64,000 bases of DNA from an uncultured Verrucomicrobiae bacterium (lineage in GTDB: Bacteria > Verrucomicrobiota > Verrucomicrobiia > Chthoniobacterales > UBA10450), in contig CAVSDR010000006.1 of assembly GCA_963726745.1 (NCBI GenBank), positions 1 through 64,000 on the forward strand, given 5' to 3'. Under the pieces are notes generated by a model that worked only from the letters and a program-made list of their open reading frames with translations, had not been told where the DNA came from and made no database searches. Positions 1 through 64,000 of the stretch are shown here, piece by piece. The position numbers were made by a program, and so were the translations under genes. Positions within the stretch are counted from its first letter, which is position 1. The number at the start of each line of letters is the position of its first letter.

Positions 1-1458
1 AACTACTGCAACATCCTGCGGGATGAGGCCTCTCCTACGGCGATTACGTCGAGCAGTTGACGTTTCTGTTGTTCCTGAAAATGGCGGACGAGCAGTCGAA
101 GCCGCCGTTCAACAAGCCGTCGCCCATCCCGCCGGAATACAGTTGGCCTGCGCTCCTGAAGCTGGATGGCGACGAACTCGAGATTCATTACCGCCATACG
201 CTGGAGGAACTCGGCAAGCGCTCGGGCATGCTCGGCGTCATCTTTCGCAAGGCGCAAAACAAAATCCAGGACCCGGCCAAGCTGCGCCGGCTCATCGTGG
301 ACCTGATCGACAAGGAGCAGTGGTCCAGCCTTTCCGCCGACGTGAAGGGCGACGCCTACGAGGGGCTGCTGCAAAAGAACGCCGAGGACGTGAAAGGCGG
401 CGCGGGCCAATACTTCACCCCGCGCCCGCTCATCGCCGCGATGGTGGACGCGATCGCTCCGCAACCGTCCGAAGCCGGACAGGGTGACGATCTGCGATCC
501 GGCCTGCGGCACGGGCGGGTTCCTGCTCGCGGCGCATGATTACATCGCCAAGCATTATCAGCTCGACCGGGCGCAAAAGAAGCAGCTCAAGAACGGCACG
601 CTCTTCGGGATCGAGCTGGTCGACAGCGTCACCCGGCTCTGCGCGATGAACCTCCTGCTTCACGGGATCGGCGGCGAGCTCGAAGAGAATCTGCCGGTCG
701 TGACCAAGGACGCGCTCGCCGCGAAGCACGGCGAATACGACATCGTCCTGGCCAATCCGCCCTTCGGCAAGAAGAGCAGCGTCACCATCGTCAACGAAGC
801 GGGCGAGACCTCGAAGGAATCGCTCATCATCAACCGCGACGATTTCTGGGCGAGCACGAGCAACAAGCAGCTCAACTTCCTCCAGCACATCTTCACCATC
901 CTCAAGCAGCACGGCCGCGCCGCGGTCGTGTTGCCCGATAACGTCCTCTTCGAAGGCGGCGCCGGCGAAACGATCCGGCGCGCCTTACTCAAGCAAGCCG
1001 ACGTCCACACCCTCGTGCGCCTGCCCACCGGCATCTTCTACGCGCAAGGAGTGAAGGCCAACGTCCTCTTCTTCGACCGCAAACCCGCCCAGGAAAAGCC
1101 GTGGACGACCAAGCTCTGGATCTACGACCTGCGCACCAACCTGCACTTCACCCTCAAAGAAAACACCCTCAAGCGCAGCGACCTCGACGACTTCGTCGCC
1201 TGCTACAACCCGAAGAACCGCCACGACCGCAAGCCGACCTGGACCGAGAAAAACGACAAAGGCCGCTGGCGCTCCTACAACTACGAAGAGCTAATCAAGC
1301 GCGACAAAATCAACCTCGACATCTTCTGGCTCAAAGACGAAGCCCTCGAAGAAAGCGCCAACCTCCCCGCCCCCGAAGTCATCGCCGCCGATATCGTGGC
1401 TGACCTCGAAGCGGCACTGGAGCAGTTCGCCACGATTGCCGAGGATTTGAAGAAGTAA
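1..1458 (+). CDS. hsdM: Type I restriction-modification methyltransferase subunit (N6-adenine), 5'-truncated by window edge; apparent frameshifts near 28 and 480
   Basis: Joined ORFs 57..539 and 484..1458 give LTFLLFLKMADE, GDAYEGLL, GQYFTPR, DPACGTGGFL (motif I) and NPPF (motif IV). Confidence 0.93.
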
Positions 1459-1460
1459 CC

Positions 1461-1880
1461 GCGGGATATCTGGGAGCCTCTGCGGGCCATCCGGAAGCCT
1501 CTGCGGGATATCCGGGAGCCTCTGCGGGATATCCGGGAGCCTCTGCGGGACATCCGGGAGCCTCTGCGGGATATCTGGGAACCTCTGCGGGATACCTGGG
1601 AACCTCTGCGGGATATCCGGGAACCTCTGCGGGATATCTGGGAACCTCTGCGGGATATCTGGGAACCTCTGCGGGATATCTGGGAACCTCTGCGGGATAT
1701 CTGGGAACCTCTGCGGGATATCTGGGAACCTCTGCGGGATATCTGGGAACCTCTGCGGGATATCTGGGAACCTCTGCGGGACATCCGGGAGCCTCTGCGG
1801 GATATCCGGGAGCCTCTGCGGGATATCCGGGAACCGCTGCGGGATATCCGGGAGTCTCTGCGGGATATCTGGAAAGTTCT
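1461..1880 (+). repeat. Tandem array of ~20 copies of a 21-bp unit, consensus GCGGGATATC(T/C)GGGA(A/G)CCTCT
   Basis: Units read directly at 21-bp spacing from 1461; central units identical, edge units degenerate; no spacers. Confidence 0.98.
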
Positions 1881-2204
1881 TCGGGACGTCCGGAAAGCCG
1901 GGCGAGACGGGCAGGATTTTCGCAGGATTGAGTCGCACCGCTCGCAAAGATGCGAGGGCGCTTGAGCTAACGAGTGGGCCGAAAAGGGCCGAAAAAGGGC
2001 GTTTTTGCGAAAAGGCGTTGGACTGGCCTAAATACGGAAAAAGCGCGCGGGAGTTCTCGGATTTTTGTCGTTAGGCACTTTTTTTCACTTTTCCGGCGCG
2101 GTGGTGGCACGGCTGCTTTTACAAGGTCTCGAATCCGACGAGTCCCAGTAAGACCCGCCGGCGCATAAACGAAAAACCAACCAGAAAGAGAAAGAACCAA
2201 GAAC

Positions 2205-2825
2205 ATGATTGTAAAAGCATCTATCGAATGGCTTACGGCCATCTCCGACGCAGAACTCGCCAGCCAGACCGATAACATCGTGACGGCTGTCACCGGGAAC
2301 GCCAACTTCCCCATGCCCAGCCCGAGCCTGGGACTCATCAGCTCCGCCCTCGCGGAATTCCGCGCCGCGGTGGCCAACGCCGCCGGGGGCGGCAAGGAAC
2401 TGACCGCGATCAAGAACGCCAAGCGGGCCGCATTGGTCTCGCTCCTGCGCCAGCTCGCGAGCTACCTCACCATCACCAGCGCGCACGACCTGGCGAAGTT
2501 GCTCTCAAGCAAGTTCCCCAACCAGAAGCCGACCCGCACCAAGGTGGGCCAGCTCCCCGCCCCGGAATCGCCGGTGCTGCGCCAGGGGAAACCGTCCGGC
2601 CAGCTCGATGCCTCGGTCACGCCGGTCTACGGAGCTTCCTCCTATAACTGGCGCGTGGCCCTGGCTTCCGCTCCGGAGACCTACCTGCAAACCGCGCAGA
2701 CCGTCGGTGGCCGCACCTCCTTCAAGGGCTTAACCCCCGGGGAGTCCTACCTGGTCGAGGCCAACGCCGTCGGCGCCGAAGGCCCCAGCGATTGGAGCGA
2801 CGACGCGGAAATGATGGTGGTGTAA
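2205..2825 (+). CDS. Uncharacterised ~206-aa protein, helical N-terminus plus C-terminal fibronectin type III-like domain (paralogue of 17340..17954)
   Basis: C-terminal GLTPGESYLVEANAVGAEGPSDWS fits the FN3 pattern; AG-rich leader before ATG; no signal peptide visible. Confidence 0.8.
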   Translation: MIVKASIEWLTAISDAELASQTDNIVTAVTGNANFPMPSPSLGLISSALAEFRAAVANAAGGGKELTAIKNAKRAALVSLLRQLASYLTITSAHDLAKLLSSKFPNQKPTRTKVGQLPAPESPVLRQGKPSGQLDASVTPVYGASSYNWRVALASAPETYLQTAQTVGGRTSFKGLTPGESYLVEANAVGAEGPSDWSDDAEMMVV

Positions 2826-2886
2826 GACTACCACGACCGCAGCACAGCGCCCGCCGATAGACACGACGCGGCGCAAACAAAGGGAA

Positions 2887-2918
2887 GGCGCCCGAGGGAT
2901 CGGGCGCCGCTTTCGTTT
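2887..2918 (+). terminator. Probable intrinsic terminator after the FN3-like gene
   Basis: GGCGCCCGA-GGGA-TCGGGCGCC hairpin followed by GCTTTCGTTT. Confidence 0.6.
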
Positions 2919-2936
2919 ATGGGCTCATCCCCGGAG

Positions 2937-3486
2937 CAGGAAGGCAGGAATCAATTTAGAAGCCAGGAAACCAAAAAGAAGAGACGAATCAGGAAGGCAG
3001 AAAAACAGGAATTAAATTTGGAAGCCAGGAAACCAGAAAGGTAAATGAAGCAGAAAGGCAGGAAATTAATCTGGATGCCAGGAAACAAGGAAGAAGAGAC
3101 GAATCAGGAAAGCAGAAAAACAGGAGTTACATTTGGAAGGCGGGAGACCAGAAAGGGAAACTAAGACTGCCACTCGCCATCTCTTTTCCGGCTTCTCGGT
3201 TCTAAATTATCTACCTCCCTTTCCTGCTTTCCCACGTTCCTGATTCCCCAGCATTTCTGGCTTCCTGGTTTCCGAATTTATCTCTTCCTCTTCCTGCTTA
3301 CCCCCGTTCCTGATTCATCAGTTATTCTGGCTTCCTGGTTTCCAAATTAGTCTCCTCCCCTTCTGCTTTCCTACCCTCCTGATTTATCGGCTTTCCTGGT
3401 TTCCCGGTTTCCAAATCAATCTCTGCCCCTTCCTACTTTCCTACGTTCCTAATTCATCTCCTCTCCCTTCCTGCTTCCTGTTTTCG
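2937..3486. repeat. REPIN/BIME-like palindromic array: 4 purine-rich units followed by 4 inverted pyrimidine-rich units
   Basis: CAGGAAGGCAGGAA...AATTTGGAAGCCAGGAAACCAGAAAG units at 2937, 2990, 3051, 3105; inverted TTCTGGCTTCCTGGTTTCCAAATT...TTCCTGATT units from ~3184. Confidence 0.9.
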
Positions 3487-4906
3487 TTATCCAGCCGCTT
3501 CCTGGATGAGTTCCCAGACTTTGCGCAGGTGTTCCTCGGTGGTGAGAAGGTTGCCTAGGCCGAGGCGCATGACGGTGCGGCCTTTGAGCTTGGTTTGCAT
3601 GAGGTAGGTCTCGCCGGCGGCGTTGAGTTGCTCGACGAGTTTGCCGTTGGCGGCGTCGTCGGCGCCGCGCAGGCGGAAGCAGACCACGGGCATGACCGTG
3701 GGCGCGGCCAGCTCGAAGCGGTCGCTCGCTTCGATCCACCCGGTGAAGAGCTGGGCCAGGCGCTGGTGGTCGCGGATGCGCGCGGCCATGCCCTCGCGGC
3801 CGAAGGCGCGCCAGATGATCCAGGCCTTGAGCGCGCGGAAACGGCGGCCCAGCTGGACGCCGTAGTCCATGTAGTTAATCTCCGCGCCGGCGGCGTCGCC
3901 GCGCAGGTATTCCGGCACGAGGGTGAAGACGTCGCGCAGCCGCCGGATGTCGCGCACATAGAGCGCGCTAAAATCGAACGGGACAAAGAGCATCTTGTGC
4001 GGGTTAATGACTAACGAGTCGGCCTCGGCCCAGCCTTCCTGGACCCAAGCGCACTCGGGCAGAATCGCGAGGCCGCCGCCGTAAGCGGCATCGAGGTGGA
4101 GCCACATCGCCATGCTCGCGGCAGACGCGGGCGATCTCGCGCACGGGATCGACGCTGGCGGTGGAGGTGGTGCCGACGGTGGCGACGACGGCGAGCGGGA
4201 AGAACTCTTTCCGGCGATCGGCGGCAACCGCTTCGCGCAGCGCGGCGACATCCATCCGAAAGGCTGCGTCGCTCGGGATGCGGCGGACGTTGTGCTCCCC
4301 CAGCCCAAGAGCGATGGCGGCTTTCTCGACTGAGCTATGCGCCTGGTCGGACGCGTAGATGCGGAAGATCGGCAGCTCGGCGCGACCGGAAAGGCCAAGG
4401 GTGCGCACGGAGGTGCCGGCTTCTTCGCGCGCGGCCGCGAGCGCGTGCATCGTGGAGATGGAAGCGGTGTCGTAGACCACGCCACTGAACTCGTTAGGTA
4501 GACCGAGCCATTGCTGGAGCCAGCCGAGGACGACGGTCTCGAGCTCGGTGGCCGCGGGCGAGGTGCGCCAGGTCATGGCGTTAACGTTGAGCGCGGCGGT
4601 GAGCATCTCCGCGAGGATGCCGGGGCCATTCGTGGTCGTGCCGAAGTAGCCCATGAACTGCGGGTGCGCCCAGTGGGTGATCCCCGGCATGATCAGCTGG
4701 TCGAACTCGGCGAGAATGCAGTCTAATTTCTCCGCCTCCTCCGGCGCGTGCGCGGGCAAGGAATCCCGGATCGCGCCCGGCTTGCCCGTGGGCGAAATCC
4801 GCCGGCCGGCGATGCCTTCGCGGTAATCCGCGATCCAATCGGCCACCCGGTGAAGGTGCTGTCTAAATTCCTCCGGGGGGATGTCGCCTAACGAGTCGTC
4901 GCCCAT
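3487..4906 (-). CDS. Group II PLP-dependent (aromatic L-amino acid-type) decarboxylase; frameshift near 4105
   Basis: PGITHWAHPQF, TSPAATELE, HSSVEKA, WLHLDAAYGG and NPHK (PLP lysine) across two ORFs. Confidence 0.9.
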
Positions 4907-4915
4907 GGCGGTGAA

Positions 4916-7082
4916 CTAGAACGCGAAGCCGAAGCTAAAGTGGAAAGCGCCGAAGGCCTCGCCCGCGCGCGGGTCGGGATTTACGCCATAGTCGATCCGC
5001 AGCGGACCGATGGGCAGCTGGTAGCGCAAGCCCAGGCCGACGGCGTAACGCATATTCCCAAGGCCGGCATCTTCCGCGCGCGCAACCAGGTTGCCGGCAT
5101 CGGCAAAGACCGCCAGCTGAAGCTCGCCGTAAATCGGGAAGGAATACTCGGCATTGAAGACGGTGAAGAACTCGCCGCCGATGGGATTGCCGCGATCCAT
5201 CGGGCCAAGCTCGCGCTCGGCAAAGCTGCGCACGCTGTTGCTCCCGCCATTATAGAAGCGCTCGTCGATCGGGATCTGATTATCGTTCAAGCTCTGGATC
5301 ACGCCGGCGCGCGCCCCGGCGGAAAACATCGAGCGGCGGAACCATTTCTCCCAGGCGCTCTCTTCCTCCTCGGACGCGCCAGGATTAACCCGGACAACTT
5401 TCTTGTCCTCGGCAAAAGGAAGGTAATAGCTCACGCGCGCGGTGCTCCGGACGAAGTCGACCTGGCTGCCGATGGTGCTGCCGGCGTAGTCGAAAGTGTT
5501 ATCGAAGACCACGCCGCGCGGAGCAACGAGCGGGTTCTTGCGCAGGTCGAGCGTCTGGGTGTAACCGACGGTGTTGACCTGGTAGGAAGTGCGGCCAAGG
5601 AATTGCGGATCGATCTGCGCGGAGGTGACCTCCACGTGACGCAGGCCGAAGATGGCCGCGAGTTTGTATTGCTTCGAGAACTCGCGCTCGAACTCGAAAT
5701 GCCCACCAAACTCCAACTTCGAGTAGGCATCGAAATCATAGGTCAGCGAAAAGATCCGCGAGCGCAGGTGAACCTGGGTATCGAAGAGATAAGGATCTTC
5801 AAAAGCCACCTCCGCCCTTGTAGCCGCGGCTGGAATATTCCACCGATGTAGTTAAGGGGCGGCCGTAGCCGAAGAGGTCGCGGTCGCGAAAGGAAGCGCC
5901 GACAATCAAGCCCGCATAGGTGCCGTAACCCAGGGAGAAGCCGAACTCCTTGCTCTTCGCCTCTTCCGCGGCCACGTCGAGGCGGAGCTCGTTGCCATTC
6001 ACCGGCACCGGCTTGATCTGCAGGATATTGAAGAGCCCGGTCTTCATGAGCTCACGAAAGGTCTCATCAACAATCGCGGGATCGTAAGTCTTCCCGCTCA
6101 GGCGGCTGAAGCGCTTGGTGACATAACTCGGACGCAAACGCTTTAACCCAGTGACGGTGGAACCGTCGAAGCGATAGACCGGTCCGGGAGAAACCGTCAC
6201 CTGCACCGGCACGCGCGTGCCGCGGGCCGCCTGCGGATTCGCGGTCGCGTCGACTTTGACCGCATAATAGCCGTGCGACTTGTAGTAAGCCTGGAGGCGG
6301 CGCGGGATATCGGCCAGGCGTCGATCCGTGTAAGGCTCCTGCAAAAGGTCGGCTAACTCGCGGCGCAGCACCTCGGCCTCGAAAACGGTGCGGCCGCGGA
6401 ATTGCAGATCGCCAAAGGCATATTGCCGGCCCTCGACGATGGCGATCGTTAGGTCCACCTGGGTGCCATCGGCCACCAGGCGATAGTTTGGCTCCTGCAC
6501 GATGACATTCAGAAAGCCCTCGGAAACGTAAAGGCGGCGAACCAGGTCGACGCCTTCCTGGAGATCGGTGCGGACAAACGGAAGCTTCTTCTCCGTCTTC
6601 CCATAACGCTCGCGCGTGGGACCGATGAGGAACTCGAGCAGCTTCGGGGACGCAAGGTGATCATTGCCGACAAAGTCGACCTGGCCCACGGTCACGCGCA
6701 CGCCTTCGTCGATGATCAGGCGGAGGCGGTTGCCGGCAATTTCATAGCGCACCTCGGCTTTCTCGAAGCCCTGTTTGCGATAGAAAAGCTGGAGGAGAAA
6801 CGCGGCATCGTCGCCCCGGGCCGCGGTCAGGCCGAGCTCGGAGATGGCGGTGATCTGCTCTTTCAGCTGGGTGCGAAGCTCGTCTTCCTTGAAGGCGGTC
6901 GCGCCGACGATGGTAACGTTCGAATGCTGCGCGACCTTGTTTTGCTCCTTGGCCACGACGTTGGCCTGGCGCTCTTTCTCTTCCGTGCGGGTGACATCGA
7001 CCGCGCGCTGCGCCCAGGCGTTGCCGGAAATAAGCAGCAAGATGGCGGCGGCGCCGCAGAGAGGTAAAGGCCGGAAGCTCAT
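4916..7082 (-). CDS. tamA: Omp85 family outer membrane protein (TamA/BamA-like; POTRA domains plus barrel); frameshift near 5805
   Basis: Signal peptide, POTRA-like repeats, ERFYNGGSNSVRSF, GPLRIDYG, C-terminal FSFGFAF; overlaps tamB. Confidence 0.82.
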
Positions 7083-10000
7083 CGGAAACGCACGAGGTAT
7101 TTCACGGTGCCACGGAAGTCGCCCTGGACGCCAATCTCGCCGATAACCTGCACCTGGTCGGTGGCGCGATAACGCGCGGTCGCCGTCTGCTGGCCGGTGC
7201 GCGGATCGACCCCGCCGACGTCGACCTGCAAGCGGTCAAGGACGCTGTTGGTATTCGAGCCACTGCCTTTCTTGAAGATCTTTTGATAGAGCTGTTGACC
7301 TAACAAGAGCAACGCGCGACCGGCAAGCACATTGCCCCCGCTGGCAAGTTGTTCGCGAGTAACGCCGGTGGCCAGCAGGGTAATGATTTCCTCCTGCGGC
7401 AACGGGGGCTCGCTGGTGAAGACCGCTTCCGGCTGGTCGGCCGTGCCGTAGATGTAGACCCGCACGGTGTAATCGCGGATGACCGAGGTGCCCTGGAGGT
7501 CGAGGCCGGGATTAAGCGGGTCCTCCGGCCGGAAGTAGATGAAGCCCTGCGTAATCTCGAGCCGGCTGAAAGGCAGCGTGGCCTCGACATTCTGCAAACG
7601 CACGGAGCCATTGATCACTGGCTTCAAGCCCGTGCCGGTGAGACGGGCGTCGACGATGGCCGCGCCGTTCGCGAGATTGCCGCGGATCAGGAACGGCGTC
7701 TTCGTGGTCACGGCGATGTCAAAAGTCCAGTCGCGCAGCGGCGGCTCGGGGAAGGAAAGCGCCGGCGTATCCGAGGGCGGTGCCGGCGCCGGCGGCGGCC
7801 GGCCGGGGACGCCGATGGGGATAAGGTCGAGGTTTTTCAGGAACTGACTGTTCGTTAGGGCAACGCTCCCGGTGACCGAGGCTTTCGCGAGCGGGCCGGC
7901 GATGCGGATGTTCGCATCGGTGCGCACGGTGAGGTTGTCATTGCGCGCCACCAGGATGGCATCGGCCTGCAGGGTGAGATCGAAGGTGGGCTCGGTGAGT
8001 TTCGGGAAAGTGATCGCGCCGGAAACCGTGAAAGGGCCACCGGCGAGTTCGCCCTTGAACTGCTCGAACTGGAGACGGTCGCGGGTGAAGGCAAGGCGGG
8101 CGTTGAAATTCGTCACTGCCGGGAGCGTGGGATTGCTGAAGCGGGCGGCATTGATCCGCATCTCCGCGGCGCCGCTCAACGCGGGGTTGGCCACGGTGCC
8201 GGTGACGTCGACATTCAAGGCCAGGGTGCCATCGACGCGCTCGAGCGCGGGCACGAACTGGCGCACGAAATTGATCGAGCTGCTGGGCATGCGCACCTTG
8301 GCCGTGACCGGTGTTTGCTCGTCGAAGGCTTTGCGCTCGATGATTTTCGCCACGTCCAGCGGGAGCGCGGCCTCGATTTGCACCGGCTGGATGCGCGGCT
8401 GCTGGAGTTGTGCGTCCACGCGCAACTGTTCGTTAGCCAGCTTCGCCGCGAGGACAAAGTTTGCCGGCTCGAAGCGCTCGAGCTTGCCGCTGCGCACGCT
8501 CGCCAGCTTCAGGTCGAGCGAAGCCTGGAGATCGCTCAGCGCGCCGCTGGCCTCGAACTTGACGCTGGCCGCGCCGGCAATGGGGAAGCTGGAGCCGAAG
8601 TCTTTGGCCAGCTTTGCGAGGTCAAGATCCTCCGACTGCAAAGTAATCAGCACTTTCCCATCGGGCGGGATCAAAGGCTCCGCCGTGCCAAGATTCTCCC
8701 ACACGAACGGCACGGAAACGTAGCCGCCGGCATACTTCGCCGCGCCCTGCACGATCTCGATCTTCGAGATTTCGAGATGGCGATCGCGCGTTTCCATGAT
8801 CGCCTGGAACATCATCTTATCCGACGAGACGTAGACGATCGGGACGTTGAGTGCTTCCGGCGAATAACGCGCGTCGACCCGGGCTTCGAGTTGCTGGAGG
8901 TCGCCGAAGCGGCCGTTCTTTAACTCCAGCTGGAGGTTGCCGGTATCGTGAAAGCGCGCGGCTACGCCTTCGCCGGTCCAATCGAGAGTCAGCGCGCCGG
9001 CGAGCTGTTTCTCCTGCCCCAGACCCTTAAGCAGCGGTTCGAACTTCGAGAGGTCGGCTAAATTAGCCGACAACTTCCCGCGATAAGGAAAGGGCGCTTT
9101 CACTTCCACCTGGCCGTAGCCGGCGAGGTGCCCCTGCTCGTTCAACTGCGCACTCAGGTCGGTTAGGTAGACGACATTCTCCGCAGTGGTCCCCTGGAGA
9201 TTGAGCTGCTCGACCACGAGATCGCGCGCGCGCAGGTTGCTGGCAAAAAGATTGAACCAGCCATCGCCCAGGCGCTGTTGGTAATTCACCCGGCCGCTTC
9301 CCTGGAGCTGGCCAGTAACCTTGTTCGGGCTGTCGACCGCCCAGAATTCGCCTACCTGCGGCGCGGCGATGGAGAACTCAACGGTCGCCGGCTGGGCTGC
9401 GGCCTGGGCGAGATCCGCTGGGAGCAGATACGTGCCGCTGAGCGCAATCTCGTTGGTTCCCTGGCTAACGAGTAGTTGCTTGACTGTGACCGGCTGGCCC
9501 TCGCTCTGCACCGCGCCGCGGATCGAAGCGATCGCGTAATCCTGAAAGCGCAGCGCAGTCGCCTCGAGGTTCAGCTCCGTGCTCAGTCCCTGGAAGAACG
9601 GGAGCGTTTCTCCCGGCGGCGGCATTTTGCGCGCGGCATTCAGTTTCACGACCGCCTTCTGGAGCGTCCCTTGGGCAAAGGTCAACGGCCCGGCGACGGC
9701 GGCGAGATCGGCGTAAAGGGTTTCGTGCTCGATCTTGATCTGGCCGTTTACTTCTGCCGGTCCTTTGATCGGCTGCGGCATCCCGGCGGTCAGCGAAGCC
9801 AGCTCGGGAATGTTCGCCCGGAGCTGGAGATTTGCCGGCGCACGACCGAACTCGGCGGTCGTTTCCGGAAGCGTGGCCGTGCCGGTGACGCTGATGTGAT
9901 TCGCGCCGCGGCTCAGGTCGAGCTGCTGGATCTTCGCCTGGCCATTCTCCGCGCGCGCCTCGATCGCCACGGCATCGAAAACCACTCCGCCAGCCGAAAA

Positions 10001-11011
10001 ATTTTCCACCTGTCCGCTGACGGTGCCACGCCATGAGCTTGGTTGATCGGCCCTGCCGGAACCGTGAATCGCAAGCTGCTTCACCTCGCCCACGAGGCCG
10101 GAAGGCGGCGCGGCCAGGGCGGGCACGCCCTCACTCCTGGACTGGGCCGGCGCCGGTGGCTGGAGATATTTTCGCACCGCCTCGAGCGAAGTATCGGCCA
10201 CGTTCAAGTCGACCTGCGTCTCCAGCGAGTCGCCCTTTTCGCCTAACGAGAGGGCGGTGTCGATTTTTCCGCCGGCCACGGTGCCGCGGAGCGCGACGTC
10301 CAATTTGCCCTGGCCAATCTTGGAGGCGTCGAGGTTGACCACGTCGAGCTTCGTCTGCTCGTCGAGGACGAGGTTCCGCAGGTAAAGATTGCGGTTTTCG
10401 TAGGTCGTTTGCGCGGTCACGTCGGTCCAGCGTTTACCGCTGGGGAGCTGCAACTGGGCAATGTGGAGGGCGCCCGGCGTGGTGGGATTCAGCTCCAGAT
10501 CGAGGCCTTGGAGGAGAAACTCGTGCGGCTCCGAGGCCATGCGCACGTTGACGTTGGAAAGGGTGAGCCGATCGGGGAAAAACGAGGGCAAGGTGAACTT
10601 CTGGTCCGGCTTGGGCGCAGGCGGCGGCGGGGCTTTGGCGGGATCGAGGACCACGGTGGCATTGCGCAGCTCCACGCTCTCGAGCAGCCGCGGCATCCCG
10701 CCGGTGAGCAAACCCCAGAGGCTGTAATCCACCCGCAGGAGATCGGCATCGAGCGCCTGCAAAGCCGAGGGACCGGTGGCGGACGCATGCACATTGCGCA
10801 GCTCCAGGCCGCCGAGGACGGAGCCGCTGACGCGCAGGTCGAGCTTTAGGTTTTGCCCGGCCGCGACCTTGATCGCCACCTGCCGGACGACGGTCTGGAG
10901 GATGGGCCGGTGAAAAATAGCCAGCAAGACGACGAGCACGCCCAAGGCGATCCCGATTCCCTTAAGCCAGCGCCAGAAGCGCGAACTCGTGTTGGCAGCG
11001 TTTTCATCCAC
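7079..11011 (-). CDS. tamB: Translocation/assembly module TamB (DUF490) protein
   Basis: 1310 aa, N-terminal membrane anchor, beta-rich body, SEPPLPQEEIITLLATG motif, adjacent to Omp85 gene. Confidence 0.87.
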   Translation of the reverse strand: MDENAANTSSRFWRWLKGIGIALGVLVVLLAIFHRPILQTVVRQVAIKVAAGQNLKLDLRVSGSVLGGLELRNVHASATGPSALQALDADLLRVDYSLWGLLTGGMPRLLESVELRNATVVLDPAKAPPPPAPKPDQKFTLPSFFPDRLTLSNVNVRMASEPHEFLLQGLDLELNPTTPGALHIAQLQLPSGKRWTDVTAQTTYENRNLYLRNLVLDEQTKLDVVNLDASKIGQGKLDVALRGTVAGGKIDTALSLGEKGDSLETQVDLNVADTSLEAVRKYLQPPAPAQSRSEGVPALAAPPSGLVGEVKQLAIHGSGRADQPSSWRGTVSGQVENFSAGGVVFDAVAIEARAENGQAKIQQLDLSRGANHISVTGTATLPETTAEFGRAPANLQLRANIPELASLTAGMPQPIKGPAEVNGQIKIEHETLYADLAAVAGPLTFAQGTLQKAVVKLNAARKMPPPGETLPFFQGLSTELNLEATALRFQDYAIASIRGAVQSEGQPVTVKQLLVSQGTNEIALSGTYLLPADLAQAAAQPATVEFSIAAPQVGEFWAVDSPNKVTGQLQGSGRVNYQQRLGDGWFNLFASNLRARDLVVEQLNLQGTTAENVVYLTDLSAQLNEQGHLAGYGQVEVKAPFPYRGKLSANLADLSKFEPLLKGLGQEKQLAGALTLDWTGEGVAARFHDTGNLQLELKNGRFGDLQQLEARVDARYSPEALNVPIVYVSSDKMMFQAIMETRDRHLEISKIEIVQGAAKYAGGYVSVPFVWENLGTAEPLIPPDGKVLITLQSEDLDLAKLAKDFGSSFPIAGAASVKFEASGALSDLQASLDLKLASVRSGKLERFEPANFVLAAKLANEQLRVDAQLQQPRIQPVQIEAALPLDVAKIIERKAFDEQTPVTAKVRMPSSSINFVRQFVPALERVDGTLALNVDVTGTVANPALSGAAEMRINAARFSNPTLPAVTNFNARLAFTRDRLQFEQFKGELAGGPFTVSGAITFPKLTEPTFDLTLQADAILVARNDNLTVRTDANIRIAGPLAKASVTGSVALTNSQFLKNLDLIPIGVPGRPPPAPAPPSDTPALSFPEPPLRDWTFDIAVTTKTPFLIRGNLANGAAIVDARLTGTGLKPVINGSVRLQNVEATLPFSRLEITQGFIYFRPEDPLNPGLDLQGTSVIRDYTVRVYIYGTADQPEAVFTSEPPLPQEEIITLLATGVTREQLASGGNVLAGRALLLLGQQLYQKIFKKGSGSNTNSVLDRLQVDVGGVDPRTGQQTATARYRATDQVQVIGEIGVQGDFRGTVKYLVRFR

Positions 11012-11079
11012 GTGGCTTCAAGGTATTTCCCCGCGGGCAAAGAGCAATTCGCACAGGAGCTTTTTCGCTCCCGGCTGGC

Positions 11080-11931
11080 CTATTGGACGCCGGAAAAAGC
11101 CTCAACCACGAGGCGCGTTGCTTGGGCGATCACACGATCCTGCTGCTCTTTCGGCAGCCCGGGCATGTCGGTGTAGATCGCGAGGAAAATCGGGCCGCGT
11201 CCCGGCGGCTGGAGAATGGCGACATCGTTGACCACGCCGTCGCCGCTGCGGCCCGTCTTATCGCCCACCTTCCACTCCGCAGGAACGCCGGCGCGGATCA
11301 AGGAGTCGCCGGTCGTGTTCCCTTCCATCCAGGCGAGGAGCTGTGCGCGGCTCCCGGCAGACAGCACTTTGCCGGTGAAGAAATTTTGCAGATTTGCCAC
11401 CATGGCCGCGGCCGTGGTGGTGTCGCGCTCCTCGCCGGCGACGGCGCGATTCAGCTCCGGCTCAGCCCGGTCGGAACGCGTGGTCGTGTCGCCAACAGAG
11501 CGGAGAAAACGCGTCAAGCCTTCCGGTCCGCCGATGGTGGCCAGGAGGAGATTGGCCGCGGTGTTATCGCTCACTTGCATCGCGGCCGCGCACAAATCCG
11601 ACACGGTCATGCTGCCTTCGGCCACGTGGGCGCGGGTGACGGGCGCATATTCCAGGAGATCCTCCGGGCCGTAGGCGATCCGGCGGTCGGGTTTCTCCTG
11701 CCCTTGGTCGATCCGCTGAAGGACGGCGGCAGTCAGCGGAAGCTTGAAAGTGCTGCAAAAGCGGAAGCGCTCCTTCGGTTGGAAAGCGATGCTCTTGCCG
11801 CTGGCGGAATCGAGCGCGACCAAGCCCAGGCGCCCGCCGGTTTCGCGCGCGAGCGCGGCGATTTTCTCCTCACTGCCGGCGTGCGCGCTCGCGAGCGCGA
11901 GCAGAAGACAGCTGACTAAACGGAGAAGCAT
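11080..11931 (-). CDS. bla: Class A serine beta-lactamase
   Basis: Signal peptide; CSTFK (SxxK), SDN, EPELN (omega loop), DKTG, NDVA. Confidence 0.93.
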   Translation of the reverse strand: MLLRLVSCLLLALASAHAGSEEKIAALARETGGRLGLVALDSASGKSIAFQPKERFRFCSTFKLPLTAAVLQRIDQGQEKPDRRIAYGPEDLLEYAPVTRAHVAEGSMTVSDLCAAAMQVSDNTAANLLLATIGGPEGLTRFLRSVGDTTTRSDRAEPELNRAVAGEERDTTTAAAMVANLQNFFTGKVLSAGSRAQLLAWMEGNTTGDSLIRAGVPAEWKVGDKTGRSGDGVVNDVAILQPPGRGPIFLAIYTDMPGLPKEQQDRVIAQATRLVVEAFSGVQ

Positions 11932-11942
11932 GAAAGTGCTGG

Positions 11943-12629
11943 CTAAGGCCGGAACGGTCCCACGTCGTAGACCTCGAGCAAGGCCACGCCGGGAGTGGCC
12001 CCACCTTGAACGACAACCGAGTAGCGACCCGGCGGCAGGGTGATCACCATTCCCGCTTCGATATCGCGTGTCGGCGCAAGCTGGAGATCCAGCAACTCCT
12101 TGAGCGCGCCGTCGCGCCAGTTGTCGTTCGAGGCGAGCAGGCCGCTCGCGCCATAAAGATTTACCTTCGGATCGGCCAGCGGTTGGGACACGCCGGCGGC
12201 CGCAAGCGACGGGCCGAGCGCGCGCAGGGCCACGGTCTTGTGCGTGCTCCCGCCGATGATGAAGCCGGCGATGAGGACGTTCTCGCCCGTGCCGACAAAA
12301 CCGCGGGTGGAAATATTCAGGAGCGTCGAGGGACCCACGGTGTGCTGCAATTCCTCCGAGGGATCGCTCTCATCGCCGTCAAGAGTGTAGGCCTTGACCG
12401 TGAAATAGTAGGTGGTGCCGTCGACGCAATTCGGAATGTCGGCGGTGGTCAGCAGGCCGACATCAATCAGCCACGGATAGATCCCGCTGGCAGTGCCGTA
12501 GTAAACCCGGTAGCCCGCGAGCTTGGCCGCGGGTGAGGCATTCCAGGTGAGCGTGAGGGTGCGGGTGATCTTCTCGCCCGCGAGCGCCGGCAGCGCGGCC
12601 AGGAGCAACGCCGCGAGCAGCCCTACCAG
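11943..12629 (-). CDS. Secreted FN3-domain protein with 'NISTR' C-terminal domain; start uncertain
   Basis: Hydrophobic signal ending ALA-GE; LTWNAS...AGYRVYYG...TYYFTVKAY FN3; LLNISTRGFVGTGENVLIAGFII...ALLEVYD tail. Confidence 0.75.
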   Translation of the reverse strand: MVGLLAALLLAALPALAGEKITRTLTLTWNASPAAKLAGYRVYYGTASGIYPWLIDVGLLTTADIPNCVDGTTYYFTVKAYTLDGDESDPSEELQHTVGPSTLLNISTRGFVGTGENVLIAGFIIGGSTHKTVALRALGPSLAAAGVSQPLADPKVNLYGASGLLASNDNWRDGALKELLDLQLAPTRDIEAGMVITLPPGRYSVVVQGGATPGVALLEVYDVGPFRP

Positions 12630-13096
12630 CGATGAAACGCCGGATGCCCCTCGCGCACGGCGACGAAGGTGCCCCGGCAGGTCGCACAAACTTTTCCGCG
12701 CGCGCTCAGCGTGCCCTCGATCGTCGCGCGGTCGCCGGAGAGCTCCGCCAATTTCGCGGAGAGCTGCACCGGGCCGTCGGTCGGAGTGGGGCGAAGAAGC
12801 TTGATCGAATAGTCGGCGGTAACGGTGCAAGGGGGGTGCGTTTCGTGAGAAGCGCGCATTAGATGCCAGGCCGCCGTCCAGTTGCAATGACAATCCAGCA
12901 AGGTGCCGATGATGCCGCCATTGAGCACGCCCGGGAAGGCTTCGTAGCGCGGCGCCGGGGTCCACTCGGCCACGACCTCGTCGCCTTGCGCGAAGCTGCG
13001 AATGCGCAAGCCCTCGGCGTTCGCCGGACCGCAACCCCAACACGCATTCGCCGGGGCGTAGCGCTCCTGCAGCGATGGCGAGCCTTCGTCCGACAT
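12623..13096 (-). CDS. PaaI/hotdog-fold thioesterase
   Basis: CWGCGPANAEGL, GVLNGGIIGTLLDC, VTADYSIKLLRPTP. Confidence 0.85.
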   Translation of the reverse strand: MSDEGSPSLQERYAPANACWGCGPANAEGLRIRSFAQGDEVVAEWTPAPRYEAFPGVLNGGIIGTLLDCHCNWTAAWHLMRASHETHPPCTVTADYSIKLLRPTPTDGPVQLSAKLAELSGDRATIEGTLSARGKVCATCRGTFVAVREGHPAFHRW

Positions 13097-13104
13097 GGCG
13101 CGGC

Positions 13105-14238
13105 TTACTTCTGCGCGCTGCCCGGATACGGCCGCAGCTCCGGCCCGACATAGAGCGAACGCGGACGGATCAGGCGGTTGTGATCGTGCTGCTCGAGCAC
13201 GTGGGCACACCAGCCGGCGACGCGGGAGACCGCGAAGATCGGCGTGTTCAATTCCGACGGGAACCCGAACATGGTGAAGACCGGCGCCGCGTAGAGATCG
13301 ACGTTTGCGCAGAGACCTTTCTCGCGCTCCATCGTGGCCTCGAGCTTCTCGCAGATCGGCACCCAGTTTTCCTTGCCGATGCGCTGCCCGTAATCGCGCG
13401 CGATTTCCCGCATGATCGGCACGCGCGAGTCGCCCTTTTTGTAAACCCGATGGCCGAAGCCCATGATCTTCGCCTTCTTCGCGAGCGCCTCCATCATCCA
13501 GCCCTCGGCGCGTTCCGGCGTCTGGATATCATCCAGCATCTTCATGCTCTCTTCGTTCGCGCCGCCATGCAGCGGGCCCTTGAGCGTGCCGCAGGCGGAG
13601 GTGCAGGCGGCATACATGTCGGCCAGGGTCGAAGCGGTCACGCGCGCGGCGAAGGTCGAGGCGTTGAACTCGTGATCGGCGTAGAGGATGAAGATCGTGT
13701 CCAGCATCCGGATCTGCCAGGTCTCCGGCTTTTTGCCGGTGAGCTTGTAGAGGAAATTTCCCGCGTGCGTCAGGGTGTTGTCGTCGGCTAACGGCTCCTG
13801 GCCTTGCGAGATGCGCCAGCCATCGGTGATCAAGGTCGAGACGCGCGCGATCAGGCGGATCGACTTGCGCACATTCGCCTCGTGCGACTGGTCGTTCAGG
13901 TCGGGATCAAACGCGGCCAGCATCGAGACCCCAGTGCGCAGGGAATCCATCGGATGCATCCCCTTCGGGAGCAGGCGGAGCATCTCGAGCACCGGCTGGG
14001 GCAGAGCCCGCTCGGCGGCGATGGCGCGCCCGAAATCCATCAACTGCTGCGCGTTCGGCAGTTCGCCGTGGATCAGGAGATAGGCGACTTCCTCGAAGTT
14101 AGCTTTCTCGGCCATCTCGTGGATGTCGTAGCCGCGATAGGCCAGGCCGGCGTTCGGGTCGACCCAGCAGATGGAAGTTTCGCCGGCGACGACGCCTGCG
14201 AGGCCGGGGCTGTAAGCGGGTTTGGTCTCTGTGCTCAT
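13105..14238 (-). CDS. prpC: 2-methylcitrate/citrate synthase
   Basis: ADHEFNASTF, GPLHGGAN, MGFGHRVYK, NVDLY; in operon with prpB and prpD. Confidence 0.85.
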   Translation of the reverse strand: MSTETKPAYSPGLAGVVAGETSICWVDPNAGLAYRGYDIHEMAEKANFEEVAYLLIHGELPNAQQLMDFGRAIAAERALPQPVLEMLRLLPKGMHPMDSLRTGVSMLAAFDPDLNDQSHEANVRKSIRLIARVSTLITDGWRISQGQEPLADDNTLTHAGNFLYKLTGKKPETWQIRMLDTIFILYADHEFNASTFAARVTASTLADMYAACTSACGTLKGPLHGGANEESMKMLDDIQTPERAEGWMMEALAKKAKIMGFGHRVYKKGDSRVPIMREIARDYGQRIGKENWVPICEKLEATMEREKGLCANVDLYAAPVFTMFGFPSELNTPIFAVSRVAGWCAHVLEQHDHNRLIRPRSLYVGPELRPYPGSAQK

Positions 14239-14242
14239 AAGT

Positions 14243-15080
14243 TTATTTGCTCGGGTCGTATTCCAGCAGCTCGTAAAGTTCCTTCCGCGTTTGCATCCGG
14301 TCGAGCCAGCTCTCCTGCGTCCCCTGCTCCTTTAAATCAGCCAGCATTTTGCCGGCGGCAAACATGGAAACGCGGAAAGCGGTCTGCGGATAGATGACCA
14401 TCTTGTAGCCAAAATCGCGCGAGCTGGTCTAACGAGAGCAGCGGGCTCTTGCCAAACTCGGTCATGTTCGCCAGCAGCGGCACCTTCACCAGCTCGGCGA
14501 AACGGCGAAATTCGTCCTCGCCCTGGAGCGCCTCCGGGAAGATCGCGTCGGCTCCGGCCGTCACGTAGCTCTGCGCCCGCTCCACCGCCTGGTCGAAGCT
14601 CTCGACCGCGCGCGCATCGGTCCGCGCGATCAGGAGAAAATCCGGGTCGCGTTTCGCGGCCGCGGCCGCGGCGATCTTCTCGTTCATCTCCTCGAGGCTC
14701 ACGAGCGTTTTGCCAGCGAGATGGCCGCAACGCTTGGGAAATTCCTGGTCCTCGATGTGGCACCCGGCCAGCCCCGCCTTCTCAAATTCCTCGATCGTGC
14801 GCGCCGCGTTCTCCGGTCCGCCGAAGCCGGTATCGGCATCGACGATGCACGGAATGCCGACGGCGCGGGCGACGTAGCCGGCGAGCAGCGTCACTTCCGT
14901 AAGCGTGAGCAAGCCGACATCCGGCACCCCGGCGGTGGCGTTGCACAAGCCGGCGCCGCTGATGTAGAGCGCGTCGAATCCGGCGCGCTCCACCATCCGG
15001 CCCATGGCGGCGTTAAACACGCCCGGCATCGGCACGCAGCCGGCGGCCAGGAGTTCGCGGAGTCGCTTCGCGGGTCTCAT
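14243..15080 (-). CDS. prpB: Methylisocitrate lyase; frameshifts in 3' part, ends ...YDPSK*
   Basis: DADTGFG, KRCGH, ARTDA, LANMTEFGKSP. Confidence 0.88.
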
Positions 15081-15091
15081 TGCCAGCGAAA

Positions 15092-16486
15092 TTACGCCGG
15101 CAGCACGAGCGCCTTCATCAGCTCGGCGACGTTCTGCGCCTCATCGAGCTTCCAGGAAAGCGCGACCACGCGCTCGGCATTTTGCTGGCCGATCTTCGCC
15201 GTCGCGAGGCTGTAGAACTTATCCTCCACGCCCTTGTCCGGCAGCCGGTTCTTCGCGTTGCCTAACGGGTAATCGACGCGCTTGGTCAGCGTCTGGCCGT
15301 CCGCCAGCGTGATGTGGACGATGTTCGCGACCGCCTCCGCGTAGAGCGCGCTCAACTCATCGTTCCGCTTCACTTCCACCTTCTGGAGGAAGTCGACGAT
15401 CTTCGGCTCCGTGAAACGCTCGGGCGCAAACTGCTTGTCGGTCACTTCGCCGTCGATCAAGGCCACGGCGGTGATGTAGGGCAGGCTGTGATCGGCGGTT
15501 TCGCGCTGTTGCGGTTTCCACTTTTCCGGCTCGCTCCCGATGATGTCGACCGAGGCGTCGTGCGACTCGATCACCATCGATTTCACCTGCGAAAGGTCCT
15601 TGATCTCCTTGCGCAGGAAGAGCGCCGCCTCGATCGCGCTCTGCGAGTGGTACTCCGCGGGCCAGAACTTGATGCTTGTTTTCAAGATCATCGACGCCGG
15701 GCCTTCGCCCGCCATCGCTTCCTTGGTTTTGTCGAAGACCTCGCGGACGTTGCCTAACGAGACGCCCAGCTCCTTCTCGAAACCCATCGCGCCCTCGAAA
15801 ATCGGCGCCGGCCCGGTCATGCCCGCGCGCGCCAGGAGCGCCGCATAGACGCCGAGACGCGAGGCGTTGGCAAAGGCCACGCCCTTCCAGTGCGAAAGCT
15901 CGCCCACCCGCGCCTGGCGAAAAGCGGCGCAATGCACGCCCGCGATGTTGATCGCGTGCCGCGTCTTTTCCGGGTCGAGCTTCATCAACTTCGCGCACGC
16001 CAGCGCCGTCGAGAAGGCGCCGTAGGTCGGGTGATCCCAGCCCTTCGCGCGAATGCTTGCGGCGTCGCACAAACGGCATTGCACCTCGTAGGCGATCGCG
16101 GTCGCGGTGATGATCTCCCGGCCCGTCGCGCCCACGCTTTCCGCCACCGCGAGCACGGCCGCGAAGTTGTCGCTCGGATGCGCCGGCTCCTTCGAGAGGT
16201 AGGTGTCGTTGTAGTCGAAATAACGAATCTGGCAGCCATTGGCGAACGCGGCCCAATCCGGCGGCGCCTTGTGATTCGTCCCGAAAATCGTGGCCCCATT
16301 CGTGGCCGAGAAATCGGAGGCCACCGTGCGCGCGATCGTCGCCGGCTCCTCGTGCCACGCGCCCAGGGCGCAGCCGAGCGAGTCAATCAGCCGCCGCTTC
16401 ACCTCATGGACGACGTTTTGTGAAAGATCCTCGAACTGCAGCGAGCAGCCGAACTGGGCGAGTTGGTGAGCGAGAGTATTGGCCAT
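15092..16486 (-). CDS. prpD: 2-methylcitrate dehydratase (MmgE/PrpD family)
   Basis: RYFDYNDT, HPSDN, SHWKG, EYHSQSA, TADHSLPY; start MANTLAHQ. Confidence 0.9.
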   Translation of the reverse strand: MANTLAHQLAQFGCSLQFEDLSQNVVHEVKRRLIDSLGCALGAWHEEPATIARTVASDFSATNGATIFGTNHKAPPDWAAFANGCQIRYFDYNDTYLSKEPAHPSDNFAAVLAVAESVGATGREIITATAIAYEVQCRLCDAASIRAKGWDHPTYGAFSTALACAKLMKLDPEKTRHAINIAGVHCAAFRQARVGELSHWKGVAFANASRLGVYAALLARAGMTGPAPIFEGAMGFEKELGVSLGNVREVFDKTKEAMAGEGPASMILKTSIKFWPAEYHSQSAIEAALFLRKEIKDLSQVKSMVIESHDASVDIIGSEPEKWKPQQRETADHSLPYITAVALIDGEVTDKQFAPERFTEPKIVDFLQKVEVKRNDELSALYAEAVANIVHITLADGQTLTKRVDYPLGNAKNRLPDKGVEDKFYSLATAKIGQQNAERVVALSWKLDEAQNVAELMKALVLPA

Positions 16487-16660
16487 AAAGTGAGCCTGCA
16501 AGGTGGCGAGAAACCGCCAGGCGGCAAGCAGATGGCGGCGAGCTTGCCGGTCCCGGGCACACGCGCACAAAGGCGCAGCCTGGCGCAAGCTCTCTCCGAC
16601 GCCCACTTCCCCGGGACGGATTGCAGACAGCCCTCCCGTCCACTGCCACCGGATCAAAGG

Positions 16661-16864
16661 GAGGAGGATTTGGAAACCAGGAAACCAGAAAGCTGCAGCA
16701 GTAATCGGCAAAGCCGAATTTCTGGCTTCCTGGCTTTTAAATTTAAACTCCGCTAAGAGGAAGCCTCTACCTGCGCAAAGAGAAGGAGTGAATTTGAAAA
16801 CCAGAAACAGAGGAAGCAGCAGTAACCGGCGAAGCCGAATTTCTGGCTTCCTGGTTTCTAAATT
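16661..16864. repeat. Two tandem REPIN-like hairpin units of the same family as 2937..3486
   Basis: TTTGGAAACCAGGAAACCAGAAAG-(CGGCAAAGCCG loop)-TTTCTGGCTTCCTGG; repeated at ~16661 and ~16782. Confidence 0.88.
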
Positions 16865-16895
16865 GTTAAATCCCCTCTGAGGGTGAACCTGCCGG

Positions 16896-17144
16896 CTAAG
16901 AGTAACCGGCGGTCGCGTGGTGCAGCAGTCCCTGCTCCCGTAGCTTATTGATCGCTTCCACCCGGTTCCCCACCTCCAGCTTGCGATAGCCACTCGCCAG
17001 GTGCTTCTTCACCGTCTCTTCGCTCCGGCCAATGATCACCGCCGTCTCGCCGCGCGTCTTCCCTTCTGCGATCCAGAAGAAGACCTGCTGCTCACAAGGA
17101 GTCAGCAATCCGGAGGTATGCGGGGCCGCCGATTTCGCAGGCAT
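16896..17144 (-). CDS. Stand-alone LuxR/GerE-type HTH regulator (82 aa)
   Basis: LTPCEQQVFFWIAEGKTRGETAVIIGRSEETVKKHLASGYRKLEVGNR fits the LuxR HTH pattern. Confidence 0.88.
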   Translation of the reverse strand: MPAKSAAPHTSGLLTPCEQQVFFWIAEGKTRGETAVIIGRSEETVKKHLASGYRKLEVGNRVEAINKLREQGLLHHATAGYS

Positions 17145-17339
17145 AAGTCTCTCTCTCGTTAACTACGGAAAACGGCGCAGGAAAGTTCGCGTCTTTTCGC
17201 GGGCGCCCTCCATCAGGCACGGCACCGGGCCTTGGCTAGACCTAGCTCCGCCGTGTGCCCGCACCGCCCGCCCGCCTTGGGAGACCGGCCCGGGATTGCT
17301 GCCGGGCCGGCCCCAGGCGCCGGGGAATCGACTCGCCGC

Positions 17340-17954
17340 TTAGACCGCGATCTTCGTCACCGGCTCGCTCCAGTCGCTCTGGCCGGTGCTGCCACCCAGC
17401 CCGATGAGCTGGAAGAGATACGTCGAACCCGCGACGAGGCTGTCGAACAGGATCTTGCGCGAGCTTTGGAAGGTGATCACCGGGCCCCACTCACCCCCCT
17501 GCACTTTGCAACGGCCCTGGATGGCGCGCCGGTTCGGGTCGCCCTGCACCCGCAGCTTCACTTCGCCGGTCTGCCCGTACTCTGTGCCCACGATCACCGG
17601 CGCATTCAGCACCGACTGCGTGCGGTTCGTGTTTACCGGTTCATACCCGGAGCTGAGGAGGACCGTCAGGTCATCATCGCACTGGATGTCCACGTAGCTG
17701 GCATTCTTATCCAGCGCCGCGGCCAGCGTGGCCCGGGCCGCATCCTTCATTGCGGTCGCCAGCGTGCCACCTTTGTAGGCGGCGATCATCGCCTGGTCGA
17801 AAGCCTGCTTCATCGCCTGCACCGCCGTCGGCGCCACCGGAGGATCCGACAGTTTTGGGTTATTCGTCAGACCGACACTCGTCTTACCGGCGAATTTACT
17901 GAGTTCGAGATCGGAGGATTTATTGTAAATCCTGCTGGTTCGTATGGAAGGCAT
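17340..17954 (-). CDS. Uncharacterised helical+FN3-like protein, paralogue of 2205..2825 (alternative GTG start 17966)
   Basis: Shares SD.EL, T.N, A..GG..TA.K.A.RA.L, ASY, DL..LLSS and L..G..Y...G.SDWS with 2205..2825. Confidence 0.8.
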   Translation of the reverse strand: MPSIRTSRIYNKSSDLELSKFAGKTSVGLTNNPKLSDPPVAPTAVQAMKQAFDQAMIAAYKGGTLATAMKDAARATLAAALDKNASYVDIQCDDDLTVLLSSGYEPVNTNRTQSVLNAPVIVGTEYGQTGEVKLRVQGDPNRRAIQGRCKVQGGEWGPVITFQSSRKILFDSLVAGSTYLFQLIGLGGSTGQSDWSEPVTKIAV

Positions 17955-18084
17955 CTGATGCCTCACTTTCTAAGCCGGCGGTTTTTTGCCGGCATACACT
18001 AGGTTTTGGGCGGAACACCCGACCGCACTCGCGTTCAACGCGTCCGCTTTCGCCTAGGGTATTGAGCAACGCCGATGCCCAGCC

Positions 18085-18106
18085 GTATTACCCGTTCGGG
18101 TAATAC
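18085..18106. promoter_or_regulatory. Perfect 10-2-10 inverted repeat, candidate operator upstream of the FN3-like/luxR unit
   Basis: GTATTACCCG-TT-CGGGTAATAC. Confidence 0.5.
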
Positions 18107-18145
18107 CGGCAGATTTTTCGAGCCGCAGAAAACAGCCGGCAAAAT

Positions 18146-18276
18146 GGAATCAGGAAGGCAGGAAAGGAGGAGTGAATTTGGAAACCAGGGAACCAGAAAA
18201 GCTGCGGAGCCGCCACCAAAGGTCCGGCACGCGACCGAAGACCGTCCGCTCCCTTTCTGGTTTCCTGGCTTCCAAA
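18146..18276. repeat. REPIN-like hairpin unit, same family as 2937..3486
   Basis: GAATCAGGAAGGCAGGAAAGGAGGAGTGAATTTGGAAACCAGGGAACCAGAAA...TTTCTGGTTTCCTGGCTTCCAAAT. Confidence 0.88.
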
Positions 18277-18389
18277 TAATTCCCTCTTCCGAGCTCCCTG
18301 CGACCTAAGTCCTTCACTCCCGGAGGCAAGCGCCTCGCACCCCAGCCGAAAAGCCGGGGGATATCCCCGGCGACCGCGACCGGAACGCT

Positions 18390-18641
18390 CTCGCAAAAAA
18401 CCGCATCTGGCCGCGATCCAATTGGATCGTGGCCCGATCCAGTTAGATCCCACCGCGCCCCCACCACATCCCCGCCGGCGGAAACCGCGGCCCCGCCGCA
18501 CCCAACGAATCGCGGCCACGTTCCCATGGGATCAGGTCGTTAGCTCCCCTCCCCACAGCCGCTTCCGCCCCGATCTCCCCGCCCTCCATCCAGCGCCGAA
18601 CTGCCCGAGGCCAGATGCTCTTCTCCATCAGCCGCATCCCG
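18390..18641 (-). repeat. Degenerate 21-bp-period tandem array (~12 units)
   Basis: (C/G)ATC recurs in phase at 18404, 18425, 18446, 18467, 18530, 18572, 18635 (GATG at 18614); units at 18411 and 18432 are visibly similar. Confidence 0.65.
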
Positions 18642-18661
18642 ACCCGACCCGACCCGACCCG
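18638..18661 (+). repeat. (CCCGA)n microsatellite, ~4.8 copies
   Basis: CCCGACCCGACCCGACCCGACCCG at the junction with the thiolase remnant. Confidence 0.85.
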
Positions 18662-18673
18662 CAGCGACTCCTC

Positions 18674-18993
18674 GACGGCGCGGCGGCCTTGCTCATCGTT
18701 GAAGCCGGGCTGTCCAAATCGCTCGGTCTTCAGCCGATCGCCTTCATCGGAGCGGGCGCCGAGGCCGGCGTCGATCCCGCGTTCATGGGGCTCGCCTGCC
18801 AGCGCGAGCTGGGCATCCCAAATTGAACGTCAACGGCGGCGCGATTGCGATCGGTCACCCGCTTGGTTGCAGCGGCGCCCGCCTGGCCACGACGCTGATC
18901 CACCAGATGGCTCGCACCGGCGCCTCGCGCGGCATCGCGTCGCTCTGCGTCGGGGTAGGACAAGGCTTGGCGACGGTCTTCGAACGGGAGTGA
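18674..18993 (+). pseudogene. Thiolase (acetyl-CoA acyltransferase) 3' remnant with an internal deletion
   Basis: DGAAALLIV...[10 protein letters not shown] joined almost directly to [20 protein letters not shown]...[10 protein letters not shown]-terminus and NEAF region missing. Confidence 0.85.
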
Positions 18994-19203
18994 GTTTGCT
19001 TCTCGCAGGATTATTATTGCTTGGCATTTGGCGCCCTTGCGTATAGAACGTGTTGCTGTGAAGGTCGAATACCATTGGACGTGCTGAAGCCAAGCCCGCA
19101 AGAACTTCGATCGGCGCGGTGTTCGAAATTGAGCCGAGCAGATCTTGCCGCCCCTCGCACCGTTAGGATCTTGCGGCTAGTCTTGTCGAGCGAGGGACAT
19201 TAG

Positions 19204-19821
19204 ATGCCCATCAAACTTCCAGATTTGAATCGAACCGGAGGTCGCCGGTTGATCGCTTGTGGCCACGTTGTGGAAACTACCGCATCACTGAATGAATGGC
19301 TTGGGCAGCCGCGGAACTTGGTTTGTGCTTATTCGGTGGGCGGTCGTCGCTACTATGCACGCCTCATGACCGGCCCTCCAAAGCGGCACTTCCATTTGGA
19401 AGTCCTGTCGGCCGACGTGGCCTCGAATCCTCCGAAGTCGCTCTTGGTCACCAGAAAGCAGCTAAATGATGCTACTGACAAGGTTTTAGGGCAGGAAATA
19501 AATGTTACTACCCGCTGTTTTTTCGTTACCCAACCGGAGTCGCTTTCACCAACAGCCGTTATCCGTACGTTGTTGGAGGAGCGAACCGCGGCAGGCGTTT
19601 CAATGAAGTTAACCTCTGGGACCTTGGCTTTGAAGGGATCCCCGATAAGTCAGGTTGAGTGGGATTTACTTGACGAAGCTTCGAGTAGTCTCCAAATCGG
19701 CCTAGTAACTAAGTGGAATGTTAAAATTGCCGAAGACTATCTTGATAAAGCGTTAGACTTTATGCGGTCCCTTTTTGAGACCTTTATCATAACTCAGGAG
19801 CAGATAGGAAATGCCCGCTAG
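19204..19821 (+). CDS. Hypothetical protein (205 aa), first gene of a lower-GC three-gene module
   Basis: Intact ORF with GAGG before ATG; AT-richer codon use than flanks. Confidence 0.65.
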   Translation: MPIKLPDLNRTGGRRLIACGHVVETTASLNEWLGQPRNLVCAYSVGGRRYYARLMTGPPKRHFHLEVLSADVASNPPKSLLVTRKQLNDATDKVLGQEINVTTRCFFVTQPESLSPTAVIRTLLEERTAAGVSMKLTSGTLALKGSPISQVEWDLLDEASSSLQIGLVTKWNVKIAEDYLDKALDFMRSLFETFIITQEQIGNAR

Positions 19822-19950
19822 GCACCAAGCAACCAGCCATCGACTAAGATTACGCGAAAGCGGAGACATGAACGCGCTATTCGCCCATTCTGGGCGAGAT
19901 AGGTTTTGGCTTAATCCCAAGATCTCCCCGCTGACACGCATTTTGAAAAT

Positions 19951-20430
19951 ATGGCTTCGGTTTGCGGCTATCACTCTTTAGCGCCCACGTTTGTTAAAGC
20001 GATTGATACCGGGCAACTCGTCGCAACGATCCATGCGGCGCTTGCCGGATATGCAAAAGAGTTGAGCGACCTGATAGAACATAGGTGGCAGACAACGTTG
20101 ATCGACAAGGCGCTATTAGATGTACGTCTACGTTTGGAGCGAATCGAAGCCCACCAAGCGACAGTCGTCCCGATTCAGTCTTTAGCTCCGGAGGCATTTG
20201 AGGTTGTGAAGCCGATTTATGTCGTTTTAGAGCCGTCGACTGACGAGTTTGTTGCTTCCTTTCATGACGCAAATATTTCTGCAAGCGGTGAGACTCAAGA
20301 CGACGCCTTGACTAATCTGAAATCGATGATCGTAGCAGCTTTTGAATTACTCGAATCAGAAGAGAACTTGGGAGCGGCAATGAAGAGGCAGAAGGCGGTT
20401 TTATCCGAGGCTATTCGTCCGGTCCGCTAA
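19951..20430 (+). CDS. HicB-like antitoxin-fold protein (true start may be 19811 with a frameshift)
   Basis: C-terminal FVASFHDANISASGETQDDALTNLK resembles the HicB RNase H-like G.T.EEA..N motif. Confidence 0.55.
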   Translation: MASVCGYHSLAPTFVKAIDTGQLVATIHAALAGYAKELSDLIEHRWQTTLIDKALLDVRLRLERIEAHQATVVPIQSLAPEAFEVVKPIYVVLEPSTDEFVASFHDANISASGETQDDALTNLKSMIVAAFELLESEENLGAAMKRQKAVLSEAIRPVR

Positions 20431-20431
20431 C

Positions 20432-20715
20432 GTGGCGCGAATAATCACAAAGCAGCTTGCCCTGCAAATAGCCCAGAAGCTGGGTGCGGTTCTAAAGGAG
20501 GGTAAGAAGAACCGCCCGCACGACCTATACGCGGTTTACGAGGATGGCGCTTTAATCAGCCATTCCGGTATTCGACGCGGGTTTCTAAAGAGGCGGGTCA
20601 CGATCACATCCCGAAGCAAATTTTGGTAAGTCCAAACGACGCGCGAAATCTTGTACTGTGCCCGATGAGCCGGGCGCAATATATCGCAAAACTGAAATCG
20701 AAGGGAAAAATTTGA
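20432..20715 (+). CDS. HicA-like toxin; frameshift near 20583
   Basis: Small basic protein with RPHDLY...IRRG, continuing in a second frame as GHDHIPKQILVSPNDARNLVLCPMSRAQYIAKLK*. Confidence 0.5.
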
Positions 20716-21087
20716 AAGATCGAAGGCGTTCAGTTGCGGGCGCTCTCTTTCTTCCATAGGTGATCGTGTGCGACTCCGTTACCTGAGTGGGTCGCCGTCT
20801 GGTTTTCGCTGCGCGTTTTGGGCGGGGATGCAGACCATCTCGGTCACCATCTCGGCGGCGCCTAAATCGACCCCTCGGTAGACGTGGTTGTCCAAGTGGA
20901 TGCTAATTCGATACAGGTAGTCGGCGGAAATGTAGGCGATTCGGTCACTCGCCGCCCAATCGGTTTAGGTAGGCTCACGGCTTTCTCGAGCAGGGAATCA
21001 TCAAAGGCGAACTTTTGTTCGGACTGATGCAGAACCGAATTGCATAACGAACCAATGCGCTCCTGCGTATTTCTACATTCCGGCCCC

Positions 21088-22801
21088 TCAATTCTGCTGC
21101 AACGCTGACAGGCTTCGCGAAAGAGTTTCGCGGTTCGCGTCGTTGTCGTGCACAATCTGTTTTAATCGGTCGAACGAAAGTTCATAAAAACGGGTGTTAC
21201 CCGCTTGCCCAGGGCGCCCAGCTTCCACCTTTTGTCCCAGGCAATCCAAGTCTTCCCTGCCCTCCATTGGCACGAGTCTGTTGCGTGCCACCCAACCCTG
21301 TACACCCCGCCCCGCCGCGCCCTCCGGGTCCACCTCTGCCTGGGTTGCCACCCTCTCCGCCGAGGCCGCCCGCGCCACCTGCCGTGTCGCATCTAGGTCG
21401 CTCGGACGTGTTCGCGAGATATAGGTCACTTGTCCCCCAGGGCCGCCTTCACCACCGTTCTGCACCATTCGCACCGTCCTGACCATTGCCGCCATTATCA
21501 CCTGGATGCGCTGGTCTCCAAGCTCCGAACGGCCGACAATCGCCGTTCTGCCCGTCTGCACCAGCCGCACCGTCTTTTCCGTTTCTTCCTTTAGCTCCTC
21601 GGCCTCCGACTCCACCGAGGGCCTGCACAGCTGTGTTTTGAACTTGGGCGGTATAAATCGTTATTTTGCCTCCACGCTCGCCAGACTCTGGAACCTTATC
21701 AGCGGATCCGTCAGGCGCTTCGCCCAACAACCCATCTCTGCCAACTCCGCCATCAGCGATGATGCGGCCATTGACGATCTGCTGGGCGAGAACTGTTATC
21801 GATTTCCCACGTAGAATACCACTGCTGCAAATCTCCAGTTGGTTGGCGAGAATTATCGCACCGTCGGGCATGGTGATGTCGCTGTCGACCTCGATGGTCG
21901 CTGCCCGACTGAACAGCTGATCCGGCTTTAGCACGATTTTTTCGCTGCTGTTGATGAGCGCAGCCGTAGCGACCCGATAAGCTTGCCGAAAAAGAATATA
22001 AGACATCGCACGTTCATCCGCAGGACGGGCAAGATCCAAGTGACCGCCATCAATGGCCGTAGAGGAACTGCTGCCGAACAAAGCACCGTCAAATGGGACG
22101 ACTGGAAGGCCGTGTGTCGGCTGGGTCTCATATGCGGCATACGTCGGAAATGGAAAGCGTTGATTGATCCACCGATTCATCTGGTCACCAAGCATGTTAT
22201 CTCGCTTGATTGGTCGAAGCTGGAGGACCTGCGGATTTTTGCTGAAAAAGTCAAAGAAAGTTGCCAACTGTGAGCCGGTCGAAGGGACACCATAGAAATA
22301 TAACAGCTTTATACGACCGATTAAGTCAGGGTCGTTGTGGTCGAGCAGTAACTGCCGTGTTAAGATCCCTCCCATACTGTGTGCAATGAAGAAAATCTTC
22401 CGATGTTCCAGGACGCCGTCCTCTTTAAGCAATACGTACATATTCCCGGCTAACTCAGCAACCGTTAGCGCAGGACCCGTCTTTGGCGTGCGGTATTCGT
22501 AACAATAAATGTTTGCCCCGTCGAAGGCTTGGTCCTTAGTAAGCATCTCAGGCCAAAACTTATGGGTATTCACGTTCGTCCAAGTGCTCCGGGCATCGCC
22601 GAATAGTCCGTGGACGAACACAATAGCTATATCTGTTTTGTCAGTTCGGCGAACCCAAGGCAAGTTGACTGTCGAATTAATAGGCCCAGGCGAAATGCTA
22701 GACTCTACGCTCGCTTGCTGTAGTTCCTTTTTGCAGCTGACGAAACATGCACAAAAGGCATATGTCGCGGCTAACACTAACGACCCTTTGATCGACTTCA
22801 T
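21088..22801 (-). CDS. Putative lipoprotein: alpha/beta-hydrolase domain plus Gly-rich collagen-like C-terminus; several frameshifts in the Gly-rich part
   Basis: MKSIK...FVSC lipobox-like start; VFVHGLFG, AHSMGG, GHLDLARP; GxxGxxG runs continue in alternate frames to 21088. Confidence 0.7.
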
Positions 22802-22982
22802 AAGAAGCAGGAGTATTAGATCGGGCCAAAAAGTGCAACAGTCTATTCGGGCAGGAGACGCAGACAAACTCGGTGCGCATCTCTTCGGCCGACAATCGGA
22901 CCTTCGCATATCCGTGTCCTCCCAGATCGACGAACTCGAGGTGCGGAGCGACCCGTCCGAATCGATCCGTCCCTCCGCTCGC

Positions 22983-23490
22983 TCAGCCCATCGAAGCCAG
23001 CTTTGCAAAGCCGGACTTGAACGCCCCCACCAGCGTGTCGATCTCCGCTTCGGTCATCGGCGTGGAGAACACGCACGCACCCGTGCTGATGATGCTGCAA
23101 CCTTCGTTGTAGAGGTGATCGAGCAACGCCTTGAGTCGGCGCGACTCGTCGGGCGTCGGGTAGGCATCGCGGTAATTTCGTGGCGGCGTCTGCTTCATGT
23201 GCACCAGGAACATCGAGCCCGCCCCGGTGACGCTCGCGGGCGCGCCCGTCGCGCGGATCGCGCCTTCGATGCCGTTCCTGGCCCGATCGGTCAGCGCGTT
23301 TAGGCGCGCCACCGCGGGTTGGTCGAACTTCAGCATCGCCGCCATGCCCGCGGTCATGCTGATCGGGTTGGCCGTGAATGTGCCGGAGTGCGGGAACACG
23401 TAGCGGGGCGACTGCGGGTTGAGCACATCCATGACTTCGGCGCGGCCGGCGACGGCGCCAATGGGAAATCCACCGCCGATGATCTTGCCG
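22983..23490 (-). pseudogene. 5'-truncated class III aminotransferase (glutamate-1-semialdehyde aminomutase-like)
   Basis: Homology begins abruptly at [15 protein letters not shown] and continues through HSGTFTANP to the C-terminus; no N-terminal half upstream. Confidence 0.8.
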
Positions 23491-23943
23491 CAGCCTGGGC
23501 GAAACTCGGCCGCCTGGTGATTGCGCCGGCTGATCGGTTGGGGTGACATGGCCGCGCTGGTTTTATCCGGCAGGCGGAAACGAGGGAAGGGAAATTAGCG
23601 AATCGAAAAGCTGAAATCCTGAACTGGAGGCGGCGGTGCGCCCGGTGCGCTTCTGCGCCCGCTCAGGGGACACGGATGCCGGGTCGCCCAGCTCGTCTGT
23701 TGAGCGCGCCGGATTCCGTCGGCTGCTCGCGTGACCGATGGAATGAACGCAACCGCCGATGCGGATAAGACTAACGACACGTAAGTAGTCGAAGGTAATG
23801 AGCTTGACGTTGTCTGCGGTGCTCGTCACGGTCGCGGTTTCAACGCGTATCGCGGCGCGGCCGCGAGGTCGTTCGTCCTTACAGGGTGCCTGGGTCTTTG
23901 GATGAGCTTCCGCTCAACAGTTAACCTGGAAAGAAGCAGCATC

Positions 23944-24414
23944 ATGAAAACAATCACTGCCACCCTGGTGGCCCTCACTACCCTCAGCCTTTGCGCTGTC
24001 CCGCTGGCGCTCTGCGCGGATAACTCCGCGGTCGAGAGCAAAATCAAACAAATGGAGGACGCCTGGGCGGCTTCCCAGACACAAAAGGATCATGGAGCCA
24101 GCGTGGTGGACGCGATGCTGGCGAGCGACTACGCCGGCGTGGGCTCGAAAGGAGAGATTCGGGACAAGGCTGCGCAGCTCCAGCACATCAAGGGAGACAC
24201 CGACACCTACACCAGCTCAAAGAACGACAGCCTGAAGGTGCACGTCTACGGGCCTGATCTCGCCACCGTCATAGGAACATCCACCGAGGTCGGCAAAGAT
24301 AAGGATGGCAAGGAATTCAATCGCTCCTACGCCTGGGTCGATACCTGGATGCAAAAGAACGGAAAGTGGGAGTGCATCGCCAGCGGCGGCACGCCCTTGG
24401 GCGAGAAGAAGTAA
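23944..24414 (+). CDS. Secreted NTF2-like/DUF4440 protein
   Basis: Signal peptide; KVHVYGPDLATVIG, WVDTWMQKNGKWECIAS. Confidence 0.8.
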   Translation: MKTITATLVALTTLSLCAVPLALCADNSAVESKIKQMEDAWAASQTQKDHGASVVDAMLASDYAGVGSKGEIRDKAAQLQHIKGDTDTYTSSKNDSLKVHVYGPDLATVIGTSTEVGKDKDGKEFNRSYAWVDTWMQKNGKWECIASGGTPLGEKK

Positions 24415-24432
24415 ACGAGGAGGCTAACTAAA

Positions 24433-24903
24433 ATGAGAACGAAAACAGCCCTGCTCGTCCTTCTTGTCTCGGTCGCCGCTCTTAGCTTCGCCTTCGCGGC
24501 AGACGACGTTTTCATGGGAACATGGAAGCTCGAGCAAGCGAAATCGAAGATCCCGGCCGGCGCACCCCATAACAACACCGTGGTCTACGCGCAGAGCGGC
24601 GGCGACCAGGTGAGAGTAACCGGTGACGGCGTTGATGGCTCCGGCAAAGCAACGCACTCTGAGTGGACCGGGAAGTTCGACCGGAAAGATCATCCGGTGA
24701 AAGGCATCGCCAGCCATGACGCGCGCGCCTACACCAAAGTCGACGCCCATACTCTCACCTACCTGGTCAGGAAAGGCGGAAAGACCATCGGCCGCGGCCG
24801 AGTGGTCGTGGCTCCCGACGGTAAAAGCCGCACCGTGACCGAATCCAGCACCGGCCCAAAAGGCAAATCCATCGAGAGCGTCTCGGTCTTCAATAAGCAG
24901 TGA
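24433..24903 (+). CDS. Secreted hypothetical beta-barrel (lipocalin-like) protein
   Basis: GAGGAGG RBS, signal peptide, DVFMGTWKL, PDGKSRTVT, VFNKQ end. Confidence 0.75.
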   Translation: MRTKTALLVLLVSVAALSFAFAADDVFMGTWKLEQAKSKIPAGAPHNNTVVYAQSGGDQVRVTGDGVDGSGKATHSEWTGKFDRKDHPVKGIASHDARAYTKVDAHTLTYLVRKGGKTIGRGRVVVAPDGKSRTVTESSTGPKGKSIESVSVFNKQ

Positions 24904-24929
24904 AACCTTAGCTAACGAGTAACCTTCTT

Positions 24930-25670
24930 ATGCACAAACTAGCCCTTAGCGCCGCTCTTCTTGCGGCATTCTGTTCCGCCTCGTCGATCTACGGTCAGGC
25001 ATCGCCCGCCGCTTCGCCCGCCGCTTCCGCGTCCGGCCCGGTCAAGCGAAACGATGTCTATAGCATTACCTTCATCCACGGCGCCGCCGGCAAAGCGACC
25101 GCCCTGGGTGACTGGGCCAAAAAATCGCTGAGCAACGCGCCCGCCGGCGAGCACCAGATGGTCTTGCGCCACCAGGCCGGTGCGCCCTGGGATTACGCGG
25201 CCGTTTCTCACCTCGGCCCGAAGGCGACGGTGGAACCGACCGGCAATCCAGCCGGCCAGGCTCTCCGGCCCCTGATGGATTGGCATGACGATACCTTCGT
25301 CAATGGTCCGTCCTGGGCCGAGTTTGCAAAAGCGATGGACCTGGATGAAACCAGCGGCAAACCGAAGAGCAACGAAAGCGTCTATGTCGTCTCGGTTTAT
25401 CGACCGATGGCCGGGCAGGAAGACGCCGTGGATAGCTTCCTGGGCGAGGCACCCATTGGAGGAGACCTGACCGCGGGCCATGTCCTCTTTCAACATCTGG
25501 AAGGCGGTGCCTGGCGTTTTTGCGATATCACCCGCTACAAGAACTACGCCGACTACGGCAAGAGCGAGGCCGCTGCCGTAGCCGCGAACAAGGCGAGCGG
25601 TAATTGGTTCAAGCTCCGCGACCTTTGTTCGTTCCATAACGACACGCTGGCGTCGGCCGTCGCGCCTTAA
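24930..25670 (+). CDS. Secreted hypothetical protein with an internal duplication
   Basis: Signal peptide, A/S/P linker, two similar halves ending WHDDTF and FHNDTL. Confidence 0.72.
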   Translation: MHKLALSAALLAAFCSASSIYGQASPAASPAASASGPVKRNDVYSITFIHGAAGKATALGDWAKKSLSNAPAGEHQMVLRHQAGAPWDYAAVSHLGPKATVEPTGNPAGQALRPLMDWHDDTFVNGPSWAEFAKAMDLDETSGKPKSNESVYVVSVYRPMAGQEDAVDSFLGEAPIGGDLTAGHVLFQHLEGGAWRFCDITRYKNYADYGKSEAAAVAANKASGNWFKLRDLCSFHNDTLASAVAP

Positions 25671-25896
25671 GCGGAGGTGCTCAAGGGGCGGCGGTTACGC
25701 ACGTAGCCGCCGCATCCGCCCCCCGTCGCTTGCGCATGATTCGGTCAACGGGGCAATGGCGCGCGGCTCACCATCCTCGCGGCGTTCCGCGCTTCGAGGC
25801 CGCCGCGCCCCCCATTCACCAGAGGCTGCGAGATGGAACGGCGGCAGCATGCCTTCGACTTGCCGCTTCCGGCGCCCACGCGCACAGTCGCAGGAC

Positions 25897-25992
25897 ATGA
25901 GCAAAGTTTTCTCTGATCCCGTGGCCGCGCTCGACGGTCTCTTGCACGATGACATGACGATCGCTGCGGGCGGCTTTGGGCTTTGCGGGATC
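25897..25992 (+). pseudogene. Diverged 32-codon copy of the 5' end of the CoA-transferase gene at 26759
   Basis: [32 protein letters not shown], then similarity stops. Confidence 0.85.
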
Positions 25993-26061
25993 GTCCCCGG
26001 GCATTTCTTTTGAGGGTTAAACGCTGTCGTCGAGATCGTCGCTCCCGAATTCGATGCTTGT

Positions 26062-26102
26062 GTGGCTCCGTTCTCGGCGCGCCCAGCGGTCGCGCCCTAC
26101 CC
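26062..26102 (-). repeat. 41-bp direct repeat copy 1, containing a GTAG-type REP hairpin
   Basis: Minus strand GGGTAG-GGCGCG-ACCGCTGGG-CGCGCC; 36/41 identical to 26677..26717. Confidence 0.8.
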
Positions 26103-26122
26103 AGCCTTGCAGGGTCGGAGGT

Positions 26123-26386
26123 TTATCCAAAAAGCTTGTCGAACTCGCTATGCGTCCCGATCCAGGCCCATTCGACAGTATCGCCGCGCCGTTGGCCGAC
26201 AACGCGGACGTCGCGACTCACTCTTACCGACCAATAGTCGGCGTATCCGCGCAGTTTTTTGAATTGAAGTGAGTTGTGCCCCGGGTTTTCCACAAACGAA
26301 ACGAAGGCGCGCCGCGCTGCTCTCCTTTGCGCGGCATCCAACTCCGCATACGCGTCCCAAAAGCTTCGAGTCGCGCGGGAGATCAC
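26123..26386 (-). CDS. RelE/ParE-superfamily toxin
   Basis: 87 aa; NPGHNSLQFKKL, WSVRVSRDVR, WIGTHSEFDKL. Confidence 0.82.
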   Translation of the reverse strand: MISRATRSFWDAYAELDAAQRRAARRAFVSFVENPGHNSLQFKKLRGYADYWSVRVSRDVRVVGQRRGDTVEWAWIGTHSEFDKLFG

Positions 26387-26592
26387 AAGCGATTCACATC
26401 GAGTGGCTCGCTACCTTCGGCGGTCGCTTTTTCGATGAATGTTCGTAGCTTCGGGCGTGGGGTCTGCTCGTTGATGATCTCGTCCCAGCGATCGTCGTCC
26501 ACTTGCGCGAGCTCGCGTAACTTATCGAGAATAGCGCGCCGCTCAGCGTCGCTGAGTTTAGGCAGTTCGTTGAGGATATCAGCTGCGCTCAC
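26383..26592 (-). CDS. Putative cognate antitoxin
   Basis: Small acidic ORF (VSAADILNELPKLS...DDDRWDEII) overlapping the toxin start by 4 nt. Confidence 0.72.
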   Translation of the reverse strand: MSAADILNELPKLSDAERRAILDKLRELAQVDDDRWDEIINEQTPRPKLRTFIEKATAEGSEPLDVNRL

Positions 26593-26676
26593 GGGCAAAC
26601 CGTAGTCTGCGCCGGGAATTTTGTCAGGCAAAAGCATGGCTGTCGCGAGGCAGGGCGCTTTTGATCTCCTGGTTGC

Positions 26677-26717
26677 GTGGCTCCGTCTTCAGCGCGCCCA
26701 GCGTTTGCGCCCTACCC
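26677..26717 (-). repeat. 41-bp direct repeat copy 2 (GTAG-type REP)
   Basis: GTGGCTCCGTCTTCAGCGCGCCCAGCGTTTGCGCCCTACCC. Confidence 0.8.
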
Positions 26718-26758
26718 CCGCACTTGCTGCCCGCGCGGGCCGCGCGCAGAGTCGCTCT

Positions 26759-28120
26759 ATGAGCAAAGTTTTCCCTGATGCGACCGCGGCCCTGGCGAGG
26801 GTTGCTGCATGATGACATGACGATCGCCGCGGGCGGTTTTGGACTTTGCGGGATCCCGGAGAACTTGATCGCGGCGCTGCGCGACAGCGGGGTGAAGGGG
26901 CTGACGATCGTGGGGAACAATGCCGGGGTGGATGGCTTTGGCATGGGGGTGCTCCTCGCGACGCGGCAGGTGCGGAAGGTGATGGCGTCCTACGTGGGCG
27001 AGAACAAGGAGTTCGAGCGGCAGGTTTTAGCCGGCGAGCTGGAGCTGGAGCTGATCCCGCAGGGGACGCTGGCGGAGCGGTTGCGCGCGGGCGGCGCGGG
27101 CATCCCGGGATTTTACACGCGGACCGGCTTTGGGACGAAGCTGACCGAGGGCAAGGAGACGAAGCAATTCGACGGCGTCGATTACGTGCTCGAGCCGGGG
27201 ATCAAGGCGGACATCTCGCTGGTGAAAGCCTGGCGGGGCGACAAGAGCGGCAATCTCGTTTTCCGGAAAACCTCGCGCAATTTTAATCCCGATGATCGCG
27301 AGCTGCGGGAAGATTTGCATCGCCGAGGTGGAGGAGCTGGTGGAGGTGGGCGAGCTCGATCCCGACCAGATCCACACGCCGGGGATTTTTGTCGATCGCA
27401 TCCTCCAGGGCGCCTCCTACGAGAAGCGGATCGAATTCCGCACCGTGCAGGGCGCCGGGAGCGCGCAGAAGGCGAATCCGACGCGCGATCTCCTGGCGCA
27501 GCGGGCCGCGGAGGAACTGCGCGACGGCTACTACGTGAACCTCGGCATCGGCATCCCCACGCTGGTGGCGAACTACATTCCCGCGGGGATGAACGTGACC
27601 CTGCAATCGGAGAACGGCTTGCTCGGCATCGGGCCGTTCCCGCAGCCAGGCGCAGGAGGACCCCGACCTGATCAATGCCGGGAAACAAACGATCACGACC
27701 ATGCCGGGCTCGGCCTTTTTCTCGAGCGCGGATTCGTTTGCCATGATCCGCGGGGGCCACATCGATCTCGCGATCCTGGGCGCGTTTGAGGTGACCGATG
27801 CGGGCGACATCGCGAACTGGATGATTCCCGGGAAGATGGTGAAAGGCCCGGGCGGCGCGATGGACCTGGTGGCCGGGGTGCAGCGGGTGGTCGCGGTGAT
27901 GGAGCACACCTCGAAAGACGGAAGCCCGAAGATCCTGCGCGAATGCACCCTGCCGATCACCGGGAAAGGCGTGGTCGATTTGATCATCACCGAGCTGGCC
28001 GTCTTTGAAGTGAAAGCGGGCGGCGGGCTGGTGCTGACGGAGCTTCTTTCCGACGCGAGCGTGGAGGACATCCGCGCGAAGACCGGCGCGCCCTTCGAGG
28101 TGCAGCTCCGGAAAAAATAG
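26759..28120 (+). CDS. Fused 3-oxoacid CoA-transferase (A+B subunits, SCOT-like); frameshifts near 26800, 27290, 27655
   Basis: [40 protein letters not shown] (catalytic Glu), GGAMDLV; the A and B parts are in one frame across 27292..27650. Confidence 0.88.
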
Positions 28121-28227
28121 CCGGCAAGTTCTGCGCGCGGGCTTCATCCGAAAGCGGGAAGCCAGCGTATTTCTCCGCACGGACGCCCTGTCCAATCCAT
28201 TAATCCTGCCTACATTCCCGCACCTTT

Positions 28228-29415
28228 ATGATGACGCTCGAACACCCGCTCGACGACGAAGCCCGCGCCTTCCTCGCCTCCGTTGAAGAATTCAATCGCA
28301 CTGAGGTGGCGCCTTACGCTGACCAATGGGACCACGACGAACAGCTCCCGCGCGAGATTTTCACCAAGGCCGGCAAGCTCGGGATCATGGGCATGGTCGC
28401 GCCAAAGAAATACGGCGGCCGCGAACTGAGCTACGTGACCGCGGCCCTGGCGGTGAAAGAGATGGGTAAAGTCTGCGCCTCGCTCGCGATGGACATCGCG
28501 GCGCACAACGCGCTCTCCGTGGGCCAGATTAATCTCTTCGGCACCGAGGAGCAGCGGCAGAAGTATCTCCCGCGCCTAACGAGCGGCGAATGGATCGGCG
28601 GCTGGGGCTTGACCGAGCCGAACGCAGGCAGCGACACCGGCGGCATCGAGACCAAGGCCGAGGCGCACGAGGATCACTGGCACATCAATGGGATGAAGCA
28701 TTTCATCACCAGCGGGCGCGTGGCCGATCTCTTGATCGTGATCGCGACCACCGGCCGCACCGAGGCGGGCAAGAATGAGATCAGCGCCTTCATCATGATG
28801 AAGGACCAGGTGACGCCGGTGCGCAAAATCCACACCTACGGGATGCGCGCGAGCGAGACCTCGGAGTTGCGTTTCACCAACTCGAAGGCGGAGATCCTGG
28901 GCGAGCGCGGCCGCGGCCGCGAGCAGGCGTTGACCGTGCTCGACCGCGGACGCATCAGCATCGCGGCGCTGGCGGTGGGGATCGCCGAGGCGGCTTTCGA
29001 TCGCGCCAATTCCTACGCGAATTCGCGCAAGCAATTCGGCCACCCGATCGGCAACTTCCAGGCGATCCAGTGGATGCTGGTCGACTCCGCGATGGAGCTC
29101 GAGGCCAGCGAGGTGATGATGCTGCACGCCGCGCACCTGCAGGACCAGGGCAAGAACACGACCAAGGAATCGGCCATGGCGAAGCTCTTTGCCTCGGAGT
29201 CGGCGGTGAAAATTTGCGATCGTTCGATGCAAATCCACGGCGGTTACGGCTACAGCCGCGACCTGCCGATCGAGCGCTACCTGCGCGATGCCAAGCTCTG
29301 CACCATCGGCGAAGGCACGAGCGAAGTGCAGCGCCTGGTGATCGCGCGGCACGTGCTCAAGGAAGCGAAGCCGCTCGCCCTGGCGCACCGCGAGCCGCGC
29401 CAGCCGAACGCCTAG
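28228..29415 (+). CDS. Acyl-CoA dehydrogenase (short/branched-chain type)
   Basis: LTEPNAGSD, NGMKHFIT, RKQFGHPI, QIHGGYGY, IGEGTSEVQR. Confidence 0.93.
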   Translation: MMTLEHPLDDEARAFLASVEEFNRTEVAPYADQWDHDEQLPREIFTKAGKLGIMGMVAPKKYGGRELSYVTAALAVKEMGKVCASLAMDIAAHNALSVGQINLFGTEEQRQKYLPRLTSGEWIGGWGLTEPNAGSDTGGIETKAEAHEDHWHINGMKHFITSGRVADLLIVIATTGRTEAGKNEISAFIMMKDQVTPVRKIHTYGMRASETSELRFTNSKAEILGERGRGREQALTVLDRGRISIAALAVGIAEAAFDRANSYANSRKQFGHPIGNFQAIQWMLVDSAMELEASEVMMLHAAHLQDQGKNTTKESAMAKLFASESAVKICDRSMQIHGGYGYSRDLPIERYLRDAKLCTIGEGTSEVQRLVIARHVLKEAKPLALAHREPRQPNA

Positions 29416-29429
29416 CCGACGCGCCGCAA

Positions 29430-29575
29430 GGAGGTCAGGCTTCCAGCCTGACTCGGCCGGCAGGCATCCTGCCTGCCGAAAAAGAGGCGACAGGCTGGAA
29501 GCCTGGTCCGCAAAAGAGCGCGGAAAGACAGGCTGGAAGCCTGTCCGCCGAGTCAGGCAGGGATGCCTGACCTCC
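29430..29575. repeat. Composite REP cluster (CAGGCTGGAAGCCTG family) between convergent genes
   Basis: Five short palindromes at 29434, 29459, 29489, 29528, 29552; outer GGAGGTCAGG/CCTGACCTCC are inverted. Confidence 0.88.
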
Positions 29576-29585
29576 AGTGCGGCGG

Positions 29586-31456
29586 CTAGACCATCGGCCG
29601 GAAACGGCCGACGACTTCCTGCAGGCATTGCTGATCTGGCCTAACGAGCAGACCTCGACCGCTTCCATCAGGGCCGGGAAGCAATTCTCCTCCGTCTCCA
29701 CGACGTCGGCTAATTTCTGCAGCGCGGCTTCCGCCTTGCGCGCGTGCTTCGCCTTGAACTTCTTCAGGCGATCGACCTGCAACTGCTGCCTCGACGACGG
29801 CGTGCGCGCGAGTTCGAACTCCGGCATTTCTTCCTCCGGGTTGCGATACTTCGTCAGCGCCACGATCGGGCGGGTGCCATCGTAGATCTGCTGCTCGTAG
29901 CGATGCGCGGCGTTCTGGATCTGGCTGCGCTGGTAGCGATTTTCCACCGCCGCAACCACGCCGCCGAGCCGCTCGATTTCGCGGAACTCCTCGAGGATCG
30001 CGGCCTCGACCGCGCGCTCGACCGCCTTCATGCCCGGCGAACCGCTGAGCATGTTCATGGTGTGTTTGAAGAGGCCGGACTCCTCCAGCAGGATCGCCTG
30101 GCCGTGGGCCGCGAGGCGGATCCACTCTTCGCTCGGCGTGGTGAAAGGCTCGTCGGCGCTGTTCGAATGGCACGAGTTGGTGCCGTTCATGTAGGCCAGC
30201 ATCAGCTCCGCGGCGGTGCGCGTGAGGTTGTTCTTAAACTCCGCGGCAATGAGCGAGCGCCCGCTGGTCTGCGTGTGCACCTTGAACATCTGCGCCTTGT
30301 GGCCCGCGCCGAAAGCGTCGCGCATCCCGATCGCCCAAATGCGCCGCGAGACGCGGGTGAGCGCGATGTATTCCACATCGAGGCCGCAATCGAGGAAGAA
30401 CGAGAGCCGCGGGCCGAACTCGTCCACCGGAATGCCGCGCGCGGCGAGCATTTCCGCGTAAGCGAAACCGTTCGAGAGCGTGTAAGCCGCCTGCTGCACC
30501 GGCGTGGAACCGGCCTCGCCGATGTGGTAACCGCTGATCGAGACCGGATACCAGCGCGGCATGTGCTCCGTGGTCCACTGGATCATGTCGGCTAAAAAGC
30601 GGAGCGACGCTTCCACCGGGAAGATGGTCTCGTTCTGCGCCTGCACTTCCTTGAAAATATCCGCCTGGATGGTGCCGCGAAGTTTCGGGACGACATCATC
30701 GCCGAAGCGCCGTTTCGCGGCCGCGATATACATCGCCATGATGATCGGGGCCGGGCCGCTGATCGTCATCGAGGCGGAGAAATCGGGCGAGCCGAGATCG
30801 AAGCCATCGTAGAGCCGGACCATGTCCTCGACCGTGTCCACGGCCACGCCGCCTTCGCCGATCTTGCCGAAGACGCCGTCGGCGTCGCTGTCGATTCCGT
30901 AGAGCGTCGGGCCGTCGAAGGCGGTGCTGAGGCGCTTCGAGCGCTGGTGCGCGCTCAGGAAGCGGAAACGCTTGTTCGTGTCCTCCGCGAGCATGAGCCC
31001 GGAGAACAAACGCGTCGGCTCCTCGGCCTGCTGCGGCTTCTTGACCGTCGTCGTGTCGGCTGTTTTCGCGGCGCCGTTCTTGTGGCCGTTGTTGCTCCCG
31101 TTCAGGCGCGCGCCTTTGCCGTTCTTTTCGTAGGCGCCGGTCTCGATCGCGCCCTCCGCCAGCGGCTCGAGATACATCTCGCGATAAGCGCCATTGAGAA
31201 ACGGGAACTCGCCCGGCAAACCGTCGCCTAACAAGTAGCGCGCAATTTCTCCCGGCTCGTCGATTTCCGGCAAAGCCAGCCGCGGGAGCATCAAGCCGGT
31301 AGGCGCCGCCGAAGTCTTGATCCGGCTCTTGATCTCGTTCCAGCGGTTAACCATCTCCTGGCCGAACTTCTTGTCCGTGCGCGCCCGCTGCACCTCATCC
31401 AGCACGTGCTGGTTGTAGTTCTCCACCGCTTCAACCACGCGTCCTAGTTTGCTCAT
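29586..31456 (-). CDS. icmF: Acyl-CoA mutase catalytic subunit, IcmF C-terminal-like; frameshift near 29630
   Basis: GLPGEFPF..G, PTRLFSG, RLSTAFD, RGTIQADIFKE, SISGYHI, HTQTSGRSL. Confidence 0.75.
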
Positions 31457-32616
31457 CGTTTGCCTTTCTTCGCCGGGGCCGGCGCTTCACTCGTGAGGAG
31501 ATCGCAGAGTTCATCGACCCCGCGATCGCGGTGGCGCTTGGCCACCGTGGAAACTAATTTTTGCGAGCGCTGGTTTTGCTCCAGGCGGCGCTCGATCTCG
31601 CTCATCGCGGTCTTGGCGCGGTCGAGGTCGCTCTTGTTCACGACCACGATGTCGGCCAGGTCGAGCATGACGATCTTCTGCAACTGCAGGCGCGCGCCGT
31701 AGTCGGGATTCATCACCATGACTGTCTGGTCGACCAGTTCGCTCTGGAACGGCATCGCCTCCTGGCCGGTGCCGACGGTCTCGATGATCACGTAGTCAAA
31801 ATCACTCTGCGCAAGCAGCCGGAGGCAATCCTCGGTCGCGGGCGACAAGCCGCCGGCCTGCCCGCGCGTGGCCATGCTGCGCATGAAAACGCGGTCGTTC
31901 TGCGAGTTGATCATGGTCGCGCGATCGCCCAGGAGCGCGCCTTCGCCGACGACACTCGGGTCGTGCGAAAGGATCGCGATCCGCGCCTGCTGGCTCGCGC
32001 TGGAGCAGGCGCAAGATCAGCTCGTCGATTAAAGTTGTTTTCCCTGCACCGCCCGGGCCGGTGAAGCCAATCACCTTCGAGCGCGGATTCTTCGGCCGCG
32101 CGCAGATTTAGCCGACGCTTTCGCGGGACGTTTCCCGTTCGCAAAGCCGTCCTCGATCGCGGTCAGCTTCCGCGCGAGCACCATCATCGGGTCCTTCGTC
32201 GGTTTGCGTTTCCGCGCTTTGCCGTAGTGCGCGTGCACGTAGTCGACCATGTCGGTGAGCGAAGTCCCGGCGAAGAAAATCTTGTCGACCCCGCGCCTCT
32301 GCATCACCCGCTGGTCATCGTGCGTGATCGTCCCGCCGCCGCCGCCGAAGACCTTGATCTCATCGGCTCCGGCTTTGCGCAGTTGCCGCACGACCTCGGA
32401 GAAAAACTCCACGTGCCCGCCGTTGTAGCTCGAGATGCCGACCGCGGCCACGTCCTCCTGGATCGCGGCGCGCACGATATCCTGCACGTAGCGATGGTAG
32501 CCGAGGTAAATGACCTCGATCCCGTGGCGGATGAATTCGAGGTTGATCGTGTTGATCGCGCTATCGTGCCCGTCGCAAATGGGCACGGCCGTGAGGACGC
32601 GGATGGGTGCTGCCAT
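31453..32616 (-). CDS. B12-binding domain plus MeaB-like GTPase, IcmF N-terminal-like; frameshifts near 32075 and 31985
   Basis: CDGHDSAIN, SSYNGGH, GFTGPGGAGKTT, FMRSMATR, ETVGTGQ, VNKSD. Confidence 0.82.
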
Positions 32617-32677
32617 GAGCCGCAAATCTTACCGGCAATCGCTTGTCCGGCAACGGCATTCGCCTAACGTCTCGCGC

Positions 32678-33433
32678 ATGACTGACCCTCTCGATTTCTC
32701 CGGCAAAGCGGTCCTGGTAACCGGCAGCTCGCGCGGCCTGGGCGCGGCCATGGTGCAAGCCTTCGGCGACCGCGGCGCGAAGTGCGTGGTCAATTTCATC
32801 GGCGACCCGCAGGGGCAAAACCAAAGCGAGGCCGAGATGGTCGCAGCCAAAATAGACGGCGCGCTCACGATCGAGTGCGACGTGACCGACCCGATGCAGG
32901 TCGAGGCGATGATGGCGGAAATTAAACAGCGCTTTGGCGGCCTCGATGTCCTGATCAACAACTCCGGAATCATCCGCGATCGCACGATGAAGAAGATGAG
33001 CGCCGAGGATTTCGAGAGCGTCGTGCGCGTCAACCTTACCGGCACTTTCAACGTCACCCAGAAAGCGGCCGCCGTGCTGAACCAGGGCGGCCGGGTGATC
33101 AATCTTTCGTCGGTCAGCGGCCAGATGGGTCTCTTCGGCCAGGCGAATTATTCCTCGAGCAAAGCGGCGATCATCGCGCTGACCAAGGTCTCCGCGCGCG
33201 AGCTGGCCCGCCAGGGGATCACGGTGAACGCGATCGCGCCCGGCTTCATCGACGTCGGCATGAGCAAAGGCATGCCGGACGAGGTCACAGAGAACTTCAA
33301 GAAACAGATCCCGCTCGGCCGCCTGGGCGAGGCGCACGAGATCGTCGATGCGGCCCTCTTCCTGGCCTCGCCCATGGCCAGCTACATCACCGGCCAGGTG
33401 TTGAACGTGAACGGCGGCTATTACATGGGCTAA
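32678..33433 (+). CDS. FabG-like short-chain dehydrogenase/reductase
   Basis: TGSSRGLG, NNSGI, YSSSK, NAIAPGF. Confidence 0.9.
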   Translation: MTDPLDFSGKAVLVTGSSRGLGAAMVQAFGDRGAKCVVNFIGDPQGQNQSEAEMVAAKIDGALTIECDVTDPMQVEAMMAEIKQRFGGLDVLINNSGIIRDRTMKKMSAEDFESVVRVNLTGTFNVTQKAAAVLNQGGRVINLSSVSGQMGLFGQANYSSSKAAIIALTKVSARELARQGITVNAIAPGFIDVGMSKGMPDEVTENFKKQIPLGRLGEAHEIVDAALFLASPMASYITGQVLNVNGGYYMG

Positions 33434-33474
33434 AGCCGGGGGCGCGGAGCACGCATCCTGCTCCCTGGAGGGGC

Positions 33475-33819
33475 ATGCAACTGGCCCGTTCCCTCTCCCG
33501 CCGCCCTGCCGTCCCTGCCCAGTCCGCCGCGCGCACCGCTTCCGCGGAAGCGATTGCGGAGATTCGAGCTTACATCGCAATCCGCGATCAACTCCTCGAG
33601 GAAGCGGAGGAATTTCGCACTCCCGCGAAATTAGACAGCACTTTGGCGGCGAACGACTACGTAGCCGATTGCCTCCGCCCAGCGCGTTCGCCTTACCACG
33701 GCCAATGCCTCGCGGAAGCTGAGACGCTCCGCGAGCGTGCTCGCTGCGAGTTTGTCAAAGGCCGCGTGGCCCAGCTGCGCATGCTCACTTGCGGACCGCT
33801 TCCTGGCGGCCGCATGTAG
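33475..33819 (+). CDS. Hypothetical protein (114 aa)
   Basis: GGAGG RBS before ATG; fills the gap between convergent genes. Confidence 0.5.
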   Translation: MQLARSLSRRPAVPAQSAARTASAEAIAEIRAYIAIRDQLLEEAEEFRTPAKLDSTLAANDYVADCLRPARSPYHGQCLAEAETLRERARCEFVKGRVAQLRMLTCGPLPGGRM

Positions 33820-33823
33820 CCGG

Positions 33824-35061
33824 CTATTCCACGGCCCCAGACCATGGCCACGGCGGTCGTGAGACTGCCGCCCATGTTGAAGGTGAGGTATTTTTTCGCG
33901 CCGTTGATTTGGCGGGCGCCGGCCTGTTCGGTGAGGTGCTGATAGGCCTCGACTACCTGCCGCACGCCGGTCGCGCCGACCGGGTGACCGTCGCCGATCA
34001 AACCGCCGCCTGGGTTGACCGGAATCTCGAAGTCGATCTTTGCCGCTGACCTTTTCGTTCCGCACCTGCGGAAGCGCGGTCGCGCCGGTCATGGCCAGCT
34101 CCGCGCCTTTGCCCGCCTCGGCCAGGCCGAGGATTTCGTAGGCGCAAATTTCGGTGATCGAGAAGCAATCGTGCACATCGGCGCCATGCATGTCGCGCGG
34201 CGTCAGGTTTGCCATCCCGAAGGCTTTCTCGGCCGCTTTCTTCGCGGTCGTGAAAACGGGCGCGTCTTTCTTCTCCAGCGCGAGGTAATCGGTCGACAGC
34301 CCGTAGCCGAGCAAGGTCGGCAGCTTCGACTTATCGATCCCGTGTTTGTCGCAGTATTTTCCAGAGACGAGCACGATCGCCGCCGCGCCGTCGGTGATCT
34401 GCGAGCAATCCGAAACCTTCAACGGCGGAGCAACGCTGGGGTTCTTGTCCGAGACCTGCGACGCATGGTCGTAGGTCAGGTCGGCATCGCGCATTTGCGC
34501 GAGCGGGTTCAAGCGCGCGTGCGCATAATTTTTGTAGGCCACCCAGGAGAGCTCCTTCTCGCTCGCGCCGTATTTCTCGATATAGAGCTGCGCGATGCGC
34601 CCGAACAATTTCGGGAACATGAAGTCGCCGTATTCCGGCTGCTCGACATGGTAATCGGCCGCTGCGCCGAGCACGTCCGAGCCGTCCTTGGCCGACATCG
34701 TCTTCTGCTGTTCCGCGCCGACCACGAGAACGGCGTCATGGAAACCGCCCATGATCCATTGCGCGCCGAGCGTGACCGAGAGCGCGCCGGAAGCGCAGGC
34801 CGCTTCCGTGTGCATCGTCGGGATGCCATGCAGTTTCGGGTCAATCTCCGGCACGAAACCGCCAAGGTGAAGTTGCTTGGTAAATTGCCCGGCGTTGAAA
34901 TTCCCGACCGCAGCCGCTTCGATCTCCGCGGCGTCGATCTTCGCGTCCTTCAGCGCGCCCTGCCCCGCTTCCACGATCAAATCGCGGATGGTTTTGCCTT
35001 CCTTGCGGAGGTTGCGCTTAAAGTCAGTCCGGCTCGCGCCGAGGATGTATACGGGTTCCAT
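33824..35061 (-). CDS. Thiolase family protein (SCP2-type, HDC motif); frameshift near 34040, 3' end approximate
   Basis: EAACASG, DCSQITDGAA, VHDCF, GHPVGATG, NMGGS. Confidence 0.88.
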
Positions 35062-35127
35062 AAAAGTGGTCTTTCGGTTAAGAGGGAAAACTACGAGCGC
35101 AGGGAGCAAACGGCAACGCGCCGTCTC

Positions 35128-36522
35128 TTACTGCGACTGCTTCTGCAGCCGCGGATCCGTCTCGGCAATAATGATGCTGACCGCGTGCTGATTGAAACCC
35201 TTGAAGCCGCCCCTCCGCTGCAGGTTTTCGAGATGGCTGCCGATCGCACCATTCTTCACGAACTCCTCAAACTGCGCGTCTGTGATCGAACCGGCTGCCT
35301 GCAATCGCTCGGCACGCGCGCGCCGCACCGGCCAGCGCTCACCTTCAGTGAACGCCTGTTTCAGAAACGGAAAATCGGAGAAAGGCTTCATCGTGTTGAT
35401 GCCCTCCTTGGTGAGTTGTTCGCGCAGGAGCGCGTGGTCAAAGCGGCACTCGAGGTGATGCATCCCCGCCTCGAGGAAGCTCTCGCCGTGCAGGCCGCAC
35501 CAGAGCCCGATCGTCCCGACTTTCGGCTGCGCCGGAAGCGCGCGGCGCGAGAAGTCGATGTCTACTTCGTCGGGGTTCAGGTCGACGTCGTTGAAGATGA
35601 TGATCCCCTCGACCGGCTGCTCGACGATCTGCGCGCCCCAGCCCGCCTGCGCCCCGGCGTAGTAACGCTCGCGGCGATGAAAGCCGAGCAGCTCCCAGGC
35701 CTTGATCAGGTCGACAAAACATTCGCGCGAAGAGCGGAAGGTGTGGTGATCGTGATTCGCCCAGCCGAGGCCTAACGAGTCCTGCCGGCGCTTCTGCTCG
35801 GTGCCGGCGCGATTGCGCTTTTGCCAGAAGCGGCGCTCCTCCTCAAAGACGAGGTGGCAGGCTAAATCCTGGCCCACCAGCTGGACCATGCGCTCGATCC
35901 GCGCGAGGCCGTCTTTCATCCCCGCCAGGTCGTCGTCCCACTGGCGCGGCCGTGCCTGCCAAAGCTCCCGCGCGGCAAAATAGCCGACCAGATCCGGCTC
36001 GCTCGGGACGTAACCGCGATAGGCGCGGCGCTCGATCACTTCGAAGCGGGCGCCGTTCTCCTCCGCGAAAAGCATTTTCCGGAAACGCGAAAACGGCGCG
36101 CCTTCGATCGCGTGGGTGACGCCATGCACACCGGCGAAAATCGCCAGGTCTTCCACACGAATGCCAAGCCCTAGCGGGAATTTCGCGTTCGTCTGCGCGA
36201 TCAAGACTCGCGGCAGCATCGCCTCCGGATGCCAAAGCTGCCGCTGCCCCTCGGGCGCGTCGGCCAGCGGATCCTCCGTGTAACCCGTCGCGCGCAGCGC
36301 CGCTTCGTCCGACGCCGGGAGCACGAGGTAATCGGTCCAGTCGAGCAGAAGCGTGCCGGTCTCGTCGCGCATCCGCCGGGCCATGTTGGCCGCGGCCGCG
36401 TTTTGCTGGGTGAAGGCGTCGATCTTCTCCAGGAGGAAGTTCTCCGCGTCGTAACACAGCGGCCATTCGAAACGGGTTTCCGCGGCGTCCTGCTTTTGAG
36501 GGTCGAGGGTGGCGATGCTCAT
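35128..36522 (-). CDS. Uncharacterised VOC-like metalloprotein, possibly DUF1338/HglS-related
   Basis: WANHDHHTFRS, MHHLECRF, HLENLQR..GFKGFNQ; in the lysine catabolism operon. Confidence 0.5.
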   Translation of the reverse strand: MSIATLDPQKQDAAETRFEWPLCYDAENFLLEKIDAFTQQNAAAANMARRMRDETGTLLLDWTDYLVLPASDEAALRATGYTEDPLADAPEGQRQLWHPEAMLPRVLIAQTNAKFPLGLGIRVEDLAIFAGVHGVTHAIEGAPFSRFRKMLFAEENGARFEVIERRAYRGYVPSEPDLVGYFAARELWQARPRQWDDDLAGMKDGLARIERMVQLVGQDLACHLVFEEERRFWQKRNRAGTEQKRRQDSLGLGWANHDHHTFRSSRECFVDLIKAWELLGFHRRERYYAGAQAGWGAQIVEQPVEGIIIFNDVDLNPDEVDIDFSRRALPAQPKVGTIGLWCGLHGESFLEAGMHHLECRFDHALLREQLTKEGINTMKPFSDFPFLKQAFTEGERWPVRRARAERLQAAGSITDAQFEEFVKNGAIGSHLENLQRRGGFKGFNQHAVSIIIAETDPRLQKQSQ

Positions 36523-36555
36523 ACGTTCTTAATTTGGCTTAACCGACAAAACTTG

Positions 36556-38196
36556 TCATTTCCCGCTCTCGGGCGAACCGGGCCGGCGCGCGCTTTCGCT
36601 CTCCGCGCGCAGCGCATGGTATTCGCTTTGCGGCTGCCACGAAGGCCAGGCCGCGGAGTTCGCCAGTTCATGGCCGAGCGCGAAGGCCACGCCAGCTTCC
36701 TGCGCGGTGCCGGCAAAGGTCCACTTCGAATCAAATTGATCGCACGGCTGGTGATAGCAGTCCCGGTTGTAAGCCGCGACGACCGCCTGCCCTGCGGCCG
36801 ACCCACCGTCGACCAGGTCGCGCCCGGCGCGGAAAGCGAGCGCAGGCACGCCGCGCTTCGCGAAGGGGAAATGATCCGAGCGAAAATACCAGCCGGCTTC
36901 CGGGTTCGGCTCCGGCGTAACCTTCAAGCCCTGCGCTTTGGCCACGCGGCCGAAGTCATCCTCCAAGGTCGTCCGCCCGCCGCCGATCAACTCCACGTCG
37001 CGCGCCGCCGGCAGGACCACGTGCGGGTCGAGATTGATCACCGCGACCGTCGTCGCCAGCGGATAAAGCGGATGCGCCGCGTAAAACTCCGAGCCGAGCA
37101 AGCCCTTCTCCTCCGCGGTCCAGGCCGCGAAAACCACCGTCCGTTCCGGCGCCTTCCCGGCCTTGAAAGCGCGCGCTATTTCCAGCACTTCCGCGGTGCC
37201 GGTGGCATTATCGACCGCGCCGTTGCGGATTGCGTCGCCGGTTTTGTCGGGGCCGTTCGTCCCGTTTGCGTCCCAATGCGCACCGTAAAGAATCGTCTCG
37301 TTAGGCCGCGCGCTCCCGGTAATTTTAGCCAGCACATTGCGGCTCTCGAAGGGCGTCGCCTTGAGCTCGCCGTGGGCTGAAAGTGCTGCCTCTTTTAGCG
37401 GAAACGCGCGAAAGCCAGGGTCGCGGGCCTGCTTCTTCAGTTCCGGCAAGCTCTGGCCGGTGGCCTGCAGAAGTTTCTCCGTCACATCGCCCGCGAGCCA
37501 GCCGCTGAGCTTCAACTCCGAAGGCTTGAGCGGCGCCAGCACCATCGCCGGGAGCGCGTCGCCGCTTGCGAGCTGTGAGAAGGGATAACTCGCGGCCGCT
37601 TCCTCGTGGAGCACGAGCACACCGGCCGCGCCGGCCTTTGCCGCGGCCTCGAACTTCACCCCCACGCGGCCTGCATACGCCATCCGTCGTCCCTCGAAAC
37701 CAAGATCTTTCCCCGCCTCGAAATCCGGATCGTTCGCCAGCACGACTGCGATTTTGCCGGCCATCTCCACGCCTTCGTAGGCGTTCCAGCCGCGATCGAC
37801 CACGCCGTAACCGGCGAAGACCAGCGGCGCATCCTGGAGCGAGGTCTCGCCGGGATTGCGCAGGCCGAGAGTCGCGTTTTTCCCCAGCTCGAGGGCGATC
37901 TCCTTGCCGCCCACCGTCAAGGTGAGACGCGCACCCGGTTGCCGATCGAGCCGGACCAGCGGCACCTGCTGGAACCAGCCCCCTGCTTCGCCGCCGGGTT
38001 GCAATCCCGCTTTCTCGAAAACGCTGGCTAAATATTCCGTGGTCTTTCGGTCTCCCGCTTCGCCCGGGCCCCGCCCGGCAAATTCATCGGAAGCGAGCTG
38101 CTGGACGTCGGCCTTGATCCGCTCCGCGGAGATCGGGCCAGCCGCGAGGCCACGCGCGAGCGTCAGACTAAGTGCGATGGCGAAAAAAAATCTCAC
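36556..38196 (-). CDS. Secreted M28 family metallopeptidase with PA domain
   Basis: GTG start with signal peptide; GAHWD, GAVDNATG, AEEKGLLGS, RSDHF, YHQPCD. Confidence 0.88.
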   Translation of the reverse strand: MRFFFAIALSLTLARGLAAGPISAERIKADVQQLASDEFAGRGPGEAGDRKTTEYLASVFEKAGLQPGGEAGGWFQQVPLVRLDRQPGARLTLTVGGKEIALELGKNATLGLRNPGETSLQDAPLVFAGYGVVDRGWNAYEGVEMAGKIAVVLANDPDFEAGKDLGFEGRRMAYAGRVGVKFEAAAKAGAAGVLVLHEEAAASYPFSQLASGDALPAMVLAPLKPSELKLSGWLAGDVTEKLLQATGQSLPELKKQARDPGFRAFPLKEAALSAHGELKATPFESRNVLAKITGSARPNETILYGAHWDANGTNGPDKTGDAIRNGAVDNATGTAEVLEIARAFKAGKAPERTVVFAAWTAEEKGLLGSEFYAAHPLYPLATTVAVINLDPHVVLPAARDVELIGGGRTTLEDDFGRVAKAQGLKVTPEPNPEAGWYFRSDHFPFAKRGVPALAFRAGRDLVDGGSAAGQAVVAAYNRDCYHQPCDQFDSKWTFAGTAQEAGVAFALGHELANSAAWPSWQPQSEYHALRAESESARRPGSPESGK

Positions 38197-39732
38197 GCGG
38201 TCGCGCTCCCCGTGGCCGGCGCTCCGAACTCGATCCCCTGCGCCAGCGGCAGTTCGGTCGAGAAATTGATCGTGTTCGTCTGGCGCCGCATATAGGCCTT
38301 CCAGGAATCGCTCCCGCTTTCGCGGCCGCCGCCGGTCTGTTTTTCGCCGCCAAAAGCGCCGCCAATTTCCGCGCCGCTCGTCCCGGCGTTGACGTTCGCG
38401 ATTCCGCAATCGCTCCCGACCGCGCTCACAAAGCGCTCCGCTTCGCGCATGTCGTTGGTAAAAATGGCCGAACTCAGGCCCTGCGGCACGTTGTTGTGCA
38501 GCGCGATCGCTTCGTCGAAGTCGCGATACGTCATCAGGTAAAGCAGCGGGCCAAAGGTCTCGTGCTGCACGATCTTCGCGTCCGCGGGAATGGTCGCGAG
38601 GCAAGGCGTCATGAAACAGCCGCCGGCGTTCTCCAGCTTTTCGCCGCCGAACAAAATCTCGCCGCCCTGTTCCTTCGCCTGCGCGATCGAGCGCTGCACG
38701 TTCTCGACCGCTTCCGGGTCGATCAGCGGACCGACCAGCGTCGAACGCTCGAGCGGATTGCCGATGCGCATCGACCGGTAAGCCGCAAGCAACTGCGCGC
38801 GCAGCTTGTCGGCGACCGACTCGTGCACGATCACCCGCCGCGTGGAGGTGCAACGCTGGCCCGCAGTGCCGACCGCGCCGAAGAAGATCGCCCGCGCCGC
38901 CATTTCCAGGTCGGCCGATTGAGAAACAACCAGCGCATTGTTGCCGCCGAGTTCGAGAATGCTTTTGCCCAGGCGTCCATGCACCGTCTTCGCGACGTCA
39001 AAGCCCATCCGCGTCGAGCCGGTCGCGGAGACCAAGCGGGATGCGTGCATCCGCCGCCATCTGCTGCCCAAGGCTCGGCCCGTCGCCGATGACTAACGAG
39101 AAGATGGCCGGATCAGCTCCGGTCGCGCGACACACGCGCTCGGCGATCTTGATTACCGCTATCGCGGTCAGCGGCGTTTTTTCCGACGGCTTCCAGATGG
39201 TCGAGTCGCCGCAGACAGCCGCGAGCGCCGCGTTCCACGACCAGACGGCTACGGGGAAATTAAACGCCGAGATGATGCCGATGATCCCGAGCGGATGCCA
39301 CTGCTCCATCAAGCGATGGCTCGGCCGTTCCGACTGAATCGTGAGGCCGTAAAGCATGCGCGACTGGCCAACCGCGAAGTCGCAGATGTCGATCATCTCC
39401 TGCACTTCGCCTTCGCCTTCGGCCACGATCTTGCCCATCTCCATGGTCACGAGCTGGCCCAGGTCGCTCTTCGCTTCGCGCAGGGCGTTGCCGAGCTGCC
39501 GGACGGTTTCGCCGCGCACCGGCGCCGGGGTCTTGCGCCACTTCAGGAAAGCTTCCTGCGCGCGCGTGACTGTGCGCTCGTAGTCTTCCGGCGAAGCCGT
39601 GCGCACGCGCGCTAACAAGTTGCCGTCTATCGGCGAGCGCTTCTCCAGGAGCGCGCCGCCGCCACGCCATTCCCCGTCGAAAGCGCCGTGATTTTCCTCG
39701 GCCAGGCCGAGCCGCTTGAGAATGTCTTGCAT
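38193..39732 (-). CDS. ALDH7/antiquitin-type aldehyde dehydrogenase (alpha-aminoadipate semialdehyde/P6C dehydrogenase-like); frameshift near 39035
   Basis: ISAFNFPVAVWSWN, LELGGNNA, TAGQRCT, GAEIGGAFGGEK; follows lat. Confidence 0.88.
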
Positions 39733-39737
39733 GGTCG

Positions 39738-41141
39738 TTAGGCCCGCAGGCGCCGGCATTCGTCCCGCAAGAGGTGAAGGCCCTCGTCCGCCACTTCCAC
39801 CGGCAGGTCGAGCGCCGGGCGGAAGCGAATCGCGCGCTCGCCCGACTTCAAGACCAGCAATCCGCGGTCGAAGAGATTTTTCCAAACCGTGTCGCGCGTG
39901 GCCGCATCCGGCAGGTCGAAGGCAATCCAGAGACCGCGCCCGCGCACCGCCGTCATCTGCGGGCATTCCGCCGCGATCGCGCGCAGTCCATCGAGGATGT
40001 GCGCGCCGACTTTCGCGGAGTTCGCGACCAGGTTCTCGCGCTCGATGATCCGCAGGTAATGCTTCGAGCGCACCATGTCGGTGAAGTTGCCGCCCCAGGT
40101 GGAGTTCAAGCGGCTCGGCAAGCGAAAGGCATTGTCCTTCACCTCGTCGAGCTTCGGTCCAGCCATCACGCCGCAGACCTGCGACTTCTTGCCGAAGCAA
40201 AGCAGGTCGGGCAGGACGTCAAAGTGCTGGCAGCACCACGTCTTGCCGGTAGTCCCGAGGCCGGTCTGGACCTCGTCAAAGATCAGCAGCATCTCGTTTT
40301 CGTCGCAAATCTGGCGGAGCTTGCGCAGCCATTCGCCGCGGAAATGGTTGTCGCCGCCTTCGCCCTGGATCGGTTCGATGATGATCGCGGCTACGTCGAC
40401 GCCGCGCTCCGCGATCACCTGGCGAATCTCCGCCTCCGCTTGCTCCTCGCGCGCGATCACGTCCGCCTCGCGCTCCTTTTCGCCTAACGAGAAATCGATC
40501 TTCGGGTTCGAGACCCGCGGCCAGTCGAACTTGGCGAAGAGCGCGACCTTGTTCGGGTCCGTATTCGTCAAGCTCATGGTGTAGCCGCTGCGGCCGTGGA
40601 AAGCCTGGCGGAAATGCAGGATCTCGGTCCCACGTTCGCCCTGGCCGGCCGCCATGTTTTTGCGCACCTTCCAATCCATCGCGGCCTTGAGCGCATTCTC
40701 GATCGCGAGCGCGCCGCCTTCGATGAAGAGGTAACGCTCCAGCGGCGGGCACCCGGCGACGCGCGCGAGTGTTTCCACAAAGTCGGCGTATTGCTCGGTG
40801 TAAACGTCGGAGTTGGCGATCTTGGTGCGCGCCGCCCGGGCCATCTCTTCCTGCACTTCCGGCTGGTCGAAGTAGGGATGATTGAAGCCCACCGGGATCG
40901 AGCCGAAGAACCCGTAAAAGTCGATCAATTGCTTGCCCGTGACCGCATTGAAGATGCGGGACCCACGGCTGCGCTCGAGGTCGAAGACGATCTTGAAGCC
41001 GTCCATCAGGACGTGCTCCTCGAGTTTCTTCAGCGCGCTGGCAGCGGCGCGAAGGACGTCATCGGAATGGGCAGGGCTCGTAACGGAGCGGCGCGAAGCA
41101 GAAGTGCCCGGCGCCTCCGTGAGCACGGGAGGCATACTCAT
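39738..41141 (-). CDS. lat: L-lysine 6-aminotransferase
   Basis: EGGALAIENALKAAMDWK, FHGRSGYTMSLTNTDP, EPIQGEGGDNHF, FGKKSQV, RLNSTWGG. Confidence 0.9.
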   Translation of the reverse strand: MSMPPVLTEAPGTSASRRSVTSPAHSDDVLRAAASALKKLEEHVLMDGFKIVFDLERSRGSRIFNAVTGKQLIDFYGFFGSIPVGFNHPYFDQPEVQEEMARAARTKIANSDVYTEQYADFVETLARVAGCPPLERYLFIEGGALAIENALKAAMDWKVRKNMAAGQGERGTEILHFRQAFHGRSGYTMSLTNTDPNKVALFAKFDWPRVSNPKIDFSLGEKEREADVIAREEQAEAEIRQVIAERGVDVAAIIIEPIQGEGGDNHFRGEWLRKLRQICDENEMLLIFDEVQTGLGTTGKTWCCQHFDVLPDLLCFGKKSQVCGVMAGPKLDEVKDNAFRLPSRLNSTWGGNFTDMVRSKHYLRIIERENLVANSAKVGAHILDGLRAIAAECPQMTAVRGRGLWIAFDLPDAATRDTVWKNLFDRGLLVLKSGERAIRFRPALDLPVEVADEGLHLLRDECRRLRA

Positions 41142-41198
41142 CCGCAGAGGTTAGCTTTAGCGCTCTGTTTGGTCAACCGGAGCCCGGTCTAACGAAAG

Positions 41199-43130
41199 CT
41201 AAACAATTCCGCTTGCGAGCAAATCGTGCTTCCCGCCCATGAGTTCCTGGGTGAGCTGGTAGCCACGCTGGTCCGCATTCTTCGAGGTGCCGGCGAAGTG
41301 CTGGTCGATCCGCGTTTTGGCCGAGGCGCAGAAGTAATTAGCCAGCGAGATGATTTCTGCGGCCGGCTTGCCCTGGTCGATCAAATGCTGCGCGTAGGAG
41401 CAGGTGGCGCTAATCGCAAAAATCTCCGTGGCCACGCCGACGAAGCGGGAAAGGAGAAGCTGTTCGCGATCGAGTTTCGGACCGAAGCGCATCATCGCGT
41501 GGAAGAGACCACGCGCGAGTTTCTTGCTCATGGTCGCGCCGTATTGGATATGCGGTCGCAGGTCCGCATGCAGCTTGCTCAGGTCGCCGGTTTTCGCGGG
41601 CGTGAACTGCTTCGGATACCAGCGCGAATAGAACGAGCCGCTGCCGAACATCGCCTTGATCCGCGTGGCCATCGGCACCTGCGTGTTGAAGATCGCGCCG
41701 CCGACCTTGAGGTGCGGATCGAGCGCTTCGCGCGCAATGAAGAGACGCATGATTTCGCTCGAGCCCTCGAAGATCATGTTGATGCGGCAATCGCGCAGGA
41801 AACGCTCGACCGCGATCGGTTCCTCGCCGCGACCGGCGAGCGATTGCGCGGTTTCGTAACCGCGGCCGCCGCGCACCTGCATCGCTTCGTCGGCGATCCG
41901 CCAGGTCATCTCCGTGGCCCACATTTTGCACATCGCGGTCTCGATGCGGAGGTCGCTCGATTTCCGGTCGACCAAAGCACTCGTTAGGAAAGTGATCGCC
42001 TCCATCGCGAAGGTGTAGCCGGCCATCTCCGCAACCTTGCCGGCGATCGCGGAATGCTTGCCGATCGGCGCGCCCCATTGCACGCGCTCGCTGGCCCACT
42101 TGCGGCAGATTTGCACAAGGCGCTTCGAGAGGCCGACGCAGGCCGCGGGAATCGTTAGCCGGCCGGTGTTCAAAGTCGTTAGGGCGACCTTCAAGCCCTG
42201 GCCTTCCTTCGCGATCAGATTCTCACGCGGGACGCGCACGTCGGTGAATTTGACGATGCCGTTATAGAGCGCGCGCAGCCCCATGAAGTGGCAGCGATAG
42301 GTGATCTCCACGCCCGGATAATCGATGTCGACGATGAAAGCGCTGATCTGTTTCCGCTCCTTGCCGTTGACCATCTTTGGCGGCGTCTTGGCCATGACCA
42401 CGAGCACGCCGGCCTTGATCAAGTTGGTGCACCACAGCTTCTCGCCATTGAGGATCCAAGCGGTGCCGTCTTCGCTCAGCTTCGCTTCCAGGCTCATGTT
42501 CGCCGGGTCGGAACCGGCGTTCATTTCGGTCAAAGCGAACGCGGAGATTTCCTTGCGCGCGACCCGCGGGAGATACTTCGCCTTCTGCTCTTCGGTTCCA
42601 AAAATCAGGAGCGGCTGCGGCACGCCGATCGACTGATGCGCGGAGACGAGCGCGGTCAGGTTCGCGTCCCAGCTGCCGAGCAGCATCGCCGCGCGGCCGT
42701 AGTTCACCTGCGAAAGGCCGAGGCCGCCGTATTGCTTCGGCACCTTGATCGCAAACGCGCCCATCGCGAAGAGCTCGTCGATGTTCTTCTGCGGGATCTC
42801 GCCGGTGCGATCGATCTCGTCCGCGTCGACGTTGTCGTGCAGGTATTGCTTCAGCTCCGCGAGGAACGCTTCGCCCGCCGACTTGTCTTCCGCGCTCTGC
42901 TCCGGCCACGGGAAGATGCGGTCGAAATCATAACGACCGATGAACAAGTTGCTGGCAAAACTGCCGCGTTCATCGAGCGGATCGCGCGAAGATTCCGCGA
43001 GGTCGAGCGCAGCGGCCTTCCCGGCCGACATCTTCGAGGTGTCAATCACCGGCGCGGCGGATTTCTCCACCGGCTGGGCGCTGGTCTCGGCTTTGATCTG
43101 TTCAGGTGGCGCTTCGAGCGGTGTCTTCAT
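41199..43130 (-). CDS. Long-chain-type acyl-CoA dehydrogenase
   Basis: SAHQSIG, FALTEMNAGSD, GEKLWCTN, GGRGYE, IFEGSSEI, C-terminal extension. Confidence 0.9.
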   Translation of the reverse strand: MKTPLEAPPEQIKAETSAQPVEKSAAPVIDTSKMSAGKAAALDLAESSRDPLDERGSFASNLFIGRYDFDRIFPWPEQSAEDKSAGEAFLAELKQYLHDNVDADEIDRTGEIPQKNIDELFAMGAFAIKVPKQYGGLGLSQVNYGRAAMLLGSWDANLTALVSAHQSIGVPQPLLIFGTEEQKAKYLPRVARKEISAFALTEMNAGSDPANMSLEAKLSEDGTAWILNGEKLWCTNLIKAGVLVVMAKTPPKMVNGKERKQISAFIVDIDYPGVEITYRCHFMGLRALYNGIVKFTDVRVPRENLIAKEGQGLKVALTTLNTGRLTIPAACVGLSKRLVQICRKWASERVQWGAPIGKHSAIAGKVAEMAGYTFAMEAITFLTSALVDRKSSDLRIETAMCKMWATEMTWRIADEAMQVRGGRGYETAQSLAGRGEEPIAVERFLRDCRINMIFEGSSEIMRLFIAREALDPHLKVGGAIFNTQVPMATRIKAMFGSGSFYSRWYPKQFTPAKTGDLSKLHADLRPHIQYGATMSKKLARGLFHAMMRFGPKLDREQLLLSRFVGVATEIFAISATCSYAQHLIDQGKPAAEIISLANYFCASAKTRIDQHFAGTSKNADQRGYQLTQELMGGKHDLLASGIV

Positions 43131-45172
43131 AAAATTTCGTTCCCTCCTGGGAGTGCTTCCGTAATAGATCGCACGGCGCGAACTTAGCACCTGCACGAGA
43201 ATGCAGCCCGTCCATTTCCGTCACGATCGTTTTGGGCCCGCGATGGTCCGCATACCGCAGCGGCCCGCCGCGGAAGGGCGCGAAGCCCGTCCCCATCATC
43301 ATTCCAAAATCGGCGTCGGCTGGCGTCGCGATGACTCTTTCCTCGAGGCAGCGCGCGGCTTCGTTGACCATCAGGAAAATGAGCCGGTCGGCTAAATTCT
43401 CCGCGGCGAAATTCTCGCCGGTGGCCTCGCGCCATTCCTCGAGCGCCTCGTTCGGCGCCTGGCTTTTGCCTTCGTATTTGTAGAAGCCCGAGCCGCTCTT
43501 CCGGCCGAGCATTTTCGCCTCCAGCATCTTCCGCAGGATCGGCGCGGCTTCGTCCCGCCGTCCGTAGGCTTTCTCGAGCGTGTCGGCAATGTCGACCGTA
43601 ATATCGACACCGATCTCGTCGATCAAACGCAGCGGGCCCATCGGCATGCCCCAGGCGACCAAAGCGCTGTCTATTTCCTCCGCGGAAACGCCGGCCTGGA
43701 AGAGCTCCGCCGCGTCGAGCAGATACGGGAAAAGGACGCGATTGACCAGGAAGCCGGGGCTGTCCTGCACCACCACCGGCAGCTTCCCGATCTGCCGGGC
43801 GAAGGCGAGCGCGCGCTCGGTCGTCTCCGGCTCGGTCTGCTGGCCGACGACGACCTCGATCAATTTCATGCGGCTGACGGGATTGAAAAAATGGAGGCCG
43901 ATGACGCTGCCGGGCCGGTCGGTCGTGGCCGCGAGCTCGCTGATCGGCAGCGCGGAGGTATTGGTCGCAAGGACGGCAGACGGACCGGTCTGCTTGGTCA
44001 AATTGGCGAAGATCTGTTTCTTGATCGCGAGCTTCTCGGAAGCCGCCTCGACCACCACCTGCACATCGCGCAAGCCATCCTGCACGGTCGAGGCGACAAT
44101 CCGCGCGCGCCCTTCCTTCGCCTTCTCGTCGCTCATCAGGCCACGCTTGACCGCGTCGCCGTAAGGTCTTCTCGATATTCTTCAGGCCGCGATCGAGCTG
44201 CTCCTCGGAGACATCGCGCAAGATCACCGAAACACCGCGTGCGCTGAGCCATTGGGCAATGCCTGAGCCCATGACGCCGGCGCCGATGACGGCCGCGTGC
44301 GCCACCTTTTCCGCGGGCGCCTTCGAGCTGCCTTTTTTGAAACGATCGCCGAGGAAGAAATTGCGGATGAGATTCTGCGTGGTCTCGGTTTCGCCGAGCT
44401 CGACGATCGCATCGAGCTCCATGCCTAACGACTCTTCCTCCGACTTGCCGGAGCGGATGATCTCGAGTGCGCGTTGCGGCGCGGCGTTGTGGTCCTGCTT
44501 CAGGCGGAAATCGCCGGAAGCTGCCGGCGGATTCGCGACGGGACGCTTGCCTTTCGCCAACATTTTCCGGGCGGCGTCGAGCAAGCCGTCGCGCGGCACC
44601 ACTTCATCCACCAAGCCGAGCCGCAACGCGTCCTCCGCGGTGTGTAATTTACCCTTCAAGATCACTTCCGCGGCCGCATCCACGCCGATCAAGCGCGGCA
44701 AACGGGTGGCTCCGCCCCAGGCCGGCACCAGGCCGAGCGTGGTCTCCGGCAAACCAATGCGTGTCGCGGGCTCACTCGTGGCGACGCGGTAATCGCACGC
44801 GAGCGTGATCTCGTAGCCGCCGCCGGCGCAGGCGCCGTGAATCGCGGCGACCGTCGGAACCTTGAGCGCGGCCAGGCGATTGAACTGTTTTTGCCCCTCG
44901 GCAATAAAGGCGCGCAGCTCGCCGGTTTGCGCCTGGCGCAAGAGCGTCTGCAGGTCGGCCCCGGCGATGAAAATCGACTTCTTCGCGGAGACGACGATTA
45001 CGCCTTTCAAGTTGCTGTCTGTTTCCAGCGCGTCGAGGTGCTCGCGCAAGCTCGCGATCGTCTTCGCGTCGAAGATATTCGCGCCGGATTCCGGCCGGTC
45101 GAAAGTCAGCAGGCAGATGCCGTCGTCGCCCATTTCGCGGCGGATCATCGAAGCAGTCTCAGTGGCGCTCAT
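43102..45172 (-). CDS. Fatty acid oxidation complex alpha subunit (enoyl-CoA hydratase/3-hydroxyacyl-CoA dehydrogenase); frameshift near 44160
   Basis: FIAGAD, GGGYE, GLPET, GAGVMGSG, TNTSAL, GLHFFNP, PGFLVNR. Confidence 0.9.
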
Positions 45173-45297
45173 CGCTGAGCACCTTGGCGAGATTCCCTGA
45201 GATTCCAAGTGCGAGCCGCGCACGCGCAGGCCCCGCGTTGCGCGGCCACATGCACGGTGATAGAACTCCCTGCCGCCGCCCGCGGCCGTGCGTTCCC

Positions 45298-46695
45298 ATG
45301 GTCGGCCGTTTACTCCAACCCGAAATCCAGAGCCTGATCGACGCGCGGAATTTCACCGCGCTGCGCGAGCTTTTCGAGGATTGGCCGCCGGCGGACGTGG
45401 CCGAGGTCATCCTCGACATGCCGGAGAGCGAGCAGGTGATCATCTTCCGCGTGCTCCCGCACGAGCTCGCAGCCGACGTCTTCGAGTATCTCGACGTGGA
45501 CGCGCAACAGCAGTTGCTCAAGGCGATGGCGCACGAGCAGGTCGTCGGAATTCTCAATGAGATGTCGCCGGACGATCGCACGGCGTTGCTCGAGGAAATG
45601 CCGAGTGCGGCCGCGCGGCAGCTCATTCGTTTGCTCACTCCGGACGAGCGCCGGATTGCAACCGCGCTGCTTGGTTATCCAGAGAGCAGCGTCGGTCGTC
45701 TGATGACGCCGGACTTCATCGCCGCGCATGATGACTGGAGCGTGCGCGAGGTGCTCGATTTCGTGCGCGAGCATGGGCAAGACTCCGAGACGCTGAACGT
45801 GATCTACGTGGTCGATGAGCGCGGGAAATTAATCGACGACCTGCGCATCCGCGAAATCCTGGTCAAGCCGCTGGATGCGAAAATGGCCGACATCCGCGAC
45901 CAGAATTTCGTCGCGCTGAATGTGAACGACTCGCAGGAGGACGCGCTGAATATTTTCCGGAAATACGATCGCACCGCGCTCCCGGTGGTCGACGGCACCG
46001 GGGTGCTCGTGGGCATCGTGACCACGGACGACATGCTCGACGTGGCCGAGGAAGAAGCCACCGAGGACATCCAGAAATTCGGCGGCATGGAAGCGCTGGA
46101 CGAGCCCTACATGCGCATTCCGCTCTGGAAGATGGTGCGCAAGCGGGCCGGATGGCTGGTGATTTTGTTCCTCGGCGAAATGCTCACCGCGACCGCGATG
46201 GCGAGCTACCAGGACGAGATCGCCAAGGCCGTCGTCCTGGCGCTGTTCCTTCCGCTGATCATCTCCAGCGGCGGCAACTCCGGCTCGCAGGCCTCGACCT
46301 TGATCATCCGCGCGATGGCCCTGGGGGAAGTGACGCTGAAAGATTGGTGGCGGGTGATGAGCCGGGAACTGCAGGCCGGACTCTCGTTAGGCGGCATCCT
46401 CGGGACGATCGGCGCGCTGCGCGTAGCCCTCTGGTCCTACGTGGGCGAGCATTATTTTCATCGCGAACTCTATGGCCAGCACTGGCCGCTGGTCGCGGCC
46501 ACGGTGGGCGTGTCGCTCGTGGGCGTGGTCCTCTGGGGCTCGCTCTCCGGCTCGATGTTACCGTTTGTTCTGCGCCGCGTGGGCGCGGACCCGGCCACGT
46601 CCTCGGCGCCGTTCGTGGCCACGCTGGTCGACGTGACCGGCTTGATCATCTACTTCTCGATCGCGCTCCTGATCATGCGCGGCGCGATGCTTTGA
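45298..46695 (+). CDS. mgtE: Magnesium transporter MgtE
   Basis: N domain, CBS pair, SSGGNSGSQ, ADPATSSAPFVATLVDVTG. Confidence 0.95.
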   Translation: MVGRLLQPEIQSLIDARNFTALRELFEDWPPADVAEVILDMPESEQVIIFRVLPHELAADVFEYLDVDAQQQLLKAMAHEQVVGILNEMSPDDRTALLEEMPSAAARQLIRLLTPDERRIATALLGYPESSVGRLMTPDFIAAHDDWSVREVLDFVREHGQDSETLNVIYVVDERGKLIDDLRIREILVKPLDAKMADIRDQNFVALNVNDSQEDALNIFRKYDRTALPVVDGTGVLVGIVTTDDMLDVAEEEATEDIQKFGGMEALDEPYMRIPLWKMVRKRAGWLVILFLGEMLTATAMASYQDEIAKAVVLALFLPLIISSGGNSGSQASTLIIRAMALGEVTLKDWWRVMSRELQAGLSLGGILGTIGALRVALWSYVGEHYFHRELYGQHWPLVAATVGVSLVGVVLWGSLSGSMLPFVLRRVGADPATSSAPFVATLVDVTGLIIYFSIALLIMRGAML

Positions 46696-46699
46696 GTCG

Positions 46700-47740
46700 T
46701 TAGACGGCGATCTCGACCCACTCGTTGCGCGCCCGCGAATCGGCCACCGCCTGGACCACGCGCATGTAAGCCACGCCTTCGTCGAACGACGGCGAGGGCC
46801 GCATCCGGCCACGCGATTTAACCGCGGCGACGAAATCATCCTCCACCTGCCACGTGCCTTCGAGCTCCGGCGGAATCTCGAGGTCATGCACATCGACGTC
46901 GCCGACTTTGCCCACGCGGATCCGATCCGTGCCGAACTCGTAAAACATGCTCCCATTCTCGCCGTAGACTTCCAGGCGGTCGCGCGTGCGGTGCGCATCC
47001 ACCCCGCTGAACTCGAGCACGCCTTCGGCGCCATTCTCGAAATCGCAGAGGATGTTGACCAGGTCCGGCACCTTGACCTCGTAGCCTTGGCGAAGCGTGT
47101 GGAGCGTTTTCGCGCGCGCGAAGACTCCGCGGATGTTCCCGAGCCAGCGCTGCACCACTTCCACGTAGATGCCGAGCGCGAGCACATTCAGCCCGCTGAT
47201 CTCGATCCGCTGCCGCCAATGCGCCGGCGCGTCGGCGTTCAAGTAGGCGCCGGTAACGCTGTGCAGGCGGACGCGCAGGATGCGACCGAGGTAATGCTCC
47301 GCGAGGAGCTTTTTGACGACAAGATCACCGCGCAGGCCAAACGGCGGCGGGCATAGCATGGTGACCAATTCCGGAAAACGCCGCGCGGTGGCGCGCATCT
47401 CCTCCGCCTCGGCGAGGTCCATCGCCATACGGGCCTGGCAGAAGACGTGTTTCCCAGCCTCGAGCGCCGAGACGGTGATCGCCGAGTGCATGTAAGGCGG
47501 GGTGCCGATCCAGACCACGTCGATCTCGGGAATGGCCAGGAGGTCGACCCAGTTTTGCAACGGGAGCGCCTCGGGCGCGTGCTCCTCGCAAAATTTCCGC
47601 GAGCTTTCGTAGGAGGAATTGGAGACGGCGACGATCTCGACCTCCGGGTGGCGCCGCAGGCCGGGGAGGTGCCGGCGGCGGACGATTTCCCCGGCGCCGA
47701 TGAATCCGACGCGTATTTTTTGATTGGTCCGTGGCGGCAT
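46700..47740 (-). CDS. Gfo/Idh/MocA family oxidoreductase
   Basis: RVGFIGAGEI, GKHVFCQARMA. Confidence 0.85.
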   Translation of the reverse strand: MPPRTNQKIRVGFIGAGEIVRRRHLPGLRRHPEVEIVAVSNSSYESSRKFCEEHAPEALPLQNWVDLLAIPEIDVVWIGTPPYMHSAITVSALEAGKHVFCQARMAMDLAEAEEMRATARRFPELVTMLCPPPFGLRGDLVVKKLLAEHYLGRILRVRLHSVTGAYLNADAPAHWRQRIEISGLNVLALGIYVEVVQRWLGNIRGVFARAKTLHTLRQGYEVKVPDLVNILCDFENGAEGVLEFSGVDAHRTRDRLEVYGENGSMFYEFGTDRIRVGKVGDVDVHDLEIPPELEGTWQVEDDFVAAVKSRGRMRPSPSFDEGVAYMRVVQAVADSRARNEWVEIAV

Positions 47741-47871
47741 TTTTTCTCCTCGTGCTGGCAGTGGCAGTCTGGCGGAGTTCACCGGGAGCGCAACCCGTCC
47801 AGGCGCGGAAGAATCACTTGACCGGCGGGAGTGAGCACGGCACCTTGCGCACTCTTTTTCCGGGAACAGTT

Positions 47872-48141
47872 ATGTCTAAAGTTTGCAGCATCACAGGATC
47901 GAAGGTCAGCCGTGGAAGTATCATTCATCGCCGCGGTATGGCGAAGAAGAAGGGCGGCGTGGGCCGTCACGTGACGAAGAACGTGCCCCGCACCTTCACC
48001 CCAAATCTGCATGAACACCGCGTTTGGGTGCCGGAATTGAAGAAGTTTGTCCGGGTCAAGGTGACCGCGCGCGCATTGAAGACGCTGAACAAGAACGGCG
48101 CCTACGCGACCCTGAAAAAAGCCGGCCTGATCGCGGCTTAG
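47872..48141 (+). CDS. rpmB: 50S ribosomal protein bL28
   Basis: MSKVCSITG...RTFTPNL...ARALKTLNKNG. Confidence 0.93.
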   Translation: MSKVCSITGSKVSRGSIIHRRGMAKKKGGVGRHVTKNVPRTFTPNLHEHRVWVPELKKFVRVKVTARALKTLNKNGAYATLKKAGLIAA

Positions 48142-48273
48142 CCGACAAGATCGCAGGCAAGGCCTGCGTCTGAGCGAGCGAGAAAGCTTTCCTTTACCCT
48201 CCCCCATGGCCGCGTCGCAGACTTGGCCGGTTGGAAAACGCCGAGGCTGCTGTCGGCTTAAAACAGCAAGCTT

Positions 48274-49954
48274 CTACGGAGCTTCTGGGGTTGGCTTTTC
48301 CTGCGGTTGCGAGTCTGGTTCTTGATCGTTCGACGGAGCCGCCTGAGGCGACACCCCAGCATGGGCAGCCGGAGCCGCGGGCGTTGCACTAGCCGGCGTC
48401 TCCGCAACGGCGGGTGCCTCCATCTCGCTCACGCTCTGCTCGATTGCGAGTCCGCCGACTTCGTCCACCGGCACCGGCGAAATGTCGGCTACATCTTCAG
48501 TCGGGGCGACGGCTGGCGCTTCCGCTTCCGGCGGCCGGCGCCTTCGCTTCCGGCTTCTTCATGGCTTCCGGTTTCCCGGCTGGAGCGGGCGCCTTTGCCC
48601 GCGGGAGGTCAAGCGTGCCGTCGTTGAATTCGATCACGTAACCTTCGCTCGCGAGCCAGCGCAGGTCGGAAGCCAGCGAAAGCTTCACGCGATCGATCTC
48701 CGACTGCTCCGTGATGCCTTCCACGAGTTGGTCGGCCAGCTGTTTGCGGGTCACGCCGCTGGTCGCCTGGAGCTTCTCCATGATCGCATTGATCGAGGCC
48801 GAGACACTCGCGCGTTCGTGGTCGAAGGCGCGGATGCGCACCGGCGAGACGAACAGCATTCCTTTGCGGTGGCGGAAAATATTCAGCCCCGCGCCGCGCA
48901 ATCCGCCGGCTAATTCCTGCATCATCTTCGAAGGCGACCGGACCTCGGCCGACCAGGCGTTCTCGATCACACGGCCAAGCCCGCGATCGGGCAGGCGCCG
49001 GCTAACGACGCCGCTGACCTTGAGCTCCGGCGCGCTCCGCAGGAGTTGCGGCAGATGCGTCTGGCGAAAATGCCGCTCGGCTTCCGCGAGATTGTGAAAG
49101 GTCGTGGGCGCCTCTTCCCCTTTGGTCGTGTAGGTGGTGATGCTGCGCGCCTGTTCCTTCCACTGCTCCACGACCGCAGGATCACTTACCACTTCGATCT
49201 GGCGCTGGAAATCCTGGAAGCTCATCCGCCGGCTGTAGCGCTGTTCGTAGAGCGAGCGCAATTGCGGCTGGTAGTTGTGGTGGTTCGTCGGGCCGAGCAG
49301 CGTGCCGCTCACGCGGTCGCGCGCGACATTGCTGAAGTTGCCCTTGATCGGCTCCGTCTGCGTCGTCTCAGTGTTGTAAAACTCGTCCTTTGCGTTCGCA
49401 AACGCGCTCCCTTCGAGAATGCGCGGATCCGCCGCCACCGCGCCACCCTCGCCGAGCTGGTGCAGGCTCACGCCTTCACCAGCGGTCAGCAGGACGTCGT
49501 AGCGCTCCGGCTTGTCGAGAAACATGCGCGCGAGCGCGAAGACCGAGTAAGTCACCGGCCCGGACTTGATCTGCGCGATCACGCTCTCGAAGGCGGCGGC
49601 ATGCGGGAGAAATTTGACGGCGACCTGCGGCAACGGCGCCGGTGCCTCGCGCGGCGGACGCTCCGGGCCGCGATGACGATCGTCCGGCCGGCTACCGGGA
49701 CCGCGATTGCCGCCGCCGGGACGCGCGGGCCGATCGCGCTGGTCGCGTTGATTCCGATCGCGCGAAGGTCCGCCGGGACGCGGACCGCGATTTCCACCGC
49801 CCGGGCGCGGACCGCGGCGCTCGCGGTCGCCGAAACCCGGGCGCTCCACCTCGCCCTCGTAGTTCGAGTAGTCGTTAGTCTGCGCGGGTTCGTTGACCCA
49901 GGCAGGCATCATTTTCAGGTCAAGCAGATCGGCAGGCGTAGTCGGCGCGGACAT
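48274..49954 (-). CDS. Hypothetical protein with R/G/P-rich N-terminus and acidic A/P-rich tail; frameshift near 48520
   Basis: 485-aa ORF with host-like codon use, continued by the 48274..48474 frame. Confidence 0.7.
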
Positions 49955-50123
49955 CCTTTCTCTCTTAGCCCAAGGCCACGTGAAGTAAACCGCTCCCTCC
50001 CAATAATCGGCGACGCCGCGCGCCGGAAATTAAATTGACAAGGGGTCGAATTCATTTACTTCCCACGTTGCCGGGACTGCTTTAACCCTCGGCCCCATTC
50101 CGCAGCGAAAAATAGATACTTTT

Positions 50124-50372
50124 ATGAGCGACAAACCGATCGAAGAGAAGGTCAAGGATATCATTGTTGAACAGCTGGGCGTGAACCCGGAACAGGTCAC
50201 CCCGCAGGCCTCCTTCATCGAGGATTTGGGCGCCGACTCTCTCGACATCGTCGAGCTGGTGATGGCTTTTGAAGAAGAATTTAACGTCGAAGTGCCGGAT
50301 GAAGATGCCGAGAAACTCCAGACCGTGGGCGACGTGGTGAAGTACATCGAAGAGAAACAGTCGAAGCAGTAA
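50124..50372 (+). CDS. acpP: Acyl carrier protein
   Basis: [20 protein letters not shown]. Confidence 0.97.
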
Positions 50373-50416
50373 TCCCCAGGCGCTGGCCTTCCCCGGCCGC
50401 GCAGTTTTGGACCCAG

Positions 50417-50445
50417 AAAAACACGGCTTCGGCCGTGTTTTTTTT
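50417..50445 (+). terminator. Intrinsic terminator of acpP (potentially bidirectional)
   Basis: AAAAACACGGC-TTCG-GCCGTGTTTTTTTT. Confidence 0.9.
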
Positions 50446-50489
50446 GTTTCGGCGGTTGCCACCGCAATCAGCCCGCACAGAGTGACGCG

Positions 50490-51610
50490 ATGAATCCCGA
50501 GCTCCTGGAAAGCCCGATCTTCTGGGTGGGCTCGCGCTACGTTTCCACCTTGGGATTGATCGCCTTCGTCGCGATCTTTCTCGCCGGCATCATCCTCGCC
50601 CGCCTCTTGCAAAGCGAGGCGGTGCGCCGCCTCTTCAGCCGCTTCAAGCTTGAGAGCAATTTCATCGCGATCGTGACCACGATCCTGAGCTTCTCGGCGG
50701 TGATTTTCTGCACCATTACCGCGATCAATGCCGCCGGCATTCCCCTCGCCTGGGACGCGCCGCTGCCTGCAGTTAAGCTGAGCATCCTGCAACTGCTTCT
50801 CCTGGTGATTTTGCTGGTCGCGGTCTTCTGGCTTTCCTCCGGCACGAAGCGCTTCCTCTTTACCCGCCTGCTCGCGAACAGCGGCCTTAACCGTTCGCTC
50901 CAGTACGCCATCTCGCAAATCATCAGCAAGGTCGTCCTGGTCGTCGGAATTATCCTCGTGCTCGAGAACAGCGGGATTCATCTCGCGGCGCTCACGGTCT
51001 TTGCCGGCGCGGTTGGCGTCGGCATCGGCCTCGGTCTCCAGAATATAGCCAGCAACTTCATCAGCGGGATCGTCATCCTCGCCGAGCGTCCGATCAGCAT
51101 CGGCGATCGCGTGGAAGTCGAAGGCGTCGCGGGACAGGTGCTGCACATCCGCGCGCGCAGCACCGTCATCGTGACGAACGACAACATCTCCATGATCGTG
51201 CCGAACCAGAAGTTCATCGACTCGACCGTGACCAACTGGACCTACGGCGATCCGCGGGTGCGCTTCCGCATTCCCGTGGGCGTGGCCTACGGCAGCGACA
51301 CCGAGAAGGTGAAAGCAGGCGTCTCATCGCCGCCGGCGCGGAACATCCCATGACCTTGAAGGAGCCCGCACCGACGGTCTTTTTCGACAAGTTTGGCGAC
51401 AGCTCGTTAGACTTTGAACTCGTTGTCTGGTGCGCCGAGATGAGCCACCGTCCGCGCCGCTTCCGCAGCGACTTGAACTTCGCGATCGAGCGGAAACTGC
51501 GCGAGGCCGGGATCGAGATCCCCTTCCCGCAGCGCGACCTCCATTTCCGCAGCGGCGAAGTGCGCGTGCTCCAGGGCGAAGCCAAAACGCCTGCGCCCGG
51601 CCAGACGTAG
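50490..51610 (+). CDS. mscS: MscS-family mechanosensitive channel; frameshift near 51320
   Basis: GIGLGLQNIASNFISG, IVPNQ, GVAYGSD, FGDSSLDF, IEIPFPQRDLH. Confidence 0.88.
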
Positions 51611-51613
51611 CGC

Positions 51614-52765
51614 GTGGAAATTTCCTTCGACGGCGGCTGCGCCCAACTCGTTAGGCTGCCGGAGCTGCAGGCCATTCCGGAATGGCGCGAAGTCTTCGCG
51701 GCCAACGCAAGGATCCGCGCTTCTACGAAATCGTCGACCAAACGCTCGCGTCCGGTTTCGAGCATCATTACCTCATCCTGCGCGACGACACCGGCCGCGT
51801 CCGCGGCGTGCAGCCGTTGTTTTTCGTTCAGCAAAATCTGGTCGAGGGCGTGCCGGCTCTTTTCGGCGCGGTCCATTTCCTGCGCCGCTTGTTTCCGCGC
51901 TTCCTGACTCATGCGCGTGCTCATGGTCGGCAACGCCGCGGGCGATGGCCACCCGGGAAATAGCCAGTCAGATGACGAGGCCTGGGTCGCGCGCGCGCTC
52001 GGCGCAACGCTCGTCCCGATCGCGCGCCGGCACCGCGCTTCCTTGATCGTCTTCAAGGATTGGAACAGCGCCTGGCGCAAGGCCATGCGCCCGCTGCTCG
52101 ACGCCGCTTTTACCCGCGTGCCGAGCATGCCGATGACGCAGCTCGCGCTCAGCCGCTACCGCGATTTTGACAGCTACTTCAACAGCCTAAGTAAAGCGAC
52201 GCGGAAGGATCTGCGGCGGAAATTTCGCCGCATGGAAAAAGCGCCCGCAGTCGAGCTGGAAGTTTTATCCGACATCACGCCGCTGGTTGACCAGGTCTAT
52301 CCGCTTTACCTCCAGGTGCAGGCGCGCTCGAAGATGAAATTCGAGACCCTCACGAAAGCTTACCTTTGCGAATTGGGCCGGCGGATGCCGGAACGCGCGC
52401 GCTTTTTCGTCTGGCGAAGCGAAGGGCGCATCGTCGCTTTCAGCGTCGCGCTGGTGCATGGCGGCACGATCTACGACGACTACCTCGGGCTCGATTATCG
52501 GGTCGCGCTCGAGCGGCATCTCTACTTCCTCACCTTCCGCGACATCCTCCGCTGGTCGCTCGAGCAAGGTCTCACGCGCTACCTCAGCAGCCCGCTGAAC
52601 TATGAGCCAAAGCTCCGCCTCGGCTGCGATCTGCTCCCGCTCGATCTCTACGTGCGGCACACCTCGCCGTTGCTTAACCAACTCTTCGAGAAAATCCTCC
52701 CGTTGCTCGAGCCCACGCGCCACGATCCCGTGCTCCACCGCTTCCCAAATGCCGACGAACTCTAA
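51614..52765 (+). CDS. GNAT/FemAB-like acyltransferase; frameshifts near 51705 and 51905
   Basis: FDSYFNSLSKATRKDLRRK, YLGLDY, NYEPKLRLG. Confidence 0.75.
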
Positions 52766-53159
52766 GCCGCGCGGCTGGCGCAATCCCTGGGTGCAGGTCG
52801 CCGTCAGCACTTTGTGCGTGACCGTCTCTGAGCTCTTCCAAAAGCGCGGGGCCGACGCCACGATCCACCTTTCGCCCGCGTGGGGCTGGACCGGCCTAAC
52901 GACTCTGGCCTCGCCGCTTGTCTGGCTCGGAATGCTCTTCACCATCCTCAGCTTTCTCACCTGGCTTTACGCGCTGAAATACCTCCCGCTCTCGGTCGCC
53001 TTTCCGGCTTCGCAGGCGGTCCACGTGCTCATCCCGATCAGCAGCTGGCTTGTCCTTGGCGAAATGATCACGCCGCTCCGCTGGGCCGGGATCACGCTGG
53101 TGCTTCTCGGGCTCGCGCTGGTCGCGCGCCCGGTCGCGGAGTTGGAGGAAAAACTGTGA
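52749..53159 (+). CDS. Small EamA/SMR-type membrane protein (ArnE/F-like)
   Basis: Four TM helices; WLYALKYLPLSVAFP, LGEMITPLRWAG. Confidence 0.8.
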   Translation: MPTNSKPRGWRNPWVQVAVSTLCVTVSELFQKRGADATIHLSPAWGWTGLTTLASPLVWLGMLFTILSFLTWLYALKYLPLSVAFPASQAVHVLIPISSWLVLGEMITPLRWAGITLVLLGLALVARPVAELEEKL

Positions 53160-53500
53160 CGCCTTTCATCCTTCTGCTCATCGTCATCTCGCTGGCTACT
53201 TTTGTGGCCGGCCAGCTTTTGCTGAAGCATGCGATGGAATCTTCCACTGCGGGCGAGTCCGGGCGCCGCACCTTCCGCGTCTACCTCTTCGCCGGCACCG
53301 CGACGATGGCGATCTCATATTTCCTTAACCTCGGCCTGCTCCAGCAGCTCGACTTAAGCTACCTTTACCCGTTCCAAGGCCTGAGCGTGATCTTCATCAG
53401 CGCCGCCGCCGCGATCATCCTGCGCGAAAAGCTCACGCCGCGCCTGATCTTTGGTTCGCTCCTGATCACCGCCGGCGTGGTCCTGGTCTCAATCAGCTAA
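53156..53500 (+). CDS. Small EamA/SMR-type membrane protein (partner subunit)
   Basis: GTG overlapping previous stop; GQLLLK, LDLSYLYPF, LREKL. Confidence 0.8.
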   Translation: MTPFILLLIVISLATFVAGQLLLKHAMESSTAGESGRRTFRVYLFAGTATMAISYFLNLGLLQQLDLSYLYPFQGLSVIFISAAAAIILREKLTPRLIFGSLLITAGVVLVSIS

Positions 53501-54328
53501 GAGCGGCCAGAGCCGCGTGAGCGCCGCGCGATTGATCTCCGCCGCGCGCTCCAGGAGAGGCTGCGCGATCTTCGGGTGATCCAACTCGGAGACAAAGCGC
53601 TGCTTCAGCCGCGCATACTTCGGCGGCGAATGGGCGCCGCAGACATCGCCGCCCACGATCCGCGCCGCGCCGCGCAATTGCTCCAGCGCCCAAGCCACGT
53701 CCTCTACCGAAAAGCGCCCGTTCTCCCAGTTCGTCACCGCCTCGCCGACGCGCAGGCAATCGAGGTCGATCGTCACATAAATCGCTGCGCCAGCCAGCTG
53801 CCTAACGAACGCTTCAAACTGCGCGCGCCAGTTCTCCGCGCGCATCGCTCCCCGGCGTCCCTGTTGTTTCGCCGGGCGCTGGTCGACCCAGATGTGCAGG
53901 TCGATTTTGCCGGCGGTTTCCGCGCGGCGATTGCCGAAGAACTGCCCGGGCCACCAGACCTCGAAGTTCCCGCAGCCCCAGACGCTGGCCTGGCGCACCT
54001 GCGGGAGCTCGAGCGCACGATTGATCCAGCCGCCGCAGCCCCAGCGCGGCGGACGAACGTCCCAGTCCGGGTGATTATCGAACGAAATCAAGTGCACCGG
54101 CTCCGCGACCCGTCGCAGCCAAAGCCCGCTCAGGTGATGGAAATCGCCCGAGCCATAGAGCGTGAAAGCGCCCAGCTGCGGGAGCATCTCGCTGGCAAAT
54201 TCCTCGACCAAACGCGTGGGCGCGGAGAAGCGCAGCGGCGGTCCCCACCGGCGCGCGTCGAGCACCGGCAAACCGAGCACGCCGGACTCCCAGGCATCGT
54301 CGAGCTGAAGGTGAAACGCCGCGGCCAA
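53489..54328 (-). CDS. Arginase/ureohydrolase-fold protein; start uncertain
   Basis: GSGDFHHLS, FDNHPD, YVTIDLDCL, GGDVCG. Confidence 0.78.
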   Translation of the reverse strand: MAAAFHLQLDDAWESGVLGLPVLDARRWGPPLRFSAPTRLVEEFASEMLPQLGAFTLYGSGDFHHLSGLWLRRVAEPVHLISFDNHPDWDVRPPRWGCGGWINRALELPQVRQASVWGCGNFEVWWPGQFFGNRRAETAGKIDLHIWVDQRPAKQQGRRGAMRAENWRAQFEAFVRQLAGAAIYVTIDLDCLRVGEAVTNWENGRFSVEDVAWALEQLRGAARIVGGDVCGAHSPPKYARLKQRFVSELDHPKIAQPLLERAAEINRAALTRLWPLLAD

Positions 54329-54413
54329 GCCCGGAGTTTCGCCACGATCGTGCCCGCCGACAACCGCGATACGCGCAGCGCGGGGCCGTCTCGCGAATCT
54401 TGGACAGGGCGCG

Positions 54414-54881
54414 ATGAAATCGAGGGCAAAGAAGCGAGACGACCGGGATTTGTTTTGCAAAGTGCAGGACGTTTTTCGCGTCTTCGCGCGCCGCTCCTCC
54501 GACGTTCTCGGGACCGCCTGGTCCTTCGTCATCGCGATCGCGGTGATCGTGATCTGGGGCGTGACCGGTCATCTTTTCAACTACTCCGACACCTGGCAGC
54601 TGATCATCAACACCGGGACCACCATCGTCACGTTTCTGATGGTTTTCCTAATCCAGAACACGCAGAACCGCGACTCAAAGGCGGTCCATTTGAAACTCGA
54701 CGAGCTCATCCGCGTGGCCAGCGGCGCGCGCAACCATCTCGTCGATATCGAGCGCCTTTCCGACCAGGAACTGCAAAAGCTGCAGCAGGAATTCGAGCGC
54801 ATCGGCCGGCAGGCAGACCGCGCCAAGGCCGAGGTGAGCGAAGTGAAAAAAGCCGTGCGCCAGGTTGCAGCGGCTCGCTAG
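54414..54881 (+). CDS. Low-affinity iron permease family membrane protein
   Basis: SDTWQLIINTGTTIVTFLMVFLIQNTQNRD..A.HLKLDELI. Confidence 0.88.
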   Translation: MKSRAKKRDDRDLFCKVQDVFRVFARRSSDVLGTAWSFVIAIAVIVIWGVTGHLFNYSDTWQLIINTGTTIVTFLMVFLIQNTQNRDSKAVHLKLDELIRVASGARNHLVDIERLSDQELQKLQQEFERIGRQADRAKAEVSEVKKAVRQVAAAR

Positions 54882-54890
54882 GCCGAAGAA

Positions 54891-55562
54891 TTAGCCGACA
54901 TCTTCCGCGCGTGCTTCCCCGGTGCGGATGAAAATCTTTCCGCTCGGGCAGAGCGCGAAAATCTCGCAGTGATGGCAATCCGGCTTGCGCGCAAAACAGC
55001 GTCGGCGTCCATGCCAGATGAGCCAGTGGCTCCACATTGTCCAATGTGCCCGCGGGACCAGCTTCATCAGGTCGGCCTCGATTTTCTCCGCGTCTTTTTG
55101 TTTCGTTAGGCGGAGGCGCTCGGAGAGCCGGGCGACATGCGTGTCCACGACCACGCCTTCGTCTTTCCCGAAAGCGTTGCCTAATACCACGTTCGCCGTT
55201 TTGCGCCCCACGCCGGGCAAGGCATGGAGCGCTTCCATCGAGTCCGGCACCTCGCCGCGGTGCTTTTCCACGAGCGCTTTCGCCGCCGCGATGATGCTCT
55301 TGGCTTTGCTCCGGAAGAAACCGGTCGAGCGGATCATGCTCTCGAGTTCATCGGGCGAAGCGGCAGCAAATTCCGCCGCCGACTGGTAGCGCTGAAAGAG
55401 CGCGGGCGTGACCAGGTTGACCCGCTTGTCGGTGCATTGCGCGGAGAGAATCGTCGCCACCAGGAGCTGCAGCGGCGTTTGAAAATCGAGTTCGCAATGC
55501 GCCGTGGGGTAAACTTTAGGCAGCACTTTCACCAGCTCTTGCACTCGTTCGCGCGCGGTCAT
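54891..55562 (-). CDS. nth: Endonuclease III
   Basis: LSAQCTD, LPGVGRKTANVV, VDTHV, C-x6-C-x2-C-x5-C 4Fe-4S motif. Confidence 0.95.
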   Translation of the reverse strand: MTARERVQELVKVLPKVYPTAHCELDFQTPLQLLVATILSAQCTDKRVNLVTPALFQRYQSAAEFAAASPDELESMIRSTGFFRSKAKSIIAAAKALVEKHRGEVPDSMEALHALPGVGRKTANVVLGNAFGKDEGVVVDTHVARLSERLRLTKQKDAEKIEADLMKLVPRAHWTMWSHWLIWHGRRRCFARKPDCHHCEIFALCPSGKIFIRTGEARAEDVG

Positions 55563-55876
55563 GAACGCCACCTTCCCTTTTTCTTCGGCCGGCGCACGCG
55601 CCCGAGGAAAACCGTTCCGCGCCGGATGACCCGCCGGGCCCAGGCGTATTCGCTCGCGAGAATTGCCAGCCCGATCGGGATGACGAGGATCGCCGGGCCC
55701 GGGAGCACGATCATGACGATGCCGAGCAGGATGATGGTGACGCCGAGAACCGAGTAGACCACCTTCCGCACCACCGGCATGCGATCGAGCCCGAGGCGTT
55801 CGTTCACCCGCTTCTGCCAGGCGCGCTTGCGCGAGGCGAAGGGATGGCGTCGGGGAGGTCGCGGCGATTCCGGCAT
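55559..55876 (-). CDS. PGPGW-domain small membrane protein
   Basis: VLPGPAILVIPIGLAILASEYAWA. Confidence 0.8.
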   Translation of the reverse strand: MPESPRPPRRHPFASRKRAWQKRVNERLGLDRMPVVRKVVYSVLGVTIILLGIVMIVLPGPAILVIPIGLAILASEYAWARRVIRRGTVFLGRVRRPKKKGRWRS

Positions 55877-55884
55877 TGCTGCCG

Positions 55885-57156
55885 TCACTTTACCGCGAAG
55901 GGCGAAAGTTTCTGCTCCAACTGTGGCGGCAGATGCGCCACCAGGATGGTGCTCTCGCCTTCGTAGCGCTGCTCGAGCACGCGGCCGACGCGATGAACCT
56001 CCGCGATCAGCCCCTGCTCGCTCATGGGAATGCGAAAGCGCAGGTTAAGATGCCACGAGGAGACGGCGTCCTGCAGCGCTTGCACGAGTGCGCCCACGCC
56101 CGCCCCGGTGCGCGCGGAAATACCGACGCTGTGCGGATGGCGCGCACGGATCGAGTCGACGATTTCAGGATTGGGGAGCGCGTCGATTTTGTTGAAGACG
56201 AGCAGCGTTTGCTTGCCGAAGGCGCCGAGCTCCTTGGTCACTTCGTTGACCGCCTCGATGTGCTCGTCGACCCGCGGATGGCTCAGGTCGATCACGTGGA
56301 TCAAGAGATCGGCCTCGCTCACTTCCTCGAGCGTGGCCTTGAAGCTCTCGATCAATTGATGCGGCAACTTGCGCAAGAATCCGACGGTATCGGTCAGGAG
56401 CATGCGCTGTTTGTTAGGCAGGGTGAAGGCGCGCGTGGTCGGGTCGAGCGTGGCGAACAATCGATCCGCCGCGAGTACGTCGGCGCCGGTGAGGAGATTT
56501 AAGAGTGTGGATTTGCCGGCGTTGGTGTAGCCGACAACCGCAGCCACGGGCCACTGGTGGCGCCGCCGGCCTTCGCGCTGGGTCGCGCGGACTTTGCGCA
56601 CGGTCTCGAGCTCGCGCTCGAGCCGCGCGATTCGCTCCTGCACCCGGCGCCGGTCGACTTCGAGCTGCGTCTCCCCCGGGCCACGCGTGCCGATGCCGCC
56701 GGTCTGGCGCGAGAGATGAGTCCACATGCGCGTGAGCCGCGGGAGCAGATAGTGCAATTGCGCGAGCTCGATCTGCAGGCGGCCTTCCCGGCTGCGCGCG
56801 CGTTGGGCGAAAATGTCGAGGATGAGCTGGGTGCGATCGAGCACTTTGCGGTTGAAGAGATGCTCGAGGTTGCGCCCCTGCGCCGGCGACAATTCGTTGT
56901 CAAAAATCACCGAGGTGACCTGCTGGTCCTGGAAGGATTGCTTGATCAGCTCGGCCTTCCCTTTGCCGATGTAATAGGGCGCGGTCGGCGATGGCAGCCG
57001 TTGCGTGACCGTGTCGACCACTTCCGCGCCGGCGGAGTTGACCAGCTCGCGCAATTCCTCCAGCGAATCGGCCAGTTCCCACTTCGAGGTGCCATCCTGC
57101 TCCAATCCCACGAGCAAGGCGCGCTCTGTTCGACGTGGCGCCTGGGTGTTAATCAT
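55885..57156 (-). CDS. hflX: Ribosome-splitting GTPase HflX
   Basis: GTRGPGETQLE, GYTNAGKST, LFATLDPT, DTVGF, NKID. Confidence 0.96.
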   Translation of the reverse strand: MINTQAPRRTERALLVGLEQDGTSKWELADSLEELRELVNSAGAEVVDTVTQRLPSPTAPYYIGKGKAELIKQSFQDQQVTSVIFDNELSPAQGRNLEHLFNRKVLDRTQLILDIFAQRARSREGRLQIELAQLHYLLPRLTRMWTHLSRQTGGIGTRGPGETQLEVDRRRVQERIARLERELETVRKVRATQREGRRRHQWPVAAVVGYTNAGKSTLLNLLTGADVLAADRLFATLDPTTRAFTLPNKQRMLLTDTVGFLRKLPHQLIESFKATLEEVSEADLLIHVIDLSHPRVDEHIEAVNEVTKELGAFGKQTLLVFNKIDALPNPEIVDSIRARHPHSVGISARTGAGVGALVQALQDAVSSWHLNLRFRIPMSEQGLIAEVHRVGRVLEQRYEGESTILVAHLPPQLEQKLSPFAVK

Positions 57157-58059
57157 CCGCCAGGAGCGAAGGAAGAACGGGCCCGCCGCGCGACAGAGGC
57201 GACGCTTTCGGAGAACGATTGGCCGGTTAGATTCAGCGGCTCAAAAGTACTTTGGCCGCGAAACCAGGTCAATTGCCTTTTGGCATACCGCCGGGTCGCC
57301 TGCTGGATCTCGGCGATGCACTCCGCCTCGGAAATTTTGCCAGCGAGATGCGCACGGATTTGCTCGAGCCCGAGCATCTTCGCGGCGGTCGGGCCGGGAA
57401 CGCCGGCCGCGCGGACTTCGTCGACCACGCCGCTGGGCAAAGATCGACTCGACCCGCTGGTCGATCCGTTCGCGTAACTCTTCGCGCTCGCGCAGGAGGA
57501 GGACGCCGCAGGCCTCCACGGTTTCGCCCGTGGGAGGGGTGCGCGCGGCGGCCAGCGGAGCATTCGTTAGGCGGCAAATCTCGAGCGCCCGGAGGAGGCG
57601 ATGCGGGTTGTGCCGATCGATCGTCGCCGCGCCTGCGGGATCGAGTGCCGCGAGCTGCGCGTGCAATTGCTCCGTACTCAAGCTCTGCAATTCCGCGCGC
57701 AGGGCGGGATCGGCCGGCGGCATGGGCGAGAGCCCATGCGTGAGCGCTTTCACGTAGAGGCCGTTGCCGCCAACAACGAAGGCCGGCTTCCCGCGCGCGT
57801 TGATTTCCCCGATCGCCGCGAGCGCGCGCCCGCGCCATGCCTCGACATTCATTTCCATCGCCAGCGGGAAACAGCCGACAAGATGATGCCGCACGCGGGC
57901 AAGCAGGTGCGGCTCGGGCTTGGCCGTGAGCAGGTCGAGCCCGGCGTAAAGCTGGAAGGCGTCGGCGCTCACGATCTCGCCGTCTAATTCCGCCGCTACT
58001 TCCGCGGCGAGCTCGGATTTCCCGGAAGCGGTCGGCCCGACGATGAAGAAGGCGCGCAT
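57153..58059 (-). CDS. miaA: tRNA dimethylallyltransferase; frameshift near 57438
   Basis: GPTASGKS, SADAFQLY.GLD..TAKP, GGNGLY, TRRYAKRQLTWF. Confidence 0.92.
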
Positions 58060-58077
58060 CCTGTTGCCTAACGAAAC

Positions 58078-58119
58078 AAAAACGGGAGACCAGCAGCTCG
58101 CGCCGCCTGGTCTCCCGTT
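58078..58119 (-). terminator. Probable intrinsic terminator after the RRM gene
   Basis: AACGGGAGACCAG...CTGGTCTCCCGTT stem, T-tract on the minus strand. Confidence 0.7.
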
Positions 58120-58144
58120 CCGTAAAACAAACTCGAGCGTTTCC

Positions 58145-58717
58145 CTAGCTGACCGTTTCGTGCTCGGTCGACTTCGCGCCGCTCACGAGGAGCTTGCGGC
58201 CGAGGAATTCCTTGTCGTGCAACTCGGTGACGGCGCGCTTGGCTTCGTCGACCGTGTTCATCTGCACGAAGGCAAAACCCTTCGAGCGCTGGTTGTGCTT
58301 GTAGGTCACGACCTCGGCGTTCTGCACCTGGCCGACGCCATTGAAGAGCTCGAAGAGGTCGCTCTCGGTGGCCTCGAAGGAGAGGTTACCGACATAAAGA
58401 CGCGGCGAAGTGACCTCAACCTGCTCCGGCTTGCGCGAGCTGGGAGCGTTCTCTCGATCGCGCGTCCGTGCGGGGGCGGCGGAGGGAGCGGTCGCGGTGG
58501 ACGCACCATTCCGGGCTGCCGCCGGGGCCGGGCGACGGGGGGACGTTTTCGCGCCGCCGCCGGTGAAGAAGCTGACGATTTTATCCCAAAGGGACTGCTT
58601 TGCCGGCGACTTCGCCGTGGTGGTGGATTTGGGCCGGTAAGGACGGTCGTCGTCCCGGCGACGGGAGCGGCCACCGCGCGAGCGGCGTCCATTTCTCCCA
58701 GATGATTGCGTTGCCAT
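58145..58717 (-). CDS. RRM (RNP-1) RNA-binding protein with basic disordered N-terminus
   Basis: RNP2 LYVGNL and RNP1 SKGFAFVQM. Confidence 0.9.
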   Translation of the reverse strand: MATQSSGRNGRRSRGGRSRRRDDDRPYRPKSTTTAKSPAKQSLWDKIVSFFTGGGAKTSPRRPAPAAARNGASTATAPSAAPARTRDRENAPSSRKPEQVEVTSPRLYVGNLSFEATESDLFELFNGVGQVQNAEVVTYKHNQRSKGFAFVQMNTVDEAKRAVTELHDKEFLGRKLLVSGAKSTEHETVS

Positions 58718-59120
58718 ATAGAACCTCAGTGATGACTGAATTAATGTTTGGGCGGAGCGCATCGCGTGATGCCCGGTCCCCAGCGCTGCGATCCCGCGGG
58801 ATCGATGCAAGTCGCACATGTGCAGTTTGCCTGGCTAATGGGAACTCCGCCTCGTCAAGACGTCGCAAGCTGATCCGAATGAATTGCCGTACCGCCTGAG
58901 TGACCCGACGACTCGGAAGAGCTGCGACAGCACGCAGACACATCTCCCAAACCCTCACTCGGAGTGAAAAGCGGAGGGCCGGGTATTCGAAAAATACTCC
59001 CGACATCTGACGAGGATTATGGAGGATGTGGGCGCTTTTGCAACCGGTATAACGAGCGGTCCACCCGGCGGATTCTGCGTCCCTACCAACTTGCCGCCTC
59101 TCTGCTAGAGTGCGCGCCTG

Positions 59121-60790
<1,670 letters not shown>

Positions 60791-60794
<4 letters not shown>

Positions 60795-62119
60795 GCCGGC
60801 AGGAGCGCGAGCGCGCGGTCGAGGCGCGCGAGGACTTTCTCGCGGCCGAGCACTTCCAGCAGGTGATAGAGGCTTGGGCCGGCGTTGCTCCCGGTCACCG
60901 CGAGGCGCGCAGGGTGCACCAGCGCGCCCACTTTCACGCCCAGGCTGGTAGCGATGGTTTTGAAACAAGTTTCGAGCGAGAGCGCATCGAAATGTTCGGT
61001 CTCGTCGAGTGCCTCGCGCAGCACGGTCAGCGGCTGGCGATTGGCCGGGACGAAATGCTTCGCCACGCCGTCGAGGTTGTAGGCAAAATCGTCATTGAAA
61101 TAGAAGCCGCCGTAAGCTGGCAGCTCGGCAAAGGTGCGCACCTTGCCTTTGCAGGTCTCGAGCGCCGCTTCCACATAGGCAGGCGCGAACGGCGCCAGAT
61201 CCACCCCGGCCCGGGCAAAGGCCGCGCGCGCCTCCGCTTGGAAGCGCTCCCCGGAGACTTCACGCAAATATTCGCCGTTCAGCCAGGTGCATTTCTCGAG
61301 GTCGAAGTGCGCGTTCTTGCGGTTGATGTTCTCGAGTTCGAAGAGCCCGACGACTTCCTCGAGCGCCAATTTCTCGCGGTCGTCCTTGGGCGACCAGCCG
61401 AGGAGGCAGAGATAATTCCGCACCGCTTCCGGCAAGTAGCCGCCCTCGATGTAGCTGGCTAAACTCGCGCCGGTGTCGCGCTTGCTCATCTTCGAGCCGT
61501 CCTGGTTCAGGATCAGCGGGATGTGCGCGAAGCGCGGCGGCTCCGCCCCGAGCGCGCGGTAGAGCTCGATGTGCTTCGGCGTGTTCGAGAGATGATCCTC
61601 GCCGCGGATGACGTGGCTCACCTTCATCTCGATGTCGTCGACCACGTTGACGAAATGGAAAATCCACGAGCCATCGGGCCGGCGAATGGTCATGTCCGGG
61701 TGCGTCTCCGGATTGGTCAGGTCGAAGTCGATCCGGCCGCAGACGAGATCGTCCACCACCACGTGCTCGCGCGGCGAACGGAAACGGGTCGCGCCGTTGT
61801 CCTCATAGAGATAACCAGCGTCCTGCAGCCGCTGCAGATGTTGCTGGTAAATCCCATCGCGCTGGCTCTGGAAATACGGCCCGCAATCGCCGCCGGCCTG
61901 CGGGCCTTCGTCCCAATCCAGCCCGAGCCAGCGCAGCCCGTCGTAGATCGCGGCCGCGGCTTCCTCGGTGTTGCGCGCCTTATCCGTGTCCTCCACCCGC
62001 AGGATGAAAGTGCCGCCGGTATGCCGTGCGTAGAGCCAATTAAAGAGCGCGGTGCGCGCGCCGCCGATGTGCAGATAACCAGTGGGCGAGGGAGCGAAGC
62101 GGACGCGGATGGGATTCAT
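60791..62119 (-). CDS. gltX: Glutamate--tRNA ligase
   Basis: RFAPSPTGYLHIGG, HVIRGEDH, KMSKR, anticodon-binding domain present. Confidence 0.93.
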
Positions 62120-62151
62120 GCGGCCCCTACCTTACCCGGACCGCTGACGGT

Positions 62152-63651
62152 TTAAAGCGGTGCCAGCGGCGACTCCGCCGGGCCGCCGATGACTTCGCCG
62201 GTCGGCTGGAAACGCGAGCCATGGCAGGGGCAATCCCAAGTCGTCTCGGCGGTGTTCCAGCGGACGATACAGCCCATATGCGGGCAGACCGCGGAGCGCT
62301 TGATCACCTTGCCTTCCGGCGTGCGATAGGCGGCAACCTTGCCGCTCTCGAGCTTGAGGATTTTCCCCTCGCCCGGCTTGAGCGCACGGACGGAGCTGCC
62401 CTCAGCGCGCGCGAAGTAACCTTTGATCAGGTGCAGCGGGTAATCCTTGTTCTCGAGCAGGTAGGTCCAGGCGCTGCCTTTGAGTTTCTTGCGCCCGGGC
62501 GCGAACAATTCCTGCCACGGATTTTTCGCACCCGTGACCCAATCCCGCGCCATCAATCCGCTGATTGTTCCAAAGGTCATGCCGTTGCCGGCGAAACCGG
62601 TGGCGATGAACTGCCGCTCCTCGTTCGGTCCGATATACGGAAGGCCGTCGGTGGTATCGATCACCTGGCCCGACCAGCGGAAGTCGATCTCCGCGCCGGG
62701 GAAAAGCTCACGGAATTCCTTCTCGAGCGCGCGGAAACGCGGCTCGGTTTTCCGCACCTGGCCAGTCTTGTGATCCTGCCCGCCCAGGATCGCGTAGTCG
62801 CCGCGCGCGCCTTCGTGGATCCGCAGATAGCTGTAGGGATCTTTCGTGTCCCAATAGGAAGCGATCGGCGCCGTCCCGCGCTTTAACGGCGCGCCCACGG
62901 CGTAGCTCGTGTAGAGCATCAGCTTCGTCTGGAAAAGCGCGGAGCCGGCCATCCCGCTCTCGCCCATGAGCGGATTGTGCGTCGCCAAAATCACGCGGTC
63001 GTACTTGATCTTCCGGCCATTCGCAGTTGCGACATGCTTCTCCGCGTCGAACTCCTCCACCTCGGTCTGTTCGAAGATCTGCGCCTTCATCGCCTGCGCC
63101 AGCCCCGCATAGTAGCGCCCCGCGTGGAACAGCGCCTGATCGGCGACGCGCACCCCGGGCTGTCCCATCAACGGCGTGGCCTCGACATAGGTGGCGTCAA
63201 AACCGAGTTCGTTCGCCAGGGCTGCGTCTTTCCGCAGGCTCGGCCGCTCGTCGCGCGTGCCACCATTGCGCGGCGCGTGCAGATAGCCGGGCACGCGCTG
63301 GAATTGGCACTCGAGCGCCTCCTTGCCCACGATCGCTTCGATCAAGTCGATCGCCGTCATCCCCGCATCCCAGGCAAGCCGCGCCGCGTCGCGTCCGAAA
63401 TTTTTCGCCAGCTCGTGCAGCCGGGTATCGGTCACGCAGGTCAGATGCGCGGTTGTGTGCCCGCTGTCGTGCGTCGCCAGGCGGTCGCGCTCCAGCAACG
63501 CCACCTTCAGGCCTTCTTCCGCGAGCAGGTAGGCACTCGTTAGGCCGGTGATTCCGCCGCCGACCACGAGCACGTCCACTTCGAGGTCTTTCTGCAGCGC
63601 CGGGAATTTTTTGAACTTCGCGGTCTCCAACCAATAGGGCGTCGTGTCCAT
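62152..63651 (-). CDS. FAD-dependent oxidoreductase with C-terminal Rieske [2Fe-2S] domain (YhfW-like)
   Basis: VVGGGITG; CPHMGC and WDCPCHGSRF. Confidence 0.92.
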   Translation of the reverse strand: MDTTPYWLETAKFKKFPALQKDLEVDVLVVGGGITGLTSAYLLAEEGLKVALLERDRLATHDSGHTTAHLTCVTDTRLHELAKNFGRDAARLAWDAGMTAIDLIEAIVGKEALECQFQRVPGYLHAPRNGGTRDERPSLRKDAALANELGFDATYVEATPLMGQPGVRVADQALFHAGRYYAGLAQAMKAQIFEQTEVEEFDAEKHVATANGRKIKYDRVILATHNPLMGESGMAGSALFQTKLMLYTSYAVGAPLKRGTAPIASYWDTKDPYSYLRIHEGARGDYAILGGQDHKTGQVRKTEPRFRALEKEFRELFPGAEIDFRWSGQVIDTTDGLPYIGPNEERQFIATGFAGNGMTFGTISGLMARDWVTGAKNPWQELFAPGRKKLKGSAWTYLLENKDYPLHLIKGYFARAEGSSVRALKPGEGKILKLESGKVAAYRTPEGKVIKRSAVCPHMGCIVRWNTAETTWDCPCHGSRFQPTGEVIGGPAESPLAPL

Positions 63652-63660
63652 CTTTTCTCA

Positions 63661-64000
63661 TTACGCGCCGGAAGCTTTTTCGCGCGTAGGCTTCTCCAGA
63701 AAAATCTTCCCCGCCCGCCGGCGCACGTGCCAGCCGCCGGCGAGATTGGTCTTCGCCGGCGACGCTCCCGCGAGCAGTGCCCGCACGCGCTCCACCGTGG
63801 AAAAATCCAGGCCGCCCACTCCCTCCGCGCGTAACCAGCCGAGGAGCAAACGCCGCTGCACCGCCGCCGGTTGGCCACGCAAGAAAGCGACGTCTAAATT
63901 TCCCGCGGCCATGGCCGGAAGCAGGCCGCCGATCCATTCCTCCTCGGCCGCGGCGATCGTCGCCGCGCGCCAAAGACTCTCGCGCACGGGCCGCCCGAGC
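63661..64000 (-). CDS. tilS: tRNA(Ile)-lysidine synthetase, C-terminal part (5' end outside window)
   Basis: RESLWRAA.I...EE, QPAAVQRRLL..WL, ERVRALL, NLAGGW.VRR pattern. Confidence 0.6.
   Translation of the reverse strand, partial: LGRPVRESLWRAATIAAAEEEWIGGLLPAMAAGNLDVAFLRGQPAAVQRRLLLGWLRAEGVGGLDFSTVERVRALLAGASPAKTNLAGGWHVRRRAGKIFLEKPTREKASGA

Follow-up and report, generated by a model that had tools for sequence, protein, structure and literature searches.

A 21-bp tandem array linked to the gene of a small helical+FN3 protein in Verrucomicrobiota, and its possible reading by that protein

An array of 21-bp tandem repeats lies upstream of a small gene in contig CAVSDR010000006.1 of an uncultured Verrucomicrobiae bacterium. 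Do array and gene belong together, and if so, what reads the array? We analyzed a stretch of 64,000 nucleotides (the window), for which a first-pass annotation had proposed a candidate module of array, leader, gene, terminator and a palindromic repeat array, present in two copies, with array and gene as one functional unit. According to that annotation the array could be a phased binding platform for the protein, a repeat-containing RNA or a length-variable regulatory locus.

Two copies of the locus in the window

TRF placed the array of copy 1 at positions 1461–1886 with a period of 21, 20.3 copies, 92% matches and a score of 649, in agreement with the roughly 20 repeats described before. As listed here it extends over 1461–1900 and comprises 20–21 units, imperfect palindromes that register on the motif of their clade. 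Each unit is built up from 8–9-bp half-sites flanking a central dyad, together with three free bases. The gene-proximal units are degenerate, and the dyad score of this array taken alone is not significant (p 0.28–0.31). The units follow each other head-to-tail without spacers and no cas family was found among 109 flanking ORFs, so the earlier statement that the array is not CRISPR stands. The array begins directly after the stop codon (1456–1458) of an N6-methyltransferase (hsdM-like) gene. This gene (within 57–1458) and a decarboxylase gene on the other side (within 3487–4906) are each split across two frames, probably by assembly errors. The sole DNA sequencing run covers just the flanks and repeat pieces of the locus.

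Array and gene are separated by a non-coding leader (1901–2204, plus strand). The ATG at position 2205 is 318 nt past the TRF end of the array, close to the 325 nt given earlier. A scan of the leader detected no terminator-like and no sigma-70-like site. It contains a probable sigma-54 (−24/−12) promoter at 2102–2117 (plus strand), a variant with GG and GC at canonical spacing; here and in homologue leaders the motif was identified by the −24/−12 consensus. The gene (2205–2825, plus strand) encodes a helical+FN3 protein of 206 residues without a hydrophobic N-terminal stretch as read from the sequence, in line with the stated lack of a signal peptide. It is followed by a GC-rich hairpin of 9 bp (2887–2908, plus strand), the probable terminator. 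The first-pass annotation had named a terminator. Terminator-like sites number 2 in the scan against 3.1 expected by chance, and by count the hairpin does not rise above that level.

The large palindromic repeat array described 3' of the gene was also found, as a cluster of REP-like inverted repeats at 2935–3486 with a purine arm and a pyrimidine arm (folding z −5.7). It belongs to a genome-wide family with 13 clusters, whereas 116 homologue loci of other genomes contained 2 weak matches. We thus regard the family as a passenger and ruled out the REP-like hairpin as a part of the module, contrary to the original proposal. The label REPIN found no support either: the one Y1_Tnp match of the genome (weak, C3:995715) adjoins none of the 13 clusters. 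Further clusters outside the module are located at 16651–16882 and, inside the leader of copy 2, at 18147–18283. A word of the family also occurs at C6:373352, right before a gene for a GxxExxY (PF13366) nuclease (C6:373390–373728).

Copy 2 lies on the minus strand. Its gene (17340–17954) encodes a distant helical+FN3 paralogue of 204 residues (28% identity over 198 residues, profile E 3e-49), and a sigma-54-type promoter motif matches at 18065–18080. Its array (18411–18536) is degenerate, with about six units in 21-bp phase, three of them with recognizable palindromes, and a motif unlike that of copy 1. TRF reported 2 copies, and the lag-21 score is 24.6 (80 of 4863 genome tiles reach 20). 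The order of the parts differs from copy 1, because a REP-like insert separates array and gene. Copy 2 is weaker than the first-pass annotation had stated; its paralogue is real. Downstream of copy 2 there is a solo LuxR-type HTH gene (16896–17144, minus strand), which recurs in 6 of 119 homologue loci and is at most accessory. Beside copy 2, at 18.7–20.4 kb, we noted a putative thiolase-like fragment followed by two hypothetical genes of lower GC content without Pfam match. Elsewhere in the window, at 11080–11931 (minus strand), there is a gene of the Beta-lactamase family (Pfam Beta-lactamase2, E 1.8e-47).

Outside the window, a third paralogue on contig C7 has no clear array (score 12.8). 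The earlier observation that neither the 21-bp arrays nor the REP-like family occur elsewhere is correct within the window, but the genome holds about five more clear 21-bp arrays besides the REP-like clusters mentioned above. Several arrays were seen without a helical gene nearby: C3:185866–186532 (L192), C6:745907–746250 (L195), C2:225959–226050 and C2:388234–388303. In another genome (G013), an independent gene-less array of period 21 (L229, score 53) lies just upstream of prpD, the site of copy 2 in the window. The 7-mer CTAACGA/TCGTTAG, found in the window for example at 1966–1972, 2068–2074 and 4010–4016, occurs 2025 times genome-wide versus 136 expected from a second-order model. It is the most over-represented 7-mer and is also present within genes. 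A role in DNA uptake, a Chi-like function or recognition by a nucleoid protein would be conceivable.

The helical+FN3 family and its linkage to the array

An AlphaFold2 model of the 206-residue protein, based on 91 sequences, reached a pLDDT of 96.8. It comprises an N-terminal helical domain (residues 9–101) and a C-terminal β-sandwich (residues 115–206), which the fold search assigned to FN3 (Z 15.5, rmsd 1.3, 89 residues aligned to integrin beta4). For the helical domain the search gave no informative match, just generic bundles with a best Z of 8.2 from a low-confidence model (pLDDT 58.7), and no HTH was found in it. Conserved basic positions of the family are K4, K64, K70, R74, R82 and K108, with conserved K/R along the long helix; the net charge is mildly positive (median +2). 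Pfam recognized fn3 only, below threshold, in the family proteins of the window, for which NCBIfam, PADLOC and PHROGs returned nothing; such PHROGs hits as were obtained concern FN3 alone. No nuclease match and no catalytic domain were seen in the 206-residue protein, and the fold searches listed no Nop-domain Tas, Vipr effector or ToxN entry.

The family includes 787 representatives at E ≤ 1e-10, some of which match via FN3 only. Its Atlas clusters are commonly from Bacteroidota or Verrucomicrobiota, and the Bacteroidota range rests on those clusters. The distribution is patchy, with members in 18 of 61 relatives and in 6 of 301 genomes of the phylum; the highest number per genome is 18 matches (in a genome labelled Lysobacterales). 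No match was found in phage or plasmid collections or in viral contigs. Both sites in the window are lineage-specific: in relatives the gene is absent from 25 of 25 loci beyond the decarboxylase gene and from 23 of 23 before prpD, several of these flanks being short. Four of these site loci as well as L004 (one of the 92 upstream regions analyzed below, below threshold) come from genomes flagged as unpublished (G030, G001); no conclusion hinges on them. The protein tree was a quick one and serves for display.

A collection of 190 homologue loci yielded 169 with a full-length gene and 119 after removal of redundancy, of which 92 provided 700 nt upstream and 94 provided 700 nt downstream. A period of 21 or 42 was the best one in 86 of the 92 upstream regions versus 7 of the 94 downstream regions; the control lags 20, 22, 41 and 43 gave 3 of 92. 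Strong arrays (score at least 30) were present in 69 of 92 upstream regions, in none of 94 downstream regions and in 28 of 4863 genome tiles. The array-gene module is real and strongly supported by these counts, and the enrichment on which the first-pass annotation had staked its proposal of one functional unit is pronounced. In 15 of 92 loci the upstream score is below 20 despite intact genes. Arrays have a median of about 15 units, and the median distance from their end to the ATG is 260 nt. Two unit types alternate in about half of the arrays; a period of 44 bp or a pure 42-bp period occurs in the homologue loci L007 and L069, and 41-bp periods were seen too.

We found no third conserved part. 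The commonest neighbors are integron-type integrases and solo LuxR genes (6 of 119 loci each), response-regulator genes recur in 4 of 119, and the 109 flanking ORFs are a mixed set of mostly unrelated housekeeping genes, without a match to a sigma-54 activator at E ≤ 1e-8. Neither a transposase nor a reverse transcriptase recurs as a linked partner among the homologue loci. A defence-island reading was considered, as hsdM precedes the copy in the window and an hsdR-like gene (read from the translation) the one on C7, and was rejected given the housekeeping neighbors across loci and the lack of a PADLOC match.

The strict sigma-54 motif is present on the sense strand of 41 of 107 homologue leaders and on the antisense strand of none (0.14 expected). 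It is located about 80 nt before the ATG, and the array ends 36–430 nt upstream of it. All three gene copies in the genome of the window carry a version of this motif. Its position on the sense strand before the ATG indicates that transcription of the gene likely starts from a separate promoter, between array and ATG.

Unit symmetry and unit sequence follow the protein family

Unit sequences differ among loci. When compared with column permutations, 53 of 74 arrays proved palindromic (51 of 74 in the comparison with two other families described below). In the main clade of 39 arrays, which includes the window, the pooled profile is symmetric and conservation peaks at positions −8, −2, +2 and +8 relative to the dyad; this motif is common to many Verrucomicrobiota.

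To what does the unit sequence respond, the protein or the host? Array similarity climbs with protein identity (rho 0.54, 69 arrays, reached in 0 of 500 permutations), from 0.28 below 25% identity via 0.43 at 45–55% to 0.60 above 65%, with a null value of 0.29. Pairs of arrays from the same genome (n = 27) show no excess similarity. Among six arrays of the genome of the window, 14 of 15 pairs have a similarity of 0.22–0.42. The genome labelled Lysobacterales has measurable arrays at 10 of 14 loci examined, and these are mutually unlike (median 0.30) except for a recent duplicate pair (86% identity, similarity 0.88); its paralogues are mostly old (median identity 47%). Within this genome the correlation of array and protein is not significant (rho 0.24, p 0.11), and one pair with 73% protein identity has unlike arrays (0.24). 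Taken together, the unit sequence follows the protein and not the host.

Starting from the other 21-bp arrays in the genome of the window, we came upon two further unnamed families, an all-helical family and a helical+β family. Arrays lie upstream of 19 of 29 and 22 of 27 of their genes, respectively, and downstream of 1 of 29 and 0 of 29. The single downstream case is a 229-residue all-helical protein gene (C4:151261–152374, L194), whose array resembles the large gene-less one on C3 (similarity 0.59). Palindromic arrays account for 16 of 22 in the helical+β family and for 1 of 19 in the all-helical family. The sigma-54 motif is absent from both families (0 of 29 and 0 of 27), and in the 10-array genome a single loose match was found in 14 loci. 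From such arrays free of sigma-54 motifs and from the family-specific symmetry we conclude that period, symmetry and wording of the units go together with the protein family rather than with the host or the sigma factor. Each half of the all-helical protein shows a weak resemblance to the helical domain of the window protein (HHalign 13% and 62%, decoys 0.1–1%), and the two halves do not align to each other (0.5%). A homology of the three families is at best weakly suggested by these scores. A cognate reader would predict the pattern observed: if the distant resemblance holds, a two-fold dimer would sit on dyads and a duplicated single chain on asymmetric units.

Proposed mechanism, alternatives and known systems

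Based on these results we propose the following mechanism, which we consider evenly balanced between right and wrong. Array and downstream gene would form a two-part cassette. Each protein would bind the phased DNA of its own array, likely as a dimer on each palindromic 21-bp unit (two helical turns), and would coat one face of the helix cooperatively. The resulting nucleoprotein coat would likely gate the promoter of the gene itself. The adjacent protein presumably reads the units via a stripe of basic residues on the helical domain, FN3 may serve as a packing or partner module, and paralogues in one cell would read different arrays. The fixed period may be the footprint of a protein polymer, while the letters might drift by repeat homogenization. 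As a guess, the whole would be a nucleoprotein patch under its own control, spreading along with the cassette. Of the three roles offered at the outset, the phased platform fits best, with binding as its conjectural part. The first-pass annotation had missed the palindromic nature of the units, the sigma-54-type promoter and the two further helical families with such arrays. Several points count against a protein that reads its own array. Physical linkage by itself would make array and gene descend together, and related loci are not independent of each other. Gene-less arrays exist, as do intact genes without a clear array (C7 and the 15 low-scoring loci). Finally, the protein has no HTH, no informative match for its helical fold and a mildly positive charge, and the array of the window is not significantly palindromic.

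The array could instead act as a repeat RNA and partner of the protein. We consider this unlikely, although the layout and the protein-specific repeat sequence resemble type III toxin-antitoxin loci as characterized in the available part of a published survey (PMC3401426). In its favor, folding is stronger than in periodic controls for 38 of 74 arrays (z < −2), and one of the two registers has more G-U pairs than expected (z 4.4). Since the array of copy 1 abuts the stop codon of the upstream gene, read-through into it would be possible. However, there is no excess of Watson-Crick pairs within the units (z −4.6 and 0.0 in the two registers), and pairing between the two arms of a unit does not exceed that of permuted arms; per-unit RNA hairpins were rejected for lack of covariation. 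The array in the window folds like its shuffles (z 0.26), Rfam gave three chance-level matches below the gathering score and none over this array, and the protein matches neither a nuclease nor a PADLOC entry. Moreover, the promoter motif is downstream of the array and no terminator lies between array and gene in the window. It is very improbable that the array encodes a peptide, namely an amphipathic one with a 7-residue repeat, read from the opposite strand relative to the gene. The array of the window is free of stops in all six frames, and its variants are conservative in one minus frame. In the 39 main-clade arrays that minus frame has 33 stops versus 53 expected, and its synonymous fraction is 0.31 versus 0.22 in a 35-array subset. 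This deficit of stops, together with conserved bases at every third position of the units, casts some doubt on the non-coding status. Yet the minus frame is stop-free in just 21 of 39 arrays (the plus frame in 14), variation is the same at first and third codon positions (0.42 and 0.44) without wobble, and there is no consistent start codon in the main clade, where an in-frame stop immediately precedes several of the arrays. A coding array was rejected, as no frame is open in more than 24 of the full set of 74 arrays.

A host regulator, either a sigma-54 activator or a dimer of the NarL/LuxR type, might use the array as an oversized enhancer or operator, with the protein being no more than the regulated output. 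NarL/LuxR-type dimers read 7-2-7 palindromes. We rate this explanation as distinctly unlikely. It would account for the sigma-54 motifs downstream of the arrays, for the LuxR and response-regulator genes among the few recurring neighbors and for the wide occurrence of the main-clade motif in Verrucomicrobiota, and six strong matches to sigma-54 activators are present in the genome of the window. It fits poorly with arrays that differ within one genome, here as well as in the ten-array genome, with a motif that tracks the protein and not the host, and with the arrays kept without any sigma-54 motif in the two other families. The last alternative, quite improbable in our view, treats the array as the footprint of a spreading selfish cassette: the protein would help to make or copy phased repeats, which would be products or mobility signals rather than regulatory sites. 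The patchy distribution and the number of matches per genome (up to 18) point in this direction, and so do the window sites that lack the gene in relatives, the gene-less arrays, including the one before prpD, and the six loci adjoining integron-type integrases. The protein, on the other hand, has no visible catalytic domain and no recurring transposase or reverse transcriptase beside it, the phage, plasmid and viral sequences hold no match, and the paralogues within a genome are mostly old.

The preferred reading, a protein that binds its own array, can be extended. As a tentative and somewhat doubtful generalization, a widespread superfamily of small helical proteins, each with its own two-turn array, may constitute a new class of DNA readers that are orthogonal to each other and diversify fast. 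Homodimers would read palindromes and internally duplicated members asymmetric units, and all would polymerize at a 21-bp pitch; they would be the binders, perhaps even the source, of constant-size 20–21-nt repeats, with FN3 as an intracellular scaffold or a DNA-contacting Ig fold. If true, this would give a role to an unannotated family. Matched and mismatched pairs of protein and array are available from single genomes with up to 10 arrays. Should the pairs prove orthogonal, the small proteins would represent a new DNA-binding family that comes with natural variants of specificity, and they would offer a new route to phased nucleoprotein patches.

How does the module relate to known systems? 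Plasmid iterons and partition centromeres (F sopC, parC) are helically phased tandem sites beside the gene of their cognate binder, which often autoregulates. The module shares the phased direct repeats beside a putative cognate gene. It differs by the absence of Rep, ParA/ParB or an actin/tubulin partner in the protein or its recurring neighbors, by its chromosomal location with several paralogues per genome and no plasmid match, and by an unrelated fold. Enhancers of sigma-54 promoters (UAS) consist of a few tandem palindromes upstream of a −24/−12 promoter. The sites described here likewise lie upstream of a −24/−12 motif (strict in the 41 leaders, a variant in the window), but there are about 15 of them, their motif is specific to the paralogue and not to the host, and arrays occur without sigma-54 promoters as well. 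Arrays also differ within genomes, although a genome has several sigma-54 activators.

Type III toxin-antitoxin systems (ToxIN, CptIN and TenpIN) have, according to the available part of PMC3401426, pseudoknot RNA units of 31–46 nt or longer, and their array follows a promoter and is set off from the gene by a terminator. In both systems tandem repeats precede a cognate gene, and the repeat sequence is locus-specific. The module has 21-bp dyad units, a promoter between array and gene and an FN3-containing protein; no terminator of this kind is present in the window at 1886–2205, and no match to a ToxN/CptN/TenpN-type ribonuclease was found in Pfam, NCBIfam or PADLOC. The BrickBuilt MITE of Porphyromonas gingivalis, as far as the accessible text of PMC4596501 describes it, is an intergenic 23-nt minisatellite without spacers, with a leader and inverted-repeat ends. 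Unit length, leader and lack of spacers are similar; there, one sequence family is found without a cognate gene, whereas the arrays of the module differ in sequence from each other and are each paired with a gene. TIGR/VIPR arrays have a period of 18 or 5 nt in the accessible part of 10.64898/2026.10.21.760802, in contrast to 21 or 42 at our loci. The REP-like repeats resemble the REPIN/RAYT system as outlined in the accessible part of PMC3116915, as extragenic inverted repeats that form hairpins and are dispersed over 13 genome sites. They differ in having no RAYT beside the clusters, few copies, purine/pyrimidine-skewed arms and no link to the module.

Literature searches gave no description of such an array-gene module. 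The main texts of two mining preprints (10.64898/2026.10.21.760802 and 10.64898/2026.09.22.753630) contain none of the terms '21 nt', 'fibronectin' or 'Verrucomicrob'; their supplements may hold such arrays. The module is apparently undescribed in print. The closest class of repeats is that of Subirana and Messeguer (PMC8161180), whose accessible text reports bacterial tandem repeats of a constant 20–21 nt (and 40–41 nt), generally non-coding, with several sequence families per genome and Bacillus as the main taxa. Their fixed length and variable sequence are an acknowledged puzzle, and the authors speculate about a protein that polymerizes on DNA at a constant repeat size (PMC8161180). Our arrays, with a constant unit, variable sequence and generally non-coding character, belong to this class in descriptive terms. 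In the accessible text of that paper no linked gene is named and the words 'palindrom' and 'upstream' do not appear, whereas the arrays described here are tied to specific helical protein families. The module offers candidate cognate proteins for such repeats. The present analysis adds a test of array sequence against protein versus host, and a unit symmetry that is specific to the protein family.
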